The notes beneath the pieces were generated by a model that was not told where the DNA came from, did no database searches, and was given only the letters and a program-made list of their open reading frames with translations. From NCBI RefSeq assembly GCF_004353825.1, contig NZ_SMNA01000001.1, positions 434,001 through 498,000 on the forward strand: DNA of 64,000 nt. Direction: 5' to 3'. This DNA is from Occultella glacieicola. GTDB lineage: Bacteria; Actinomycetota; Actinomycetes; Actinomycetales; Beutenbergiaceae. Each line of letters opens with the position of its first letter. Position 1 is the stretch's first letter. Positions 1 through 64,000 of this stretch are shown piece after piece. A program made the translations under genes and the position numbers.

Positions 1-72
1 CACGGTCTCCGGATGACGCGCGCGAGGGCGCGCCCGTCACGGGCACCCAGGGATGCGATCTAGGCTCGAGCG

Positions 73-1956
73 GTGAGCGAACGCACCCCCCGCACGCCCC
101 GTGTGCGTGCCTCCGAACTGGTCGGCCGCGGCTGGCTGAACACCGGCGGCGCCGAGATCTCCCTCGCGGACCTGCGCGGCAAGATCGTCATCCTCGACTT
201 CTGGACGTTCTGCTGCATCAATTGCCTGCACGTCCTGGACGAGCTGCGCGACCTCGAGGAGCGGCACCGGGACAGCCTCGTGATCGTCGGCGTGCACTCG
301 CCGAAGTTCGTCCACGAGGCGGACCCTGACGCGCTCGTGGCCGCCGTGGAGCGGTACGGCGTGGCCCACCCGGTCCTCGACGATCCCGAGCTGGTGACCT
401 GGTCCGCGTACACGGCGCGCGCGTGGCCGACCCTCGTCGTGATCGACCCGGAGGGTTACATCGTCGCCCACATGGCGGGGGAGGGGCACGCCCCGAACCT
501 GGAGGTCCTGATCGCCGACCTGATCGCCGAGCACGACGCGAAGGGGACCCTGCACGCCGGCGACGGCCCGTACGTGGCGCCCGCACCGCCGTCGGGCACG
601 CTGCGGTTCCCAGCGAAGGTGATCGAGCTGCCGGGCGGCAACCTGCTCGTCGCGGACGCCGGCCACCACAGCCTGGTCGAACTCGAGCCCGACGGCGAGA
701 CGTTCGTCCGCAGGATCGGTTCCGGTGAGCGGGGGGCGGCGGACGGCCCGGCGGACGTCGCACGGTTCAACGAGCCGAACGGGCTGTGCCTGGTCCCGGA
801 GGAGCTGCGCGCATGGAGCGGCTACGACGTGATCGTCGCCGACACCGTGAACCACCGGCTGCGCGGCGTGCGGCTATCCGACGGGCAGGTCAGCACGGTC
901 GCCGGCACCGGACGCCCCTACCGGGTCGGCGCCCCGGACAACACCGATGAGCCCCGCGACGGCGTCTCCGGCGCCCGCCTGCAGAACCTCTCCTCGCCCT
1001 GGGACGTGGCCTGGGTGCCGCGGATCGGCGGCTTCCTCGTGGCGATGGCCGGCACCCACACCCTCTGGGAGTTCGACGACCAGCAGGACCACGTGTGGCA
1101 CGTCGGCGGCACCATGAACGAGGGGCTGGTGAGCGGGGAGATCCGGCAGGCCTGGTTCGCCCAGCCGTCCGGCCTGGCGGCCGACGACGACGGCCGGGTC
1201 TGGGTGGCGGACGCGGAGACGTCCGCCCTCCGGCTCGTGCACTTCACCGGCGGCTTCGACGCGGACGTGAGCACCGCCGTCGGGCAGGGTCTGTTCGAGT
1301 TCGGCCACGTCGACGGGCCGGCGGCGGACGCGCTCCTGCAGCACCCGCTCGACGTGTGCCTGCTCCCGGACGGCACGGTCGCGATCGCCGACACCTACAA
1401 CGGCGCCGTGCGGTGCTACGACCCGGCGACCGAGCAGGTCACCACGCTCGCCCGCGACCTCGCCGAACCGTCCGGACTGCTCGTCGTCGACGGCGGCGCG
1501 CACCTGCTCGTGGTCGAGTCCACCGCGCACCGGCTCACCCGGGTGCCGCTCGGGGAGGCCGGCAGGGTCGACACTGGCACGACGCACGACGGCGGCGCTC
1601 ACCGCACGCAGCGGCCGGTCACCGACGTCGGTCCTCGCCTCGAGCTCTCGGTGGTGTTCACCCCGGCGGCCGGTCGCAAGCTGGACGACCGGTTCGGGCC
1701 GTCGACGCAGGTCAGTGTCTCCGCGACCCCGACGTCGCTGCTGCGGGAGGGCGCCGGGATCGCCACGGACCTGAGCCGCAGCCTCACACTGGGACCCGGC
1801 GAGGGCGTGCTGCACGTCACCGCCCAGGCCGCGTCCTGTGACGCCGACCCCGCCGTGGAGTTCCCCGCCTGCCACCTGGCCCAGCAGGACTGGGGGATCC
1901 CGGTGCGGGTCGGCCCCGACGGTGTCGCGGAGCTCAGCCTGCCGCTGTTCGGCTGA
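73..1956 (+). CDS. Thioredoxin-like + NHL-repeat protein (NHLRC2/SOQ1-like)
   Basis: N-terminal DFWTFCCINC and GVHSPKF thioredoxin-like motifs, followed by NHL repeats (FNEPNG, ADTVNHRLR, FAQPSGLA, LQHPLDV). Confidence 0.88.
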   Translation: MSERTPRTPRVRASELVGRGWLNTGGAEISLADLRGKIVILDFWTFCCINCLHVLDELRDLEERHRDSLVIVGVHSPKFVHEADPDALVAAVERYGVAHPVLDDPELVTWSAYTARAWPTLVVIDPEGYIVAHMAGEGHAPNLEVLIADLIAEHDAKGTLHAGDGPYVAPAPPSGTLRFPAKVIELPGGNLLVADAGHHSLVELEPDGETFVRRIGSGERGAADGPADVARFNEPNGLCLVPEELRAWSGYDVIVADTVNHRLRGVRLSDGQVSTVAGTGRPYRVGAPDNTDEPRDGVSGARLQNLSSPWDVAWVPRIGGFLVAMAGTHTLWEFDDQQDHVWHVGGTMNEGLVSGEIRQAWFAQPSGLAADDDGRVWVADAETSALRLVHFTGGFDADVSTAVGQGLFEFGHVDGPAADALLQHPLDVCLLPDGTVAIADTYNGAVRCYDPATEQVTTLARDLAEPSGLLVVDGGAHLLVVESTAHRLTRVPLGEAGRVDTGTTHDGGAHRTQRPVTDVGPRLELSVVFTPAAGRKLDDRFGPSTQVSVSATPTSLLREGAGIATDLSRSLTLGPGEGVLHVTAQAASCDADPAVEFPACHLAQQDWGIPVRVGPDGVAELSLPLFG

Positions 1957-1964
1957 CGGCCGCC

Positions 1965-2672
1965 TCAGGCCGAGGGCGCCGACAGTCCCGAGGGCACCGA
2001 GGGTTCCGGTCGGTGCAACCGGCCGAGTGCGCCGAACACCTCGGCGTTCAGGTCGAAGGCCAGGCGGGCCTCGGCGACCAGGCGCTCCCGGTCCGAGCCG
2101 GTCAGGGGCAGGGCGTCCATCGCGGCCCGGTAGCGGTCCTTGAACGGCGGGATCTTCTCGATCTGCTCGAACGTGTAGAACGCCAGGCCGTCCTCGGCGA
2201 GCCCGTAGTGACGCTGCATCATCCGCTTGATCACCTGACCGCCGGACAGGTCGCCGAGGTAGCGGGTGTAGGCGTGCGCGAGGTAGCCGACCACGTCCTC
2301 GCCCAGCCCCTCGAGGCGGTCCACGTAGCGACGGGTCTCTGGCAGGATCGTGACCCGCCGGGCGTGCTCGGCCCCGATGAGGAACGCGAGGTCCGTGGCC
2401 AGGGCGTCCCCCCGGCGCAGCTCGTCGAAGACGAGCCCGGCGCCGGTGGGTGTCCTGCGGACACGGTCGCCGGCGGACTCGAGCGCGGCGTAGATCGCGC
2501 GATGCTGGACGGCCAGGGCGGCGTAGGCCGCCACGTCGAGGTGGCCGCCCATGAGGTTCTGCACGAAGCCGGTGGACTCGGCGCGCTCGTGGGCGTCCCG
2601 CGTGGCCGAGCGCAGGAGCAGGCTCGCGGGCTCGTCGAGGTCGGCGGCGGCCTGGGTGGGACTGAGGGTCAT
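1965..2672 (-). CDS. Biliverdin-producing heme oxygenase (HmuO-like)
   Basis: C-terminal part of ORF 1965..4580; ATG at 2672 (MTLSPTQ); motifs TRDAHERAE, HAYTRYLGDLSGGQ, EARLAFDLN. Confidence 0.92.
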   Translation of the reverse strand: MTLSPTQAAADLDEPASLLLRSATRDAHERAESTGFVQNLMGGHLDVAAYAALAVQHRAIYAALESAGDRVRRTPTGAGLVFDELRRGDALATDLAFLIGAEHARRVTILPETRRYVDRLEGLGEDVVGYLAHAYTRYLGDLSGGQVIKRMMQRHYGLAEDGLAFYTFEQIEKIPPFKDRYRAAMDALPLTGSDRERLVAEARLAFDLNAEVFGALGRLHRPEPSVPSGLSAPSA

Positions 2673-2713
2673 GTGACAACTTTCGCGACGATGTGTCAGG
2701 AAGATATCCCAAG

Positions 2714-2732
2714 ATAGGTGAGTCTTACCTAA
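2714..2732. promoter_or_regulatory. DtxR/IdeR iron box upstream of heme oxygenase
   Basis: ATAGGTGAGTCTTACCTAA matches 16/19 positions of consensus TWAGGTWAGSCTWACCTWA, about 42 bp upstream of the heme oxygenase start. Confidence 0.75.
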
Positions 2733-2788
2733 CTTCGCAAGTGTGGGCCAACGGGGCGTCGAGGGCAACCATGTGGAGGTCCGCCCGA

Positions 2789-3541
2789 TCAGACCAGGTC
2801 GGTGACCGGGGTGAGCAGGTAGCGCCCGACCATGCCGACCGATCCGGCGAGGGAGTCCAGATAGGCGGCCTCCACCGAGCCGGACCCGCGCAGTTCCCAG
2901 AGGACCTCGGCATTCGCCCAGGCCGCCTCCCGCGCCTTCGCGATGCTCCAGGTGGCGATCAGGTTCGCGACCGGGGCGAACCGGCGGTCGGCCTCGAGGG
3001 CGAGGCCGCTCAGGAAGGACTGGCGGACCTCCTCCTGCACCAGGGCGAGGACGTCGGTGACCCTCCGGTAGTCGGCCCGCACGCCCGGACTGTCCGGGGT
3101 CAGGCCCAATTGACGGCAGGTGCGCACGACCGCGAGGCCGAGATCGTGGTTGATGTGGGCGTTCATCCCGGCCAGGGCGAACTGGATGGGAGCGCGCCGG
3201 GAGTCGGCGCGATCGGCGAACACCGGCGCCCAGGCGCGGTTCGGGGAGGGCGCGGACGCCGCCTCGAGGTAGTAGCCGGCGAAGACCACGTCCAGGCGGG
3301 TCAGGAACTCCCGGTCGGCGAAGCGGCCCGCGGTGATCTCGTCGCCGACGAGCGCCGTGACCCGCCGGTACATGGCGTGGAAGGCACCGACGCCGTCGCC
3401 CGTGGGGAAGCCGGAGCCGAGCAGGTCCAGGTGCACGAGCAGGGACTCGATGTCCGGGTGCTGCTCGGCGGGCGCCGGTTCGCGGCGTCGGCGGCGCAGG
3501 CGATCCCTGGCTGCGCCGAGCAGGTCGGAGAACCAGCCCAT
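2789..3541 (-). CDS. DUF5995-like protein
   Basis: Motifs FHAMYRRVT, LDVVFAGYYL, ALAGMNAHINHDL. Confidence 0.7.
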   Translation of the reverse strand: MGWFSDLLGAARDRLRRRRREPAPAEQHPDIESLLVHLDLLGSGFPTGDGVGAFHAMYRRVTALVGDEITAGRFADREFLTRLDVVFAGYYLEAASAPSPNRAWAPVFADRADSRRAPIQFALAGMNAHINHDLGLAVVRTCRQLGLTPDSPGVRADYRRVTDVLALVQEEVRQSFLSGLALEADRRFAPVANLIATWSIAKAREAAWANAEVLWELRGSGSVEAAYLDSLAGSVGMVGRYLLTPVTDLV

Positions 3542-3586
3542 GCGCCAGACGGTAGTCCTGCAGGGCCGTTCCGGTCCGGCGAATGT

Positions 3587-4198
3587 CTAGGCGGGTTGGA
3601 GGGCGTCCTCGGACAGCCCGACGGCGCGCAGCACGAACGACTCGGTGGCGGTGATCGCCCGCTCGCGGTCGGGGCCGGAATCGGGAAAGGTGCGACCGGA
3701 CAGGCACGAGTTGATCAGCGGGACCACGGCGGAGACGTCCTGGTCGGGCAGAGATCCGTCGGCGATGCCCGCCTCGAGGATCCGACGCAGCAGCACCTCG
3801 ACCTGGATCACGTGCTCCCGCAGCCGCATCCCGGTCTCGTGGGAGACCACCGAGCGCAGGTCCGGCCCCGGAGCGAGGTGGTAGACCCGCTTGAGGCTGA
3901 TCTGCTCGCGTACGTAGACACGCAACTGCTCGTGCGGGTCGTCCACCTGCGCGAGTGCCGCGGTCAGCTCGGCCACGAAGTGGGACGTCTCGTGCTCGAT
4001 GAAGCTGATCAGCAGCGATTCCTTGTCGGGGAAGTGGTTGTACACCGACGTGCGCCCGACGCCGGCCCGGGCCGCGATGTCCGCCAGGCTGACGGAGTCG
4101 AAACCCGCCTCGGCCATGAGCTGCGACAGCGCGGTGAAGAGCTTGGTGCGCACATGCGCACGGTGTTCGGCGAGGGTGGAACCGATGATCTTGGGCAC
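3587..4198 (-). CDS. TetR/AcrR family transcriptional regulator
   Basis: HTH motif SLADIAARAGVGRTSVYNHFPDKESLL; start GTG 4198 (or ATG 4207/4210). Confidence 0.9.
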   Translation of the reverse strand: MPKIIGSTLAEHRAHVRTKLFTALSQLMAEAGFDSVSLADIAARAGVGRTSVYNHFPDKESLLISFIEHETSHFVAELTAALAQVDDPHEQLRVYVREQISLKRVYHLAPGPDLRSVVSHETGMRLREHVIQVEVLLRRILEAGIADGSLPDQDVSAVVPLINSCLSGRTFPDSGPDRERAITATESFVLRAVGLSEDALQPA

Positions 4199-4266
4199 GG
4201 CCGCCATCATGCCACTTCGTGACATCAGAACCCAATCGGTCGTAAAACCGGGTGGTCCTGCCGGGA

Positions 4267-4734
4267 TCAGTCGACGCTGTCGAGGCGGGCGATCTCGTCG
4301 ACCGCGTCCAGGACGGCCCGCACGATCGGGACGTCCAGCGACAGCCACGTGACCGAGTCGACCTCGCTGAGGTCCAGCCAGCGCAACTCGTCGTGGTCCG
4401 CGAGCGGAGCGGGGTCGCCGTCGGTGATCCTGGCCAGCCAGACCCGCATCCGGTGTCCGTGCAGGATCGGCCAGTCCGTGTTGTCGGGGCCGTCCGGCCC
4501 GGGGACGGCGGTGCCGATCGCGACCTCCACGCCGAGTTCCTCCCGTAGTTCCCGACGCAGGGCCTCCAGGTCGTCCTCACCGGGTTCGACCTTCCCGCCG
4601 GGGAACTCCCACTGGCCGGCCAGCGACTTCGGAGCGCTCCGGCGGGCTGCGAGCAGGCGGGCGGGCGCGTCGAGGTCGTCGAGGATCGCGGCGGCGACCA
4701 CGAGGGAGCGAGGGGCTGACGTCATGTCCGCCAT
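4267..4734 (-). CDS. NUDIX hydrolase, MutT-like (deoxy)nucleoside triphosphate pyrophosphohydrolase
   Basis: Nudix box WEFPGGKVEPGEDDLEALRRELREELG. Confidence 0.9.
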   Translation of the reverse strand: MADMTSAPRSLVVAAAILDDLDAPARLLAARRSAPKSLAGQWEFPGGKVEPGEDDLEALRRELREELGVEVAIGTAVPGPDGPDNTDWPILHGHRMRVWLARITDGDPAPLADHDELRWLDLSEVDSVTWLSLDVPIVRAVLDAVDEIARLDSVD

Positions 4735-4748
4735 CGTATCGACCCCGC

Positions 4749-5075
4749 CTATCCACAGACCTTGTGCACAGGTGTGTGTATCGCCGGCGTTTGCGCAGGT
4801 GACGCTTGTGGAGCCAGTAGGCGACGAGCGTGTGGAACCAGTGGGCGACGAGCGAACGACGCCACGGTGGCGAGCACGTGTCCGGTGGGTGTCCGGACCC
4901 TGGGTCCGGCCGGCGAGCGGATGCCCGTGCCGGCGGCCCCCGGAACGGAGCGCCGGGTGGGTCCCACGGCGCCGTCGATGCCCGGGTTATCCACAAATTT
5001 GATCCACACCTGTGTGCACAACCGGCATAACCGCAGGTGAACCTGTGGAACGAGCTGTGGGTCAACTGGGGATAA
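4749..5075. promoter_or_regulatory. Cluster of DnaA boxes (not at dnaA)
   Basis: Perfect TTATCCACA 4987-4995; one-mismatch boxes (vs TT[A/G]TCCACA) at 4749, 4762, 5000, 5013(-), 5067(-); further perfect box at 5368-5376 and one-mismatch box at 5691(-). Confidence 0.7.
4807..4854. repeat. Tandem 24-bp direct repeat (2 copies, 22/24 identical)
   Basis: TGTGGAGCCAGTAGGCGACGAGCG / TGTGGAACCAGTGGGCGACGAGCG. Confidence 0.85.
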
Positions 5076-5095
5076 AAGAAAGCTCGGTGAACCCC

Positions 5096-5124
5096 TTGCG
5101 AACGGTCAGTGACGTGACTAGACA
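5096..5124 (+). promoter_or_regulatory. Putative sigma70-type promoter for the candidate ncRNA
   Basis: TTGCGA (5096-5101), 17 bp spacer, TAGACA (5119-5124); the -10 lacks the last conserved T. Confidence 0.35.
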
Positions 5125-5129
5125 TAACC

Positions 5130-5847
5130 CATCGAGTTCACCGACTCGGTCGCAGAGGAGGAGCACAGGCTCATCGGATGCGGGTTCGAGATCCAGGGCA
5201 GAACCGGGAGTGATCCCAGGGGACGTCAGGGAAGACGGGCCGGCACTGATGTGGCGGAGTTCAGCCGAAGCGGTCGGACCACCGGACGGGTCAACCGTTC
5301 GATGGGGCGGTAGGCGGTACTGGAAAGGCAATGATGTCCTTGCAGGCTCGGACGGCGGGGAGACCCGTTATCCACAGAGCAGGGCTCGGATGCACAACCA
5401 GCAGCGCCGACTGTACGGATCCCGGACAGCCCGGGCCCTAGCAAGTGAGGAATCGGGGAGACCCGAATCCGAACACCGCGGGGTCAGGATGGACCTTGAT
5501 CCGGACAGAGTGCGGATCCTGGGACGCTGGGACCGTGCGCACCGCGTCGTCGCAGGAGTTTCGGCTCGGCAACGACGCAACCGTGTGACCCTGGGACGCC
5601 GGGGACCCACACACCCGCATCAGCGGACTCGATGCCCGGAGCGGATCCCGACGATGAACCGGTCGGTGGACTTGGTCCACGGATCGGGGGTGTGGATGAC
5701 ACCCGCATCGCACGGCCCGGATCGGGTACCTGTACCAGGGAAGGCTCACTGCTCAGGCAGGCGCAGCCGGCGGGCTCATCCCCAGCCGCTCATCGCCCCG
5801 GTACAAGCAAGGCCCCTCGGACGCTTACTCCGAGGGGCCTTTGCTTT
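5130..5847 (+). ncRNA. Candidate large structured non-coding RNA (~720 nt), family unassigned
   Basis: No credible CDS; many hairpins with GNRA/UUCG loops (GGGA-GTGA-TCCC, CGGG-GAGA-CCCG twice, GAGT-TTCG-GCTC); ends in an intrinsic terminator. Confidence 0.55.
5809..5847 (+). terminator. Intrinsic terminator
   Basis: 13-bp perfect stem AAGGCCCCTCGGA / TCCGAGGGGCCTT with 7-nt loop, followed by TGCTTT. Confidence 0.8.
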
Positions 5848-5960
5848 GCCCCTCCATCTTGACGGGTCCGCGGTGCCACACACGCACCGACACACCCATC
5901 CGCGGTGAGACGTTCGCCACGAAGCGGGGTCCGTCCCCCGGACGCCGTTAGGGTGGAGCC

Positions 5961-6728
5961 GTGATCGAACTCAAGACTCCCGCCGAGATCGAGGCGATGC
6001 GACCGGCCGGTTCCTTCGTGGCAGGTGTGCTCACCGCGTTGCAGGAGGCGGCCGGTGTCGGCGTCAACCTTCTGGAGCTCGACAAACTCGCCCATGGGAT
6101 GATCCGCGACGCCGGCGCCGAGTCGTGCTACATCGATTACCACCCGAGTTTCGGGGCGAGCCCGTTCGGCAAGGTGCTGTGCACCTCGGTCAACGATGCG
6201 GTGCTGCACGGGCTCCCGCACGACTACACCCTGCGCGACGGCGACCTGCTGTCCGTGGACTTCGCCGTCAGCGTGAACGGCTGGGTCGCCGACTCCGCGC
6301 TCAGCATCGTGGTCGGCACGCCGGCGGACGAGGACCTGCGGCTGATCAAGACCACCGAGCTCGCCCTCGAGGCCGGCATCAACGCGGCCACGGTCGGCAA
6401 CCGGCTCGGCGACATCTCGGCCGCGATCGGTGAGGTCGCCGCCGCGAACGGCTACGGAGTGAACACCGACTTCGGTGGCCACGGGGTCGGGCGTACCATG
6501 CACGGCGAACCGCACGTGCCGAACGCGGGCCGGGCCGGCCGGGGCATGCCGCTGCGCCCGGGGCTGGTGATCGCCATCGAGCCGTGGTTCATGCTCGGCA
6601 CCGACGAGATCTACACCGACCCGGACGGTTGGACGCTGCGCTCCAAGGACGGCTCCCGCGGCGCGCACAGCGAGCACACGATCGCGGTCACCGCGGACGG
6701 CCCGGTCGTCCTCACCGCGCGCGACTGA
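5961..6728 (+). CDS. map: Type I methionine aminopeptidase
   Basis: CTSVNDAVLHGLP, DGDLLSVD, GWVADSA, GHGVG..MH, AIEPW, AHSEHTIAVT. Confidence 0.96.
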   Translation: MIELKTPAEIEAMRPAGSFVAGVLTALQEAAGVGVNLLELDKLAHGMIRDAGAESCYIDYHPSFGASPFGKVLCTSVNDAVLHGLPHDYTLRDGDLLSVDFAVSVNGWVADSALSIVVGTPADEDLRLIKTTELALEAGINAATVGNRLGDISAAIGEVAAANGYGVNTDFGGHGVGRTMHGEPHVPNAGRAGRGMPLRPGLVIAIEPWFMLGTDEIYTDPDGWTLRSKDGSRGAHSEHTIAVTADGPVVLTARD

Positions 6729-6852
6729 CCGCCCGGCTCCGGCCGCGCACACGGCGACAGTGCTGTTGTGGCAGCCAGAACAGCACTCCCACCGGTCGGG
6801 AGCGGCCGATTTACCCTTGCCGGGTGATCGAGGGTCGCGCAGGATGGCGCCG

Positions 6853-7749
6853 ATGAGCATGCACCCCGGCCAGGCCCCCACCGACGAGTCGCTGGTCCGT
6901 CGCCTGCTCGCCGCCCAGTTCCCCGAGTGGGCCGATTTGCCGATCCGGCCGGTCGAGCACTACGGCACCGACCACGACATCTACCGCCTCGGGGCCGACC
7001 TCGTGGTGCGGCTGCCCCGCACCGAGTGGTCCGCCCGCCAGGCCCTCACCGAGTCGGTGTGGCTGCCGCGGCTCGCGCCGGTGCTGCCGCTGCGGGTCCC
7101 CGAGCAGGTCGGCCTCGGGGAACCTGCGGAGGGATTCGCCCACGTGTGGTCGGTCTGCACCTGGCTGCACGGCGCCTCGAGCGCCCACCGCGCCCCCACC
7201 GACCCGGTGCGCGCCGCCCATGACCTCGCCGAGTTCGTGACCGCGCTGCGCGGCATCGACACCGCCGACGCGCATGAGCGTCGGCCCGGATGGCGCGGCG
7301 GACCGCTGGCCGAGTCCGACGACGGGTTCCGGGCGGCGCTCACACAGCTCGGCGACCGTATCGACGCCACCGCCGCCCTGGCCTCCTGGGACGAGTCCCT
7401 GGCCGCGGACGTCTGGGCCGAGCCCGAGGTCTGGGTCCACGGGGATCTGCTCCCCGGGAACCTGATCGCCGTGGACGGCCGGCTGGACGCCGTGATCGAC
7501 TGGGGCGCCCTCAACGTCGGCGACCCGGCATGCGACCTGCAGCCGGCCTGGAGCGTGTTCGGCGGCGAGAGCCGCCGGGCCTACCGCGACGCCCTCGGCG
7601 TCGACGACGCGTCCTGGCTGCGCGGGCGTGGCTGGGCCCTCGCCCAGGCCGTCATCGCCCTGCCCTACTACTGGGAGACGAACCCCGGCATCGTGCGCCA
7701 GTCGGCCCACGCCGTCGAGCAGGTGCTCGCAGACGGCGTGCGACGCTGA
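6853..7749 (+). CDS. Aminoglycoside phosphotransferase (APH/kinase-like) family protein
   Basis: HGDLLPGNL catalytic loop, VIDWG, GDPACDL; ATG 6853 chosen within ORF 6760..7749. Confidence 0.88.
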   Translation: MSMHPGQAPTDESLVRRLLAAQFPEWADLPIRPVEHYGTDHDIYRLGADLVVRLPRTEWSARQALTESVWLPRLAPVLPLRVPEQVGLGEPAEGFAHVWSVCTWLHGASSAHRAPTDPVRAAHDLAEFVTALRGIDTADAHERRPGWRGGPLAESDDGFRAALTQLGDRIDATAALASWDESLAADVWAEPEVWVHGDLLPGNLIAVDGRLDAVIDWGALNVGDPACDLQPAWSVFGGESRRAYRDALGVDDASWLRGRGWALAQAVIALPYYWETNPGIVRQSAHAVEQVLADGVRR

Positions 7750-7819
7750 CGCCCGACGGCGGAACTTGCCCTTGCGTCGAGGGCTCGCCCGGCCGAGCAC
7801 ACCCGCAGAAGGAGGAACG

Positions 7820-7957
7820 ATGTCACCCGATCCGACCGCCGTCCACCCGATCCCCGCCTTCGGCCGGGTGGTGTTCCTGCGGCCGCTGGTCACCGCGCCG
7901 ATGATCCCGGCCCGGCCGATCCGCCAGCGGTTCTCCGATGCGGATGTGGCCCGATGA
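7820..7957 (+). CDS. Putative small ORF (45 aa) coupled to the isochorismatase gene
   Basis: AAGGAGG SD at 7809-7815, ATG 7820; stop overlaps the next start (ATGA 7954-7957). Confidence 0.4.
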   Translation: MSPDPTAVHPIPAFGRVVFLRPLVTAPMIPARPIRQRFSDADVAR

Positions 7958-8508
7958 CCACACTCTCGGCCCGGCCCAACACCGCGCTGCTGGTGATCGA
8001 CATGCAGAACGGGGTGGTGGCCGGGCTCCATCGGCGTGCCGAGGTGGTGGCGAACATCGGCGCCCTCGTGGAGAGCGCCCGCGGCGCGGGTGCGCCGGTC
8101 GTCTGGATCCAGGACTCCGGTGCGGACACGCCGCGGGGGAGCCGGGCCTGGGAGTACATCCCGGAACTGGTCCGCGAGGAGTCGGAGACCCTCGTCCACA
8201 AGACCTACCAGGACTCGTTCGAGGACACCGACCTGGAGGAGGCCCTGGCTGCGGCAGGAGTCGGCCGGGTGGTGGTGACCGGGGCCCACACCGATGCGTG
8301 CGTCCGGTCCACGATCCACGGCGCCCTCGTCCGAGGGTATGACGTGACGCTCGTCGAGGATGCCCACGCCGCCGCGGATCTGAGCTCGTGGGGTGCGCCG
8401 CCGCCGGCGCAGGTGATCGCCCACACCAACCTCTATTGGCGCAGCCAGCGAGCACCGGGTCGGGTCGCCGAGGTCACGGCCACGAAGGACGTGACGTTCG
8501 ACCGCTGA
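7954..8508 (+). CDS. Isochorismatase / cysteine hydrolase family protein
   Basis: ALLVIDMQN, HKTYQDSF, TGAHTDACVRST. Confidence 0.92.
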   Translation: MTTLSARPNTALLVIDMQNGVVAGLHRRAEVVANIGALVESARGAGAPVVWIQDSGADTPRGSRAWEYIPELVREESETLVHKTYQDSFEDTDLEEALAAAGVGRVVVTGAHTDACVRSTIHGALVRGYDVTLVEDAHAAADLSSWGAPPPAQVIAHTNLYWRSQRAPGRVAEVTATKDVTFDR

Positions 8509-8566
8509 CGTCTGCGCCGGACGGGCTCGGTCAGCGGACCTCGGTCGACGGGGCCGGGGGTGGCGG

Positions 8567-9100
8567 TCAGACCCTCGAGGGCCACCTGTGCTGCATCCAC
8601 TCCGCCCACGAGGCGAAGCCGGTCGGCGGTGAATCGATCGGCTCAGTGCCGTTCAGTTCTCCTGGTGTCGGCACGTCGAAGCGGCTTGCCCAGTCCCTCA
8701 GTTCGGCTTCGGATATCGGCCACGTCGAGCCAGGGTCCGAGGCGAGTCGGAGGTCGTGGCGTCGTCGCTGCTCCTCCACGCCGATCGGGGCGTACCACAG
8801 GACCACGGAGCCGCCTGCCTGGTCCCCGGCGTACCGCAGAGCCGATCGTTCGGCACGGCTCCAGAGACCGAAATCGAGTGCGACGTTGACTCCGAGACGC
8901 ACGGCGCGCAGCGCGATCGCCACGAGCCGGCCTTCGATGACGTCGCTGGCCGACGACGGATTCTCGGCGCCGTAGAGCGCCTTCATCCACTCGTCCTTGG
9001 TCAGTCGAATCGCCTCGTGCTCGACCTCGAACCGGCGTGCTGCGGTCGTCTTCCCGCAGCCTGGCAAGCCGACCGTCAGGAACAAGGTGGGCCCGGTCAT
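8567..9100 (-). CDS. AAA_33-type P-loop kinase/ATPase
   Basis: Walker A GLPGCGKTT, RLTKDEW, VALDFGLWSRAER. Confidence 0.85.
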   Translation of the reverse strand: MTGPTLFLTVGLPGCGKTTAARRFEVEHEAIRLTKDEWMKALYGAENPSSASDVIEGRLVAIALRAVRLGVNVALDFGLWSRAERSALRYAGDQAGGSVVLWYAPIGVEEQRRRHDLRLASDPGSTWPISEAELRDWASRFDVPTPGELNGTEPIDSPPTGFASWAEWMQHRWPSRV

Positions 9101-9112
9101 GATGGGCGATCC

Positions 9113-9589
9113 TCACACGCCGTCGCCCGGCCCCACCAGGCGCGCCGGGAACCCGCCGGTGGCGATCGGACCCCAGGTCTCGATCGTGATCCGGATCAGC
9201 GACTTCGCCTGCCGGCGCATCGCCTCGCGGTACTCGTCCCAGTCCGGGTGCTCGCCGGAGATGCACCGGAAGTACTCCACCAGCGGCTCCACGGAGTCCG
9301 GCGGGTCGATGACCTCGGCTGTGCCGTTGACCTGCACCCAGGCGTCCCCGAACTTCTCGGACAGGACGCACACCGACGCGGCCGGCCGCTTGCGCAGGTT
9401 CACGGCCTTCGCCCGGTCCGGGTACGTCGAGATCACAAGCCGGCCGCCGGTGTCCAGGCCGCAGGTGGCCGGGGAGAGTTGCGGGCTGCCGTCGTCCCGG
9501 GTGGTGAGCAGGATGCCCTGGTGGCGGGTCCGGACGAAGTCCTCGAGCTCGGTGCGTGAGACGGTGGTGTTCGTGGCGATCTGGGGCAC
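9113..9589 (-). CDS. PPOX-class F420-dependent oxidoreductase
   Basis: LLTTRDDGSPQLSP, RAKAVNLRKRP, GEHPDWDEYREAM. Confidence 0.9.
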   Translation of the reverse strand: MPQIATNTTVSRTELEDFVRTRHQGILLTTRDDGSPQLSPATCGLDTGGRLVISTYPDRAKAVNLRKRPAASVCVLSEKFGDAWVQVNGTAEVIDPPDSVEPLVEYFRCISGEHPDWDEYREAMRRQAKSLIRITIETWGPIATGGFPARLVGPGDGV

Positions 9590-9635
9590 GGGGACTCCTC
9601 GGGTCAGCTGCGGCGGTCGGGACCAACGTAGGCGA

Positions 9636-10637
9636 TCAGACCAGTGCCGTCGTCGGGGCGACCAGCGTCTCCACCTCGGCGACGGCGTCGGCCAGGTCCG
9701 TCTGCTCGATCGGCCACAGGTCCACGCCCACCTCGAGCGTGGACCCCGATCCCGGCGTGAACACGATGCCCCGCAGCGGGGACACGTCCCGGTAGTCCCG
9801 GCCCCAGCCGAGCACCACGTACCGGGCGTCGATGAACTGGTCGTTCGTGGGATCGGTGTTCAGCCAGCCCCCGCCGGGCAGCCACACCGACGCCCACGCG
9901 TGCGAGGCGTCCACCCCGCGCAGCTTCTCCCGGCCGGGCGGCGGCATCGTCTCCAGGTAGCCGGACACGTACCGGGCGGCCAGACCCATCGAGCGCACGC
10001 AGCCGATCAGCAGGTGCGCGAAGTCCTGGCACACCCCGGCCCGCCCGGCGAGCACCTCCGGCAGCGTGGTGGACACCGACGTCGCGCCCGGGCGATAGGT
10101 GAAGTCGGTGTGGATCCGGGTGGCGAGCTCGGCCACCACCTGCGCCACCGGGCGGCCCGGCTCGAACGACGGCAACGCGTACTCGCGCACCTCCTCGCTC
10201 AGTTCGACCATCGGCGAGGCCAGCCGGGACTCCGCGATCGAGACCGCCGCACCCGGCCCGCCCATCGGGTCCCCGGGGGCCACCGGCCGCAGCGTCCGCA
10301 CCTGCTGGGCGACCTGCTCCCACGGCACCGGGGGCAGCCGGGCCGGATCCGCCCGGCGGCGCCCGGTCGAGACGACCGAGTGGCCCGTGACCCGCAGCCG
10401 CCGGTGCGGCTGCGTGACGTGGAAGTAGGTGGAACGGTTGCCGCCCCAGTCCTTGTGCTCGGCGACCACGTCCGCGCCGGGTTCGACCACCAGCCCGCTC
10501 GCGTGCACCTGCTGCCCGGCGCCGCGGCGCGGCAGCAACAGCGCACGCCCGTAGGAGGCCGTGACCTCCTCCGGGTAGGTGTAGGTGGTCGTGTGGGTGA
10601 GCCGGTAGTGCAGGTCGCCCTGGTGCGCCCTGCTCAC
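9636..10637 (-). CDS. Transglutaminase family protein (bacterial transglutaminase N-terminal domain + core)
   Basis: GTG 10637 overlaps the upstream stop; YRLTHTTTYTY N-domain; catalytic GVCQDFAH, SHAW, DPTN; GRDYRDVSP. Confidence 0.9.
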   Translation of the reverse strand: MSRAHQGDLHYRLTHTTTYTYPEEVTASYGRALLLPRRGAGQQVHASGLVVEPGADVVAEHKDWGGNRSTYFHVTQPHRRLRVTGHSVVSTGRRRADPARLPPVPWEQVAQQVRTLRPVAPGDPMGGPGAAVSIAESRLASPMVELSEEVREYALPSFEPGRPVAQVVAELATRIHTDFTYRPGATSVSTTLPEVLAGRAGVCQDFAHLLIGCVRSMGLAARYVSGYLETMPPPGREKLRGVDASHAWASVWLPGGGWLNTDPTNDQFIDARYVVLGWGRDYRDVSPLRGIVFTPGSGSTLEVGVDLWPIEQTDLADAVAEVETLVAPTTALV

Positions 10638-13207
10638 GGCGCGCTCCCGTACGCGGCGGAACCTGCGCCGTCGGGCGGCTTCGTATCCGGCCCGACGGCG
10701 CCGGGCCGGTCGGTCTCGTCGGCTCGCGGTACCCAGGTGCCCGCCGCGTCGAGCCACTCGGCCGGCATCGGCCGGGCGAAGTGCGCCTTCGCGATCTCCG
10801 CGCCGAGCTCCTCGAGGCGCCAGCGCAGCGACTCCAGCGCCTCGGCGAGCCGGGGCCTGGCCCCGCTCCCGTCCGGGGCGACGGCGGCCACCGGGTCGAA
10901 CTCGGCGAGCAGGTCGACCAGGTCCGCGAGCAGCCGGTCGCGGGCCAGCACCCGCGGCGCGGGCGTCGGCAGGGCCGCGAACCCGGCGCCGATCCGGGAC
11001 ACCTGGTGTGCCAGCGAGCGCGGGTTCCGCTCGTCCAGGAGCAGCAGCTCGCAGAACGTGTCCAGGCGGGCGTGGGTCTGCCACCGGCGCCGGTAGGTGA
11101 TCACGGACTCGTGCGCGATCAGCAGGGACTCCAGCACGAGCGAGTCGACCGCCGGGTCCCGGTGCGTGGTCACGGTGGCCAGGAGGGTGCGGACCAGCTG
11201 CTGGGCACGCTCGATCCGGCGTCCGATGTCCATCAGGGTCCAGCCGACGTCGCGGACCATCGACTCCGCGCCGATGCCGGCCAGGGCCAGCGACCCCTCG
11301 AGCGCCCGGGTCAGCACCGGGCCGAGACCGCCGTCGGAGGAACCCAGCTGGGAACGGCGGGCGCGCTCGCGGTTCAGGGCGCGCTCGATCGACCCCATCG
11401 CGATCCAGGTGTCCGGCGCCAACTGGTCGCGCACGGCGGTCGCGGACCGGGTCATGGCGTCCACGGCGTAGGCCACGGTGCCCGGGCGGGCGGCGTCGGT
11501 CACGAGCTCGGACAGGCTCCCGGTCGTGGTGACCTGCTCGAGAGCGGCGGTGAGCACCGCCAGCGCCTGCCCGCCGTGGCTGCCGGGGGCGAGGTGGTCG
11601 TCGTCCCACCGGTCGGTGACCGCCCGGACCAGGCGGATCGTGGCCTCGGTCCGCTCGGCGTAGCGTCCGAACCAGAACAGGTCCTCCGCGGCGCCCGCCG
11701 AGATCGACTTCGCGGTGGGCCGGCGCGGACCGTCCGGCGCGCCGTCCCGCAGCCACGGGTCGCTGATCGGCTGCGGCTCGGCGGACAGGATCCACACATC
11801 CTTGGCCACGGCCCCGAGCGTCACCCGGGCCACCGTCTGGGCGTGTTCGGGGGTCACCCGGGCCAGCGCCCCGGACAGCACCTGGTAGCCGCTCGGCCGC
11901 GCCACCGCGAACGTACGCAGCACGGTGGAACGGGCCTCGAGCGCGCCGGCGCCCACCGACGGCGTGGTGGAGGCGTCCACCGGCTCCTGTCCCACCCACC
12001 GGTGCGGCTCGGCGGAGATCCGCACGGCCAGGTCCGCGCGCTCGCCGACGCTCAGCTCCCACCCGTTGTACTCCGGCCCACCGGACTCGGTCGTCTTGAG
12101 CACCAGACGGTCCAGGTTCGCGATCACGTGCGAGCACATGCTGCGCTTGCCGCACCAGTAGGTGACCGCCGACCCGAGCAGCAGGTCGGTGCCGAGCAGC
12201 TCCCGGCACAGCCTCGGCAGGTACGTGAGCAGCGCCGGGTTCTCGAGCACGCCGCTGCCGAAGGTGTTCACCACGGTCACCGCGCCGGAGCGGGCCGCGT
12301 GCACGAGTCCCGGCACCCCGAGCTTGGAGTCGCCGCGCAGGTCGAGCGGGTCGCAGTAGGCGCCCTCGACCCGGCGGATCAGGACGTCCACCGGCTCCGG
12401 CTCGTCGAGGGAGCGCAGCCAGAGCCGCCCGTCCGAGACCACCAGGTCCTCGCCCTCGACCATCGGGTAGCCGAGCATCGTGGCCAGGTAGCCCTGGTCG
12501 AACGTGGTCCGTGAGCGCGGCCCGGAGGTGAGCAGGGCGACCCGCGGCGCGTCCCCGGCCGAGGGCGGTGCCACGTCATGCAGGGCGAGCCGCATGGCGT
12601 GGTAGAACGGCCCGAGCCTGCGGATCCGGGCCTGCCGGTACAGGCCGGCGAGCACCTGCGCGATCACCCGCCGGTTCTCCATCGCGAACCCCAGACCGGT
12701 GGGTGCCTGGGTGCGGTCGGCGAGGACCAGCCAGGAGCCGTCCGCGTTGCGGGCCAGGTCCGCGCCGTGCAGGAACAACTGGTGCGGCCCCGGGATCGTG
12801 ATGCCGTCCGCGGCCCGCAGGAAGCCCGGGTGGGCCAGCACGATCTCGGCCGGGAGGGCGCCGGAGCTGAGCAGCCGGCGCTGGGTGTACAGGTCGGTCA
12901 CGATCGCGTCCAACAGGTGCGCGCGCTGGCGCAGCGCCGCCTCGAGACCGGCCCACTCCACCTCGTCCAGCAGGACCGGCAGCGGGTCGAGCAGCCAGGG
13001 CCGGTCCTGCGGGTCCGCGCCGTAGCGGACGCCATGGTCCTCCAGCAGCGCCTGCACGTCCGCCCGGCGGCCGGCCAGCTGCTCCCAGGACCCGACCCCG
13101 GCCAGATCCGCGAGCTGGTCCCACGCCGCCCGGGCCGCGCCGCTGGACTGCAGCATCTCGTCGTGCCCCGGACCACCGGCACGGTAGCTGGCCAGCAGAT
13201 CGGTCAC
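10634..13207 (-). CDS. Circularly permuted type-2 ATP-grasp protein fused to alpha-E domain
   Basis: DRTQAPTGLGFAMENR, DPLDLRGDSKLGVPGL, KDVWI; alpha-E motifs FWFGRYAERTE, GRRIERA, NPRSL. Confidence 0.9.
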   Translation of the reverse strand: MTDLLASYRAGGPGHDEMLQSSGAARAAWDQLADLAGVGSWEQLAGRRADVQALLEDHGVRYGADPQDRPWLLDPLPVLLDEVEWAGLEAALRQRAHLLDAIVTDLYTQRRLLSSGALPAEIVLAHPGFLRAADGITIPGPHQLFLHGADLARNADGSWLVLADRTQAPTGLGFAMENRRVIAQVLAGLYRQARIRRLGPFYHAMRLALHDVAPPSAGDAPRVALLTSGPRSRTTFDQGYLATMLGYPMVEGEDLVVSDGRLWLRSLDEPEPVDVLIRRVEGAYCDPLDLRGDSKLGVPGLVHAARSGAVTVVNTFGSGVLENPALLTYLPRLCRELLGTDLLLGSAVTYWCGKRSMCSHVIANLDRLVLKTTESGGPEYNGWELSVGERADLAVRISAEPHRWVGQEPVDASTTPSVGAGALEARSTVLRTFAVARPSGYQVLSGALARVTPEHAQTVARVTLGAVAKDVWILSAEPQPISDPWLRDGAPDGPRRPTAKSISAGAAEDLFWFGRYAERTEATIRLVRAVTDRWDDDHLAPGSHGGQALAVLTAALEQVTTTGSLSELVTDAARPGTVAYAVDAMTRSATAVRDQLAPDTWIAMGSIERALNRERARRSQLGSSDGGLGPVLTRALEGSLALAGIGAESMVRDVGWTLMDIGRRIERAQQLVRTLLATVTTHRDPAVDSLVLESLLIAHESVITYRRRWQTHARLDTFCELLLLDERNPRSLAHQVSRIGAGFAALPTPAPRVLARDRLLADLVDLLAEFDPVAAVAPDGSGARPRLAEALESLRWRLEELGAEIAKAHFARPMPAEWLDAAGTWVPRADETDRPGAVGPDTKPPDGAGSAAYGSAP

Positions 13208-13345
13208 GGTCGCCGTCCTCGGTCGCGGGAATGAACCGAGCCGATCCTATGCCCTAAGTAAAGGACCCGCAGTGGTGCAGCGCCGAGAATTTACCTCGCG
13301 TTGACACGGACGCCCACGAGGTGGTTGCGGGTCATACTTGGCCCC

Positions 13346-14314
13346 GTGTACCGCCTGCCCGCCCCGCTCGCCGCCGCGATCGACGCCGTGGTGGCCGAGC
13401 ACCCCGCGTCGAAGGTCGCCGCGGCCGCGCGGTCGCTGAGCGACCGGTACCTGGCCGACCACGCGGCCACCGCACCGATCATCGACTCCCGGCTGCGGGC
13501 CGCGGCGTACGTGCTGACCAGGATGCCGGCGACCTACGCGGCCGCCCGCGCCGCCGTCGAGCAGGTCCGCCTGAGCGTTCCCGACCTCGACCCGCGCCGC
13601 GTGCTCGACCTCGGCTGCGGCACCGGCGGTGTCAGCGCCGCGGTCGCGGACGCCTTCGACGGCATCGACGAACTCCGCCTGGTCGACTACTCGGCCGACG
13701 CCCTCGCGCTGGCGCAGCGCCTGCTCGCCGGTGCCGGACCGCGCCTGGTCGCCACCCAGCGCCGCCTCGGCGGCAACCCCGTGCCCGACGGCGGAGGCGC
13801 GGTCGATCTCGCGGTGTGCGGTTTCGTGCTGGGCGAGTTGGACGACGCCGCTCGCGCGGCGGTGGTCGCCGAGCTGGTCGCGGCCGCGCCGACGGTCGTC
13901 GTGGTGGAGCCCGGCACCCCGGCCGGGTACCGGAGGATCCTCGCCGCGCGCGAGCAGTTGCTCGCCGCGGGACTGACGCTCGCGGCGCCGTGCCCGCACC
14001 ACGAACCGTGCCCGCTCGCCGGCGACGACTGGTGCCACGCCGTCGCCCGTCTCGAACGGACGGTCGCGCACCGGGAGGCGAAGGGCGGCAGCCGCGACTA
14101 CGAGGACGAGAAGTTCTCCTACGTGGCCGCCACCCGGCTGCCCGTGGCCCGGCCCGCCGCCCGGGTGCTGCGGCACCCCCAGATCCGGCCCGGGCACGTG
14201 CGCCTGGAGCTGTGCCGGGCCGACGGGACCGCGGCCGGGGTGACCGTCTCGAAGAAGCAGGGCGCCGAGTACAAGGCGGCCCGCCGGGTGGCGTGGGGTG
14301 AGGGCTGGGGCTGA
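13346..14314 (+). CDS. Rsm22-family SAM-dependent methyltransferase
   Basis: AYVLTRMPATYAA, VLDLGCGTG, VEPGTPAGY, APCPH..CP, YEDEKFSY; GTG 13346 likely start. Confidence 0.88.
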   Translation: MYRLPAPLAAAIDAVVAEHPASKVAAAARSLSDRYLADHAATAPIIDSRLRAAAYVLTRMPATYAAARAAVEQVRLSVPDLDPRRVLDLGCGTGGVSAAVADAFDGIDELRLVDYSADALALAQRLLAGAGPRLVATQRRLGGNPVPDGGGAVDLAVCGFVLGELDDAARAAVVAELVAAAPTVVVVEPGTPAGYRRILAAREQLLAAGLTLAAPCPHHEPCPLAGDDWCHAVARLERTVAHREAKGGSRDYEDEKFSYVAATRLPVARPAARVLRHPQIRPGHVRLELCRADGTAAGVTVSKKQGAEYKAARRVAWGEGWG

Positions 14315-14397
14315 GTCCTCGAGGACCGGAAACCACTGGCACGAGCGGCGGAAGTGGCGGATGATGGAGGTCACGATCGCCACTGGAGGTGGGGCAC

Positions 14398-15096
14398 ATG
14401 AGTGCCAGCCGAGTTCCCGATCCGGTCCCCGATGTGCTGCCGATGCTCGCCCGGGGCAAACACCGCAATCCGCGCCGCGGCGCCTGCTTCATGGAGCTGG
14501 CGTCCTACCTCGCCGGTGAGCCCTGGACCGACTCACCGGCCTGCACCGACGAGTCGCTCGCGCACCTGGCGCGCCTGGTCAACGACTTCACCCCGGACGC
14601 CCACCGGCCCGCGCTCGCCCCGCTGATCCCGTCGGTGATCGGGCTGCGCGCCCTCGGGCCCGGCTTCGAGGACGAGGTCGCCCTGGTGGCCGCCATGCAC
14701 GCGCTGCCGGTGGCGTCGATGGACCGGCAACGGGGCCTGGCCGTCGGGATGCTGCGCACCCTCGGCCTGGTCGACGCCTACCGGACCCGCGCCGCCGCGG
14801 AGGTCATGCGCAACGCCGCCCTGGAACTGGACACCTACGCCGACGCCAAGCGGTGGGGCCTGGCGTTCGCGGCCCGGATGGGCTCCGGCCCGGTGAACCA
14901 GTCCTCCGCCCAGGTGATCGTCGAGGTCGCCGTCCGCGGCATCGCCGAGGCCTGCGTCCCGGACCCGGCCAACCGGCTGCGGGCCCTGCTCGCCGACGTG
15001 ATCGAGATGGCCCGCGACCGGGCGGGCCTGGCCACCACCGAGCCGGCCCCGCTGACCCCGCAGCAGTGGCACGCGGTGGTGACCACGGCCCGCTGA
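14398..15096 (+). CDS. Conserved actinobacterial hypothetical protein
   Basis: SD GGAGG before ATG; motif GKHRNPRRGACFMELASYLAGEPWTDSPACT; GC-rich third codon positions. Confidence 0.75.
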   Translation: MSASRVPDPVPDVLPMLARGKHRNPRRGACFMELASYLAGEPWTDSPACTDESLAHLARLVNDFTPDAHRPALAPLIPSVIGLRALGPGFEDEVALVAAMHALPVASMDRQRGLAVGMLRTLGLVDAYRTRAAAEVMRNAALELDTYADAKRWGLAFAARMGSGPVNQSSAQVIVEVAVRGIAEACVPDPANRLRALLADVIEMARDRAGLATTEPAPLTPQQWHAVVTTAR

Positions 15097-15210
15097 GCCC
15101 CGACCGGGTCCCCTGACTCGAAGTGCGGGTCCCGTGCGCGGTGATCGGCGGTTCGCATCAGATGCGCCGCGCCGTCTGGCACTGGCCGTACCCTCGGGCG
15201 CGCTAGCGGC

Positions 15211-16001
15211 CTACCGACTCCGGCCCTTGCGGTTCTGACGTTTCGAGGGCCGTCGTGGTCGGTTCGGACGCTGTCGTGGCGCTGCGCCGTCGTCGATGTC
15301 GAGTCGGGTGACGAGGCTTGCGAGGTTTCGAGGAAGCTGGTCGTGCAGGTACCCGGACAGCCAGCTACCGGATGCAGCCGCCGCCCAGACCGGCTCGCGC
15401 CGGGCGCGATCGTCGATCTGCGGCCAGAGGTCGCGCCGGCAGTTGAGCAGATCCTCAAGGACCCCGGCACCGAGGTTGCCCACGATGACCTCGTCGCCCG
15501 ACTCATGTTCAAGGATCGCGTCGAGCAGCGGCAGCGGGTCGTCGGCGCACAGGGCGTAGTCCGGGACCCGGAACAACGGGTCCAGCTCGAACGGCTCGAC
15601 GTGGGTGTCCGTTCGCACGTTGGTGGCATAGGCCTGCGCGAGTTCGACGATCTCGCTCGGTGGCAATTGGTAGACGAACTTGCCGCGACGAAAGCTGAGG
15701 CGCTCGGGCGAGAGCGGCAGCGAGGCCCGCACCGACTCCTTGAGATCGTCGACGAGTTCGCCCAGGAGGTAGTCGACCGGCTCGGGCGCGCTCTCGTCGG
15801 GAGGCGTGATCAGATGAGGGCGGAGCAGAGCGACGAAGGCCGCGAGTTCCTCCTCGGGAATACGAACCGCACAGGTGCCGGCAGTGATTCGCCGTCGAGC
15901 GCATCGATCACAACCTCCGTCCGTTCGACGTCACGCTCGTGGAGTGACACCCCCCGGCCCGTCATGGTGTCCACGAGCAGCTCGAACAGTCGGTCACTCA
16001 T
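15211..16001 (-). pseudogene. Frameshifted gene with DUF6869-like C-terminal domain
   Basis: ORFs 15810..16001 and 15211..15732 join into one ~263 aa frame if one base is added near 15861 (VRFV-IPEEELAAF...); LGAGVLEDLL motif. Confidence 0.6.
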
Positions 16002-16166
16002 CGACGGGTGCCTCCTGCCTGGGGCCGGTGTTCCATCGCGGACGACGCGAGCGCGGCGGCGAGTTCAGCCATCGCTGCCTGAACGGACACGTGGGGCGGC
16101 CGGACCATCGGCGGAATCTTGGCCATCGTATGAGTCCCTCTGAAGCAGGGTGGGTGCCCGAATCCT

Positions 16167-16922
16167 ATGGATCATTGTGCGGTCCGGTCAGTAATCACCC
16201 GTACCCTCGCATCCGTGGATCTCTGGGATGAACTCGGGCAGCGGGTGCTGCCCTCGGCCGCTGCCGTCGCGCTCGACGTGCGGTCGCTGTACCTCGTGCT
16301 CGGTATCGCGCTCGCGGTGGTGGTGATCCGTCCGGCGTGGAACGTGGCGCGCCTCGGCGTGACCCTCGTGCACGAACTCGGGCACGCCCTGGTGGGCGTC
16401 GTGTTCGGCCGCCAGTTCACCGGGTTCGTGCTCCGGGCGGACATGTCCGGGCACGCCGTGACCCGCGGTCCCAGCCGCGGCTTCGGGCGAGCGGCGAGCA
16501 CCTGGGCCGGCTACCCGGCACCCGCCATCGTCGGCACTCTCATGGTCTGGGCCGCCGCACGCGGTTGGGCCGCGCCGGTCCTGACCGCGGTGCTTCTGAT
16601 CCTCGTCCTCTCCTTGATCCGAGTCCGATCGCTCCTGACCGCCGTGGTGATGATCGGCGTGATCGCCGGCACCGGAGCCTTGTGGTGGTGGCGCACCGAC
16701 GCGCTTCAGCAGCAGGTCCTCATCGGCGCCGGCCTGGTGCTCGTGGTCGGCGCGTGGCGGCACGTCGGCGCGGTGCTGCGCGATCGTGGCGGGTCGAGCG
16801 ACCCGGCGGTCTTGGCCTCGTTGACCCGGGTGCCGAAGGCGCTGTGGAACCTCACGTTCCTGCTGGTCTGCGCGGCTGCCTCCTGGGTGTGTGCGGTCGA
16901 GGTGCTCGCGCTTCGCGGTTGA
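16167..16922 (+). CDS. M50B-like membrane metallopeptidase
   Basis: HELGH zinc motif, AGYPAP, SSDPAVL, multiple TM segments; true start may be GTG ~16215. Confidence 0.85.
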   Translation: MDHCAVRSVITRTLASVDLWDELGQRVLPSAAAVALDVRSLYLVLGIALAVVVIRPAWNVARLGVTLVHELGHALVGVVFGRQFTGFVLRADMSGHAVTRGPSRGFGRAASTWAGYPAPAIVGTLMVWAAARGWAAPVLTAVLLILVLSLIRVRSLLTAVVMIGVIAGTGALWWWRTDALQQQVLIGAGLVLVVGAWRHVGAVLRDRGGSSDPAVLASLTRVPKALWNLTFLLVCAAASWVCAVEVLALRG

Positions 16923-16990
16923 CGCGGCCCTTCCGATCGACGCCGCGGGCGGGCCGATGAGTTTCCACGTCCGGGACGGTCCAACTGGGC

Positions 16991-17359
16991 ATGAGCCAAT
17001 TTCTGCTGTCCGTTCCGCACGACTCCGACGAGGAGCCGACCATGGAGACCATGGACCCGGCCGAGCTGGAGGCAGCCATGGCTGCCACCGGTGCGATCAT
17101 CGAGGAGCTGACGTCGACCGGCGCCTTTGTCTTCGCCGGCGGGCTGATGCCGCCATCGAGCGCGATGACGGTCGACAACACCGGCGAGTCGCTGAACACC
17201 GTCAACGGCCCCTTCGTCGATGCCCCCGAGTACCTCGGCGGCTTCTGGATCATCGACGTGGCCGATGAGCAGACCGCCCTTGACTGGGCCGCGCGCGCAT
17301 CGAAGGCCCTCGGCGGCCGGATCGAGGTCAGGGCCTTCCAGGTTCCGCCAGGCGACTGA
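16991..17359 (+). CDS. YciI/DGPF-domain protein
   Basis: NGPFVDAPEYLGGFWIIDV, IEVRAF. Confidence 0.9.
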   Translation: MSQFLLSVPHDSDEEPTMETMDPAELEAAMAATGAIIEELTSTGAFVFAGGLMPPSSAMTVDNTGESLNTVNGPFVDAPEYLGGFWIIDVADEQTALDWAARASKALGGRIEVRAFQVPPGD

Positions 17360-17670
17360 GTTCACTTGTCGAGGGGATTCGGGTGGGCCCCTTACGGGCC
17401 GTCGCTCGATGGCGACATCTGCGCGCGCAACATAGGCGGCGGTATGCCCTATGTCAATACCAACATGGCCGTCCCCGTCCCGTAGCAGTGGTGGGGCGCG
17501 GACTTGGAACCCAGGCCCGTCGGCCTAGACGGTATGTAGCGACCCGGTCGCTGTGACGGGGGTGCGGGCCGGGGCCTCGCTCACGAGATTCGTGGGTTAC
17601 CGAGTAGGGGCTGCCTGCTCGGCCTATCCGACATTCGTGGGAGGCCCCGGAGTTTACCGAGCGTACGAGC

Positions 17671-18729
17671 GTGGGGCTCGACGTGCACGCACGATCGATC
17701 GTTGCAGCAGCGATCGACGGCGTCACGGGCGAGCTCATCCAGTCCAGACTGACCCCGTCGCATGTGCACATCCGCTCCTGGCTCGCCGACCTGCCTGGCC
17801 CAGTGGCGGTGGCCTATGAGGCGGGCCCGACTGGCTTCGGCCTGTCCCGTTCGCTGACCGCGGCGGGGATCAGGTGTGAAGTGGTGGCGCCCTCGAAGTT
17901 GCAGCGCCCCAGCGGTGACCGGGTCAAGACCGATGCCAGGGACGCGGTGCACCTAGCGCGGCTGCTGCGACTGGATGAGTTCACCGCGGTCTGGGTCCCG
18001 ACCCTGGATCAGGAGACCGCCCGTGATCTGGTCCGGGCGCGTGAGGACGCCCGCGGTGACTTGATGCAGGCCCGGCACCGACTCTCCAAGCTGCTGCTGC
18101 GTCAGGGCCTCGTCTACTCCGAAGGCCGCGCCTGGACCGGGGCGCATGAGGCCTGGCTGCGTCGGCAGCGTTTCCAGTCACCGGCGCTGCAGCTGGCGTT
18201 CGAGTCCGACTTCGAAGCCGTGCTCACGGTGCAGGCGCGGCGGGACCGACTCGATGAAGCGATCGCGATGGCCCAGGACAGTGAGTTCACGCCGATTGTG
18301 CGGCGACTGGGCTGTCTGCGAGGGATCAGCAACCTAACCGGGCTGGCTTTGGCGGTCGAGGTCGGCGACTGGCACCGCTTCACCGGTAACAGCATCGGCT
18401 CCTTCGTCGGGCTGGTCCCCTCGGAGTGCTACTCCGGCGCCTCACGGGTACAGGGCTCGATCACCAAGACCGGAAACACCCACCTGCGGCGACTGCTGGT
18501 CGAGGCCGCCTGGCACCACCGCGCCCGCTACGCCATCGGCAAGACCATCCAAGACCGATGGGAGCTGGCTCCAGTGGCCGCCCGCGCCCGCGGAGACGCC
18601 GGGAACCGGCGCCTGCACGCCCGCTGGAACAGTTTCCGCGAACGCCGCAAGCGGCACGTGGTCGCCAACGTCGCCATCGCCCGCGAGCTGTCCGGCTGGT
18701 GCTGGTCCCTGGCCGTTCTCGAGGAGTAG
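17671..18729 (+). CDS. IS110-family transposase/recombinase
   Basis: DEDD RuvC-like motifs GLDVH, YEAGPTG, KTDARDA; C-terminal GLVPSECYSG..GSITKTGN..LRRLLVEAAW; the expected start at 17650 reads GAG. Confidence 0.93.
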   Translation: MGLDVHARSIVAAAIDGVTGELIQSRLTPSHVHIRSWLADLPGPVAVAYEAGPTGFGLSRSLTAAGIRCEVVAPSKLQRPSGDRVKTDARDAVHLARLLRLDEFTAVWVPTLDQETARDLVRAREDARGDLMQARHRLSKLLLRQGLVYSEGRAWTGAHEAWLRRQRFQSPALQLAFESDFEAVLTVQARRDRLDEAIAMAQDSEFTPIVRRLGCLRGISNLTGLALAVEVGDWHRFTGNSIGSFVGLVPSECYSGASRVQGSITKTGNTHLRRLLVEAAWHHRARYAIGKTIQDRWELAPVAARARGDAGNRRLHARWNSFRERRKRHVVANVAIARELSGWCWSLAVLEE

Positions 18730-18764
18730 CCCACCGCTTCGCCGACCAACGTGGTGCAAGCAGC

Positions 18765-18976
18765 GCGTGGAGCGACCCGCGACGCAACTATGAGCAGCCC
18801 GGTCCCGCCAGGTGACGCTCGACCCTAGACACGCGGCCCGCTCCAGCCGAACACCCCGTCCTGCGGTAACCAACCCGCGCATATCAGTCTGACCGCGCGT
18901 CGCCAACGACGCGCTCACCACCGACACCGTCGACGAAGCAGAGGCGCCCGCCCCACCAACACGGGACGGGCGCCTC
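18765..18976 (+). ncRNA. Putative bridge/seek RNA of the IS110 element
   Basis: Nested stems (GGAGCG/CGCTCC, CCGCG/CGCGG, GAGC/GCTC) enclosing GCAACTA and CCTAG, which match the target; second loop CCGTC..CATATCAG matches the element ends; terminal hairpin 18941-18976. Confidence 0.7.
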
Positions 18977-19006
18977 ACTCTGCCACTTGACAGAAACGGC
19001 TACATA

Positions 19007-21364
19007 TCAGTTGCCGGCGGTGGGAACCGTTTCCAAGTATGGGTGATAAGCGTCGTGAATCTTGAGCCTTTGTTCGGGCACCCGTGGTTGCACCCTCCGC
19101 GCCAATGCCTCGACCCGTTCACTTTCGCTTCCGACCTCCGGGTAAACGAAGTCATTTGCATGTGCTTCCGGCCCCAGCACGCATATCGATATCAGCTTTT
19201 CGATCGTTCGATCCACGCGGTCCTCCGCAATACCTGCCTCCACCAGCCCAGTCGACAACTGCGCACGAGAGAGGATGGCAGGAGCGCCTAAGAGAGAGTA
19301 CAAAGCGCTTCGGAGCTCGGGAACAGTAACCCCGTTCTCCACCAACAGCGCATCGAACGCATAGTTAGAGTACACCTCGCGTGCAGCAATCATGTCGCTA
19401 CACGTTATCCTATTATTGCCGCGGTCAATGGCGCTTGCTACGGCCGCGTTCGCCAAGACCAGGACATCTCTGGGTCGGGGTTGAACGCTCGACGCTATGA
19501 ACGTACGCGTATCGATGTCGTTAACCTCTGGCGGAAAGACTTCGTCCCACACGCTCTTGCCTGGCCGTCCGCCGGCTTTGACTTCGTACCGAGCCTCGAG
19601 CACGTGCAGCAGAGTATTGGCGTCCTGCCATTTCACGGTTGAGAGAGGGAGCTTGTCGGGCTCACGAGCCTCGGTGCGCAGGTAGTGATAGATGTCGCTG
19701 CGCAGGAACACGGACACTGTCAGGCGCACTCGGTCGCGCCACCAATCTTGGCGATCAAAATCGCGCACTACGTTGCCTCGGGCCACGAGCAGACCCAGGA
19801 TGAACTTCGCCACTAATCGCAAGTCGACATTCTTGTCCCAACCTTTATCGAGGTTGTCGACAAGAATTGCGACTCGCCTCCGCGTGCGGAGCACGCCTCC
19901 GAGGACAGACCGCAACTGATTGAGCGCCTGTGCGTGAAACGCCTCATTGATGAGGTCCCGCCGAGGTGAACTCGAGTCCCCAGACGCGACTCGGTGCGAC
20001 AAGTGGTCGAGTGTCTGCTCAAGTCGTGTCGAGATGTCTGCGCGAAGGTCGAACGGCGCGTTCTCAACGTAGTTGATGAACCGTTGCTCGTCAGCACTCA
20101 CCGGGATGGTCGGGCCTCGTGCGTCGATGGCTTGAAGGACCGCAGACCCGACTTCGGATTGTATGACGAAGCGCCAGAGCGCATCGAAAAAGTAGTCCTG
20201 TTGTCCAGCAGGAAGGCTCATGACGGTCTCGAACATGGCTGGGAACTCGAAGGCGGGCGGTTTGATGAGGACTACGAGGTTCGTCTTGTTTGCGCGCAGG
20301 TGGTCGAGTGCACGAAATGCATTCGCCGTCTTACCTGTCCCCCGGTGGCCAACGAAGATGGTGTCCCGCGCATCGATGACGTCGTTGTAAGCTGACGTTT
20401 CGACGAAGTATTCGGAAAGTTCATTCAACTCATTCTCGGCAACATGCTCTCCGAATTTGAGGAGCGAGAGAGGGTTCCTTGGAGAACGTCGGGGCCTACT
20501 CCAGTCAACGCCTTCGAACGGCAGCGAGTCGAGCCAATCTCGAGCGAGTTGCACGCACTCTCGGGCGTACGTGTACTTCTGCAGAAGGGCCTCGTAGTCG
20601 AACGGGGCGTCGTACTCGGGTTCGGCCAACATGAAGATCGGCGTATCCAAACCGCGTGCTAGTCCAGCTGCAATGGCGTGCCGAACATTTATGACAGTGG
20701 ATCTGTTCCTGTGTGGTCCTGCGAAGTGAATCAGTACGCCAGCACTACGCATGATTGATGGGGCGAGCCAAGTTATCGGCTCAAAACTTGACTCCTTTGG
20801 ATCGGAGACTAAGACTTGAGTGCCGCGCTTGCGACGCTCATCGATGAATGCGCTCAATCGTGAGGATGCTTCGAAAGGGTCGAATGTAGGACAGTAGAGC
20901 AGGGAATCGCGCGGCTCTGAAACCTCAGGGAGGCTTGGCTCCAGCAAGTCGTCGTAGGCGGTCCTTTCATCTTCCCACGGAGTACTCTCAAGAAGATGTG
21001 AGCTCAAGTCGGTACTGTTGAAGTAGGAGGTATAGCCCAGCGGTTTCAACGTGGACAACTCGTTGAAGTCTTGCTTGCCGCTAGTCACAGATTGGTCGAG
21101 AAGGATTCGGATCGACTTTCCCCGTGCCATTGCATAGCCGAGCTCAAAAGCGACGTTTGAGTTGAGTTGGGTTAGATCGAATACGGCCGAGGCAGATTGG
21201 TCGATTTGAGAGAGGACTCGTGAAATTACCACTCGTCCGTCGACGTCCAGATCTTCCCAACTCTTGGCAGACACGCCTTGCTGGATGAGTTGGGTGACGG
21301 TGCGTCTCATCGTGTCGCCGATACTCCGTGGGCTACTAGGGTAGCCAAAGAACACGTCGATCAT
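19007..21364 (-). CDS. Tandem NDT/TIR-like domains + Sll1717-family P-loop ATPase (candidate defence protein)
   Basis: N-term VFFGYP..FDLTQLNSNVAFELGYAMARGK; GEHVAENE..YFVET; Walker A GHRGTGKT; Walker B ILVDNLD; FLRSDIY; RPRDVL; visibly lower GC than flanks; SD GGGAGG. Confidence 0.78.
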   Translation of the reverse strand: MIDVFFGYPSSPRSIGDTMRRTVTQLIQQGVSAKSWEDLDVDGRVVISRVLSQIDQSASAVFDLTQLNSNVAFELGYAMARGKSIRILLDQSVTSGKQDFNELSTLKPLGYTSYFNSTDLSSHLLESTPWEDERTAYDDLLEPSLPEVSEPRDSLLYCPTFDPFEASSRLSAFIDERRKRGTQVLVSDPKESSFEPITWLAPSIMRSAGVLIHFAGPHRNRSTVINVRHAIAAGLARGLDTPIFMLAEPEYDAPFDYEALLQKYTYARECVQLARDWLDSLPFEGVDWSRPRRSPRNPLSLLKFGEHVAENELNELSEYFVETSAYNDVIDARDTIFVGHRGTGKTANAFRALDHLRANKTNLVVLIKPPAFEFPAMFETVMSLPAGQQDYFFDALWRFVIQSEVGSAVLQAIDARGPTIPVSADEQRFINYVENAPFDLRADISTRLEQTLDHLSHRVASGDSSSPRRDLINEAFHAQALNQLRSVLGGVLRTRRRVAILVDNLDKGWDKNVDLRLVAKFILGLLVARGNVVRDFDRQDWWRDRVRLTVSVFLRSDIYHYLRTEAREPDKLPLSTVKWQDANTLLHVLEARYEVKAGGRPGKSVWDEVFPPEVNDIDTRTFIASSVQPRPRDVLVLANAAVASAIDRGNNRITCSDMIAAREVYSNYAFDALLVENGVTVPELRSALYSLLGAPAILSRAQLSTGLVEAGIAEDRVDRTIEKLISICVLGPEAHANDFVYPEVGSESERVEALARRVQPRVPEQRLKIHDAYHPYLETVPTAGN

Positions 21365-21625
21365 ATGCCCTCCCCATTGGAGTCAAGCGGTTGCTTTGGT
21401 TCTACACGTCGGCGAGGCGGCTGGCAAGGGCCAAATGGTGCGCCGCTTGGCGGAAGGCACGACCCAACCGATCCCCACCAGGTCGGAAGGGATGATCCTA
21501 GCGTCGGCCGGCTCGCTTGCTAGCACGAGCTGAGCGTCCATAGTGGGTTGCTAGAGACCTCCGGTAGGGCCGGTGTCTGGCCAGACTCGGCCTGAATTGC
21601 CCTGAATGTTCTGGAGGGTGGTTGG

Positions 21626-22561
21626 TTACGCGACCTCCGGGATGGGGGTCACGGGCGTAGCCTGCCGGTGAGCGTGTTCGAACTCAATGGGTGGCAGTTG
21701 CCCGATTGAGGAGTGGAGGCGGTCGTGGTTGTACCAGTGGACCCAGCGGGCGACTTGCCACTCGACCTCAGCGTGGTTCTTCCAGGTCGGTCCACCGTCG
21801 TTGATCGCCTCGGTCTTGAACAGCCCGATCGTCGACTCGCACAGCGCGTTGTCCAGCGCATCACCGACGGTTCCGATGGATCCGGCGATGCCTGCCTTGG
21901 CCAGTTCGGCGGTCAGCACCAGCGAGACGTATTGAGACCCGGCATCGGAGTGGTGGACGAGCCGGCCGCGCTCCCAGGTTGCTCCGGCGCGGTGACGCGC
22001 GTCGATCGCCTGGCGCAAGGCGTCGGTGACCAGGAAGGCGCGCATGCTTGTGGCGACTCGCCAGCCCAGGATGCGGCGGGAGTACACGTCTACGACGAAG
22101 GCGACGTAGATGAACCCGGTCAGCGTCCAGACGTAGGAGAAGTCGGCCACCCACAGCTGGTCAGGCGCGGTGGGCACATGCCAGCCGCGCTTGACCAGGT
22201 CGGGATGCCGTGGCGCCTCGGCCGACCGGCGGGTCGTGGTGGTGCGGTGCCGTCCCCGGATCGCGCCCGTGATCCCGGCGATGGCCATGAGCCGGGCGAC
22301 CTGATCGCGGCCCACGTCCAGGCCGGCGCGACGGGCGGCGTGCCACAGCTTGCGCACCCCGTACACGCCCCAGTTCTCCCGGTGGAGCGTCACCAGAGCG
22401 TTGGCCAGGTAGGCCCCCTCCAGCAGCGCCGTGCTCACCGGCTGAGACTTGTGGGCGTAGTAGGTGGACGGCGCGATCTTCATTCCATGCTGAGTTAGCA
22501 CGGCGCAGATCGGCTCGACGCCGAACCGGTCCCTGTAGGTGTCGATGTAGGCCACGATCAC
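21626..22561 (-). CDS. IS3 OrfB, DDE transposase core
   Basis: YGVRKLW, LWVADFSYV, HHSDAGSQY, DNALCESTIGLFKTE, WYNHDRLHSSIG. Confidence 0.93.
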   Translation of the reverse strand: MIVAYIDTYRDRFGVEPICAVLTQHGMKIAPSTYYAHKSQPVSTALLEGAYLANALVTLHRENWGVYGVRKLWHAARRAGLDVGRDQVARLMAIAGITGAIRGRHRTTTTRRSAEAPRHPDLVKRGWHVPTAPDQLWVADFSYVWTLTGFIYVAFVVDVYSRRILGWRVATSMRAFLVTDALRQAIDARHRAGATWERGRLVHHSDAGSQYVSLVLTAELAKAGIAGSIGTVGDALDNALCESTIGLFKTEAINDGGPTWKNHAEVEWQVARWVHWYNHDRLHSSIGQLPPIEFEHAHRQATPVTPIPEVA

Positions 22562-22883
22562 TTGAGTCGGCGGTCGAGCTCCGCCTGAGCGAAAACGCTG
22601 ACGCGGTCTTGAGGATCTCGTTCGCGCGCTCCAGCTCGGCCACGCGCTTCTTCAATGCGCGCACCTCCTCGGACTCACTCGAGCGAGCGGCCGCAGGCCG
22701 GCCGCCGCCGGCGCGCTCGGCCTCCTCAATCCAGTTCCGCAGCGTCGCGGGGTTAACGTCCAGGAGCGAGCCGACATGCTTCCGGGCTCCCAACTTCGAC
22801 TCGGTGCCCTCGGCGAGCTTCTCGCGGTACATCCGCACCGCCCGCTCCCGAAACTCACCGTCGTATCTCCTCGGTGCTGACAT
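22558..22883 (-). CDS. IS3 OrfA (HTH); 3' end apparently frameshifted, reads on to 22161
   Basis: RRYDGEFRERAVR..TLRNW..ELERANEILKTASAF; the typical tail AQAELDRRLK* lies in a different frame. Confidence 0.8.
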
Positions 22884-23039
22884 GAGATCCAGTCTCCTTT
22901 GCTAAATCAGCACCCTCCAGGAGATCCAGGGCAGTTCACCGCTGCCATCTCCTTGATCAGCCAAACGACTGCGAAGTTCCGCTGCCTACTCCGCAGCGGG
23001 CCTTATCGTGACGTAGCCTCGACGCCCAGGGAGGGTGCC

Positions 23040-23999
23040 ATGCCGTTTGAACTTGACAATCGACTCGTTGTAGGAGTCGCTTCCAGTGCCCTGTTCGACC
23101 TCTCCGACTCTGATGCAGTCTTCCGTGCGAAAGGCGAAGCGGAGTATCGGCGGTACCAGGAGCAGCACCTCAACGACACGCTCAAGCCGGGCGAGGCATA
23201 CCCGTTCATCAGGCGATTGCTCTCCCTCAACGATCTTGCCGACGCGCCGGATGACCCCCTGGTCGAGGTGATCGTGCTATCCCGCAATGATCCTGACACG
23301 GGTCTGCGCGTCATGAAATCGATCCAGGCACTTGGCCTTCCTATCACGCGCGCTGTGTTCATGCAGGGGCGGTCACCGCACAAGTTTATGCCCGCCTTCA
23401 ACATGTCCCTATTCTTGTCGGCGAGCGCCGAGGCCGTACGCGAGGCGGTGGACGCACGCCTCCCCGCGGGCCAGGTCCTGCCTTCGGCGGCCGTCGAAGA
23501 GGATGACTCCGGCGACCTCCGCATTGCCTTCGACTTCGACGGTGTCCTGGCGGATGACGCGTCGGAGGGGGTAATGCAGGCACAGGGTTTGCCGGCGTTC
23601 CACGCGCACGAGGTCGCCAACCTCGCTACGCCTCACAGCCCCGGTCCCCTAAAGGCGTTCCTCGAAGCGATCAACCGGATCCAGGACCGCGAGCAGGCGC
23701 GGTTCCTGGTAGACCCTGGGTACCGCATCAGAGTCCACGTGGCGATCGTGACCGCTCGCAACGCCCCGTCGCACGAGCGAGCCATGGGCAGTTTGAAGGA
23801 GTGGGGTGTACGGGTGAACGACGCGTTCTTCCTGGGCGGCGTGGAGAAGGCCCGTGTGCTTGAAATCCTCAAACCGCACATCTTCTTCGACGATCAAGCG
23901 GGGCACCTCGCGGGCGCCGCAAAGGTCGCGCCTAGCGTTCACGTGCCCTTCGGCATCGCGAACGCCGCTCCGCCAGCGTCGAACGAGCCGCGCCACTGA
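23040..23999 (+). CDS. 5'-nucleotidase (cN-I-like HAD family)
   Basis: ATG 23040; LVVGVASSALFDL, IAFDFDGVL, TARNAPSHER, FFLGG, PHIFFDDQ. Confidence 0.9.
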   Translation: MPFELDNRLVVGVASSALFDLSDSDAVFRAKGEAEYRRYQEQHLNDTLKPGEAYPFIRRLLSLNDLADAPDDPLVEVIVLSRNDPDTGLRVMKSIQALGLPITRAVFMQGRSPHKFMPAFNMSLFLSASAEAVREAVDARLPAGQVLPSAAVEEDDSGDLRIAFDFDGVLADDASEGVMQAQGLPAFHAHEVANLATPHSPGPLKAFLEAINRIQDREQARFLVDPGYRIRVHVAIVTARNAPSHERAMGSLKEWGVRVNDAFFLGGVEKARVLEILKPHIFFDDQAGHLAGAAKVAPSVHVPFGIANAAPPASNEPRH

Positions 24000-24202
24000 A
24001 GGCGCATCGGACTCGGACGCTCACCGGTGCCAACGGGAGGCCTGCAGCGAGCCGACTAGAGTTCTTGTGGAGGTCGCTAACCCCTGAGACCGTCCGGCAT
24101 CGGATGCCCCAATCTGGGCGGTTTGACGCTCCCCCGCAGCAGCGCGCATCAACTCACCTCAAGGCGCGTTAGGCGTGACTTCGGCGTCGAGGGCTACCGG
24201 TC

Positions 24203-25681
24203 CTAGCCCTCGGGCCGGTCGGTCCAGCCGTGCCGGGCGAGCACTCCGGCCAGGTCCGGCGGGGTGTAGGCGGGGCCCTTGAGGATCTTCCCGTCCTCGC
24301 GCAGGATCGGGCGGCCGTCGGCACCGAGCTTGGACAGGTTCGAACGGTGGATCTCGGCGAGCACGTGCTCCAGCGGAATGCCGCACTCGATCGCCATGCC
24401 GTAGACCACGTAGACCAGGTCGCCGAGCGCGTCGGCGGTGGCGACGGTGTCCCGGCGGCCGTCGTCGAGGGCCTCGGCGCGGGCGAACGCGACCTCGAGC
24501 TCGGCGCCGGCGGCGTCACCGTAGACGGCCTGGACCAGTTCGGCGAGCTCCTCGGCGACCAGGGCCAGGCGCATCGGCACCCGCGGCCGGTCGACGTTCG
24601 GGGCGCCGCCGGTGAGCGGCATGGCGTAGATGCGGTGGAACTCGTCGACGAGCACCTCGGGGTCGCGCCCCGAGTGCGGTGTGCCGGGGGTGCCCGAGGG
24701 CGGTGGCGCGGTCGGGCGCCCGACCGCACCGCCGCCGTCGGGCAGGGTGTTCTCGGCCACCTGCGGCAGCGGCACCTCGCCCTCGCGGGCGTACCAGTGC
24801 CCGCCGGCGCGCAGGTGCGCGACGACCGCACGCTCGAGCGAGCTGTGCTGCGGGAGGGTGTCCAGGTCCACCTCGCCGCGGCGGTTGAACACGAAGAACA
24901 TGACGTCGGTGTCCGCGGTGGTGCGGGCCGGTGTGAGTTCCCAGCGCCGTTGGAAGGACGCCATGTTCGACCCGGGCGCGAGGACCTCGCTCAGCTGCGG
25001 GTCGAGCAGCCAGCTGGCGCAGTGGATGTTGGCGGCCGGGTAGTCGGGGAAGTGCCGGGCGAAGAACGTGACCGCGCGAGCGAACGAGGCGTCCACGGCG
25101 GCCGGGGTGAGCGGTCCGGTCCGCGGGATGTGCGCGGACAGGGCGATGCCCTCGGCGCCCGGGCGGCGGCGCGGGGTGTACTGGAGGCGGCCGAGCCAGT
25201 AGTTGCCGCCGGTCCAGTGGCCGATCAGCCAGTCCTGGGTGTGCAGCCCGAACTCGCCGAAGGTGAGCCGGTGCACGTGCATCTGCTGGCCGAGGTCACC
25301 GAGGGAGCGCCAGGAGATCGCGTCCGAGATGCCGCGCTCGCGGTGGAACTCGCGCACGTCGCCCGCGGTGGCCACGAACGCGAGGAACGCGCCGATCCCG
25401 TCGCCGCCGCGGCTGGTGCCCGGTTCGCGGGGGAAGATCGGGCCGGGGGCGTCCATGGTGATGTCGCCGAGGCGATCGCGGAGGGCGTTCGCGTAGCCGG
25501 TGACCCGCTCGAGGGTGCCGGAGTCGGTGAGCGCGTTCGCGACGGCGGCCTCGGCCTCCGGCAGGTCCTCCGGGCGCAGGCCGAGCAGGACCAGGATCTC
25601 GGGCAGGTCGGGCGCTCCGAGCCGGGCGGCGACGTCCGCGGCGGTCAGGGGAGTGAGCATGCGGGGGTACGCGGCAGGCAT
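24203..25681 (-). CDS. DUF5596/GNAT-like acyltransferase domain fused to PRA-PH/MazG-like NTP pyrophosphohydrolase
   Basis: ATG 25681; N-part LGRLQY, HIP..GPL, CASWLLDPQL; C-part EFH, EELAEL, ADALGDLVYV, EIHRSNLSK, REDGKILKG. Confidence 0.75.
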   Translation of the reverse strand: MPAAYPRMLTPLTAADVAARLGAPDLPEILVLLGLRPEDLPEAEAAVANALTDSGTLERVTGYANALRDRLGDITMDAPGPIFPREPGTSRGGDGIGAFLAFVATAGDVREFHRERGISDAISWRSLGDLGQQMHVHRLTFGEFGLHTQDWLIGHWTGGNYWLGRLQYTPRRRPGAEGIALSAHIPRTGPLTPAAVDASFARAVTFFARHFPDYPAANIHCASWLLDPQLSEVLAPGSNMASFQRRWELTPARTTADTDVMFFVFNRRGEVDLDTLPQHSSLERAVVAHLRAGGHWYAREGEVPLPQVAENTLPDGGGAVGRPTAPPPSGTPGTPHSGRDPEVLVDEFHRIYAMPLTGGAPNVDRPRVPMRLALVAEELAELVQAVYGDAAGAELEVAFARAEALDDGRRDTVATADALGDLVYVVYGMAIECGIPLEHVLAEIHRSNLSKLGADGRPILREDGKILKGPAYTPPDLAGVLARHGWTDRPEG

Positions 25682-25782
25682 GGAGCAACCGTACGGGGTG
25701 CGAGCGCGTGCCCTACCGGCGGGTGTTGTTGTGCGGCCCATGGCGCCGGTGGGCCGCACGATCGCACGTTCGACCCGGTGCC

Positions 25783-26598
25783 TCAGTGGGCGCCGCCCTC
25801 CCAGGTGTCGCCGCACGGGCCGCCGCCGGTCGCCTCGTCGATCGTGACATCCGCACCCGTGTTCGGGTCGACGAGCGGCAGGTAGAACCGGGAGACCTCC
25901 AGGCTGGCCTGCGGCACGAAGTGCAGGATCAGCGAGCGGCGGAACCGATCCGCCGAGGTGTTCGGCAGCGACCCGTGCACCATGCTGCCGTGGAAGAACA
26001 GCACGTCGCCGGCGCGCATCTCGGTCTGCACGGCCGCCATGCCCTCGGGCGGGCGGACCAGGCCGGTCGTGAAGGACTCCGTGGCGTCGGCCTCCTCCGG
26101 GCACACGACCTCCATCGTGTGCGATCCCGGCACCACGGCGAGCGCGCCGTTCTCGGCGTCGCAGTCGTCGACGGCGATCCACGCCGCCACGCAGGTCTCC
26201 GGGTGGGCGCGCAGGAAGTAGTTGTCCTGGTGCATCGCCTGGCCGCGGGCCGTCGGTGGCTTGAAGTAGAACATCGACTGCGCGCCCCACACGCTTCCGA
26301 CGAGGTCGGTCGTGAGATCGACGATGCGGGGATCGCTCAGGTACTGCCGGGCGAGCCGGCCGATCGCCAGGTCGGGCCGGCGGTGCGGCTGCATGAACCG
26401 CGGATAGCGGGCGAGGATGTCATCCTCGTCGACCTCGTGGGTGGCGCCGACGGCGGTGCGATCCCGCTCGACCTGTTCCATGTAGGTGTCCCGGATGGCG
26501 GCCACCTCCGCGGGGTCGAGCAGACCCTTGACGTGGACGACTCCGTCCCGGTCGTACTGCTCGCGGCGGGTGGCGGGGCTGGCGACTAGCGTGGTCAT
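25783..26598 (-). CDS. Phytanoyl-CoA dioxygenase (PhyH) family Fe/2OG enzyme
   Basis: HQD motif, WIAVDD...ENGAL.VVPGSH, GDVLFFHGSMVHGS..N; ATG 26598. Confidence 0.9.
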   Translation of the reverse strand: MTTLVASPATRREQYDRDGVVHVKGLLDPAEVAAIRDTYMEQVERDRTAVGATHEVDEDDILARYPRFMQPHRRPDLAIGRLARQYLSDPRIVDLTTDLVGSVWGAQSMFYFKPPTARGQAMHQDNYFLRAHPETCVAAWIAVDDCDAENGALAVVPGSHTMEVVCPEEADATESFTTGLVRPPEGMAAVQTEMRAGDVLFFHGSMVHGSLPNTSADRFRRSLILHFVPQASLEVSRFYLPLVDPNTGADVTIDEATGGGPCGDTWEGGAH

Positions 26599-26669
26599 GC
26601 CCCCAGCGTGTCCCGCGTCGGTGCCGGCCAGAATGGACGGTCTCGCCGCAAACATGGACAATCCGACTC

Positions 26670-27500
26670 ATGCCTGCTGCGCGTGCCCGCCGGGATGACC
26701 GCGGTCCGGTGATCGACGGGGTGCTGCCCGGCCGGTTGAGCGTCGGGACGGGGTTCGACACCGTGCGACCCCGAGGGGTGCCGGAGTGGCTGATCATGCT
26801 CACCGTCGGCGGTCGCGGCCGGCTGCGGCCCGCCACCTCCCGCGACTGGATCGAGCTGCCGCCGCGGTCGATCGTCGCCTACCGGCCGCACGTGCCGCAG
26901 GAGTACGGAACCGCGCCGAGCCCCGGCACCTGGGAGGTCCTGTGGATGCACGTGCACCCGCGGGCCGACTGGCTGCCGCTGCTGGAGTGGGCGCCGTGCG
27001 CACCCGGCATCGGTCGGCTCGACCTCTCCGCCGTCATCGCCGAGCGGGTCCAGGTGGCGCTGACCCGGGCGGTCGCGCACCACCTGACCGGGCTCGGGCA
27101 GTCCCGGGCGCTCGCGATGAATGCGGTCGAGGAGGGGTTGCTGTGGAGCGAGTCGGAGAATCCCCGCAGCGGGCGCACCGACGCCACGGTGCTGGCGGTC
27201 CTGGAGCACGTCGGAACGCACCTCGGCGCCCCGCACAGCCTGACCTCGCTCGCCGCGGTCGCGGGGGTCTCCCCATCCCACCTCGGCAGGACCATGAAGG
27301 AAGCGACCGGCATGTCGGTGATGGCCGTCGTCGAGCGGATGAGGATGGACGCCGCCCGCGAGCTGCTCGATCACACCGGCCTGACGGTAGCCCAGGTCGC
27401 CGCCCGGGTGGGCTACCCGGACCCGTTGTACTTCTCGAGGCGGTTCCGCCGCGACAGTGGTCTGCCGCCACGGGCCTGGCGACGGCGCACCGGGCGCTAG
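26670..27500 (+). CDS. AraC family transcriptional regulator (divergent from PhyH gene)
   Basis: C-terminal VAARVGYPDPLYFSRRFRR; N-terminal AraC-type ligand domain. Confidence 0.9.
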   Translation: MPAARARRDDRGPVIDGVLPGRLSVGTGFDTVRPRGVPEWLIMLTVGGRGRLRPATSRDWIELPPRSIVAYRPHVPQEYGTAPSPGTWEVLWMHVHPRADWLPLLEWAPCAPGIGRLDLSAVIAERVQVALTRAVAHHLTGLGQSRALAMNAVEEGLLWSESENPRSGRTDATVLAVLEHVGTHLGAPHSLTSLAAVAGVSPSHLGRTMKEATGMSVMAVVERMRMDAARELLDHTGLTVAQVAARVGYPDPLYFSRRFRRDSGLPPRAWRRRTGR

Positions 27501-27506
27501 TCGGCG

Positions 27507-27833
27507 TTAGTCGCCGCCCGGCCGCTCCTCGGTGCCGGCCGAGCGCAGTGCGGCGCGGCGGAGCATCTCGTGGGCCTCCTCCGGGGGCAGGGTCGCCTGG
27601 CCGACGTCCTCCGCGGCATCGAGGGTCGGTGCGGCGCCGGGCAGCTCGGCCTGGAACGCGGCCGCGGCGGCGTCGATCTCGGCCTGGCTGTGCTGGTTGG
27701 CCAGGGTCATGATCTCGCCCCACAACTGCTTCGCCTCGTCCTCCTGCTCGGGGCCCGCCTGCTCGGACAGTTCGAGGGTCTCGAGGCGGGCGCCGATCTC
27801 GTCCATGCGCCGGCGGAACTTCGCGTAGTCCAT
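27507..27833 (-). CDS. Hypothetical acidic helical protein
   Basis: 108 aa ORF with GC-rich third positions filling the gap between genes. Confidence 0.6.
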   Translation of the reverse strand: MDYAKFRRRMDEIGARLETLELSEQAGPEQEDEAKQLWGEIMTLANQHSQAEIDAAAAAFQAELPGAAPTLDAAEDVGQATLPPEEAHEMLRRAALRSAGTEERPGGD

Positions 27834-27859
27834 TCGACCGAGCGTAGGAGCCCCGCGGC

Positions 27860-28381
27860 TCAGGAGCGAACGGCGGCCATGGGGAGTTCAACCGGGGGGC
27901 CGCCGGTGCCGGTCAGGTCGATGTCCCGCAGCCCGCACGCGACCCGGCGCAGCAGGCCGCGCAGCACCTCCCGCTCGTCCGGCGCGAGCACCCCCATGGT
28001 GGCATCCTCGGCCGCCCGCACCCGGCGCTCGAGCTCGGCCAGCGTGGTCCGGCCGGAGGCGGTGGCCACCACCCGGCGGGCCCGCCGGTCGGTGGGGCTC
28101 TGCTCCCGCAGGACCAGGTCCGCCTCGACGAGGTCGTCGATGAGGTAGGTCATCACGGTCCGGTCGATGCCGAGGTGGGCGGCCAGGGCGACCTGGGTCG
28201 GCTGGTCCCCGTGGACCACGACGTCGAGCACCTGGTACCCGCGGGAGCCGTGCGGGACATCCGCGACCACCTCCGCCACGGCCGCCTCGTAGGCCCGCAG
28301 CAGGGTCCCGACGTGCCAGCCGAAGTCACCCTCGCGGCGGGCTCGGCACCGCTCGTGCGTGGTTTCGGGGTTCGTGGCCAT
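27860..28381 (-). CDS. MarR family transcriptional regulator
   Basis: TQVALAAHLGIDRTVMTYLIDDL, DRRAR; ATG 28381. Confidence 0.9.
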   Translation of the reverse strand: MATNPETTHERCRARREGDFGWHVGTLLRAYEAAVAEVVADVPHGSRGYQVLDVVVHGDQPTQVALAAHLGIDRTVMTYLIDDLVEADLVLREQSPTDRRARRVVATASGRTTLAELERRVRAAEDATMGVLAPDEREVLRGLLRRVACGLRDIDLTGTGGPPVELPMAAVRS

Positions 28382-28506
28382 GGGGGAATGATACGCCCGG
28401 ATGTGCGGTTGATCCAATCATCGGATCGACATATGATCTGCCAGACAACACATATCGCCGTGATCCCCGAGGGCTCACGGCGACCCGGAACACACGAGGT
28501 GCGCAC

Positions 28507-29439
28507 ATGCCGGACTACGGCCACGACCTGACCTTCGGAACCTTCATCACCCCCACGAACGCCGCGCCGGCGACGGTGGTGGACCTCGCGAAGGCCACCG
28601 AGGCGGCCGGGCTCGACCTGGCCACGTTCCAGGACCATCCCTACCAGGCGGGCTTCCTCGACACCTGGACGCTGCTCAGCTACGTGGCCGCGCAGACCGA
28701 GCGGGTCTCGCTGTCCGCCAACGTGATCAACCTGCCGCTGCGCCCGCCCGCCATGCTCGCCCGCGCCGCCGCCAGCCTCGACCTGCTCTCCGGAGGCCGG
28801 TTCGAGCTGGGCCTCGGCGCCGGCGCGTTCTGGGACGCCATCGGGGCCATGGGTGGCCCCCGCCGCACGCCCGGTGAGTCGATCACTGCTCTGAGCGAGG
28901 GCATCGACATCATCCGGGGCCTCTGGGACACCAGCACCCGGGAGCGCCTCGTCGTCGATGGCGAGTTCTACCGGGTGGACGGCGCCAAGCGCGGCCCGGC
29001 CCCGGCGCACGACATCCAGATCTGGCTCGGCGCCTACAAGCCGCGGATGCTGCGCCTGATCGGGCGCAAGGCCGATGGTTGGCTGCCCTCCCTCGGCTAC
29101 GTGAAGGACCTGAACGACCTGACCACCTCGAACGCGACCATCGACGAGGCCGCGCTCGCCGCCGGACGCACCCCGGGCGACGTGCGCCGGTTGTTGAACA
29201 TCGGCGGCACGTTCTCCGCCCAGCGCGGCGACGCCCTGTTGTCCGGTCCGCCCGAGCAGTGGGCCGAGCAGCTCGCCGACCTCACCCTCGAATACGGCTT
29301 CTCCACCTACATCCTCTCCGGCGACGACGCCCGGTCGATGATGATCCTCGGACAGGAGGTCGCCCCCGCCGTCCGCGAACTCGTACGCGCCGAACGTGGC
29401 GCCGACCGGACGGACCCGACCTCCGCCGTCGGGCGCTGA
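28507..29439 (+). CDS. LLM-class flavin-dependent oxidoreductase
   Basis: QDHPYQ, LARAAASLDLLSGGRFELGLGAG, ADGWLPS. Confidence 0.92.
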   Translation: MPDYGHDLTFGTFITPTNAAPATVVDLAKATEAAGLDLATFQDHPYQAGFLDTWTLLSYVAAQTERVSLSANVINLPLRPPAMLARAAASLDLLSGGRFELGLGAGAFWDAIGAMGGPRRTPGESITALSEGIDIIRGLWDTSTRERLVVDGEFYRVDGAKRGPAPAHDIQIWLGAYKPRMLRLIGRKADGWLPSLGYVKDLNDLTTSNATIDEAALAAGRTPGDVRRLLNIGGTFSAQRGDALLSGPPEQWAEQLADLTLEYGFSTYILSGDDARSMMILGQEVAPAVRELVRAERGADRTDPTSAVGR

Positions 29440-29441
29440 CC

Positions 29442-31724
29442 ATGGACTACGGACACCACCTCGAGTTCGGGGCCTTCGTCAACCCCGACAGCGCCGACCC
29501 GGCCGGCGTCGTCGACCTCGCCCGGCGCGCCGAGGAGCTCGGCCTCGACCTCGTCACCGTGCAGGACCACCCCTACCAACCCGCGTTGCTGGAGACCTGG
29601 ACCCTGCTCTCCTGGATCGCCGGCAGCACGGACCGGATCCGGATCGCCCCGAACGTGCTGAACATGGCGATCCGCCCGCCCGCCGTGCTCGCCCGCGCCG
29701 CCGCGAGCCTCGACCTGCTCTCCGGCGGGCGCCTCGAGCTCGGCCTCGGCGCCGGGCACTTCTGGGACGCGATCGCCGCGATGGGGACCCCGCGGCTCAG
29801 TCCTGGCGAGTCCGTGGACGCGCTCACGGAGGCGATCGAGCTGCTCCGCGCCGTCTGGGCCGGTGACGCCTCGAGCCCGCTCGAGGTACCCGGCGCCTTC
29901 CACGCGCTCGACGGCGCCCAGGGCGGCCCCGCCCCCGCCCACACCATCCCGCTGTGGATCGGCGCGCTCAAGCCGCGCATGCAGCGCCTCATCGGCGCCA
30001 AGGCGGACGGCTGGTGGCCCTCGCTCGGGCGCCTCGCACCCGGCGACCTGGCCGCCGGGAACGCCGTGATCGACACCGCCGCGACCGAGGCCGGGCGCGA
30101 CCCCCGCGAGATCCGTCGCCTCCTCAACATCACCGGCTCCTTCGGCCCGACGGCGCAGGGCGAGTTGAGTGGACCGCCGTCGGCCTGGGTGGAGCAACTG
30201 CTCCCGTACGTGCTGGACGACGGCGTGGGCACGTTCGTGTACGCGGCCTCCGGTGGGGCGGACCTCGAGCGGTTCGCGACCGAGGTGGCGCCCGCCCTGC
30301 GCGAGGCCGTCGCCGCCGAGCGGCACGCCCGGTCGACCCCCGTGGGTGCCGTGGTGCCGCTGGCGGTCCGCGCCAAGCGGCGCGAAGGCATCGACTACGA
30401 CACCGTGCCGGCCGCGCTGGCCGCGACCGCCGTCGAGCCCGGCCACGCCGGCTTCGCGGGTGTGCGCAACACCTATCTGCGCGGCGGCTCACCCGGTCTG
30501 GTGCTGCGACCCGGCGACGCCGACGAGGTGGCGCAGGCGCTCGCGTTCGCGCGGTCCCAGCCGGTGCCGCTCGCGGTCCGCAGCGCCGGGCACGGCATCA
30601 GTGGCCGCTCCACGAACGACGGTGGCATCGTCATCGACCTGTCCCGCCTGAACGGGATCGAGGTCCTCGACGTCGACACCCGGCGGGTCCGGATCGAGCC
30701 GGGCGCCCGCTGGGGCGAGGTGGCGCAGGCGTTGCACCCGCACGGCTGGGCGCTCAGCTCGGGTGACTTCGGGGGCGTGGGCGTCGGCGGGCTGGCCACG
30801 GCCGGCGGGATCGGCTGGCTCGGCCGCAAGCACGGGCTCACCATCGACCACCTGCGCGCCGTCGAGATCGTCCTCGCCGACGGCGCTCTGGTGCGGGCCG
30901 ACGCCGAGCACCACCCCGACCTGTTCTGGGCGGTGCGCGGTGCGGGTGCGAACCTCGGGATCGTCACCGCGTTCGAGTTCGAGGTGGACGAGGTCGGCGA
31001 CGTCGGCTTCGCCCAGCTGGTCTTCGACGCCGGTAACGTCGCCACCTTCCTCGAGAACTGGGGCGCCCTGCAGGAGGCGGCGCCGCGGGACCTGACCAGC
31101 TTCCTGATCATCGGGCGCCCGCGCGGGGGGCAGGTGGTCGCCACCGTGATGGCGACGGTCGACTCCGACGACCCGGACACCGTGATCAGCAGGCTCCAGC
31201 CGTTCGCGACGCTCGGCCCGCTGCTGCAGCAGGCCGTGCAGATCCTGCCCTACCCGGCGATCGTGGCCACGCCCGACGGCGGCCAGCACGGCCAGGGCGA
31301 GCCGGCCACCCGGTCCGCGCTCGTGGAACACCTCACGCCCGAGTTCGCCGCGGCCGCGGCCAAGCTCATCCACAGCGGGGTGTCCTACTTCTTCCAGATC
31401 CGCTCCGTGGGCGGCGCCGTCGCCGACGTGCCGCCGGAGGAGACGGCGTACGCGCACCGGTCCGCGAACTTCTCCGTGACCGCGTTCGGCGCCGGCCGCA
31501 CCCGCCTGGACGCGGTCTGGGACACCCAGATCCAGCCGCACGCGAACGGCCTCTACCTGAGCTTCGAGACCGACCCGAGGCCCGAACGGATCGCCGACGC
31601 GTTCCCGCCGGCCACGCTGGCCCGGCTGCGCGAGATCAAGGCGCGAGTGGACCCCGAGAACGTGTTCCGGGACAACTTCAACGTGGCGCCGGCGGAGCCG
31701 GGGATCACGGCCGTGGCCGGCTGA
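29442..31724 (+). CDS. LLM-domain + FAD-binding oxidoreductase (BBE-like) fusion
   Basis: ATG 29442; LLM N-domain; RSAGHG, GVGGLATAGGIG, DLFWAVRGAG, KARVDPENVF. Confidence 0.9.
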   Translation: MDYGHHLEFGAFVNPDSADPAGVVDLARRAEELGLDLVTVQDHPYQPALLETWTLLSWIAGSTDRIRIAPNVLNMAIRPPAVLARAAASLDLLSGGRLELGLGAGHFWDAIAAMGTPRLSPGESVDALTEAIELLRAVWAGDASSPLEVPGAFHALDGAQGGPAPAHTIPLWIGALKPRMQRLIGAKADGWWPSLGRLAPGDLAAGNAVIDTAATEAGRDPREIRRLLNITGSFGPTAQGELSGPPSAWVEQLLPYVLDDGVGTFVYAASGGADLERFATEVAPALREAVAAERHARSTPVGAVVPLAVRAKRREGIDYDTVPAALAATAVEPGHAGFAGVRNTYLRGGSPGLVLRPGDADEVAQALAFARSQPVPLAVRSAGHGISGRSTNDGGIVIDLSRLNGIEVLDVDTRRVRIEPGARWGEVAQALHPHGWALSSGDFGGVGVGGLATAGGIGWLGRKHGLTIDHLRAVEIVLADGALVRADAEHHPDLFWAVRGAGANLGIVTAFEFEVDEVGDVGFAQLVFDAGNVATFLENWGALQEAAPRDLTSFLIIGRPRGGQVVATVMATVDSDDPDTVISRLQPFATLGPLLQQAVQILPYPAIVATPDGGQHGQGEPATRSALVEHLTPEFAAAAAKLIHSGVSYFFQIRSVGGAVADVPPEETAYAHRSANFSVTAFGAGRTRLDAVWDTQIQPHANGLYLSFETDPRPERIADAFPPATLARLREIKARVDPENVFRDNFNVAPAEPGITAVAG

Positions 31725-31790
31725 GGTCCCGGCGCGACGAGTCTTGATTCAGCCTGTCCTTAATTCAGGTATCGCTGTACTGTCGGCGAC

Positions 31791-32126
31791 ATGACCGCCG
31801 GCACCGCAACGCTCACCCACACCGCCGCGCTCGCGCGCCTCGGCCACGCGCTCTCCGACCCGACCCGCGCCGGCATCCTGCTTGCGCTCCGGGAGGCGCC
31901 CGCCTACCCGTCGGACCTGGCGGACGCGCTGGAGGTGTCCCGGCAGGTGATGTCGAACCACCTCGCCTGCCTGCGCGGCTGTGGCCTGGTCGAGGCGGTC
32001 CCGGAGGGGCGGAGGACCTGGTACCGCCTCGCCGACCAACACCTCGCACCGGCGCTCGACGAGCTCCTGCGGGTGGTGCTGTTCGTCGAGCCGGACTGCT
32101 GCGACGGCGACGGGTGCGCCTGCTGA
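31791..32126 (+). CDS. cmtR: ArsR/SmtB family metalloregulator, CmtR-like
   Basis: ALSDPTR, SNHLACLRGCGLV, Cys-rich C-terminus CC...CAC. Confidence 0.82.
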   Translation: MTAGTATLTHTAALARLGHALSDPTRAGILLALREAPAYPSDLADALEVSRQVMSNHLACLRGCGLVEAVPEGRRTWYRLADQHLAPALDELLRVVLFVEPDCCDGDGCAC

Positions 32127-32806
32127 TGAGCCTCCCGACCCTCACCGCCGAGCGGCGCGAGGTGCTGCACCGACGGATCCGGATCATCGTCGCGATCACG
32201 ATCGGCTACAACGTCATCGAGGCCGCCGTCGCGCTCGCGGCGGGCGCGGCGGCGTCCTCGACGGCGCTGATCGGCTTCGGCCTCGACTCCACGATCGAGG
32301 TGCTCTCCGCCGTCGTCGTCGCCTGGCAGTTCACCCGGCGCGACCCCGAACGGTGGGAGAAGCCCGCGCTGCGGGTCATCGCGATCGCGTTTTTCGCGCT
32401 CGCGGCGTACGTCTCCGTCGCCTCGGTGTTCGCGCTGGCCGGCGGAGGCGAGGTCCGGCACTCCACGGTCGGCATCGTGATCGCGGCCGTGAGCGTGGTG
32501 GTGATGCCGTTCCTGTCCTACGCCGAGCGCCGCGCCGGCCGCGAGGTCGGCTCCGCGACCGCCGTCGCCGACTCCAAGCAGACCCTGATCTGCACCTACC
32601 TCTCGGCCGCGGTGCTGCTCGGCCTCGTGGCGAACAGCCTGTTCGGGTGGTGGTGGGCCGACGCCGTCGCCGGACTCGTGATCGCCGCATTCGCACTGCG
32701 GGAGGGGGCCGAGGCCTGGAAGGGCGACGCGTGCGCCACGAGCGTCGGCATGATCCTGGAGACCGGCCACGACGACCACCTCGACCACGACCGCGACGAC
32801 CACTAG
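32126..32806 (+). CDS. Cation efflux (CDF-like) transporter
   Basis: YNVIEA, GFGLDSTIE, ADSKQTLIC, WWWAD; His/Asp-rich tail; start overlaps the cmtR stop. Confidence 0.85.
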   Translation: MSLPTLTAERREVLHRRIRIIVAITIGYNVIEAAVALAAGAAASSTALIGFGLDSTIEVLSAVVVAWQFTRRDPERWEKPALRVIAIAFFALAAYVSVASVFALAGGGEVRHSTVGIVIAAVSVVVMPFLSYAERRAGREVGSATAVADSKQTLICTYLSAAVLLGLVANSLFGWWWADAVAGLVIAAFALREGAEAWKGDACATSVGMILETGHDDHLDHDRDDH

Positions 32807-32905
32807 TTGGAGCCCGCTGCGGCCACCCGCGATGCGCAATACGGTTGGCGAAGTGGCGTGGTGACCCCCCGCCGTCGACCATCGAGCCCGTAGTGAGGAA
32901 GACCC

Positions 32906-34588
32906 GTGAGCACCGCACCGATCGACGCCACCACCACCAGCGCCTGGGCGGAACTGACCGGCCACGCCTCCGCCCAGCGGCCGGACCTGCGCGCCTGGTT
33001 CGACGCCGACCCCGGCCGGGCCGAGCGGCTCACGTTCGACGCCGCGGACCTGCACGTGGACCTGTCCAAGAACCTCGTCACCGACGAGACCCTGGCCCTG
33101 CTGCTGCGCCTGGCCGAGGAGGTCGGGCTCGCGGGCCGAATCGAGGCGATGTTCACCGGTGAGCACATCAACGTCACCGAGGACCGGGCCGTGCTGCACA
33201 CCGCGCTGCGCCGGCCGGCCGGGGCGAGCCCCGCGCTCGTGGTCGACGGGCAGGACGTGGACGCGGACGTGCACGCGGAACTCGCGAAGGTCTACGCGTT
33301 CGCCGAGCAGGTGCGCTCGGGCACGTGGACGGGGGTCACCGGCAAGCGGGTCGCCACCGTGGTCAACATCGGCATCGGCGGCTCCGACCTCGGCCCGGTG
33401 ATGGCCTACGAGGCGCTCGCGCCCTACGTGCAGGAGGGGCTCGAGGTCCGGTTCATCTCCAACATCGACCCCAGCGACGTCGCCGAGACCACCGCCGGGC
33501 TGGACCCGGAGACCACCCTGTTCATCGTCGCGTCGAAGACGTTCGGCACCCTGGAGACGCTCACGAACGCCCGGCTCGCCCGCGAGTGGCTGTGGACGAA
33601 CCTGGAGTCCGCGGGCGCCATCGACGGCTCCGAGGACTCCCGCACCGGCGCCGTCGCCAAGCACTTCGTGGCCGTGTCCACGGCCCTGGACAAGGTCGCC
33701 GCGTTCGGCATCGACCCGGGCAACGCGTTCGGCTTCTGGGACTGGGTGGGCGGCCGGTACTCGGTCGACTCCGCGATCGGTACCTCGCTCGCGATCGCGA
33801 TCGGCCCGGAGGCGTTCGCCGAGTTCCTGGCCGGCTTCCACGCCATCGACCAGCACCTGCGCTCGATCCCGTTCGCGCAGAACGTGCCGGTCCTGATGGG
33901 TCTGTTGAACGTCTGGTACGTCAACTTCCTCGACGCGCACACGCACGCGGTGCTGCCGTACGCGCAGTACCTGCACCGGTTCCCGGCGTACCTGCAGCAG
34001 CTCACCATGGAGTCCAACGGCAAGGGCGTGCGGTGGGACGGCACCCCGGTCACCACCGAGACCGGTGAGGTGTTCTGGGGTGAGCCCGGCACGAACGGCC
34101 AGCACGCGTTCTACCAGCTCATCCACCAGGGCACCCGGATCATCCCGGCGGACTTCATCGCCGTGGCGAACCCGGCCAGGCCGCTGCGCGACGGGGACAC
34201 GGACGTGCACGCCCTGTTCCTCGCGAACTTCTTCGCCCAGACCAAGGCCCTCGCGTTCGGCAAGACCGCGGACGAGGTCCGCGCCGAGGGCACCGCCGAG
34301 GCGATCGTCCCGGCCCGGGTGTTCACCGGGAACCGGCCGACCACCTCGATCCTGGCCCCGGCGCTGACCCCGTCGGTGCTCGGCCAGTTGATCGCCCTGT
34401 ACGAGCACATCACGTTCGTGCAGGGCGTGGTCTGGGGCATCGACAGCTTCGACCAGTGGGGCGTGGAGCTCGGCAAGCAGCTCGCCACCCAGATCGCCCC
34501 GGCGGTCACCGGGGACGCCGACGCGCTGGCCGCCCAGGACGCCTCCACGCAGGCGCTGATCCGGCACTACCTGGCCCAGCGTGACTGA
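32906..34588 (+). CDS. pgi: Glucose-6-phosphate isomerase
   Basis: [35 protein letters not shown]. Confidence 0.98.
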
Positions 34589-34652
34589 GTGGGCGCGGCC
34601 GGCCCGTCGGGGCGCCCGGTGGGTGACGGTCACGCGACCTGGAGGTCCCAGA

Positions 34653-34666
34653 TAGCACTTGTGCTA
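34653..34666. promoter_or_regulatory. Palindromic operator upstream of TA operon
   Basis: TAGCAC-TT-GTGCTA inverted repeat about 22 bp before the antitoxin ATG. Confidence 0.6.
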
Positions 34667-34688
34667 CCTCGCGAGCTAGGATAGGACC

Positions 34689-34946
34689 ATGGAAACGACG
34701 GTGGGTCTTCGGGAGTTGCGGCAGTCCGCGTCCGACCTGGTGCGTCGCGTCGCGGCCGGCGAGGAGATCACTGTCACTGTGGCTGGGCGTCCGAGCGCTC
34801 GCCTCGTGCCCGCCAGGCCTGCACGATGGCGTTCCTGGAGCGCACTGGACGGGCTCTTCCGTGGCCCCGCAGACGAGCACTGGACGGCTGACCGTGACCT
34901 AGTCGACGGAGATCTGCGCGATCCGTGGGAACGCTCGAGTGAGTGA
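34689..34946 (+). CDS. Phd/YefM-family antitoxin
   Basis: VGLRELRQSASDLVRRV..GEEITVTVAGRPSARLVP. Confidence 0.9.
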   Translation: METTVGLRELRQSASDLVRRVAAGEEITVTVAGRPSARLVPARPARWRSWSALDGLFRGPADEHWTADRDLVDGDLRDPWERSSE

Positions 34947-35334
34947 CACTGATCGCAGCATCCTGGATACCAGCGTGGTCATCGGCGTGGAACCGGCCGC
35001 CATCAGCGGGGACCTGGCGATCAGTGCGGCGACGCTCGCCGAGTTGCACTTCGGGGTGCTCGTGGCCCGGAATGCTCAGGTCCGGGCCGAACGTCTGCGC
35101 CGGCTCAGCATGATCGAGCGCAACTTCGATCCGCTGCCTGTCGATGAAGCCGTCGCTGCCAGTTATGGGCAGCTCGCCGCAGCCGTGGGCGCGGCGGGTC
35201 GCCAACCTCGCCGGCGGACGATGGACCTTCTGATCGCGGCCACCGCCCACGCCCACGATGCTCGCCTCGTCACCCGCAACCCGGCCGACTTCGCCGGGTT
35301 GGCGGAGTACATCGAGATCTTCGTGCCGTCGTGA
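34939..35334 (+). CDS. vapC: VapC-type PIN-domain toxin
   Basis: ILDTSVVI, TLAEL, DLLIAATA, TRNPADF; overlaps the antitoxin. Confidence 0.9.
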   Translation: MSDTDRSILDTSVVIGVEPAAISGDLAISAATLAELHFGVLVARNAQVRAERLRRLSMIERNFDPLPVDEAVAASYGQLAAAVGAAGRQPRRRTMDLLIAATAHAHDARLVTRNPADFAGLAEYIEIFVPS

Positions 35335-35371
35335 GCGCGCGGGCTCCTGCGCCTCGACGACGCCCTGACCA

Positions 35372-36994
35372 TCAGCGGATCCTGACCGGGTCCATCCAGG
35401 CCAACACGTGCTCGGTGCCGAACGGCCACAACGCCTCCAGAGCGGCGGCCGGGTCGGTGCCGAGCGTGGGCAGCCCGGGCACCGTGAGCCCGGTCCGCAC
35501 CGGCCGGGCCGGTGCGTCCGCCGGCAGCCCGGCCAGCCGGCGGGCGTAGGCGAGTCCGTCACGCAGGTCGCCGAGCGCGTCGACGAGGCCGAGCCCGACG
35601 GCGTCGCGTCCGCTCCAGATCCGGCCTCGCCCCAGTTCGTCGACCCGCGCCGGGGTCAGCCCGCGGCCGGTCGCGACCCGGTCGACGAACCTGGCGTAGA
35701 CCTCGCCCATCAGCTTGGTCATCCGCTCGCGCTGGGCGTCGGTGAACGGGCGGGCGGTGCTGAGGGCGAGGGCGTCCTCGCGGCCCACCGGCTCCGCGTT
35801 GAAGCCGTGCCGGTCCGAGAACTCGGTGAGCACCGGCTTGCCGATGACCACACCGATGCTGCCGGTCAGGGTGAACGGGCTGGCCAGTACATGGTCGGCG
35901 CCGGCGAGCACGTAGTACCCGCCGGACCCGGCCACGGACCCCATCACGGCCACGACCGGCTTGCGGCAGGCGACCACGGCCCGGTGGATCACGTCCGAGG
36001 CGAGCGCGGACCCGCCGCCGGAGTCCACGAAGAGCACGATCGCCTTGGTGTGCTCGTCACGATCGGCCCGCCGGAGCGCCGCGACCACGGTGTCCGACCC
36101 CGCCCGCGGGCCGCCCAGCACCGGCACCGGCGGGCCGCCCCCGCTCGACCCCGAGACGATGGCGCCGACCACGGGAACGACCGCGACGCCGTCGGGCCGG
36201 ACGCGCAGCGGCGTTCGGCGCCCTGCGCCGGTGTGTTGCCGTCGCAGCAGATCGAGCGTGCGGGCCAGCGACGTGTCGGCGACGGTGACGAGCTCGTCGT
36301 CGTAGGCGATCCGGGTGATCAGGCCGACCTCGAGCAGCTCCGCGGCCGAGGTCAGCCCGGCGTCCAGCCAACCGCGGGCCGCGTCCTCGGAAACGCCACG
36401 ACCGGCGGCGAGCGCGTGCACCCAGGACGACTCGGCGGAGTCGAGGTAGGCGCCGAGCTGCTCGCGCTGGGCGTCGTCCATGTGGTCCTGGCTGAACGGG
36501 GTGAGCGCGGACTTGTACTCGCCGATCCGCAGGTTCTCGAACCCGATGCCGTGCCCGCGCAGGAACGCGCCGAGGTAGATCTGCTCGCCGGCGAGCCCGG
36601 GCACGGACACGTCCGCGGACTCCGGCGCGACGACGTCCGGCACCGGGGCGGTGGCGAGCAGCCCGGTCATCGAGACTTGCTCGAGGTAGGCGACCACGTG
36701 CTTGCGTTCGGCGAGGTGGGCCAGCAGCCCGGCGATCGCGCCCGCCGTGGCCAGATCCGCGGTGAGCCCGCGCACGCGCACCACCACGGACTTCACCCAG
36801 TCGGCCTCCCCGATCCGGTCCAGGCGCTCGGCCAGGGAGTCCAGCGAGGAGGTGCGCTGCAGCAGGGCGGCGAGGCCGGGGCGGCGCTGGGCGGGGTAGG
36901 GGCCGGACAGGTCGACGATCACCCGGTCGGGTTCGGTGTCCGGGCCGGGGCGTCGTCCGAGCAGGGGAGCCAGGGGAGTGGGGAGGGCGCGCAT
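35372..36994 (-). CDS. sppA: S49 family signal peptide peptidase (SppA-like)
   Basis: GEYKSA, VDSGGGS, AGSGGYY, TGSIGV, GRIWSG. Confidence 0.85.
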   Translation of the reverse strand: MRALPTPLAPLLGRRPGPDTEPDRVIVDLSGPYPAQRRPGLAALLQRTSSLDSLAERLDRIGEADWVKSVVVRVRGLTADLATAGAIAGLLAHLAERKHVVAYLEQVSMTGLLATAPVPDVVAPESADVSVPGLAGEQIYLGAFLRGHGIGFENLRIGEYKSALTPFSQDHMDDAQREQLGAYLDSAESSWVHALAAGRGVSEDAARGWLDAGLTSAAELLEVGLITRIAYDDELVTVADTSLARTLDLLRRQHTGAGRRTPLRVRPDGVAVVPVVGAIVSGSSGGGPPVPVLGGPRAGSDTVVAALRRADRDEHTKAIVLFVDSGGGSALASDVIHRAVVACRKPVVAVMGSVAGSGGYYVLAGADHVLASPFTLTGSIGVVIGKPVLTEFSDRHGFNAEPVGREDALALSTARPFTDAQRERMTKLMGEVYARFVDRVATGRGLTPARVDELGRGRIWSGRDAVGLGLVDALGDLRDGLAYARRLAGLPADAPARPVRTGLTVPGLPTLGTDPAAALEALWPFGTEHVLAWMDPVRIR

Positions 36995-37117
36995 GGTTCG
37001 AGGCTAACCCGGCCGTCCCGGCGGGGCCCCGATAGGATGCCGCCGCCAGGCCGTTCAAGGGGCCACGCCATCGGGGCACCGCGTCCCGACGTCGGAAGCG
37101 GGGGTGATGGGCAGCGC

Positions 37118-38323
37118 ATGTCCGGCACCGTGAAAGGCCGAGCCGCCGCACCCGCACGGCGGGTGGCGGCCGTGGCCGAGCGGGCCCTCGGTCTGTTCCC
37201 GGCCCGGGTCTGGAGCCACTTCACCCGGAACCGCGGGTTCGTGCTCGCCGCCGGAGTGAGCTACCAGGCGCTGTTCGCGATCTTCGCGACGCTCTACGTC
37301 GCGTTCGCGAGCGTGGGACTCTGGCTCGGCGCGAACACCCGCGCGATCGACGCCCTGATCGCGCTCATCGACTCCTATCTGCCCGGGTTGATCGGGGAGA
37401 ACGGGGTCCTCACCGAGGAGCAGGTGTACACGATCGCCCAGGACGCGTCGGCGCTGCTGAGCATCACCGGGCTGATCGCCGTGATCGTGTTCATCTGGAC
37501 CGCGATCGGCTGGATCTCCTACTCACGGCTGGCCGTGCGGGCCATCTTCGACCTGCCGCCGGACACTCGTCAGTACGTGCTGCTGAAGGCGCGCGACTTC
37601 GTCATGGCCCTCGTCTTCAGCCTGATGCTGCTCGCCGGCGGGGTGCTGAGCAGTGCCGGCTCCTGGTTCCTCTCCACGATCTTCGCGGCCCTGGGCTGGA
37701 GCACCATGTCGCCCGCGTTCGGCCTCGTGATCGGCCTGGCGACGAACCTGGTGGCGTTCGCCGTGAACACCCTGACCATCGCGGGGATCTTCAAGTTCCT
37801 CGCCGGCGCGAGCGTCCCCTGGCGGCTCATCGTCCCCGGCGCCGCCCTCGGCGGGGCCGCGACCGTGGTGCTGCAGCTCGCGGCCGGGTACCTGCTCAGC
37901 AGTTCGCCCTCCAACCCGCTGCTCGCGACGTTCGCGGTGTTCATCGGGCTGCTGCTGTGGTGCCGCTTCGCGGGCGTGGTGCTGCTCGTCGCGGCCTCGT
38001 GGGTCGCGGTCACCGTCACCGACGCGGGGCTGTCGCTCGCGGCGGAGCCGGCGCCCGAACGGGAGGAGGACGTCCGGATCGCCGAGGTGCTGGCCGCCGT
38101 CGAGAAGATCCGGGACGCGACGGCGCAACGTCGGGACGCGCCGTTCTACCGGCGCCGGGCCGCACGCCGGCGGGAGGAGGAGGCGATCGCCGAACTGGAG
38201 GACCTGCTCCGCGGGGACGCGGTTCCGGTGGGCGCCGGGTCGTCCGGCGACGGGACGCGTGAGGAAGGGTCCGCGGCACCGAGCAGGCGTGAGCGGCCAG
38301 CGCCGTTGCGGAGGTCGCGCTAG
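37118..38323 (+). CDS. YihY/BrkB family membrane protein
   Basis: RGFVLAAGVSYQALFAIF and multiple TM helices; ATG 37118. Confidence 0.85.
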   Translation: MSGTVKGRAAAPARRVAAVAERALGLFPARVWSHFTRNRGFVLAAGVSYQALFAIFATLYVAFASVGLWLGANTRAIDALIALIDSYLPGLIGENGVLTEEQVYTIAQDASALLSITGLIAVIVFIWTAIGWISYSRLAVRAIFDLPPDTRQYVLLKARDFVMALVFSLMLLAGGVLSSAGSWFLSTIFAALGWSTMSPAFGLVIGLATNLVAFAVNTLTIAGIFKFLAGASVPWRLIVPGAALGGAATVVLQLAAGYLLSSSPSNPLLATFAVFIGLLLWCRFAGVVLLVAASWVAVTVTDAGLSLAAEPAPEREEDVRIAEVLAAVEKIRDATAQRRDAPFYRRRAARRREEEAIAELEDLLRGDAVPVGAGSSGDGTREEGSAAPSRRERPAPLRRSR

Positions 38324-38643
38324 CGACGGCGCTGCGGCTCCGTCATCACCAGTTTGCCGCGGTCGTCGATCTCGAGAAGCACGCGCTTCTCCCGCTGCGT
38401 GATCGTCACCACGAGCCAGCCGATCAGCCAGAGACCTGCCGTGAAGACCGAGAGCAGCAGGTGCAGGATGTGGTTGGGCGTCGTACCGAAGACGACGACG
38501 GCGTTGAAGTCGCTCTGGTACTCGAGCCGAGCCCCTTGCTCGACGGCCCGACTCACGGCGGTTGAGAGCGTGCGCCGACGGGACTCGTCGGTGACCGCCG
38601 GGGCGGCCGCGGGGCTCTCCTGTCCGGCAGGTGCAGTCGTCAG
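38320..38643 (-). CDS. Small membrane protein; start uncertain
   Basis: NHILHLLLSVFTAGLWLIGWL TM motif; frame stays open upstream of GTG 38556 to a CTG at 38643 behind GGGGAG. Confidence 0.6.
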   Translation of the reverse strand: MTTAPAGQESPAAAPAVTDESRRRTLSTAVSRAVEQGARLEYQSDFNAVVVFGTTPNHILHLLLSVFTAGLWLIGWLVVTITQREKRVLLEIDDRGKLVMTEPQRRR

Positions 38644-38815
38644 GGTGTCTCCCCATCGTCGGAGCGGGTGACCAGAGCCTACACACGTGGCCGCACTCTG
38701 GTCCGGGGGGTGATGAGAGCCGCCCCGAGTCTCGGCGGGTGACGAGAGCCGTCGTCACGACCGGCTCGTGCCTCGCCGGGCGTTCCTCCTCCCGAGTCTC
38801 GGCACCCCTCGCATG

Positions 38816-38846
38816 AGAAAGGCCGCCTCGACTTCGTCGGGCGGCC
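38816..38846 (-). terminator. Terminator after tRNA-Gly
   Basis: GGCCGCC..GGCGGCC hairpin followed by TTTCT on the minus strand. Confidence 0.65.
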
Positions 38847-38857
38847 GTCTCATTGCG

Positions 38858-38928
38858 AGCGGGTGACGAGAATCGAACTCGCGCTATCAGCTTGGGAAGC
38901 TGAAGTTCTACCACTGAACTACACCCGC
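38858..38928 (-). tRNA. tRNA-Gly (anticodon CCC)
   Basis: GCGGGTG acceptor stem, D-arm GTTC/GAAC, anticodon arm TCAGC-TTCCCAA-GCTGA, T-arm GCGAG-TTCGATT-CTCGT; 71 nt, CCA not encoded. Confidence 0.97.
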
Positions 38929-39008
38929 ATGCGCCCGGTGACCCGAACGCGCCGCCAGCATACCCGGTGCCGGGGATGGGTTTCACCCCGGCGCGCTAAC
39001 GTGGGCGC

Positions 39009-39590
39009 GTGCTGCTCTCCGATCGCGACATCCGCGCCGAACTGACCACCGGGCGGATCGGCCTGGATCCCTTCGACGAGACGATGATCCAGCCCTCCAG
39101 CGTCGATGTCCGGCTGGACCGGTTCTTCCGCCTCTTCGACAACCACAAGTACCCCGTGATCGACCCCGCCCTGGACCAGCCCGAACTCACCCGGATGGTC
39201 GAGGCCGCCCCCGGCGACCCGTTCGTGCTCCATCCCGGCGAGTTCGTCCTCGGGTCCACGTACGAGCTGATCAGCCTGCCGGACGACGTCGCGGCCCGCC
39301 TCGAGGGCAAGTCCAGCCTCGGTCGGCTCGGACTGCTGACGCACTCCACGGCCGGGTTCATCGACCCCGGGTTCTCCGGCCACGTCACGCTCGAGCTGTC
39401 GAACGTCGCGACCCTGCCGATCCTGCTCTGGCCCGGCATGAAGATCGGGCAGATGTGCTACTTCCGGCTGTCCAGCCCCGCCGAGCACCCGTACGGGTCC
39501 GGCGCCCAAGGCTCGCGCTACCAGGGCCAACGGGGCCCGACGGCGTCGCGTTCGCACCTGGGGTTCCACCGCACCGACGTGGGTCGGTAG
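39009..39590 (+). CDS. dcd: dCTP deaminase
   Basis: [41 protein letters not shown]. Confidence 0.97.
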
Positions 39591-39594
39591 GGCC

Positions 39595-40596
39595 ATGCCC
39601 GACGGCGCAGCCCGGGTCCTGCAGGTCGGCCTCGCCGAGGTGCAGCACCTGTTGCTGCTCGGCGCGGACGTCACCGACGAGGAGGTCGAGGCTCTCGCGC
39701 TGAGCCGGTTCCCGGAGGCGGGCCGGGTGAACGCCACGACGCTCGCGCTCACCCCGACGGCCGCCATCGAGGGCCCGTGGGAGGTCGCCGATCCCGGCTT
39801 GCTCGGCGTCGGGGTCGAACTGACCCAGGCGTACGCGATCACCGTCCCGGCCGAGCGCGGCGACCCGGTACCCGAGCACCTGCGCGGCCTCGGCGGCATC
39901 CTGGACGCGTTCGCAGGGGGGCAGCCGCAGGGACACGAACTCGCGATCGTCGAGTTCGCCCAGGCCGCCGCCCGCCGGCTCGGTGGGACTCTGCGGGTGG
40001 CCGGGACCGGCGCCCTGATCGTCCCCGAGCCGGGCGTGGACCTGGCCGTGCACTCCGAGGTGTGGCTGCATCCGGACGCCCTCGTGCACGTGCTGACCCC
40101 GGCGCTGCCCGGGGTGAGCCTGGACCTGGGTGCGGACCCGGGGCCCGACGCGGGCGCGCACCGGGCGTCGCCGACGCCGCGGCCCGCAGCCGCCGCACCG
40201 GCCGGCACCGAGGAACTGGACGACGGCGAACGGGCCTGGATCCACGCGGAGGCCGACGCCTACGACGCGCATGCGCTCGCGGCCGAACCCGCCACCGAGG
40301 CCTACGGTGCCGTGTGCCCGTTGCCCGACGGCGGCACGATCGCCGTCGAGGTCGAGGCGGAGGTGTCCGTGCCCCTGGTGCTCGAGGGCCTGGACTGGGC
40401 CCGGTCCGGAGTGATCCGCTACGACGTGCGTTGGTTCCCGGTGGACCCCGAGGCCTACCACGCCGGGCCGACCGGCGCCCGGATGGTCGCCGCCCGGGAC
40501 CGGGCCACGGCGCTCGTGGAGGGGGCCGCGCGGGCTCTCCTGGAGGCCATCGGCGGTGAGACGACGGACGACGACGGATTCCTCGTCGACCCGTGA
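39595..40596 (+). CDS. Hypothetical protein downstream of dcd
   Basis: 333 aa ORF with typical codon bias, 4 bp after the dcd stop. Confidence 0.75.
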   Translation: MPDGAARVLQVGLAEVQHLLLLGADVTDEEVEALALSRFPEAGRVNATTLALTPTAAIEGPWEVADPGLLGVGVELTQAYAITVPAERGDPVPEHLRGLGGILDAFAGGQPQGHELAIVEFAQAAARRLGGTLRVAGTGALIVPEPGVDLAVHSEVWLHPDALVHVLTPALPGVSLDLGADPGPDAGAHRASPTPRPAAAAPAGTEELDDGERAWIHAEADAYDAHALAAEPATEAYGAVCPLPDGGTIAVEVEAEVSVPLVLEGLDWARSGVIRYDVRWFPVDPEAYHAGPTGARMVAARDRATALVEGAARALLEAIGGETTDDDGFLVDP

Positions 40597-40899
40597 ACCG
40601 GGCCTGATCCGGACCAGTACCGGGCGCTCGACCGATCGCCGGACCTCACTCGGGCGAGCCCGGACCCGGCCCGTGGTCCGGCCCCCGGATCGCGGACGCC
40701 GGGGACGGGAGGGTCTCTCACCTTGGTAGGATCCGAACGGTTCCCATCCACTCCATCACGCCGCCCGAACAGGGTCGGCGTGCATGGCCGCACCTTCACT
40801 CCTTACAACCTAAGCACCGCCGGTTCCACCGAAATCCCCATTCGCGTGACGCCAAAGTTCGACTGACAATCTGACCACGCCCACTGATCAGGAGCGGAC

Positions 40900-43875
40900 G
40901 TGCTGCAGCTACTCGCTTTGCACCTTCTCGCCGCCGTGGCTGCGCCTGCCATCATGCGGCGATTCGGTCGCAAGGGGTTCCTGCCGCTGGCGTTGGTGCC
41001 CGGGTCGGCGGCGGTCTGGGCGGTCGTGAACACGGGTGCCGTGGTGGACGGGCGCGGTCCCACGCTGGACGTGTCCTGGATCCCGGCGCTGGACATGTCG
41101 TTGTCCTTCCGGCTGGACGTCCTGTCCTGGCTCATGGTGATCCTGGTGGGCGGTGTCGGCGCCATCGTGCTCGGCTACTGCGCCTGGTACTTCGCCTCCG
41201 GTGCCAAGTTCCTGGGCCGGTTCGCAGGGGTCTTCGTCGCATTCGCCGGGGCGATGCTCGGGCTCGTCACCACGGACAACACGCTCGTGCTGTACGTGTT
41301 CTGGGAACTCACCACGGTGTTCTCCTACCTGCTGATCGGGCACTACTTCGACCGCAAGGGCGCCCGCCGGGCCGCGATGCAGGCGATCATCGTGACCACC
41401 CTCGGCGGGCTCGCGATGCTGTTCGGCTTCCTCATCCTCGGCGAGGCCGAGGGTGGCTCGTACACGATCTCCGAACTGATCGCCGCACCGCCGGCAGGCG
41501 GTGGGCTGGTGACCGCCGCGATCGTGCTGGTCCTCGTCGGCGCGATCAGCAAGTCCGCGCTCGTGCCGTTCCACTTCTGGCTCCCCGGGGCGATGGCCGC
41601 TCCGACACCGGTGAGCGCCTACCTGCACGCCGCCGCGATGGTGAAGGCCGGTGTGTACCTGGTCGCCCGGTTCGCGCCCGGCTTCGCCGAGACGCCGGTG
41701 TGGCAGTGGATGATCCTGCTCACCGGTGGCGCCACGATGATCCTCGGCGGCTACCGTGCGCTGCGTCAGCACGACCTGAAACTGCTCCTCGCGTTCGGCA
41801 CCGTCAGCCAGCTCGGCTTCCTGATCCTGCTGGTGGGGCAGGCCGACCGGGCCGTCGCGCTCGCCGGGCTCGCCCTCATCGGCGCACACGCCATGTTCAA
41901 GGCCGCCCTGTTCCTGACCGTCGGCGTCATCGACGCCGCCGCCGGCACCCGGGACCTGCGCCAGCTCTCCGGGCTGGCCAAGCACCTCCCGTGGGCCACC
42001 GTGCCCGGGGTGCTCGCCGCGTTCTCGATGGTGGGGCTGCCCCCGTTCGCCGGCTACGTCGGCAAGGAGGCGGCCCTCGAGGCTCTCGTGCACCTCGATG
42101 ACCCGATGTCCGTGGCCGTGCTTGTCGTCGTCGTGATCGGGTCCATCCTCACGTTCGCCTACGGGATGCGCTTCCTCTGGGGTGCGTTCGCCCGGAAGAA
42201 GGGCGTGCCGGACACGTCGGTGGACAAGGAGGCGACCGGTCTCTACGTGGCGCCGAACGTGCTCGCCTTCGCCGGGCTGTTCGCCGGCCTGTTCCCGGTG
42301 GCCGGAGAGACCCTGCTGGCGCCGTACGCGGACACCTACCCCCAGGGCGAGCCCGGGCACCTGACCCTCTGGGGCGGTTTCGGGATCCCGCTGCTGCTGA
42401 CCGGTGTGATCATCGTGGCCGGACTGCTCCTGATGCTCGGCCGGACCGCGATCGAACGGGCCCAGGAGCTGGTCTCCGTCGGTCCGGACGCGGACCGGAC
42501 CTACCGCGGCACGATGCGCCGGCTGGACAGCATCTCGGTCGCGGTCACCTCGATCACCCAGCGTGGTTCGCTGCCCGTCTACCTGGGCCTGATCCTCCTC
42601 ACCACCGTGGTGATGATCTGGACCTCCGCCTACGCCGGAGGGCTGCGCATCGGTGCGCTCAAGCCCTGGGACTACCCGGTCCAGGCGGGGGTGGCGGTCG
42701 TGATCGCGGTGGCCGCGTTCCTGACCGCGCGGGCCCGGCGCCGGCTGAAGGCCGTGGTCCTGCTGGGCATCACCGGCTACGGGGTCGTGCTGCTGTTCGC
42801 GCTGCAGGGCGCCCCCGACCTGGCCCTGACCCAGGCCCTGGTGGAGACGATCACCCTGGTCGTGTTCATCCTGGTCCTGCGCCGGCTGCCGGCCTACTTC
42901 TCGAACCGGCCGCTCAAGGCGAGCCGGTGGTGGCGGGCGATCCTCGCGACCATCGTCGGGGTGACCGTGACGTTCGTGGCGCTCGTGATCCCGAACGCGC
43001 GGGTCACCGACACCATCGCGGAGCTGTTCCCCGAGGAGGCCTACAACTTCGGCTACGGCAGGAACATCGTCAACGTCACGCTCGTGGACATCCGGGCCTG
43101 GGACACGATGGGTGAGATCTCGGTCCTGCTGGTCGCCGCCACCGGTGTCGCGTCCCTGGTGTTCCTCCGGGCCCGGGCGGGCCGCGTCGAGCGGATCCGC
43201 GACCATGACATGGACCGGGGCTCGGTCTGGGCCAGCGACTCCCCGGGTGACGACGCGCTGGTACGGCGGTCCCGGACTCAGCCGGTGCGCAGCACCCGGA
43301 ACCGCCGGTGGATCAGCGCCGGCGTCGCCCTCGCGCCGCACCGGCGGTCGGTGATCTTCGAGGTCGCCACCCGGCTGATCTTCCACACGATGCTCGTGTT
43401 CGCCGTCTACCTGCTCTTCGCCGGGCACAACTCACCCGGCGGTGGGTTCGTCGCCGGCCTGGTGGCCGGTATCGCGCTGACCGTCCGCTACCTGGCCGGC
43501 GGCCGGTACGAGCTCGGCGAGGCGGCGCCGGTCCTGCCCGGTCTTCTCCTCGGCAGCGGGCTGTTCCTCTCCGCCGGCGCCGGGGCTGTGCCGCTCGCGT
43601 TCGGCGGTGTGGTGCTGCAGTCCGCGGTGATCGACTTCCACCTCGGCTACCTCGGCGACGTGCACCTGGTCACCACACTCTTCTTCGACATCGGGGTGTT
43701 CCTGGTGGTCGTCGGCCTGATGCTGGACATCCTGCGCTCGCTCGGCGCCGAGGTGGACCGCCAGGGCGAGGCCGAGGGCCGCGCGGCGCCGGACGTCGCC
43801 CACGACTCGCCGCGATCCACCGCGGACGATGCCCAGCCCCTCGAGGACGCCCTGGCCGGAGGTGGCCCCCGATGA
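40900..43875 (+). CDS. mrpA: Na+/H+ antiporter subunit A (MrpA-MrpB fusion)
   Basis: KSALVPFHFWLPGAMAAPTPVSAYLHAAAMVKAG, APDLALTQ, GHNSPGGGF. Confidence 0.96.
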   Translation: MLQLLALHLLAAVAAPAIMRRFGRKGFLPLALVPGSAAVWAVVNTGAVVDGRGPTLDVSWIPALDMSLSFRLDVLSWLMVILVGGVGAIVLGYCAWYFASGAKFLGRFAGVFVAFAGAMLGLVTTDNTLVLYVFWELTTVFSYLLIGHYFDRKGARRAAMQAIIVTTLGGLAMLFGFLILGEAEGGSYTISELIAAPPAGGGLVTAAIVLVLVGAISKSALVPFHFWLPGAMAAPTPVSAYLHAAAMVKAGVYLVARFAPGFAETPVWQWMILLTGGATMILGGYRALRQHDLKLLLAFGTVSQLGFLILLVGQADRAVALAGLALIGAHAMFKAALFLTVGVIDAAAGTRDLRQLSGLAKHLPWATVPGVLAAFSMVGLPPFAGYVGKEAALEALVHLDDPMSVAVLVVVVIGSILTFAYGMRFLWGAFARKKGVPDTSVDKEATGLYVAPNVLAFAGLFAGLFPVAGETLLAPYADTYPQGEPGHLTLWGGFGIPLLLTGVIIVAGLLLMLGRTAIERAQELVSVGPDADRTYRGTMRRLDSISVAVTSITQRGSLPVYLGLILLTTVVMIWTSAYAGGLRIGALKPWDYPVQAGVAVVIAVAAFLTARARRRLKAVVLLGITGYGVVLLFALQGAPDLALTQALVETITLVVFILVLRRLPAYFSNRPLKASRWWRAILATIVGVTVTFVALVIPNARVTDTIAELFPEEAYNFGYGRNIVNVTLVDIRAWDTMGEISVLLVAATGVASLVFLRARAGRVERIRDHDMDRGSVWASDSPGDDALVRRSRTQPVRSTRNRRWISAGVALAPHRRSVIFEVATRLIFHTMLVFAVYLLFAGHNSPGGGFVAGLVAGIALTVRYLAGGRYELGEAAPVLPGLLLGSGLFLSAGAGAVPLAFGGVVLQSAVIDFHLGYLGDVHLVTTLFFDIGVFLVVVGLMLDILRSLGAEVDRQGEAEGRAAPDVAHDSPRSTADDAQPLEDALAGGGPR

Positions 43876-44393
43876 TCGACATGACACCGAACGTCACCCT
43901 CGCGATCGTGGTCGGCGTCCTCGTCGGTACCGGGGTGTACCTGCTCCTGGAGCGCAGCCTGTCCCGCGTCATCATCGGCGTGACCCTGATCAGCAACGGC
44001 GTGAACGTCCTGATGCTGATCGCCGGGGGAGCCGCCGGCGGTCCACCGCTGATCGGTAGCGGTCCCAACGAGGAGATGGCCGACCCGTTGCCCCAGGCGA
44101 TGGTCCTCACCGCGATCGTCATCAACCTCGGCCTGACCGCCTTCGTGCTCGCGATGGCCTACCGGAGCTGGCAGCTGCACGGCCATGACGAGGTGCAGGA
44201 CGACCTCGAGGACCGCCGGATCGCGCGCCGCGCCGAACGCGGTGCGGTGGACCGGCGAGCGGACGACGTCGGCACCAACCTGGCCATCGAGGCCGCCGAG
44301 GCACGTGACGAGACCGAGGAGGTACCCCTGGTCACCGGACACGGGCCGCAGCTGGGTGCCGAGGACCACGAGGTCAAGGGAGAGCGATCATGA
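43872..44393 (+). CDS. mrpC: Na+/H+ antiporter subunit C
   Basis: ADPLPQAMVLTAIVI; ATGA overlap. Confidence 0.94.
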   Translation: MIDMTPNVTLAIVVGVLVGTGVYLLLERSLSRVIIGVTLISNGVNVLMLIAGGAAGGPPLIGSGPNEEMADPLPQAMVLTAIVINLGLTAFVLAMAYRSWQLHGHDEVQDDLEDRRIARRAERGAVDRRADDVGTNLAIEAAEARDETEEVPLVTGHGPQLGAEDHEVKGERS

Positions 44394-45928
44394 CCTGGCT
44401 CGTCCCGCTACCGGTCGTCGTCCCGCTGATCGCGGCCGGCCTGGCCCTGGCCATGTCCCGGCGCCCGCGGGTCCAGGGCGCGATCTCGGTGGCCGCCCTG
44501 AGCATCGTGCTCGCGGTCGCCATCGGCCTGATCTTCGTCACCCACACCCAGGGCCCGCAGGTCGTGAACGTCGGTGGCTGGTCGGCGCCTGTGGGGATCG
44601 CGCTCGTCGGTGACCGGCTCTCCGCCCTGATGCTGCTCGTCTCGGCGATCGTGCTGCTGTGCGTGCTCCTGTACTCGCTGGCGCAGGGCATCGCCGACGG
44701 CAACGAGGGTGCGCCGGTCGCCATCTACCACCCGACCTATCTGGTCCTTTCCGCCGGGGTCGCCAACGCGTTCCTGTCCGGGGACCTGTTCAACCTCTAC
44801 GTCGGGTTCGAGATCCTGCTCGCGGCCTCGTTCGTCCTGCTCACCCTCGGTGGGACCGGCGAACGGATCCGGGCCGGGTCGATCTACGTCATCGTCTCGC
44901 TGCTGTCCTCGGTGCTGTTCCTGATATCGATCGCGATGATCTACGCGGCGACCGGCACGCTGAACCTCGCCCAGCTGTCCGAGCGGCTGCTCGAGATCGA
45001 CCCCGGGGTGCGCCTGGTCCTGCAGGTGATGCTGTTGATGGGCTTCGCGATCAAGGCCGCGGTGTTCCCACTCTCGGCCTGGCTACCCGATTCGTATCCG
45101 ACGGCGCCGGCCCCGGTCACCGCCGTGTTCGCCGGGTTGCTGACCAAGGTCGGGGTGTACGCGATCATCCGGATGCAGACGTTGCTGTTCACCGACGGCG
45201 CCCTGGACACCGTCCTGATGTGGGCGGCGCTCCTGACGATGCTCGTGGGCATCATCGGCGCCGTGGCCCAGGACGACATCAAACGTTTGCTGTCCTTCAC
45301 GCTGGTCAGCCATATCGGCTACATGATCTTCGGGATCTCGCTGGCGAACCAGACGGGACTGTCCTCGGCCATCTTCTATGTGGCCCACCACATCACCGTG
45401 CAGACCGCGCTGTTCCTGGTCGCCGGCCTCATCGAGCGCCGTGGCGGGACCACGTCGCTGGAGAAGCTCGGCAGCCTCGGCAAGTTCGCGCCGGCCCTAG
45501 CGATCCTGTTCTTCGTGCCCGCGATGAACCTGGCCGGGATCCCGCCGATGTCCGGCTTCCTCGGTAAGGTCGGCCTGCTCCAGGCGGGCCTGGAACTGGG
45601 GTCGCCGCTGGCCCTGGCGACGGTCGCCGGCGGCCTGCTCACGTCCCTGCTCACGCTCTACGCCGTGGTCAAGGCCTGGAACAAGGCGTTCTGGCAGGAC
45701 GCCCCCGAGAAGCTGCCCGGCGACAGCACGCCGCGTTCGATGTTCGGCCCGGCCGCGGTCCTCGCCGCCCTCGGGGTGCTGTTCGCGGTGGTCGGCGGCC
45801 CGCTGTACCACTACACCGACGCGGCGGCCCGGGACCTGCAGGCCCAGACCCCGTACGTCGACGCGGTGCTGGTGCATGGCGACCGGGGCGAGGGCGACTC
45901 CGACGCGGCCGGGGGTGACGACGGATGA
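44390..45928 (+). CDS. mrpD: Na+/H+ antiporter subunit D
   Basis: GDLFNLYVGFEI, WLPDSYPTAP, LLTKVGVY. Confidence 0.95.
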   Translation: MTWLVPLPVVVPLIAAGLALAMSRRPRVQGAISVAALSIVLAVAIGLIFVTHTQGPQVVNVGGWSAPVGIALVGDRLSALMLLVSAIVLLCVLLYSLAQGIADGNEGAPVAIYHPTYLVLSAGVANAFLSGDLFNLYVGFEILLAASFVLLTLGGTGERIRAGSIYVIVSLLSSVLFLISIAMIYAATGTLNLAQLSERLLEIDPGVRLVLQVMLLMGFAIKAAVFPLSAWLPDSYPTAPAPVTAVFAGLLTKVGVYAIIRMQTLLFTDGALDTVLMWAALLTMLVGIIGAVAQDDIKRLLSFTLVSHIGYMIFGISLANQTGLSSAIFYVAHHITVQTALFLVAGLIERRGGTTSLEKLGSLGKFAPALAILFFVPAMNLAGIPPMSGFLGKVGLLQAGLELGSPLALATVAGGLLTSLLTLYAVVKAWNKAFWQDAPEKLPGDSTPRSMFGPAAVLAALGVLFAVVGGPLYHYTDAAARDLQAQTPYVDAVLVHGDRGEGDSDAAGGDDG

Positions 45929-46560
45929 GGGTGAGTGGATCACGCAAGTGGCTCGAGAAGATCCCGATGGTGCTGTGGCTCACGGTGCTCTGGGTGCTGT
46001 TCTGGGGCGACCTGAGCCTGGCGAACGTGCTCGCCGGCGCGCTGATCGGGCTCTTCGTGATGACCGTGATGCCGATGCCGCGGATCGGCTTCGAGGGCCG
46101 GGTCTCCTTCATCGGTACCGCGATCCTGCTCGGGAAGTTCGCCGTCGACGTCCTCCTGGCCTCCGTGCAGGTGGCCCGCCAGGCCCTTAGGTTCGGGCAC
46201 GACCCGCACGGCGCGGTGATCAGGGTGCCCCTGCGGTCCCACTCGGACCTCTACCTGACCCTCACCGCGGTGCTCTGCTCCCTGGTGCCCGGTTCCATCA
46301 TCGTGGAGGCGCACCGGCTGTCCGGCACCCTGTACGTGCACGTCCTGGATGTGCCGGCCGCGGGCGGGATCGCTAAGGCGAAGGCGGACGTGCTCGCCCA
46401 GGAGCGACGGGTGCTGTACGCGCTCGCGACCGACGCCGACATCGCCGAGGCGGGGCTGCCGCCCCGGCCGTGGAAGCGGGGCCGCACCGACGGGCCCGAC
46501 CCGACCACCGCCGTCGGGCCCTCCGGCCCGGCCGGCGACGACCAGGCGGTGACCCGATGA
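45925..46560 (+). CDS. mrpE: Na+/H+ antiporter subunit E
   Basis: LWVLFWG, SLVPGS, LYVHVLD; operon position. Confidence 0.92.
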   Translation: MRVSGSRKWLEKIPMVLWLTVLWVLFWGDLSLANVLAGALIGLFVMTVMPMPRIGFEGRVSFIGTAILLGKFAVDVLLASVQVARQALRFGHDPHGAVIRVPLRSHSDLYLTLTAVLCSLVPGSIIVEAHRLSGTLYVHVLDVPAAGGIAKAKADVLAQERRVLYALATDADIAEAGLPPRPWKRGRTDGPDPTTAVGPSGPAGDDQAVTR

Positions 46561-46898
46561 GTGTGGGTGTGCTGATCACGTGCGGGGTGCTGCTCACGGC
46601 GGCCGCCATACTTGCGATGAGCCGGGTGGAGCGCGGGCCGAGCATGCTCGACCGGATCGTGGCGATCGACGTGATGGTGGCCGCGATCATCGGCTGCCTC
46701 ACCATCCTGTCGGCCTGGACCGGACGCTCCGACCTGGTGCCGGTGCTCATGGTGCTCGCCCTGGTCGGGTTCGTCGGGTCCGTGACGCTGGCCCGGTTCG
46801 CGGCCGCCGAACCCGAGGAGGAACGCCGCATCCTCACCCCCGAGGAGATCGCCGAGGCGGACGCCAAGGTGCGGGCCGAACTGGAGGAGGAGTCGTGA
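46557..46898 (+). CDS. mrpF: Na+/H+ antiporter subunit F
   Basis: RGPSMLDRIVAID; ATG 46557 overlaps the mrpE stop. Confidence 0.92.
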   Translation: MSVGVLITCGVLLTAAAILAMSRVERGPSMLDRIVAIDVMVAAIIGCLTILSAWTGRSDLVPVLMVLALVGFVGSVTLARFAAAEPEEERRILTPEEIAEADAKVRAELEEES

Positions 46899-47275
46899 AC
46901 GCCTCGGACGTCGTCACCGTCGCCTCGTCGGTGCTCCTGGTCCTGGGGAGCCTGCTCACCCTGATCGCCGCCATCGGCGTGACCAGGTTCCCGGACCTGC
47001 TCGCCCGCATGCACGCCGCGACCAAACCCCAGGTGCTCGGCCTGGTGCTGATGATGACCGGCCTGGCCCTGTCGCTGGGTGACTCACAGCTGGGGTGGAA
47101 GCTCACCCTGGTGGTGCTCTTCCAACTGATCACCGCGCCCGTCTCGGCGCACATGGTCGGGCGGGCCGGCTACCGCACCGGCAAGGTGCGTTCGGACCTG
47201 CTCGTGGTCGACGAACTCACCGAGGACCTGCGGGCCGCTCGCGAGGAGACGGACCGCGAGCAAGCGGGCCGCTGA
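46895..47275 (+). CDS. mrpG: Na+/H+ antiporter subunit G
   Basis: RFPDLLARMHAATK, TAPVSAH; GTG 46895. Confidence 0.92.
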   Translation: MNASDVVTVASSVLLVLGSLLTLIAAIGVTRFPDLLARMHAATKPQVLGLVLMMTGLALSLGDSQLGWKLTLVVLFQLITAPVSAHMVGRAGYRTGKVRSDLLVVDELTEDLRAAREETDREQAGR

Positions 47276-47313
47276 CCCGTCGTCGGGCGCCGGTGACCAC
47301 CGGTGCGGGCTGC

Positions 47314-47562
47314 TCAGCCCTTCGTGAGGTCCCCGGAGGACAACCACTTACCGGCCGTCCGGGTGGCGAACGTCCGCGCGAACGCGACCACGGCGCCGCT
47401 GACCGCCGCGAACACCACGAGTTCGGTCAGGCTGATCTCGCCATCGTCCGCCGTGGGCGGCTCGTGCCCGGTGACGCCCTTCCAGGCCAGTTCGATGACC
47501 TTGTTCGCGGCGAACCCGGCGGCGATGGCGGCGACGGTGGTCACGATCTTCTGGGCGTTCAT
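47314..47562 (-). CDS. DUF4235-like small membrane protein
   Basis: WKGVTGHEPP...ELVVFAAVSGA pattern. Confidence 0.75.
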   Translation of the reverse strand: MNAQKIVTTVAAIAAGFAANKVIELAWKGVTGHEPPTADDGEISLTELVVFAAVSGAVVAFARTFATRTAGKWLSSGDLTKG

Positions 47563-47668
47563 GCGGGCTCCTCGGATTGCGGGTCGGCGCCCCCAGCCTA
47601 TCCGTCAAGGACCGCGCACCGCCCGGCGAGGCGAGCACCCGGGCGCGGTGTACGGTTGAGCCCACAAA

Positions 47669-47752
47669 CGACAGGGGAGCGCGACAGCGCTGAGAGTGCG
47701 GCCCGCCGCAGACCCTCGAACCTGCACCGGTTAGCACCGGCGAAGGGAGTCG
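47669..47752 (+). ncRNA. TPP riboswitch
   Basis: GGGG..GCTGAGA..GACCC..GAACCTG..CCGG-TTAGCA-CCGGCGAAGGGA core, upstream of a thiamine ABC transporter. Confidence 0.93.
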
Positions 47753-47822
47753 AGTCTTCTCTCCCAGGTGGCGTTCACGCGCCATCTGGACCCCTTCTCA
47801 ATGTCCGTTGAGGAGGAAGCAC

Positions 47823-48935
47823 ATGTTCCATCACACACACGCTCCGGGTGCCGCACCCGCACGCCGCCGCCGCGCCGCTGCCGGCCTGGGGGCGGTCGCG
47901 GTGTCGGTCGGGCTGGCGCTCGCCGGTTGCTCGCTGACCGGGGGCGACGGCGCCGGAGAGTCCAGCGAGGACGGTGGCGGCGGCCTGCTGCGGGTCGTCA
48001 CGCACGACTCGTTCAGCCTGTCCGAGGACCTGATCGCCCAGTTCGAGTCCGACTCCGGCTACACGCTGGAGTTCAGCGCCCCCGGTGACGGCGGCGCCCT
48101 GGTGAACCAGCTGATCCTCACCTCGGACGCCCCGCTCGGGGACGTCGCGTTCGGCGTCGACAACTCCTTCGCCAGCCGCGCCATCGACGCCGGGGTCTTC
48201 GAGCCGTACACACCCGGGAACCTGCCGGCCAGTGCCGAGCAGTACCTGGCCGACGACGCCGGCTCGCTCACCCCGATCGACGTGGGCGACGTCTGCCTGA
48301 ACGTCGACCACACCTGGTTCGCCGAGCACGGCATCGCCGAACCGGCCACCCTCGAGGACCTGCTCGCGCCCGAGTACGAGGGGCTGACCGTGGTGTCCAA
48401 CCCGGCCACCTCCTCCCCGGGGCTCGCCTTCCTGCTGGCCACGGTGGGCGCGTTCGGCGAGGACGGTTGGGTGGACTACTGGAGCCAGCTGGCCGCGAAC
48501 GGGCTCAAGGTGGTGCAGGGCTGGTCCGACGCCTACTCCGTGGACTTCTCCGGCTCCTCCGGTCAGGGCGCGTACCCGATCGTGCTCTCCTACTCCACGT
48601 CGCCGGCGTTCGAGGTGGCCGAGGGTGCGGACGCCGCCCCCACCGGAGCCCTGCTGGACACCTGCTTCCGGCAGGTCGAGTACGCCGGGGTGCTGGCCGG
48701 GGCCGAGAACCCCGAGGGGGCCAGGGCATTCATCGACTTCCTGCTCTCCGCCGGGGTGCAGGCGGACATCCCGGGCCAGATGTACGTCTACCCCGTGGAC
48801 GACAGCATCGACCTGCCCGAGTCCTGGACCGCGTTCGCGCCGCTCGCCCCCGAGCCGTTCGAGGTCGCGACCGAGGAGATCGACGCGAACCGGGACGCGT
48901 GGATCGAGACCTGGACCGACACCGTGATCGGCTGA
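47823..48935 (+). CDS. thiB: Thiamine ABC transporter substrate-binding lipoprotein
   Basis: Lipobox LAGC, THDSF, GVDN, PATSSPG, SYSTSP, CFRQVEYAG. Confidence 0.92.
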   Translation: MFHHTHAPGAAPARRRRAAAGLGAVAVSVGLALAGCSLTGGDGAGESSEDGGGGLLRVVTHDSFSLSEDLIAQFESDSGYTLEFSAPGDGGALVNQLILTSDAPLGDVAFGVDNSFASRAIDAGVFEPYTPGNLPASAEQYLADDAGSLTPIDVGDVCLNVDHTWFAEHGIAEPATLEDLLAPEYEGLTVVSNPATSSPGLAFLLATVGAFGEDGWVDYWSQLAANGLKVVQGWSDAYSVDFSGSSGQGAYPIVLSYSTSPAFEVAEGADAAPTGALLDTCFRQVEYAGVLAGAENPEGARAFIDFLLSAGVQADIPGQMYVYPVDDSIDLPESWTAFAPLAPEPFEVATEEIDANRDAWIETWTDTVIG

Positions 48936-48946
48936 GGAACCGAGCG

Positions 48947-50680
48947 ATGTCCGGCCACGCGAGACCCGCGACGAGGCGCCCCGGCGGCCGCGCCGGCACC
49001 CTCCGGTGGGGCGGCGCGCTCGCCTGGGTGACGGCGGGTGCGATCCCGCTCGTCTTCCTCGGCGTGTTCTTCGCGTGGCCGGTCGCGACCCTGGTGGGAC
49101 GCGGGTTCGTCACCGACGGGGCGCTCGACCTCTCCGGCTTCGCGGAGGTCTTCGCCCGCCCGCGGACCTGGCGGATCATCCGGCTCACGCTCGTCCAGGC
49201 GCTGCTCGGCACCGCGGGTTCGGTGCTGCTCGGGCTGCCCGGCGCGTACGTGCTGTACCGGCGCACGTTCCGGGGCCGGGCCCTGGTGCGGGCGTTCGTC
49301 ACGGTGCCGTTCGTGCTGCCGACCGTGGTGGTGGGCGTCGCCTTCCGGTCACTGCTGACCGAGGGCGGGCCGCTCGGCTTCCTCGGGCTGGACGGGACCT
49401 TCACCGCGATCGTCCTGGCGCTCGTGTTCTTCAACTACACCGTGGTGGTCCGGACCGTCGGCGGTCTGTGGGAGCGGCTCGACCCGCGCACCGAGCAGGC
49501 CGCCCGGGCTCTCGGCGCACCGCCGTGGCGGGCGTTCCTGACCGTGACGCTGCCCGCCCTCACCCCGGCCATCGTGTCCGCGGCGTCCGTGGTCTTCCTG
49601 TTCTGCGCCACCGCGTTCGGGGTGGTCATGGTCCTCGGCGGCACCCGGTACGGCACCATCGAGACCGAGATCTGGGTCCAGACCACCCAGTTCCTGGACC
49701 TGCGCACGGCGGCCGTGCTGTCCGTGGTCCAGCTCGTCGTGGTCGGGATCTCACTGGCCCTGTTCTCCCGGGCCCGGGCCCGCCGCGAACGCGCGCTCGA
49801 CCTGCAGGGCGCCCGCCGCGACGAGCGGGCCGCGCAGCGGCTACGCCTCTGGGACGGACGCCGCCCCGGCGGTGACCTCTTTCCCACCATGGTGACCTCC
49901 GCCGTCGTCGGGGCCCTGCTCGCCCTACCCCTCGGGAACCTGCTCGTGCGCTCCCTGCGCACCCCGGACGGGTGGGGCCTGGGCAACTACGCGGCGCTCG
50001 GCACCACCGGCGGGGACAACGCGCTGACCGTCCCGGTCTGGGAGGCCGCCGCGAACTCGCTGCGGATCGCCGTGGACGCCACCCTCCTCGCCGTGCTGAT
50101 GGGCACCCTGGTCGCGCTCGTGGTATCCCGCCGGCCCCGCAACCCGGTGGGCAGGCGCGCGGTGTGGTGGCTGGACGCCGTGTTCATGCTGCCGCTGGGG
50201 GTGTCCGCGGTGACGGTGGGGTTCGGGTTCCTGATCACGCTGAACCACCCGCCGCTGGACCTGCGCAGTTCCGCGATCCTGATCCCGATCGCGCAGGCGG
50301 TGGTGGCGATCCCGCTCGTGGTGCGCACCGTGCTGCCGGTGCTCCGGGCGATCGACCCACACCTGCGGGAGGCGGCCGGCGTCCTCGGCGCGGCGCCCTG
50401 GCGGGTGCTGCTGACCGTGGACGGGCCGTTCCTGATCCGCTCCCTCGGGCTCGCGATCGGGTTCGCGTTCGCGGTCTCGCTCGGGGAGTTCGGGGCCACG
50501 TCGTTCCTGTCCCGCCCGGACCGGCCGACGCTCCCGGTGGTCATCTTCAGGCTGATCGGGCAGCCGGGACCGGAGAACTACGGGATGGCGCTCGCGGCGT
50601 CCGTGGTGCTGGCACTGCTCACCGCGACCATCATGGGTGTGGCCGAACGGCTGCGCCGCGAGGGCGCGGGGGAGTTCTGA
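48947..50680 (+). CDS. thiP: Thiamine ABC transporter permease
   Basis: Two permease halves with EAA loops (EQAARALGA, REAAGVLGA); ATG 48947. Confidence 0.9.
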   Translation: MSGHARPATRRPGGRAGTLRWGGALAWVTAGAIPLVFLGVFFAWPVATLVGRGFVTDGALDLSGFAEVFARPRTWRIIRLTLVQALLGTAGSVLLGLPGAYVLYRRTFRGRALVRAFVTVPFVLPTVVVGVAFRSLLTEGGPLGFLGLDGTFTAIVLALVFFNYTVVVRTVGGLWERLDPRTEQAARALGAPPWRAFLTVTLPALTPAIVSAASVVFLFCATAFGVVMVLGGTRYGTIETEIWVQTTQFLDLRTAAVLSVVQLVVVGISLALFSRARARRERALDLQGARRDERAAQRLRLWDGRRPGGDLFPTMVTSAVVGALLALPLGNLLVRSLRTPDGWGLGNYAALGTTGGDNALTVPVWEAAANSLRIAVDATLLAVLMGTLVALVVSRRPRNPVGRRAVWWLDAVFMLPLGVSAVTVGFGFLITLNHPPLDLRSSAILIPIAQAVVAIPLVVRTVLPVLRAIDPHLREAAGVLGAAPWRVLLTVDGPFLIRSLGLAIGFAFAVSLGEFGATSFLSRPDRPTLPVVIFRLIGQPGPENYGMALAASVVLALLTATIMGVAERLRREGAGEF

Positions 50681-51678
50681 TGGGTGGTCTGGGTATCGCC
50701 GGTGCCGTGGTCACCTATGCCGGGACGACGGCGGTGGCCGGGGTCGATCTGGACGTGGCGGTCGGTGAAGTGGTCGCCCTGCTCGGGCCCTCCGGGTGCG
50801 GCAAGTCCTCGCTGCTGCGCGCGGTCGCGGGCCTCGAGCCGCTCGCTGCCGGTCGGGTCGCGTGGGACGGGGCGGACCTGGCCGACGTCCCGGTGCACCG
50901 GCGAGGGTTCGGGCTGATGTTCCAGGACGGCCAGTTGTTCACGCACCGCGACGTCGCCGGGAACGTCGCCTACGGTCTCGAGATGGCCCGGGTGCCCGCG
51001 GCCGAGCGCCGGGACCTGGTGGACGAACTGTTGGAGCTGGTCGGCCTGGCGGGCTACCAGCGGCGCCCGGTGGCCACGCTGTCCGGAGGCGAGCAGCAGC
51101 GGGTCGCACTGGCCCGCTCGCTCGCGCCCCGACCCCGGCTGCTGCTCCTGGACGAGCCCCTCTCGGCCCTGGACCGGGCCCTGCGCGAACGCCTCGCCAG
51201 CGACCTGCACGACATCCTCCGGCGCGCCGGCACCACCTCCCTGTACGTCACCCACGACCACGACGAGGCCTTCACCGTCGCCGACCGGGTCGCCGTGATG
51301 CGCGCCGGGGAACTGGTCCAGGTGGGCACCCCAGCCGCGCTGTGGGCGGCCCCCGCCGACTCCGACGTCGCCGCGTTCCTGGGGTACCGGGTGGTCCGGG
51401 TTGGCGGTGGCGGGCGGCTCGGGCTCGGGCCGCAGGCGCTCCAGGTGGTCGGGGTCGTCGCCGCTTCCTCGCACACGCCCGGCCCGCCCGGCTCGAACGA
51501 TGACGGCGACCTGACCGGGCGAGTCACCGCCGTCGGATTCTCGCGCGGGCGCACGACCGTGACGGTGGACCTGCCCGACTGGGGCGAACAGCGCGCCGTC
51601 GCCGCCGGCGTCGCCGCGATCGAGACCGGTGACCTGGTGCGGCTGCGCCTGGACCCGGCCGGCCTCGTCGACCTCTGA
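50680..51678 (+). CDS. thiQ: Thiamine ABC transporter ATP-binding protein
   Basis: GPSGCGKS, LSGGEQQR, LLLDEP; ATG 50680. Confidence 0.88.
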   Translation: MGGLGIAGAVVTYAGTTAVAGVDLDVAVGEVVALLGPSGCGKSSLLRAVAGLEPLAAGRVAWDGADLADVPVHRRGFGLMFQDGQLFTHRDVAGNVAYGLEMARVPAAERRDLVDELLELVGLAGYQRRPVATLSGGEQQRVALARSLAPRPRLLLLDEPLSALDRALRERLASDLHDILRRAGTTSLYVTHDHDEAFTVADRVAVMRAGELVQVGTPAALWAAPADSDVAAFLGYRVVRVGGGGRLGLGPQALQVVGVVAASSHTPGPPGSNDDGDLTGRVTAVGFSRGRTTVTVDLPDWGEQRAVAAGVAAIETGDLVRLRLDPAGLVDL

Positions 51679-51910
51679 CCTGCCCAAGGACATGGCGCGG
51701 ACGCACCCGCGTCCAGGCCCGGGCTGCGCGCCGAGCGAGCGGCAGTGGCCAGACCTGCTCTTCCGCGTGTAGCGGCGGCGGGCGTTCTGGCCCGGGTCGG
51801 CTGAGCGTGCGGAAGTGGCAGCCATAACGGCACTCTCGATCGCGCGGCTGGACGCTGGTGGCGTGGCTCACGGGAATACCGCTGGCGCTCTCGCGTTGCT
51901 GGGAGTACGA

Positions 51911-51928
51911 TACTTGAAGAGTCAACTA
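51911..51928. promoter_or_regulatory. Palindromic operator upstream of VOC gene
   Basis: TACTTGAAGAGTCAACTA (TTGA-N4-TCAA) in an AT-rich patch just before the SD. Confidence 0.45.
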
Positions 51929-51944
51929 ATAAGGAGCCGGAGAC

Positions 51945-52826
51945 ATGGCCACGATCGCCCACCACGATCAACTCGCACAGGACACCGCCATGGGCGTCGT
52001 GGACCTCATGGTCCGCGACCTCGACGCGATGATCGCCTACTACTCGACCGGCGTCGGCCTCGACGTGATCGCCCACGAGGGCCCCAGCGCCATCCTCGGC
52101 CGCGGGACCACGCCAATCATGCACCTGCGCCAGGAGAAGGACCTGCCCGAGTTCAACCGGCGCGACGCCGGCCTGTTCCACACCGCGATCCTGTTCGACA
52201 CCCAGGCCGGGCTCGCCGGTTCGGTGAACTCAACGGCCCGGTTCGCACCGCGCAGCTTCACCGGGTCCTCCGATCACCTGGTCTCGGAGGCGTTCTACTT
52301 CGACGACCCCGAGGGCAACGGCGTCGAGCTGTACTGGGACCGCCCGCGTGAGGTGTGGACCCGCACCGCAGGCGGTGGCGTGCAGATGGCGACCCTGCCG
52401 CTCGACCCGAACGCGTACCTGCGCGACCACCTCACCGACCAGGCGCTGACCAAGCCGGAGCTCGCCGTCGCGAACATCGGACACGTGCACCTGCAGGTCG
52501 GTGACATCGACGTCGCCGAGCAGTTCTATGTCGGCGTGCTCGGCTTCGACGTGATGGCCCGGTTCGGCGCCCAGGCGCTGTTCGTTGCCGCCGGCGGCTA
52601 CCACCACCACATCGGCATGAACACCTGGAACAGCGCCGGCGCCGGCCCGCGGGCCGCCTCGCTCGGCCTCGGCCAGGTCAGCATCGAGGTGCCGACCACC
52701 GACGACCTGGACGCGCTCGCCGCCCGCCTGGCCGCGCAGGGGATCGAACGCCGCCACGACGGTGCCGTGCTCCGGTTCGACGACCCGTGGAAGACCCTCG
52801 TCGAGGTTCGCCCCACCGCCGTCTGA
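51945..52826 (+). CDS. VOC family protein (CatE-like glyoxalase/dioxygenase)
   Basis: GLFHTAIL, DHLVSEAFYFDDPEGNGVELYWDRP, IGHVHLQV, GGYHHHIGMNTW. Confidence 0.92.
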   Translation: MATIAHHDQLAQDTAMGVVDLMVRDLDAMIAYYSTGVGLDVIAHEGPSAILGRGTTPIMHLRQEKDLPEFNRRDAGLFHTAILFDTQAGLAGSVNSTARFAPRSFTGSSDHLVSEAFYFDDPEGNGVELYWDRPREVWTRTAGGGVQMATLPLDPNAYLRDHLTDQALTKPELAVANIGHVHLQVGDIDVAEQFYVGVLGFDVMARFGAQALFVAAGGYHHHIGMNTWNSAGAGPRAASLGLGQVSIEVPTTDDLDALAARLAAQGIERRHDGAVLRFDDPWKTLVEVRPTAV

Positions 52827-52924
52827 CCGGAGCCTGGCGGCACCGCCGGGCCCGTCCGATCCTGACCCCAAATGGTGCCCGAAAGGGCGTATCGGCGGTC
52901 CGGGCGGGACGCTCATCATGTGCT

Positions 52925-54415
52925 ATGAGCCATGGAGACGCAGACGCAGGAGTGATGACGCCCCGGTCCCAGTTCTACGACCAGGGCAAGTTCGGCAGGT
53001 TGTTCCCCACCCTGCCCCCGTTCGCCTCGGACACCCCACTCATCCGGGACGCGCTGACCGACCTCGGCGCGCCCGGTGGGCCGATGGATGCCGGTGATCT
53101 GGTGACCGACCCGATCGCGTCGATCACCGACCCGGTCCTGAGCGAACACAACCCGGACAACCCGACGATGACGGCGGGGATGACCTTCCTCGGTCAGTTC
53201 CTCGACCATGACATGACGTTCGACCCGACTTCCAGCCTGGCCCGTCGGCAGGACCCCGAGTCGATCCGCAACTTCCGGATCCCCGCCCTGGATCTGGACA
53301 GCGTCTACGGCGGTGGGCCGGGGGTCTCGCCGCACCTGTACGACCGCTGGGTCGACCGTGGCCAGACCACCTTCCTCGTCGACCCGATCCCGGGCTGCGA
53401 GCCGTTCAGCGTGGACGGCACCACCCGCTACGACGTTCCGCGCAACGCCCAGAACACCGCCATCCTGGGCGACCCGCGCAACGACGAGAACCTGATCGTC
53501 GACCAGTTGCACCTGGCGATGCTCAAGTTCCACAACGCCGTGGTCGCGGACGTGCGGGACGAACTCGGCAGCGCCTACTCCGCCGAGGACGTGTTCGCCG
53601 AGGCGCATCGTGAGGTGCGCTGGCACTACCAGTGGATGGTGCTGCACGAGTTCCTGCCGCTGACGATCGGCGCGGACCTGTGCACCGACATCCTCACGAA
53701 CGGGCGCAAGCACTACAGCTGGCGCAACTCGCCGTACATCCCGGTGGAATTCTCGGTCGCTGCCTACCGGTTCGGGCATTCGCAGGTGCGGCCCACCTAC
53801 CGCGCGAACTTCGGGACCAGCGCCATCGACACCGCCCAGCAGTTCTTCGCGCCGATCTTCGACCCCGCCAGCACCTCCGACGATCCGGACGACCTGCGCG
53901 GTGGGTGCCGTGCGCCACGGCGGTTCATCGACTGGCAGACGTTCTTCGACTTCGGCGATGGCCGGGCGCGGCGTAACAAGAAGATCGACACGACACTCTC
54001 GACGGCCCTGTTCGCGCTCATGGGTCAGACCCCCGGACAGTCGACCTCGCTCGCCGCCCGGAACCTGCTGCGCGGCCTGACCATGCAGGTGCCGTCCGGG
54101 CAACGGGTCGCGAAGGCCATGAACTTGCCGCTGCTCGATCCCGCCGACCTGGCGGACGTGGAGGCCACGGCGCTGAAGGGACGCACGCCGCTGTGGTTCT
54201 ACATCCTGCGGGAGGCGGACGTGGTGGCCGACGGTGTGCATCTGGGGCCGGTAGGCGGACGGATCGTCGGTGAGGTGTTCACCGGGCTGATCGAGGGTGA
54301 CGCGAACTCCTATCTCAGCCAGGACCCGGAGTGGCTGCCGCGATACGGCACCGGGGACGGGTTCACGATGGTGGACCTGCTCACCAAGGCGGGGGTGGTC
54401 GCCGCGCTCGCCTGA
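52925..54415 (+). CDS. Heme peroxidase (peroxidase-cyclooxygenase superfamily)
   Basis: GQFLDHD, LDLDSVYG, GDPRNDEN, AYRFGHSQV, PLWFYILREA. Confidence 0.9.
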   Translation: MSHGDADAGVMTPRSQFYDQGKFGRLFPTLPPFASDTPLIRDALTDLGAPGGPMDAGDLVTDPIASITDPVLSEHNPDNPTMTAGMTFLGQFLDHDMTFDPTSSLARRQDPESIRNFRIPALDLDSVYGGGPGVSPHLYDRWVDRGQTTFLVDPIPGCEPFSVDGTTRYDVPRNAQNTAILGDPRNDENLIVDQLHLAMLKFHNAVVADVRDELGSAYSAEDVFAEAHREVRWHYQWMVLHEFLPLTIGADLCTDILTNGRKHYSWRNSPYIPVEFSVAAYRFGHSQVRPTYRANFGTSAIDTAQQFFAPIFDPASTSDDPDDLRGGCRAPRRFIDWQTFFDFGDGRARRNKKIDTTLSTALFALMGQTPGQSTSLAARNLLRGLTMQVPSGQRVAKAMNLPLLDPADLADVEATALKGRTPLWFYILREADVVADGVHLGPVGGRIVGEVFTGLIEGDANSYLSQDPEWLPRYGTGDGFTMVDLLTKAGVVAALA

Positions 54416-54464
54416 CCCGCCCTGTGCCTGAGACGGAGGCGGACCCACCTGAGATGCTGGGGCC

Positions 54465-55442
54465 ATGACGAACCTCGAGGTGCGGCCGACCGAGACGCTC
54501 GCGACGCCGTCGGGCACCTGTGAATCGCGGTTCGAGGTGTTCGACGCCCGGGAGGTCCCGCTCGGCGGGATCCGCGGCATCCTGGTGCGCCGGACCCTAC
54601 CCCAGCGAGCCCTGCCGACCGTCGGCGGGTGGTGCTTCCTGGACCAGTTCGGGCCGTCCACCGATGTGCCCATGGAGGTACTGCCGCACCCGCATACCGG
54701 GCTGCAGACCGTGACCTGGCCGATGTCCGGCGAGATCCACCACCGCGACAGCCTCGGCAACGACGTCTGGGTCCGGCCCGGCGAGCTGAACCTGATGACC
54801 TCCGGGCGGAACATCTCGCACTCGGAGTTCTCCGAGCCGGGGGAGCTGCTCGGGCTGCAGTTCTGGGCGGCACTGCCGAGCGGGGCCGCCGAGGGCGAGC
54901 CCTCCTTCCAGCAGGTGAGGGACCTGCCAGTGCTGGAGGCCGACGGCGTCCGGATCATCGTGTTCGTCGGTTGCCTCGGCGGGGTGGTATCGCCGGCGGT
55001 CGTGCACACGCCGCTGCTCGGCGCGGACGCCGCGTTCGGCTCCGGAGCGCGCTCCACCCTCGCACTCCGCCCGGACTTCGAGCACGCGGTCCTGGTGATC
55101 TCCGGCAGCCTTGTGGTCGACGGCCGTGACCTCGAGCCCGGACCGCTCGCCTACCTCGGTGCCGGCCGGTCCGACCTCACGCTCGCGGCCGGACCCGACG
55201 GCGCCCGGTTCGTCCTGCTCGGCGGCACGCCGTTCGAGGAGGACCTGGTGATGTTCTGGAACTTCGTGGGCCGCTCCCACGAGGAGGTCGCCGCCGCCCG
55301 GGCGGACTGGCAGGCGGATGCCGACCTGCCGCCGGAGCAGCGCCGGTTCGGGTTCGTGGCCGGCCACGGTGAGCAGCGCATCCCGTCACCGGACCTGCCG
55401 AACGTGCGGCTGTCCCCCCGGCGACGCCGCCCCGCCAGTTAG
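54465..55442 (+). CDS. Pirin family protein
   Basis: PHPHTGLQTVTW, HRDSLG, NLMTSG..ISHSE, WNFV. Confidence 0.93.
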   Translation: MTNLEVRPTETLATPSGTCESRFEVFDAREVPLGGIRGILVRRTLPQRALPTVGGWCFLDQFGPSTDVPMEVLPHPHTGLQTVTWPMSGEIHHRDSLGNDVWVRPGELNLMTSGRNISHSEFSEPGELLGLQFWAALPSGAAEGEPSFQQVRDLPVLEADGVRIIVFVGCLGGVVSPAVVHTPLLGADAAFGSGARSTLALRPDFEHAVLVISGSLVVDGRDLEPGPLAYLGAGRSDLTLAAGPDGARFVLLGGTPFEEDLVMFWNFVGRSHEEVAAARADWQADADLPPEQRRFGFVAGHGEQRIPSPDLPNVRLSPRRRRPAS

Positions 55443-55450
55443 CCCAGGGC

Positions 55451-55531
55451 AGCGCTGACATAGCACCTCCTACCCTGAGATCGCACCGTCGCGCGGTGCG
55501 ATCTCAGAGTGGGAGGTGCTATGTCAGCGCT
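55451..55531. repeat. Long inverted repeat (38-bp arms, 36/38) between convergent genes
   Basis: AGCGCTGACATAGCACCTCCTACCCTGAGATCGCACCG, 5-nt loop, near-perfect reverse complement. Confidence 0.9.
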
Positions 55532-55551
55532 TTGGGGGGAGGCGGGTCGGG

Positions 55552-56670
55552 TCAGAGGGCGAGCTGCCAGGCCGCCCAGACGCTGGCCTGGCGGAAGCCC
55601 AGAGCCACGTTGATGTCGAGCATGTAGTTGTTCTCCTCGGCGTTCCAGGTGTGCACCCGGCGAGCGGCGGGGACCTCGCGGGCGATCAGCTCGAGGTTCG
55701 CGGCCTTGACCAGCATGCCCAGGCGCTTGCCCCGGTGCTCGGCCAGCACCAGGGTGTTCTCCTGGTAGAGCACGTCCGGCTTGCCCGGTGCGGTCTCGAT
55801 CTCGGTGTAGCCGGCGAGGGTTCCGGTCGGGACGTGACGGGCGGCCGTGGTGTAGGTCATCTTGCCCATCGCGGCCCGGACGGAGTCGAGGTTGGCGACC
55901 CGGTCGGCGTCCCACACCTCCTCCTGCAGGTCGAGGCCGGCGGACGGGGCGTCCGTGCTCATCCGGGTCTGCAGCACGCAGTATTGCTCGACCCACTCCT
56001 GAGGTACCGGGCCCATCCAGGTGACCAGGTCGTAGTCCGACCCGGCCTTCGCCCGCGCCTGCTGCCGGAACCGGACCAGCGTGTCCGGGTCCACGGGCAG
56101 CGGCAACTGCGAGTGGCGTTCCACCTGCTCCAGTGCGAAACCGCGGGCCAGTGCGAACCGGGCCCCCGGGGTGCTGCCGTCGAAGCGGCCGGTCCCGGTC
56201 GGCGGGACCAGAGCGTCGGGGGACGCGGCGTCCGGCTCGGTGGTGATGCCGGCGTCGGCCATCACCTTGGTGCGGCCGGCCCCGCGGGCGATCGCGACGG
56301 CGGCGTCCCAGAGCTGAGCGCCGAGTCCGTGCCGCCGCGCCGTGGCGAGGACCTCGACCTCGATGAACGCCATGTGGGTGTTGTCCTTCAGCGGCAGGTA
56401 GACCCAGGCGGCGCCGAGGACGGAGTCGGGGTCGCCGTCGGCGGTGTTGGCGTCGAGGCCGACGAGCAGGTGCTTGCGAGCCGTCTTCTGGTTCGCGCGG
56501 GAGGCGGTGATGGTCTCGGCGGAGTCGGCCAGGTCGGTGTTGCCGAGGATCTCGAGCACGCCGGCGGCACTGACGGCGGTGGCGCCGCGCACCCGCCAGT
56601 CGGGGGCTTCATCGGATCGGGCGGGCGTCGGTGCCTCGCTGATCCGGAACGTGGTGGCGATCGTGTCCAT
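55552..56670 (-). CDS. Tandem GNAT family N-acetyltransferase
   Basis: ARRHGLG and HRGKRLG CoA motifs, TWNAEENNYMLDINVALGF; ATG 56670. Confidence 0.88.
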   Translation of the reverse strand: MDTIATTFRISEAPTPARSDEAPDWRVRGATAVSAAGVLEILGNTDLADSAETITASRANQKTARKHLLVGLDANTADGDPDSVLGAAWVYLPLKDNTHMAFIEVEVLATARRHGLGAQLWDAAVAIARGAGRTKVMADAGITTEPDAASPDALVPPTGTGRFDGSTPGARFALARGFALEQVERHSQLPLPVDPDTLVRFRQQARAKAGSDYDLVTWMGPVPQEWVEQYCVLQTRMSTDAPSAGLDLQEEVWDADRVANLDSVRAAMGKMTYTTAARHVPTGTLAGYTEIETAPGKPDVLYQENTLVLAEHRGKRLGMLVKAANLELIAREVPAARRVHTWNAEENNYMLDINVALGFRQASVWAAWQLAL

Positions 56671-56875
56671 GACCTCAGGGTGATCCCGCACCGGGCCGGT
56701 GCGCCAGACATTTACCCGCCCGACGGCGGCCGCCCTCGGGGGCAGTTCTGCCCGTGGGCGGCGTCCGCTGCGCGCGGCGCGCGTTGTTACGCTGCTGGAC
56801 GTTTGCCAGTACCGGCGCACGACCGGCCCAGCGCCGGTCGAACCGCCGGTCGATCACCACCGACAGGAGGACCAC

Positions 56876-57571
56876 ATGGACGGGAACGGCTTCTTCCCGG
56901 GAGGCATCTGGATCCTGTTCGTGGTGATCTTCGCGGTGCTCGCGATCATCGGCTGGCGGGCGAACAAGAAGCGCCAGGAACGGCTCCGGGCGTTCGCCGC
57001 CCAGCGTGGATGGGTCTACACGGCGAACGTGCCCACCCTCGTGAACCGGTGGCAGAGCCCGCCGTTCCGGCAGGGCAGCTCCCGGCGGGCCAGCGAGGTC
57101 CTCACCGGGACCTTCCACGGTGAGCAGATCTCCAGCTTCACCTACACGTACACGACCGGCAGCGGGAAGAACAGGACCACGCACCACTACCACGTGGTGT
57201 CCCTGCATCTACCGACGGCCCTGCCCGGACTCCAGCTGACCCCGGAGGGCGCGGGTACCGCGATCGCGAAGTTCTTCGGCGGCCAGGACATCGAGTTCGA
57301 GTCCGCGGCCTTCAACGACGCCTGGCGGGTGAGGGCCTCCTCCGCCCGGTTCGCCTACGACTTCATACACCCACGGATGATGGAGCGTCTGCTCCAGGGG
57401 GACGCGGTCGGTCGGTCCATCACCGTGGAGGGGGAGGACATCTACCTCTGGGCCAACGGCCGGCAGCAACTCGCCTACATCGACGCGTACCTGAACCTGC
57501 TGTACGGGATCGTCGACCGGGTCCCCCGGCACCTGTGGCTCAACGTGGGCCACGACCCGCTCGCGGAGTAG
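56876..57571 (+). CDS. Membrane-anchored hypothetical protein (DUF3137-like), copy 1
   Basis: SD AGGAGG, N-terminal TM, QDIEFESAAFN, HPRMMERLL. Confidence 0.75.
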   Translation: MDGNGFFPGGIWILFVVIFAVLAIIGWRANKKRQERLRAFAAQRGWVYTANVPTLVNRWQSPPFRQGSSRRASEVLTGTFHGEQISSFTYTYTTGSGKNRTTHHYHVVSLHLPTALPGLQLTPEGAGTAIAKFFGGQDIEFESAAFNDAWRVRASSARFAYDFIHPRMMERLLQGDAVGRSITVEGEDIYLWANGRQQLAYIDAYLNLLYGIVDRVPRHLWLNVGHDPLAE

Positions 57572-57573
57572 CG

Positions 57574-58296
57574 GTGGACCTGACCCCCGCATTGGCAGCC
57601 TTCGCCATCGTGGCCCTGGTGTTCGGCGGCGTGGTCGCGGCCGTGGTCGGCCTGGTGCTGCTGGTCCGGCGCGCGAACCGCCGCCGGCGGGCCGCGAACG
57701 CACACTGGGCCGCCTCGCGCGGCTGGCGCTACGACCCCCAGGTGCACGGCCTGGAGCGCCGCTGGCAGAGCCCGCCGTTCGGGCAGGGCAGCAGGCGCAG
57801 TGCGACCGACGTCTTCACGGGCCTGTTCCACGGCCGGCAGGCCCTCAGCTTCACCTACACCTACGTCACGAGCAGCGGCGAGAACAGCACCACGCACCAC
57901 CACCACGTGCTCGCGTTGCAACTGCCGGTCCCGCTGCCGTGGCTGCAGCTCAGCCCGGACGGCGCGGGCTCATCGATCGCCAAGTTCTTCGGTGGCCAGG
58001 ACATCGAGTTCGAGTCGGCGGCCTTCAACGAGGTGTGGCGGATCCAGGGCCCGCCGGGCCAGTACCCGTTCGACTTCATCCACCCGCGTCTGATGGAGCG
58101 CCTGCTGGCGCCGGACGCGGTCGGCCGGCACATCACCGTCGAAGGGCGCGACCTCCTGTTGTGGGTCCACGGGGCGCAGCAGATCCAGAACATCGACCCC
58201 TACCTGAACCTCCTCTACGGGATCGTCGAGGCGATCCCCCGGCACCTGTGGCTGAACATGGGGTACGACCCGCTGGCCGGAGTGGTCGACGCCTGA
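57574..58296 (+). CDS. Membrane-anchored hypothetical protein (DUF3137-like), copy 2
   Basis: GTG 57574; clear paralog of the preceding gene. Confidence 0.75.
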   Translation: MDLTPALAAFAIVALVFGGVVAAVVGLVLLVRRANRRRRAANAHWAASRGWRYDPQVHGLERRWQSPPFGQGSRRSATDVFTGLFHGRQALSFTYTYVTSSGENSTTHHHHVLALQLPVPLPWLQLSPDGAGSSIAKFFGGQDIEFESAAFNEVWRIQGPPGQYPFDFIHPRLMERLLAPDAVGRHITVEGRDLLLWVHGAQQIQNIDPYLNLLYGIVEAIPRHLWLNMGYDPLAGVVDA

Positions 58297-58938
58297 TCAG
58301 CGGCGGATCAGTCCACGACGGCGTGCGGCGGCGGTTGCCGCGGTCCGCGAGTCCACGCCGAGCTTGGTGAAGATGTGCACCAGGTGGGACTTCACGGTCG
58401 CCTCGGAGATGAACAGTTCCCGGGCGATCTGCTGGTTCGAGCGCCCGTCCGCCACCAACGTGAGGACCTGCGTCTCGCGCCGGGACAGCGACTGGTCCGG
58501 GGTGCGCATCCGGTCCATCAGCCGCAGGGCGACGGCGGGCGCCAGCGCGGACTGCCCGGCCGCCGCGGTCCGGACCGCGGCGAGCAGCTCGTCCGGCGGC
58601 GCGTCCTTGAGCAGGTACCCCGAGGCGCCCGCCTCGACCGCCGCGAGGATGTCCGCGTCGGTGTCGTAAGTGGTCAGGATGAGCACCCGGGGGGCCGCCG
58701 ACAGCGCGGTGATCCGGGCGGTCGCGTCCACGCCGGCCATCTCGCGACCGAACTGCAGGTCCATCAGCACCACGTCGAGGCCGGGTGGCTGGGCCGACGT
58801 CAGGTCGACGGCTGTTCGCACCGCCTCGTCGGCGGTGCCGGCCTGGGCGACCACGCGCAGGTCCGGCTCGGTCTCCAGGACGGCCCTCAGCCCGGCGCGC
58901 ACCACCGGGTGGTCGTCCGCGAGCAGGATGGTGATCAT
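58297..58938 (-). CDS. NarL/LuxR-type response regulator (ChrA-like)
   Basis: LADDHPVVR, DVVLMDL, GYLLKD, HTH ISEATVKSHL; ATG 58938. Confidence 0.93.
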   Translation of the reverse strand: MITILLADDHPVVRAGLRAVLETEPDLRVVAQAGTADEAVRTAVDLTSAQPPGLDVVLMDLQFGREMAGVDATARITALSAAPRVLILTTYDTDADILAAVEAGASGYLLKDAPPDELLAAVRTAAAGQSALAPAVALRLMDRMRTPDQSLSRRETQVLTLVADGRSNQQIARELFISEATVKSHLVHIFTKLGVDSRTAATAAARRRGLIRR

Positions 58939-60344
58939 GTTCGTGGTCCTTCCGCGGCCGCGTCGTCGGGCCCGACGGCGGAGCCCGGGTGAGTCCGTCC
59001 GGCGGCGGTCGCCCGTTCGGTCGAGCCGGTCGAGGGCGTCGAGCCGGTCGCGTCGGCCGCGCCTGTTGCATCCGATCCGATCGGGAACCTCACGGCGACG
59101 GCGGTGCCGCCTCCCGGAGTGGACTCCACGGTCAGGCTGCCGCCGAGCTCGGCGGCCCGGGACCGCATCGACGTCAGCCCGAACCCGCCGTCGGGCCCCG
59201 GCCTGGGGTGCTCGACCCCGGCGGCGGTGAGGCCGCCGGACTCGAATCCGACGCCGTCGTCCACCACGTCGAGGGACACCTGCTGGTCCATCACCGTCAG
59301 GGTCACGGTGGCCCGGCCGGCCCGGGCGTGGCGGGTGGTGTTGGCCAGGGCGGACTGGGCGACCCGCAGCAGCGCGACCTCCACCGGGGTCGGCAGGGCG
59401 ATCGGCCGGCCCTCCAGGTGGAACGCGACCGGGAGCGCCGCGCGTTCGGTGGTACGCGCACAGAGCCGCTCCAGGGCCGCGACGAGGGAGCCGCCCTGCA
59501 GGTCCGCCGGGGCGAGTGCGGCGACGAGACGGCGGGCCTCGCGCAGGTTCTCCTGTGCGGTGCTGCGGGCCTGCTCCACGAGGTCGGCCACCTCGGCCAG
59601 ATCGGATCGGCCGGGGAGGTCGGAGCAGACCCGGAGCCGGCGGCCGGACGCCAGCAGCAGGAGCTGGATGCTCGACAGGCCCTGGGCGAGCGTGTCGTGG
59701 ATCTCCCGGGCCAGGCGCTCCCGTTCGGCGAGCACGCCCTGCTCGCGTTCGGCAACGGCGAGCTCGGCCCGGGTCTGCAGCAGTTCGGCGATCAGTGCCC
59801 GGCGCCGCTCCGACTCCGCGCTCAACTGCCCGAAGCCCCACACCACGGCCACGGCCACGGCCGCGCCGAGGAACGGGCCGATCGCCATCGCCGGGGTGAA
59901 CGCCGGCTGGTGCCAGGCGAACCCGGCCACCGCCGCGACGGCCGTCAGCGCCACCAGGACCAGGCCCGTGCGCCAGGAGAGCAGGTGCAGCAGCAGGAAG
60001 AACCACGCGAACGCCAGCCAGATCGCATCCGGGGTGAGCCAGAGCAGCACCAGCCAGGCCAGGAGCAGCACCGCGAGCCAGAGGCCGGCTGCCCGAGATC
60101 CCGGCCGCACGGCCGGCGCCAGCGGGCCGACCGCGTACACCAGACCCACCACGATGGCGATGACCATGACCCCGACCGGTGTTCCGCCGTCGGCGGCGAA
60201 CGCCCGCGCGACGGCGAGGACCAGCAGCGCCGCGACCAGAAGGTGCAGGCACAGCCGCAGCAGCCACGGCACGGCCGAGGTGCCGGCGGACCCGGTGGCG
60301 CGTTGCCTGGTCGGCATGGCTGGCAGGGTCGGCAGGGTGGTCAT
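58935..60344 (-). CDS. Sensor histidine kinase, HisKA_3 (ChrS-like)
   Basis: ERERLAREIHDTLAQGLSSI, DDGVGF, GGFGL; N-terminal TMs. Confidence 0.92.
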   Translation of the reverse strand: MTTLPTLPAMPTRQRATGSAGTSAVPWLLRLCLHLLVAALLVLAVARAFAADGGTPVGVMVIAIVVGLVYAVGPLAPAVRPGSRAAGLWLAVLLLAWLVLLWLTPDAIWLAFAWFFLLLHLLSWRTGLVLVALTAVAAVAGFAWHQPAFTPAMAIGPFLGAAVAVAVVWGFGQLSAESERRRALIAELLQTRAELAVAEREQGVLAERERLAREIHDTLAQGLSSIQLLLLASGRRLRVCSDLPGRSDLAEVADLVEQARSTAQENLREARRLVAALAPADLQGGSLVAALERLCARTTERAALPVAFHLEGRPIALPTPVEVALLRVAQSALANTTRHARAGRATVTLTVMDQQVSLDVVDDGVGFESGGLTAAGVEHPRPGPDGGFGLTSMRSRAAELGGSLTVESTPGGGTAVAVRFPIGSDATGAADATGSTPSTGSTERATAAGRTHPGSAVGPDDAAAEGPRT

Positions 60345-60544
60345 GGCCGTCTCAGCCTACGGAGCCGCAGGGGGCGCGGCATCCGTCGAACGTTGGATCG
60401 CGTGCTCCGACCATCGCTGCCCGCGGTGCCGTCCGGCGGGCGATGTGGGGCAGGGGGCCCGAGCGGGACGCTGATCGAGGTCGCCCACCCGGCGGCCCGG
60501 CCCGCCCCCGTGCGGCCCCACGATCCACAGCCTGGAGATCACTC

Positions 60545-61606
60545 GTGTTCGTCGCCCTCAGGGACCTGAAGTTCGCGAAGGGACGGTTCGCCCTGATGGG
60601 CGCCGTCGTCACCCTCATCACCTTGCTCGTCGTGCTGCTGTCCGGGCTCACCGCCGGCCTCGGCCGCGAGAACGTCTCGGCCATCACGGACCTGGACGCC
60701 GACCACCTGGTGTTCGCCGCACCCGCGCAGGGGCAGGACATCTCGTTCTCCGACTCCGTGATCCCGGCGGGCACGCAAGAGGCCTGGACCGGGGTCGACG
60801 GCGTCGCCTCGGTCGAGCCGATCGCGCTCGGCATGTCCCGGGTGGAGTCGGGCGAGCGCTCCACCGGCGTCGCGTTCTTCGCCGTCGGCGGCTCCTCCAC
60901 GCTGCCGCCGGCGGCCGTGCGAGGCGGCGAGGTGGTGCTCGCCGAGCAGGCCGCCGAGGATCTCGGTGTGGTCGCCGGCGACACCGTCGCCGTCGGTGGG
61001 ACCGAGCTCGAGGTGGCCGCGGTCGCCGGGCGGGACTCCTACTCCCACGCCCCCGTCGCGTGGATCTCCACGGCGGACCGGCCGACGACCGGCGCCGACC
61101 CCACCGCCGCAACCGTCCTCGCGATCCACGCCGGCGCCGCGGACCTCCCGGCGGCGGACGCCGACCTCGGCACCGAGACCGTCACCGTCGCCGACTCGCT
61201 GAACGCGATCGGCTCCTACTCCTCCGAGAACGGCTCCCTGCAACTCATGCGGGGGCTGCTGCTCGCCATCTCCGCGCTCGTGATCGGTGCGTTCTTCACG
61301 GTCTGGACAGTGCAGCGCAGCCCCGAGATCGCGATCCTCAAGGCGGTCGGCGCGTCCACCGGCTATCTGTTGCGCGACGCCGTCGGGCAGGCGTTCGTGC
61401 TGCTGCTGTTCGGGACCGGGCTCGGCGCGGCGCTCGCCGCCGGTCTGGGGGCGCTCGCCTCGGCCGCGGTGCCGTTCGTCCTCGACCCGGCCACCGTGCT
61501 GCTGCCGGCCGCGCTACTGGTGGTGCTCGGCCTGGTCGGGGCGGCCGCCTCACTGCGCCGGATCGCCACTGTGGACCCACTGACGGCGCTCGGCAGCGCC
61601 CGCTGA
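60545..61606 (+). CDS. ABC transporter permease, FtsX/HrtB-like
   Basis: GTG 60545 (MFVALRDL), LSGLTAGL, AFFTVWTVQR..IAILKAVGAS. Confidence 0.88.
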   Translation: MFVALRDLKFAKGRFALMGAVVTLITLLVVLLSGLTAGLGRENVSAITDLDADHLVFAAPAQGQDISFSDSVIPAGTQEAWTGVDGVASVEPIALGMSRVESGERSTGVAFFAVGGSSTLPPAAVRGGEVVLAEQAAEDLGVVAGDTVAVGGTELEVAAVAGRDSYSHAPVAWISTADRPTTGADPTAATVLAIHAGAADLPAADADLGTETVTVADSLNAIGSYSSENGSLQLMRGLLLAISALVIGAFFTVWTVQRSPEIAILKAVGASTGYLLRDAVGQAFVLLLFGTGLGAALAAGLGALASAAVPFVLDPATVLLPAALLVVLGLVGAAASLRRIATVDPLTALGSAR

Positions 61607-61638
61607 ACCCCCAACCCCACCTGACCAGGAGAACCGCC

Positions 61639-62319
61639 ATGACCATGCACCTCAACGACGTCACCCTCACCTACCCCGACGGGGACGGCCGCCTCACCGC
61701 TCTCGACCACGTCACCGTGCACGCCGAGCCGGGTGCGCTCACGGCCGTCGTCGGACCGTCCGGCTCGGGCAAGTCCAGCCTGCTGGCCGTGGCCGCGACC
61801 CTGATCACCCCGGACTCCGGGCAGGTCCTGCTCGACGGCACCGACCTGGTCGGGCTGAGCCGGGCGCAGCGCACCAGCGTCCGGCGCAAGCGGATCGGCA
61901 TCGTGTTCCAGTCCGCGAACCTGCTCGCCTCCCTGACCGCGCTCGAACAGCTCACCGTGATGGCGCACCTCGCGGGCGGGGTGACCACGGCGGCCGGCGA
62001 GCGAGCCGCGGAACTGCTCGACGCCGTCGGGCTCGCCGCCCGGGCCGACCGCCGCCCGCACCAGCTCTCCGGCGGACAGCGCCAGCGGGTCACGATCGCC
62101 CGTGGGCTCATGAACGACCCGTCCGTGCTCCTCGTCGACGAGCCCACCAGCGCGCTGGACACCGAGCGCGGGGCCGCGATCCTGGACCTGCTGCGCCGGC
62201 TCACCACCGAGCGTGACCTGGCCACGATCGTGGTCACCCACGACCGGGACCACCTCGCCCACGCCGACCAGGTCGTCGAGATCACCGACGGCCGGGCCCG
62301 CGTGCTCGCCGCGGCCTGA
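61639..62319 (+). CDS. ABC transporter ATP-binding protein, HrtA-like
   Basis: GPSGSGKS, LSGGQRQR, VDEPTSALD; SD AGGAG, ATG 61639. Confidence 0.92.
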   Translation: MTMHLNDVTLTYPDGDGRLTALDHVTVHAEPGALTAVVGPSGSGKSSLLAVAATLITPDSGQVLLDGTDLVGLSRAQRTSVRRKRIGIVFQSANLLASLTALEQLTVMAHLAGGVTTAAGERAAELLDAVGLAARADRRPHQLSGGQRQRVTIARGLMNDPSVLLVDEPTSALDTERGAAILDLLRRLTTERDLATIVVTHDRDHLAHADQVVEITDGRARVLAAA

Positions 62320-62556
62320 GCACCGCGCCGAGCGTCCCACCGGAGCCGCCGAGGTAGTCACCTGGCCCTCGATTCAGTCCCGAACACCTGGCTGACTCGA
62401 GGGCCGGCCGACGGTCTCGGCGCATGGTGCCGCCGCGGCAGTCAGGTCAGGTCCCGTCGCTGCGGTCGTGCCCGGTCCGCCCCGATCGACCCTCGGTGCT
62501 ACCCGCCGCGGCGTCGTAGAGTGGAAACCCCACCCCAGCGGCCGAGATCGAGGTGA

Positions 62557-63174
62557 GTGCAGATGCCCGCCGAGACGATCACCGCTGCCACCGAGTTCGT
62601 CGTCACCACCCTCGCCGTGCTCGCCGGCACCGCTGCCGTGGGCGTCGCGGCCGTGGGCACCACGTTCTGGCTGGTGGTGCGTCGGGTGCGCCGCTCGAAG
62701 GCGCTTCGCCGCGGCATGGACCGCGGGCTGCTGGGCGCCCGCAGTGTGATGTCCGACGGCGCAGGTCGCCACGGCGCACGGCTCCAGTTGACCATCGCAC
62801 GGGAGCGGGAGGCGACCGCGAGGGCCCTCGCCGCGGCCGGGGCGCAGGGCCGTCCGGTCGGGGACCTGCCGGCCATCGCCGAGCAGTTGGAGTCGGTCGC
62901 CGACGGTCTCGACGAACGGCTCCGGCTCGTCGAGCGGGAACCGGATCCGGCCCTGCGGGACCGGATCACCCGGCGGCTCGCGGGCGAGGTCGGCGAGTAC
63001 CAGCGGCTCGCCACCGGGCTGCGGGAGTCGGCGATGGGCAACCACAGCGCCGCCGCGGAACTGGGAGCGGCCGCCGATCGCCTGCAGATCGAGGGTGAGG
63101 CGCTGCGGACCTGGGACGTCCACCGCGCGGAGCGCGACGCCCTGCCGGACTCCGGGACGGGTGGTCGTGGCTGA
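62557..63174 (+). CDS. Hypothetical TM + helical protein (putative PspA partner)
   Basis: SD GAGG, N-terminal hydrophobic helix then coiled-coil-like segment; overlaps the next gene. Confidence 0.65.
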   Translation: MQMPAETITAATEFVVTTLAVLAGTAAVGVAAVGTTFWLVVRRVRRSKALRRGMDRGLLGARSVMSDGAGRHGARLQLTIAREREATARALAAAGAQGRPVGDLPAIAEQLESVADGLDERLRLVEREPDPALRDRITRRLAGEVGEYQRLATGLRESAMGNHSAAAELGAAADRLQIEGEALRTWDVHRAERDALPDSGTGGRG

Positions 63175-63838
63175 GGGAAGCATCCGGGCCCGGCTGGTCC
63201 GCCTGGTTCGGGTGCGCCGAGCCGGCACCCCCACGGGCGACCCCGCCGAGCGGCTCGCCGCGCACCTGTCCGAACAGCAGGCGCTGCTGGCCACCGCCCG
63301 GCGCTCGCTCGTGGAGCTGGCCGTGAGCAGGCGGCGCACGGATCTGCAGGCGGGACGCGCCGACGACGAGGCCCGCGCCGCCACCGAACGGGCTCGGCGG
63401 GCTGTGGCGGACGGGCAGGACACGATCGCCAGGCGGCACCTGAGCGACGCCGTCGACGCCGAACGGCGCCGGGACGCCCTGCGGCAGCGGTTCGGCGTCC
63501 TGGACGGCCAGGTCACCCACCTCGAGCAGCGTCTCGACCTGCTCGAGTCCCAGTTGGGACAGGCCACCGCGCAGCTGCACGACCTGCGCGCCGACCGGGA
63601 CGCGGCGACCGCCGCCCTGAACATCCAGTCCGCGCTCGGCGCCGCCGGTGGTCAGACCGATCAGACCGCGCAGGCGCGCGACCACCTGCGCCGGATCCAG
63701 GCCGAGACGGCCGCCCGGGACGAGATCGCCTGGGACGACCCTGACTCCCCGCAGGTGCGGGCCGCGTTCGCGGACCTGGAGCGGACCATCGCGGCGAACC
63801 AGCGGCTGATCACCGGGCTCGACCACCCGCAGGGCTAG
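63167..63838 (+). CDS. PspA/IM30-like coiled-coil protein
   Basis: GTG 63167; DPAERL..L.EQ..LL..ARRSLVELAVSRRR, ARRAV.DGQD.IAR pattern. Confidence 0.7.
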   Translation: MAEGSIRARLVRLVRVRRAGTPTGDPAERLAAHLSEQQALLATARRSLVELAVSRRRTDLQAGRADDEARAATERARRAVADGQDTIARRHLSDAVDAERRRDALRQRFGVLDGQVTHLEQRLDLLESQLGQATAQLHDLRADRDAATAALNIQSALGAAGGQTDQTAQARDHLRRIQAETAARDEIAWDDPDSPQVRAAFADLERTIAANQRLITGLDHPQG

Positions 63839-63843
63839 CCGCC

Positions 63844-64000
63844 TCAGGCGAGTTCGCGCAGCGCCGCGCCCAGGTCCGTGTGCCGGAACTCGAACCCGGC
63901 GGCGAGTAGCTTCTCGGGGGCGACCCACCGGCTCTTGAGCACGAGCTCGGACTCCTGGCGCAGCACGAGCATCCCGATCTCCAGCAGCCACCGCGGCGCC
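63844..64000 (-). CDS. 3' end of TIGR01777/DUF1731-type NAD-dependent epimerase (truncated by window edge)
   Basis: ..ESELVLKSRWVAPEKLLAAGFEFRHTDLGAALRELA*. Confidence 0.8.
   Translation of the reverse strand, partial: APRWLLEIGMLVLRQESELVLKSRWVAPEKLLAAGFEFRHTDLGAALRELA

Follow-up and report, generated by a model that had tools for sequence, protein, structure and literature searches.

Organization of the NUDIX-map Intergenic Region

The window, by which we mean the whole 64,000-nt stretch of Occultella glacieicola DNA that was analysed, has its longest gene-free stretch at positions 4735-5960 (1226 nt, measured between coding-like frames), as an earlier note on this DNA had pointed out and as holds once the 785-aa ORF at 19007-21364 is counted as coding. 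On one side lies a NUDIX hydrolase gene (4267-4734, minus strand) with a predicted leaderless promoter suggested by the motif TACGAT (4743-4738, minus strand), and on the other side map (peptidase M24; 5949-6728, plus strand), which is likely leaderless as well and carries its own -10-like TAGGGT (5949-5954), with the GTG at 5961 following after 6 nt. Two clusters of DnaA boxes occupy the gap. The first (4749-4812) is 95% identical in two congeners and overlaps the predicted NUDIX promoter (window 4738-4812), which may itself be DnaA-controlled; the second (4987-5075) forms with the first the densest cluster of the genome. A plus-strand TGTGGA box core (5044-5049), whose full 9-mer is degenerate here, sits 52 nt upstream of the -35 element of a predicted plus-strand promoter (5074-5125). 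This promoter comprises an A-rich tract (5074-5081) and the previously noticed pair of motifs, TTGCGA (5096-5101) and, after 17 nt, TAGACA (5119-5124), extended by a T to 5125. A sigma-70 consensus scan of the locus reported neither a promoter nor a terminator; position 6 of the -10 is not the usual T, and the tail of U residues is short.

Downstream of this promoter we predict a large non-coding RNA of approximately 718 nt (5131-5848, plus strand), with A5131 as the start given the promoter spacing. All the hairpins listed in the earlier note are present (5131-5150, 5206-5217, 5354-5369, 5453-5466, 5544-5578, 5666-5680 and 5688-5704). Three of them (5206-5217, 5354-5369 and 5453-5466) are GNRA-capped and represent a module found in 0-11 copies per homolog. 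Two GACG-loop hairpins flank the UUCG-capped arm (5544-5578) within a region (5517-5603) that is present only in the long forms of the family. The core is a three-way junction (5645-5722) in which the hairpin at 5688-5704 bears the loop GGAUGA (5694-5699), complementary to the loop UCAUCC (5776-5781) of a hairpin at 5769-5790 and, thus, predicted to form a kissing-loop pseudoknot. The 5' arm (5130-5137) could alternatively pair with 5627-5634. The RNA ends in a 3' hairpin (5803-5848) with a stem at 5809-5821/5829-5841, a conserved 7-nt loop (5822-5828) and U-rich tails on both strands. The stem is indeed a perfect one of 13 bp, but its reading as a plain terminator is disfavoured by the conserved loop and a predicted convergent antisense promoter. 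The latter is predicted on the minus strand (5856-5893) from a WhiA-type GTGTC (5893-5889) followed after 27 nt by CAAGAT (5861-5856), and would produce an antisense hairpin RNA of about 50 nt (5798-5849, minus strand, ends approximate) whose loop complements the 3' loop of the large RNA. Elsewhere in the window we noted the ALIL frameshift pseudoknot of an insertion sequence (22469-22599), a tRNA-Gly(CCC) (38857-38928) and a TPP riboswitch (47663-47765).

A Widespread Family of Predicted Non-coding RNAs

The plus strand of the locus folds with a z score of -4.7, compared to -2.6 for the minus strand (20 shuffles each), and the RNA body without its terminal hairpin scores -4.5 (40 shuffles). 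Identity to two congeners reaches 92% in the RNA, 86-89% in map and 62% in the spacer at 4830-4980. The 298-aa open frame that spans the region (5012-5908) behaves as non-coding, in agreement with the original proposal: it is interrupted by frameshifts or stops in 3/3 congeners, its GC3 is 0.65 versus 0.92 in real neighbours and it has no Pfam match. Besides this frame, two other mRNA readings can be considered: a 5' leader belonging to map, and a type I toxin message opposed by a convergent antitoxin, an arrangement for which convergent transcripts with a common bidirectional terminator, as in pAD1 par, would be the precedent. Yet small hydrophobic ORFs are found in 0/137 units and 37 units are devoid of any closed 12-80-codon ORF; therefore, the large RNA is not a type I toxin message. 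Nor is it a leader, because the downstream genes differ and are often in opposite orientation, and map has its own leaderless-type -10 and is thus not fed by the large RNA. The mRNA reading is largely refuted and we give it hardly any credence.

Homology searches recovered a family of at least 125 distinct promoter-to-hairpin units across the class Actinomycetes. The earlier size estimate of about 720 nt fits the window unit, but length varies among the homologs (135-809 nt). When 41 genomes were searched at the DNA level, 16 had a match, and 13 aligned sequences have the DnaA boxes, promoter, 5' start and 3' hairpin in common. A sequence model of boxes plus promoter matched 30/36 genomes of the window's own family, 32/151 in the order and 23/151 in the class; a broader model matched 76/151 class genomes, approximately 50 over the promoter and the remainder over the boxes only (these class tallies take in G191, a box-only match on which no claim depends). 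Independently, a pattern describing the 3' hairpin matched 43/151 class genomes and none of the controls, and 40 of 49 hairpin-pattern places (counted by hand) sit 100-1000 nt downstream of a promoter-model match. Named genomes contributed at least 126 pattern stretches, including Cellulomonas, Actinotalea, Demequina, Kribbella, Jiangella and Pedococcus; Frankiaceae, Streptosporangiaceae and Nanopelagicales are further taxa among the matches listed. The promoter profile was present in 73 of 80 long-flank stretches among the matches listed, from which the profile was partly built. Some hairpin matches come from records labelled Bifidobacteriaceae, Actinomyces, Streptomyces, Brevundimonas and Rubrivirga (L139, L151, L164, L213 and L250); L164 resembles the Kribbella form, and these labels possibly reflect mislabelling or misbinning.

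Among the families searched, six (f41, f44, f52, f53, f54 and f26) yielded no member: f41 had matches in 0/9 genomes and f53 had box-only matches, the sole type of match also seen outside the class. As f41 and f53 are the two large families that include the 7-10 Mb genomes and those bearing Ms1, the RNA is not essential class-wide. Furthermore, the common model actinobacteria apparently belong to families without it, a possible reason for its having been overlooked. Neighbour genes vary between families and often face away (60/73 flanking frames scanned). Hence, the MutT-like NUDIX neighbourhood that had been proposed as a landmark is kept within the window's own family but is replaced by different neighbours in other families. 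A mobile element or integration site was rejected because no match turned up among 50,697 records of phages and 72,556 of plasmids, nor in IMG/VR, and extra hairpins are better explained by an antisense promoter; a REP-like repeat was rejected because this genome has just one true copy.

Copy number varies in other members. Whole-unit paralogs occur in tandem pairs at L145, L167, L170, L171, L182, L190 and L205 and as a triplet in G170 (L260/L254), next to a lone antisense-type hairpin, and G460 has a third unit copy elsewhere. The existence of homologs, the covarying pairs, the bias to one strand, the interrupted ORF and the turnover of adjacent genes all support the note's central proposal of an independent structured non-coding RNA near DnaA boxes, with its transcription predicted. 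No published description of the family was found in the literature covered, which includes few of the subscription papers and supplements. We are highly confident that this is a real, and apparently undescribed, family of non-coding RNAs.

Structure of the Large RNA

Covariation, as had been suggested, was informative. Among the 124 pairs predicted for 11 long forms, 43 show changes of both partners, compared to 27.8 when shuffled (0/500 shuffles as high) and 10-13 in slid controls; the counts are to be read with the structure predicted from the same alignment and with relatives that are not independent. GNRA hairpins are strongly biased to the RNA strand, with 320 on the plus strand, 14 on the minus strand and 26-58 in shuffles. 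The module has expanded in tandem within some RNAs, to up to 11 GNRA hairpins (L080, L082, L085, L086, L130, L202 and L329). These compensatory and G-U changes, the GNRA strand bias and the loop conservation need selection acting on an RNA.

Tertiary contacts are also predicted. Loop-loop complements of at least 6 bp are present in 25 of 78 units versus 4.2 when shuffled, 11 of the 25 being one Kribbella-type pair, and distant groups differ in the sequence of the loops. Within the window's own family, the predicted kissing pair (5694-5699/5776-5781) forms over at least 5 bp in 18 of 21 sequences (shuffled mean, 5.1) and fails in G024, G020 and G319. The kissing loops are nearly invariant in this family, and cross-genome pairs fit equally well, so that covariation support comes solely from distant groups. 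The richness in GNRA hairpins (0-11 per unit) and the excess of loop-loop complements would also be expected of a self-assembling, RNA-only scaffold built through GNRA docking and kissing loops, the latter of which, with A-minor contacts, build the ROOL and GOLLD cages in the accessible part of the source (PMC12286853). But minimal forms of 135-200 nt, the free variation in length, the few invariant bases outside the 3' hairpin and the lack of a phage or tRNA-island context make such a cage highly improbable.

DnaA Boxes and the Sense Promoter

We scanned the genome with what we take to be the DnaA-box consensus and counted, at 4749-5075, six boxes with one mismatch at most in 400 bp; oriC has four. 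The same boxes mark the dnaA-dnaN gap and the regions before genes that, by eye, read as dnaB, gyrB and crgA. These other clusters are on contig G000:C11 near 110479, 125198, 129491, 131314 and 193324, followed in order by crgA/rhomboid, gyrB, the dnaN-dnaA gap, dnaA and dnaB (by eye); the first of them (crgA/rhomboid, near 110479) resembles the Rv0010c-Rv0011c site of M. tuberculosis. Repeated TTGTCGACAA palindromes at G000:C7 34207, 44561, 47734 and 63333 are not DnaA boxes but presumably operators of a GntR/FadR-type regulator.

Across the family, a box core lies 52-53 nt upstream of the -35 in 85 of 115 units (94 of 115 if 54 nt is admitted), as it does at the window locus (52 nt). The -10 is mostly TA(G/C)A(A/C)(A/C)T and has no T at position 6. 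A spacing this fixed suggests direct control by DnaA, and a box at a conserved distance from the promoter is the signature of DnaA regulation that we looked for; we hold such control to be probable, although its sign could be either. Transcription of the large RNA itself is predicted with high confidence. Eight units (L128, L151, L161, L185, L193, L204, L327 and L328) have the promoter and the 3' hairpin but no DnaA boxes.

The density of boxes raises the alternative that the DNA is the working part, as a datA/DBC-like site for DnaA titration tuned by transcription, to which the RNA would be secondary. Sites of this type are known (datA, D78 and DBCs, according to the parts of PMC3479198 and PMC7738170 available), and G015 retains the boxes without the RNA. 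The location is origin-biased, too: the distance to dnaA is 308 kb here and below 0.4 Mb in 6 of 11 genomes, with three above 1.3 Mb. Titration does not, on the other hand, explain units without any boxes, nor the RNA-level selection required by the compensatory and G-U changes, the preference of GNRA hairpins for one strand and the conserved loop, making it a distinctly improbable account of the locus. In the case of G015, the boxes remain between NUDIX and map (L055) and the RNA gene is gone. Box clusters without the large RNA, promoter or hairpin were also noted at L261 (G308), L256 (G291) and L257 (G196); by eye, the G308 cluster is between genes reading as pheA and serS and the G291 cluster adjoins a superoxide dismutase-like gene. 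The identification of the box cluster with Streptomyces D78 was unsupported, as the G308 clusters adjoin different genes, and neither the promoter nor the hairpin accompanies them. DnaA-box-like 9-mers are, furthermore, present inside 23 of 137 RNA units (0.70/kb versus 0.09/kb genome-wide), with a perfect one at window 5368.

The 3' Hairpin and Its Predicted Antisense Partner

A 3' hairpin with a 7-nt loop on a stem of at least 9 bp was identified in 119 of 125 units. The search pattern left two pairs free, and at these 136/136 matches are Watson-Crick, with all four forms seen. The loop CUCAUAC is kept on unrelated stems in four distant units. A plain terminator would not need a loop of this kind, suggesting that the hairpin does more than terminate. 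The commonest loop, CUCAUAC, looks like a Met anticodon loop, a likeness broken by the variants CGCUUAC, CCCUUAC and UCCCUAG.

Nine places matched by the hairpin pattern had no upstream promoter match; the six fetched were lone hairpins and two were units without boxes. All six lone hairpins have on the opposite strand the motif GCGTGTC and, 27-28 nt later, a -10 pointing into the hairpin. Extending the analysis to 201 distinct hairpins, 90 have a WhiA-type motif at a distance of 45-95 nt from the loop, compared to an expected 7% and to 19 hairpins with the motif in reverse orientation. A [TC]ANNNT element follows 26-29 nt past the motif in 53 of the 90, versus 1-7 in shifted windows and 3.2% genome-wide. 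Under a strict rule, the antisense promoter is present at 45 of 143 main hairpins and missing at 98. At the 16 loci with an extra hairpin, the same rule assigns the promoter to the extra copy 11 times, to neither hairpin five times and never to the main copy, counts that overstate independence because two-hairpin loci are mostly related Cellulomonas-type records; by eye, the five loci with neither have a promoter further out or a variant motif.

Some antisense genes have apparently moved. Sense and antisense loops are complementary by construction in cis, and they are so with different stems in trans copies. Family f35 provides the example: the main loop CUCAUGC complements the trans loop GCAUGAG, on differing stems, in 4/4 genomes with both fetched. 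In G010, the large RNA is elsewhere and the hairpin and its promoter stay between NUDIX and map. The trans copy and its promoter were not found in four of five genomes searched, including two complete Kribbella genomes. Two hairpin copies lie close together at L150 and L197, where no large-RNA promoter was found.

These observations could also arise if the opposite-strand motif served the neighbouring genes, the 3' hairpin were a bidirectional terminator and the extra copies were duplication scars, such as the existing tandem paralogs could leave. In Streptomyces, GACAC is the WhiA site and can function in both orientations and from differing distances (PMC3781837, PMC10243135), so that GACAC at 5889-5893 could serve map; the promoter is, in addition, missing at the 98 main hairpins noted above. 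Against this, the -10 keeps a constant distance of 26-29 nt on the hairpin side of the motif, lone copies retain the promoter that the main copy has lost, and loops remain complementary as the stems diverge. We consider the neighbour-serving motif improbable and favour an antisense gene: the hairpin RNA is a likely partner of the non-coding RNA family, and we think it likely, from its promoter and loop, that it is transcribed.

The regulator of this promoter is a finer question. The genome encodes whiA, and the GACAC(GCC)-type motif occurs with a fixed -10 spacing; the WhiA site is a prediction from a short motif without a genome-wide spacing peak, since TANNNT 27-29 nt after CGTGTC shows none here (3/2689), and the assignment thus depends on that motif. 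In M. tuberculosis, where the WhiA motif is GACACGCC, genes for replication and division are under the control of WhiA and WhiB2, according to the available part of the source (PMC13473873). On balance, we lean towards control of the antisense promoter by WhiA.

A Proposed Link Between Replication and Division

Plasmid RNA I and RNA II pairs meet through loops. By analogy, the best explanation that we can offer, and a tentative one, combines a large RNA driven by DnaA with an antisense hairpin driven by a WhiA-type site, the large RNA being a scaffold with feedback on the cell cycle. Binding of DnaA 52-53 nt upstream would likely switch on the large structured RNA, and the opposite-strand WhiA-type promoter would likely make the hairpin RNA of about 50 nt. 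The hairpin RNA would then kiss the 7-nt 3' loop of the large RNA and inactivate it, a step that we judge somewhat more plausible than its absence. With DnaA drive and a WhiA-type antisense, the large RNA would accumulate when DnaA is active and disappear at the onset of division. It would most likely be a multivalent protein-binding scaffold, with DnaA or RNA polymerase as putative partners (a guess), and its feedback on the cell cycle is possible but falls short of probable.

The model draws on what can be read from sequence, namely conservation, covariation, strand bias, the lack of an ORF, the fixed box spacing, the spacing of the opposite-strand motif and -10, and the split of function between hairpin copies. 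Together these point to a conserved, non-coding, covarying sense/antisense gene pair whose two RNAs are predicted to be expressed. Generalized to the class, it becomes an RNA toggle in which DnaA would write the scaffold RNA, WhiA/WhiB would erase it via the kissing antisense and the RNA would gate the next initiation or division; this extension is speculative, and the full cell-cycle model ranges from speculative to tentative.

At the very least, the locus reveals a widespread family of large structured RNAs with no Rfam match. If the model is correct, a single RNA pair brings together two master regulators, DnaA of initiation and WhiA/WhiB of division, which would provide an RNA link between chromosome replication and cell division. 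Many of the DnaA regulators described in other bacteria are not known from actinobacteria. The coupling of replication and division in actinobacteria is an open question that the RNA pair would address, and Cellulomonas and Kribbella, among other harmless genera that can be cultured, allow direct tests of the pair.

Comparison With Known RNAs and DnaA-site Systems

The window returned a best Rfam 15 match of 20 bits (E 0.07), below the gathering threshold, and 45 homolog-bearing loci returned no near-threshold match on the unit at E values up to 0.5-1, in keeping with the earlier note, which saw no hallmarks of several known RNAs. Motifs of RNase P and SRP RNA found nothing; RNase P RNA was then placed by a model search and, like tmRNA, is located elsewhere in the same genome, so that the window RNA is neither.

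RNA polymerase-binding RNAs deserve closer consideration, as an Ms1-, 6S- or CoRP-like function, with DnaA and the antisense merely setting the level, would suit an independent, structured RNA of 135-809 nt in a genome (G000) where neither 6S nor Ms1 was detected. Ms1 (RF02566) was rejected as to its model, synteny, local profile and two motifs, found in 1 and 0 of 137 units, and the window RNA itself has neither the motifs nor a profile match, as had been surmised. A weak Ms1 match in G295 sits at a locus separate from the large-RNA unit. The large RNA resembles Ms1/scr3559 in being an independent actinobacterial structured RNA, and Ms1 loci have a similar TTG..17..TACAAA promoter. In contrast, 0/9 Ms1 loci have any of the DnaA boxes found upstream of the large RNA, and Ms1 adjoins a HAD-IB hydrolase gene, unlike the NUDIX/map flanks here and the varied ones elsewhere. 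Ms1 has been predicted in many related families (PMC9130861, in the part accessible), and the supplementary candidate list of that study could include some large-RNA loci. The 6S RNA was rejected because there was no RF00013 match and the fold is branched rather than a rod with a central bubble. CoRP demonstrates that unrelated RNA polymerase-binding RNAs of about 500 nt exist in actinobacteria; as described in the accessible portion of the source (PMC11077062), it is confined to Corynebacterium and encoded between tRNA genes. Like CoRP, the large RNA is intergenic, structured and missed by Rfam-type searches, but its family is broad and not located between tRNA genes, and the two are set apart by synteny and description. 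With the Ms1 motifs, profile and rod-like fold all lacking, binding to RNA polymerase as the main function is unlikely, if still worth considering, and we retain the DnaA-driven scaffold with its antisense partner.

Other large RNAs were also rejected. The raiA motif RNA, which the available part of PMC10861870 places between raiA and comFC, had no Rfam match and the large RNA is not next to these genes; OLE, ROOL and GOLLD had no Rfam match for the window or the 45 homolog loci. The large RNA shares with all four that it is large, covarying, likely pseudoknotted and stand-alone, and differs from them in its predicted antisense partner.

Antisense kissing control is exemplified by ColE1 RNA I/RNA II and by pAD1 par, whose convergent promoters share a bidirectional hairpin. 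The large-RNA system resembles both in pairing a large folded RNA with a small complementary hairpin RNA through 7-nt complementary loops, and par in particular in the convergent promoters around one bidirectional hairpin. Unlike these systems, the locus is chromosomal, has no plasmid, phage or IMG/VR match and no toxin ORF, its antisense gene can move and its promoters bear DnaA and WhiA-type sites.

Finally, clusters of DnaA boxes away from the origin include datA, the DBCs of B. subtilis, D78 of Streptomyces and the Rv0010c-Rv0011c site of M. tuberculosis, as far as the accessible parts of the sources describe them (PMC3479198, PMC7738170). The locus has in common with these sites its dense, non-origin DnaA boxes but is distinguished from them by the fixed register of the boxes with the promoter of an RNA gene.

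What the first reader, a model, noticed from the sequence alone, without database searches (positions are those of the whole stretch)
18765..18976. Bridge/seek RNA whose guide loops match the actual target and donor
Seen: outer stems GGAGCG/CGCTCC and CCGCG/CGCGG and inner stem GAGC/GCTC enclose an internal loop carrying GCAACTA (18784-18790; reverse complement of TAGTTGC in the reconstructed target) and CCTAG (18824-18828; target top strand through the core). A second module, CCGTC (18856-60) - GCGG/CCGC stem - CATATCAG (18880-87), matches the left end (GACGG, reverse complement) and the right end (CATATCAG) of the element. Known: IS110/IS1111 recombinases use such bispecific RNAs. Inference: a programmable actinobacterial recombinase guide with a predicted target near CCTAGTTGC. 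The matches are short, so their arrangement within the loops is the main evidence.
Basis: partly seen in the sequence, partly recalled or inferred. Interest (0 to 1): 0.7.

Follow-up and report, generated by a model that had tools for sequence, protein, structure and literature searches.

The report
Short-guide bridge RNA of IS110 element
This is the guide RNA of a jumping-gene recombinase of a known RNA-guided family; in related elements four guide letters change together with the DNA site where the element landed, so the guide reading is well supported, but this copy's enzyme gene looks damaged.

Summary
Observation confirmed; interpretation supported and sharpened. The stretch is the right non-coding end of a single-copy IS110-family element (17529-19010, AG core) with IS1111-type layout; the nearest named element found is ISSso6 (41%). 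In 108 distinct insertions, the four bases before the loop's CT are the reverse complement of the four bases right of the insertion in 71 (shuffled mean 4.8). In 36 sister pairs with different guides, own target beat swapped target in 34, tied in 2 and never lost. Stems show compensatory changes; donor-loop and handshake positions co-vary weakly. Corrections: the encoded site is about 8 bp (CTAGTTGC; the extra C barely co-varies), and the window's transposase has lost its start codon and carries further changes, so it is probably inactive. Side result: 36 of 108 guides read N-TGT, and 16 of 46 such flanks hold an IS481 transposase (0 of 118 others), suggesting many relatives home on IS481 ends. 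No RNA or activity data were obtained. Known mechanism, new member with an unusually short site.

The parts
17525..17528 (+). Left half of target (CT, positions -2,-1) plus AG core at the left junction
   Evidence: -1 matches guide in 105 of 108, -2 in 103 of 108 insertions
17529..17532 (+). Donor arm ACGG at the element's left end, read by the CCGT guide
17533..17540 (+). Left sub-terminal inverted repeat TATGTAGC (8 bp here; only TATG is near-invariant in homologs, partly by how ends were found)
17569..17650 (+). Conserved leader hairpin whose 3' arm covers the GGAGG ribosome-binding motif and first base of the start codon (role inferred)
   Evidence: 97 of 107 elements pair at 9-10 of 10 positions, with compensatory variants
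17650..18729 (+). IS110-family transposase gene; family start codon position 17650-52 reads GAG, open frame from GTG 17671 (352 aa); D4, E50, D88, D91, S255-G256 present; probably inactive
18760..18976 (+). Predicted bridge/seek RNA region (ends of the RNA not determined)
   Evidence: no Rfam match
18769..18844 (+). Target-binding stem-loop
   Evidence: compensatory changes in helices 1-5
18784..18790 (+). First target guide: GCAA (variable, reads TTGC) + CT (core) + A
   Evidence: 88, 104, 103, 90 of 108 match at +1..+4
18825..18830 (+). Second target guide CTAG followed by AC, which equals the first two bases of the left end (handshake position, inferred)
   Evidence: handshake concept from PMC11208158
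18856..18860 (+). First donor guide CCGT+C
   Evidence: left-end +3 co-varies, 102 of 108 vs 89.6 shuffled; sister pairs 5 vs 2, and 1 vs 3 at +4
18862..18879 (+). Invariant hairpin inside the donor module
   Evidence: never varies; it was the search anchor
18880..18888 (+). Second donor guide CATATCAG plus next base T, which equals target +1 (handshake position)
   Evidence: next base matches target +1 in 54 of 108 vs 30.8; sister pairs 14 vs 4
18941..18976 (+). GC-rich 3' hairpin, sequence variable; possible RNA end
   Evidence: folds at -15 kcal/mol or better in 106 of 108 elements; no U-tract terminator
18987..18992 (+). TTGACA -35 box facing out of the right end; candidate junction promoter in the circle (inferred)
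   Evidence: 18-19 nt from the element end in 104 of 107 elements that have it
18999..19010 (+). Right sub-terminal repeat GCTACATA, donor arm TC and AG core
19011..19014 (+). Right half of target TTGC
19007..21364 (-). Host gene at the insertion site: 785-aa P-loop ATPase (Sll1717 family); its stop is now the TGA supplied by the element's end

Best explanation
The region encodes the bispecific guide (bridge/seek) RNA of an IS110-family recombinase, lying downstream of the transposase. Shown by sequence comparison: the element is bounded by AG cores; the first loop reads four bases right of the core and two bases left of it, giving an 8-bp site, CTAGTTGC for this copy; the second module matches the joined ends CATATC-AG-ACGG. 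Inferred from IS621 and ISEc11 work: the ends join into a circle that completes a promoter (TTGACA, 17 nt, GACGGT); one transcript carries transposase and RNA; two transposase dimers hold target and donor on the two loops, cut at the core by a DEDD plus serine site, exchange strands and insert without a duplication. This copy landed on the TAG stop codon of an ATPase gene and has since decayed; it is probably immobile unless a transposase comes in trans.
For: Guide-target co-variation: 71 of 108 perfect, 101 of 108 with at most one mismatch, shuffled mean 4.8, maximum 14 of 10000, 46 distinct guides. Using right ends alone, 114 of 181 perfect. Sister-pair test 34 wins, 2 ties, 0 losses; 153 own vs 6 swapped matches at 87 differing positions. 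Compensatory stems. Transposase family and fold. Guide order (top-strand match first) is the order reported for IS1111-type seekRNAs (PMC11187229). The handshake position co-varies as reported for IS621 relatives. Two 49%-identical relatives of the host gene end in C-TAG, as the rebuilt empty site does (L310 read by eye from the printed DNA).
Against: No expression, RNA-binding or activity data. No uninterrupted copy of this very site was found. 37 of 108 insertions have at least one guide mismatch; the four copies in G031 all miss position +4. Donor ends are nearly invariant and were found by motif search, so donor co-variation rests on few changes (sister pairs 5 vs 2 and 1 vs 3). The -10 box is weak. 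Six further CTAGTTGC sites in the genome are empty.
Confidence: 0.93

Rival explanations
1. Only the target loop is a guide (a short seekRNA); the second module is a conserved structural or protein-binding part, and the ends are recognised by protein through the sub-terminal repeats.
For: The donor matches are almost invariant; short seekRNAs of 74-96 nt holding the target matches are the predominant forms in PMC11187229.
Against: Left-end +3 follows the donor guide in 102 of 108 vs 89.6 shuffled, and the base after CATATCAG follows target +1, which is expected only if that module pairs with DNA.
Confidence: 0.12
2. The matches arise after insertion: the guide is rewritten from, or selected to fit, the flanks (for excision) and does not choose the site.
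For: Most elements were seen at one site each; guides change often along the tree (62 changes for 41 guides among 96 proteins); flank matches were needed for circle formation in ISEc11.
Against: Four independent G031 insertions with one guide share CTAG-CTG; IS621 and ISPpu9 excision did not need target flanks; guide changes redirect insertion in ISEc11 and ISEc21 (abstract).
Confidence: 0.04
3. Chance matches in a GC-rich terminator-like region.
For: Single 5-mers are common by chance (0.18, 0.34); fold z is only -2.0.
Confidence: 0.01

Closest known systems
ISSso6 (named in RefSeq annotation; ISEc45 is a little further)
   Same: Best named hit among the 60 of 726 plasmid records listed, 40.8% identical (ISEc45 38%). 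ISSso6 has the same donor hairpin followed by ATATCAG, a TTGACA box, a CATATCAG right end, an AG core and the same 8 bp between the sub-terminal repeats (read by eye).
   Different: 14-bp sub-terminal repeats against 8 bp here; different target. No experimental guide study was seen in the listing.
IS1111-type seekRNA elements ISEc11, ISKpn4, ISPa11 (PMC11187229)
   Same: Long non-coding end downstream of the transposase, sub-terminal repeats, top-strand match 5' of the bottom-strand match, natural re-targeting.
   Different: ISEc11's target is 12 bp against about 8 bp; 6 bp (core included) precede the left repeat against 7 bp in ISEc11.
IS621 and ISCro4/IS622 bridge recombinases (PMC11208160, PMC11208158)
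   Same: Same fold (TM about 0.6, 20% identity); DEDD plus serine; CT core when read on the strand opposite the transposase; four guides in the same order; handshake bases.
   Different: RNA is in the right end, not the left; recognition is 4+2+2 bp against 7+2+2 (11 bp native, 14 extended); donor guides probably sit in a multi-loop.
ISCARN28 (predicted bridge RNA, Extended Data Fig. 10c of PMC11208160)
   Same: Listed next to ISSso6 and ISEc45 in the source-data column order of PMC11187229; that paper set reports pairing patterns of 8-14 nt, so an 8-nt case may already be drawn.
   Different: Its sequence and figure were not visible, so the kinship is a lead only.
ISEc21, IS4321/IS5075 (IS110-family elements that target other mobile elements)
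   Same: Precedent for the IS481-end preference seen in relatives: ISEc21 targets IS3-family transposase genes; IS4321/IS5075 target Tn21 repeats (reference title).
   Different: Different victim and site: here the NCTAGN duplication plus TGT end of IS481; not the target of the window's own copy.

Membership tests
IS110 family | DEDD RuvC-like domain plus Tnp domain | tested here: met
   PF01548 and PF02371 above cut-off; NF033542 200.7 bits vs 140; fold matches IS621/ISCro4
IS110 family | Catalytic D-E-D-D and S-G motif | tested here: met
   D4, E50, D88, D91, S255, G256 invariant in 28 rows; roles assigned by analogy
IS110 family | Short core at both junctions, no terminal repeats, no longer duplication | tested here: met
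   AG at both junctions in window and homologs; ends were found by motif search
Bridge/seek RNA | Target loop whose two arms co-vary with both strands of the insertion site | tested here: met
Bridge/seek RNA | Donor loop that matches and co-varies with the joined ends | tested here: inconclusive
   Match present in nearly all; co-variation at left-end +3 only, few independent changes
Bridge/seek RNA | Conserved secondary structure with compensatory changes | tested here: met
   12 of 29 pairs with two-sided changes; slid controls far lower; target module mainly
Bridge/seek RNA | RNA is expressed, binds the transposase and is needed for transposition | not testable with these tools
   No RNA or read data obtained
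IS110 family | Circular intermediate with junction promoter | tested here: inconclusive
   TTGACA at fixed distance; -10 weak; no circle observed
IS1111 group | Longer non-coding end downstream of the transposase | tested here: met
   281 bp right vs 121 bp left
IS1111 group | Sub-terminal inverted repeats of 7-17 bp | tested here: inconclusive
   8 bp here, but beyond 4 bp only 47, 59, 79, 55 of 108 homologs pair at positions 5-8
IS1111 group | Top-strand match 5' of bottom-strand match | tested here: met
IS1111 group | 7-bp extension outside the left repeat | tested here: not met
   6 bp with the core counted vs 7 bp for ISEc11
IS1111 group | Transposase falls in the IS1111 clade | not tested
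   No tree with ISfinder references was built; group assignment left open

The most novel reading that the evidence does not exclude
A widespread IS110 sub-lineage runs on a minimal guide: four freely changing bases beside a rare CTAG word. It is re-targeted very often in nature (46 guides in 108 insertions), and its commonest setting, N-TGT, has arisen repeatedly because it aims the element at the NCTAGN duplication and TGT end of IS481 elements, a self-renewing landing site made by another transposon.
Probability: 0.5. Interest if true: 0.55.

Novelty: new member of a known kind. Interest (0 to 1): 0.36.

Why it matters
RNA-guided IS110 recombination is established, so this locus adds a member rather than a mechanism. 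Its value is as a clean natural data set: about a hundred elements with dozens of guides make it possible to ask how bridge RNAs are re-targeted, which positions tolerate mismatch, and how short a site can be. An 8-bp site is poor for precise editing but suits many-site insertion in high-GC bacteria, where CTAG is scarce (1089 in this 5.3-Mb genome vs about 4070 expected). The IS481-end preference, if real, is a new case of one insertion sequence using another's footprint.

Tried and rejected
Rfam: no relevant family. Other copies in the genome: none by blastn or tblastn. Empty site: not found in 60 relatives by DNA, in 35 family genomes by protein, or in genome contigs (2 relatives at 49%). 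Longer target: +5 weak (41 of 108 vs 29.4; sister pairs 24 vs 10), +6 and -4 to -6 none, -3 weak at best. Preference for stop codons: 33 of 52 CTAG insertions with long flanks end an open frame of 100 codons or more, vs 610 of 1070 CTAG sites in G000, so no enrichment is claimed. Linear sigma-70 promoter or intrinsic terminator: none. Single-sequence PDB search: no hit; the profile search found ISCro4 and IS621. IS481 inserting after the IS110 element: disfavoured, because the far IS481 ends are followed by NCTAGN, not by the element's ATCAGN. All N-TGT flanks being IS ends: rejected; among 45 frames from 25 further N-TGT flanks, several are ordinary enzymes and none is IS481. No sequencing-run evidence and no earlier scan findings were available.

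Full report
Observation. Taken singly the 5-base matches are common by chance (0.18 and 0.34 in shuffles), but all four together did not occur in 20000 shuffles. No relevant Rfam family matches the region.

Setting. The stretch follows an open frame at 17671-18729 that carries PF01548 and PF02371 and passes the NCBIfam cut-off for IS110 RNA-guided transposases. A model of it (pLDDT 82) matches IS621 and ISCro4 structures best (TM about 0.6, 20% identity). The element runs 17529-19010 with AG at both junctions and 8-bp sub-terminal repeats; the right non-coding end is 281 bp and the left 121 bp. It is the only copy in the 5.34-Mb, 71% GC assembly. It sits at the last codon of a low-GC 785-aa P-loop ATPase gene on the other strand, whose TAG stop is replaced by a TGA from the element's end.

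Data set. Of 303 loci (the window replacing its own genome copy), 266 held the donor hairpin used as anchor and 145 had both ends. 29 were dropped (18 short flanks, 11 loops not parsed), leaving 116, or 108 distinct insertions including the window. Ends and loops were located by motifs inside the element, not by the flanks. The invariance of the ends and of the anchor hairpin is therefore partly built in, but the guide-flank agreement is not.

Target loop. The four bases before the loop's CT are the reverse complement of the four bases right of the insertion in 71 of 108 cases (shuffled mean 4.8, maximum 14 of 10000); 30 more have one mismatch. Per position 88, 104, 103 and 90 of 108 match. 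There are 46 distinct guides. The second arm matches the left flank at -1 (105 vs 97.5 shuffled) and -2 (103 vs 81.1); -3 is weak (42 vs 29.3), +5 weak (41 vs 29.4), and further positions are at chance. Kin are not independent, so 96 intact proteins (12 elements left out) were paired on a tree: of 48 pairs 36 differ in guide, and own target beat swapped target in 34, tied in 2 and lost in none. The encoded site is therefore about 8 bp, CTAGTTGC here. Against a stricter reading, the four copies in genome G031 share one guide (CTGT) but have flanks CTGG, CTGA, CTGG, CTGG and none matches at -3.

Donor module. CCGT and CATATCAG match the joined ends. Where the left end varies at +3 the guide follows (102 vs 89.6), but independent changes are few (5 vs 2; at +4, 1 vs 3). 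The base after CATATCAG follows target +1 (54 vs 30.8; sister pairs 14 vs 4), and the AC after the second target arm equals the start of the left end. Both sit where handshake guides lie in IS621 (PMC11208158, passages). On 94 aligned RNAs 12 of 29 named pairs change on both sides. The consensus fold closes both modules in a multi-loop through nearly invariant pairs, which resembles the description of IS1111-type RNAs in PMC11208160 (section read) but is not proven by co-variation.

State of this copy. At the family's start position 96 of 103 elements have GTG, TTG or ATG; the window has GAG. The window's protein also lacks one consensus residue near position 198 and has Tyr where 93 of 96 have Ser, next to the catalytic serine. 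The catalytic residues are present. With six further CTAGTTGC sites empty, the copy is probably dead; this is an inference.

Mechanism. Shown here: boundaries, guide-target co-variation, conserved stems. Inferred from IS621, ISEc11 and ISEc21: circle formation, a junction promoter (TTGACA lies 18-19 nt from the end in 104 of 107 elements; the -10 candidate is weak), RNA binding and strand exchange at the core. Whether excision is cut or copy is disputed for IS621 itself (10.64898/2026.08.31.748434, passages) and is open here.

Relation to known systems. The layout and guide order are those reported for IS1111-type seekRNAs (PMC11187229: abstract, Results parts 1, 2, 4 and section 12 read). Read on the opposite strand, the order and CT core equal IS621's. 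ISSso6 (41% identical) shares the donor hairpin, the right end and the AG core. An AG core is also reported for ISPpu9 (PMC12288879, passages). I file the element in the IS110 family and leave the IS1111-group label open. Short guides are not new in principle: PMC11208160 reports 8-14-nt patterns, and a 2026 preprint predicts 12-40 programmable bases over 32,190 RNAs (10.64898/2026.10.21.760802, section 2.4 and passages). 10.1101/2025.05.14.653916 was seen as passages only. Figures, one unreadable and several cut supplementary files of PMC11208160, the main supplement of PMC11187229 and all bioRxiv supplements could not be seen and may already hold this lineage. The readable supplements did not hold the element's RNA or end motifs in a relevant row.

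Side result. 36 of 108 guides read N-TGT, scattered over the tree (20 changes), while only 17 of 2178 oriented CTAG sites in G000 are followed by N-TGT. 30 of those 36 elements have an N-TGT flank, against 3 of 72 others. Among 164 distinct right flanks of 250 nt or more, 16 of 46 N-TGT flanks hold an IS481-type transposase, against 0 of 118 others and 0 of 105 left flanks. Two of the 16 were the queries, and one (L141) looks like an insertion inside the gene. At L049 and L037 the far IS481 end is followed by the same six bases as the rebuilt target, and actinobacterial IS481 elements duplicate NCTAGN and begin TGT (PMC2516522, passages). So the IS110 element entered the IS481 duplication. Many N-TGT flanks are ordinary genes, so this is a tendency. 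It was not found in searches (no papers), in the 15 of 121 titles listed, or by term search of one preprint. Targeting of other mobile elements is known for ISEc21. The window's copy does not do this.

Verdict. A real bridge/seek RNA of a known kind, well supported by co-variation, in a probably inactive copy. The short site and the IS481 link are modest extras. Interest 0.36.

Noticed in passing
L049:2849-3950, L037:2882-3980, L060, L113, L117 and others: Relatives with N-TGT guides often sit inside the NCTAGN duplication in front of an IS481 element (16 of 46 N-TGT flanks hold an IS481 transposase, 0 of 118 others).
   Followed up: yes
window 17569-17650: Conserved leader hairpin with compensatory changes covers the ribosome-binding motif and start of the transposase (97 of 107 elements); a likely translation brake.
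   Followed up: partly
window 19007-21364 (-): Low-GC (56-60%) 785-aa Sll1717-family P-loop ATPase with a weak nucleoside 2-deoxyribosyltransferase-like N-terminal hit and a sub-threshold hit to an anti-phage model; not found in 35 other family genomes; possibly a defence gene.
   Followed up: partly
window 21626-22905 (-): IS3-family element with an ALIL frameshift pseudoknot at 22469-22599, upstream of the ATPase; a 5'-nucleotidase gene follows at 22899-23999.
   Followed up: no
G000 whole genome: CTAG is four-fold under-represented (1089 vs about 4070 expected), which sharpens an otherwise short target.
   Followed up: partly
L070, L073, L076, L094, L095, L109, L133, L159, L229, L279, L282: Eleven elements are 1.63-1.81 kb, against about 1.5 kb for the rest; in L070, L073 and L076 the extra DNA lies between transposase and RNA. 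Cause not examined.
   Followed up: no
L081, L153, L150, L083, L115, L119: The 28-base donor-module pattern occurs exactly in Leptospira, Alicyclobacillus, Chloroflexota and proteobacterial records, so the RNA family extends beyond actinobacteria.
   Followed up: no
L075, L120, L123, L293: Where the target reads TC-AG instead of CT-AG, both guide arms change together (CTG and CAG), the only change seen next to the core.
   Followed up: partly
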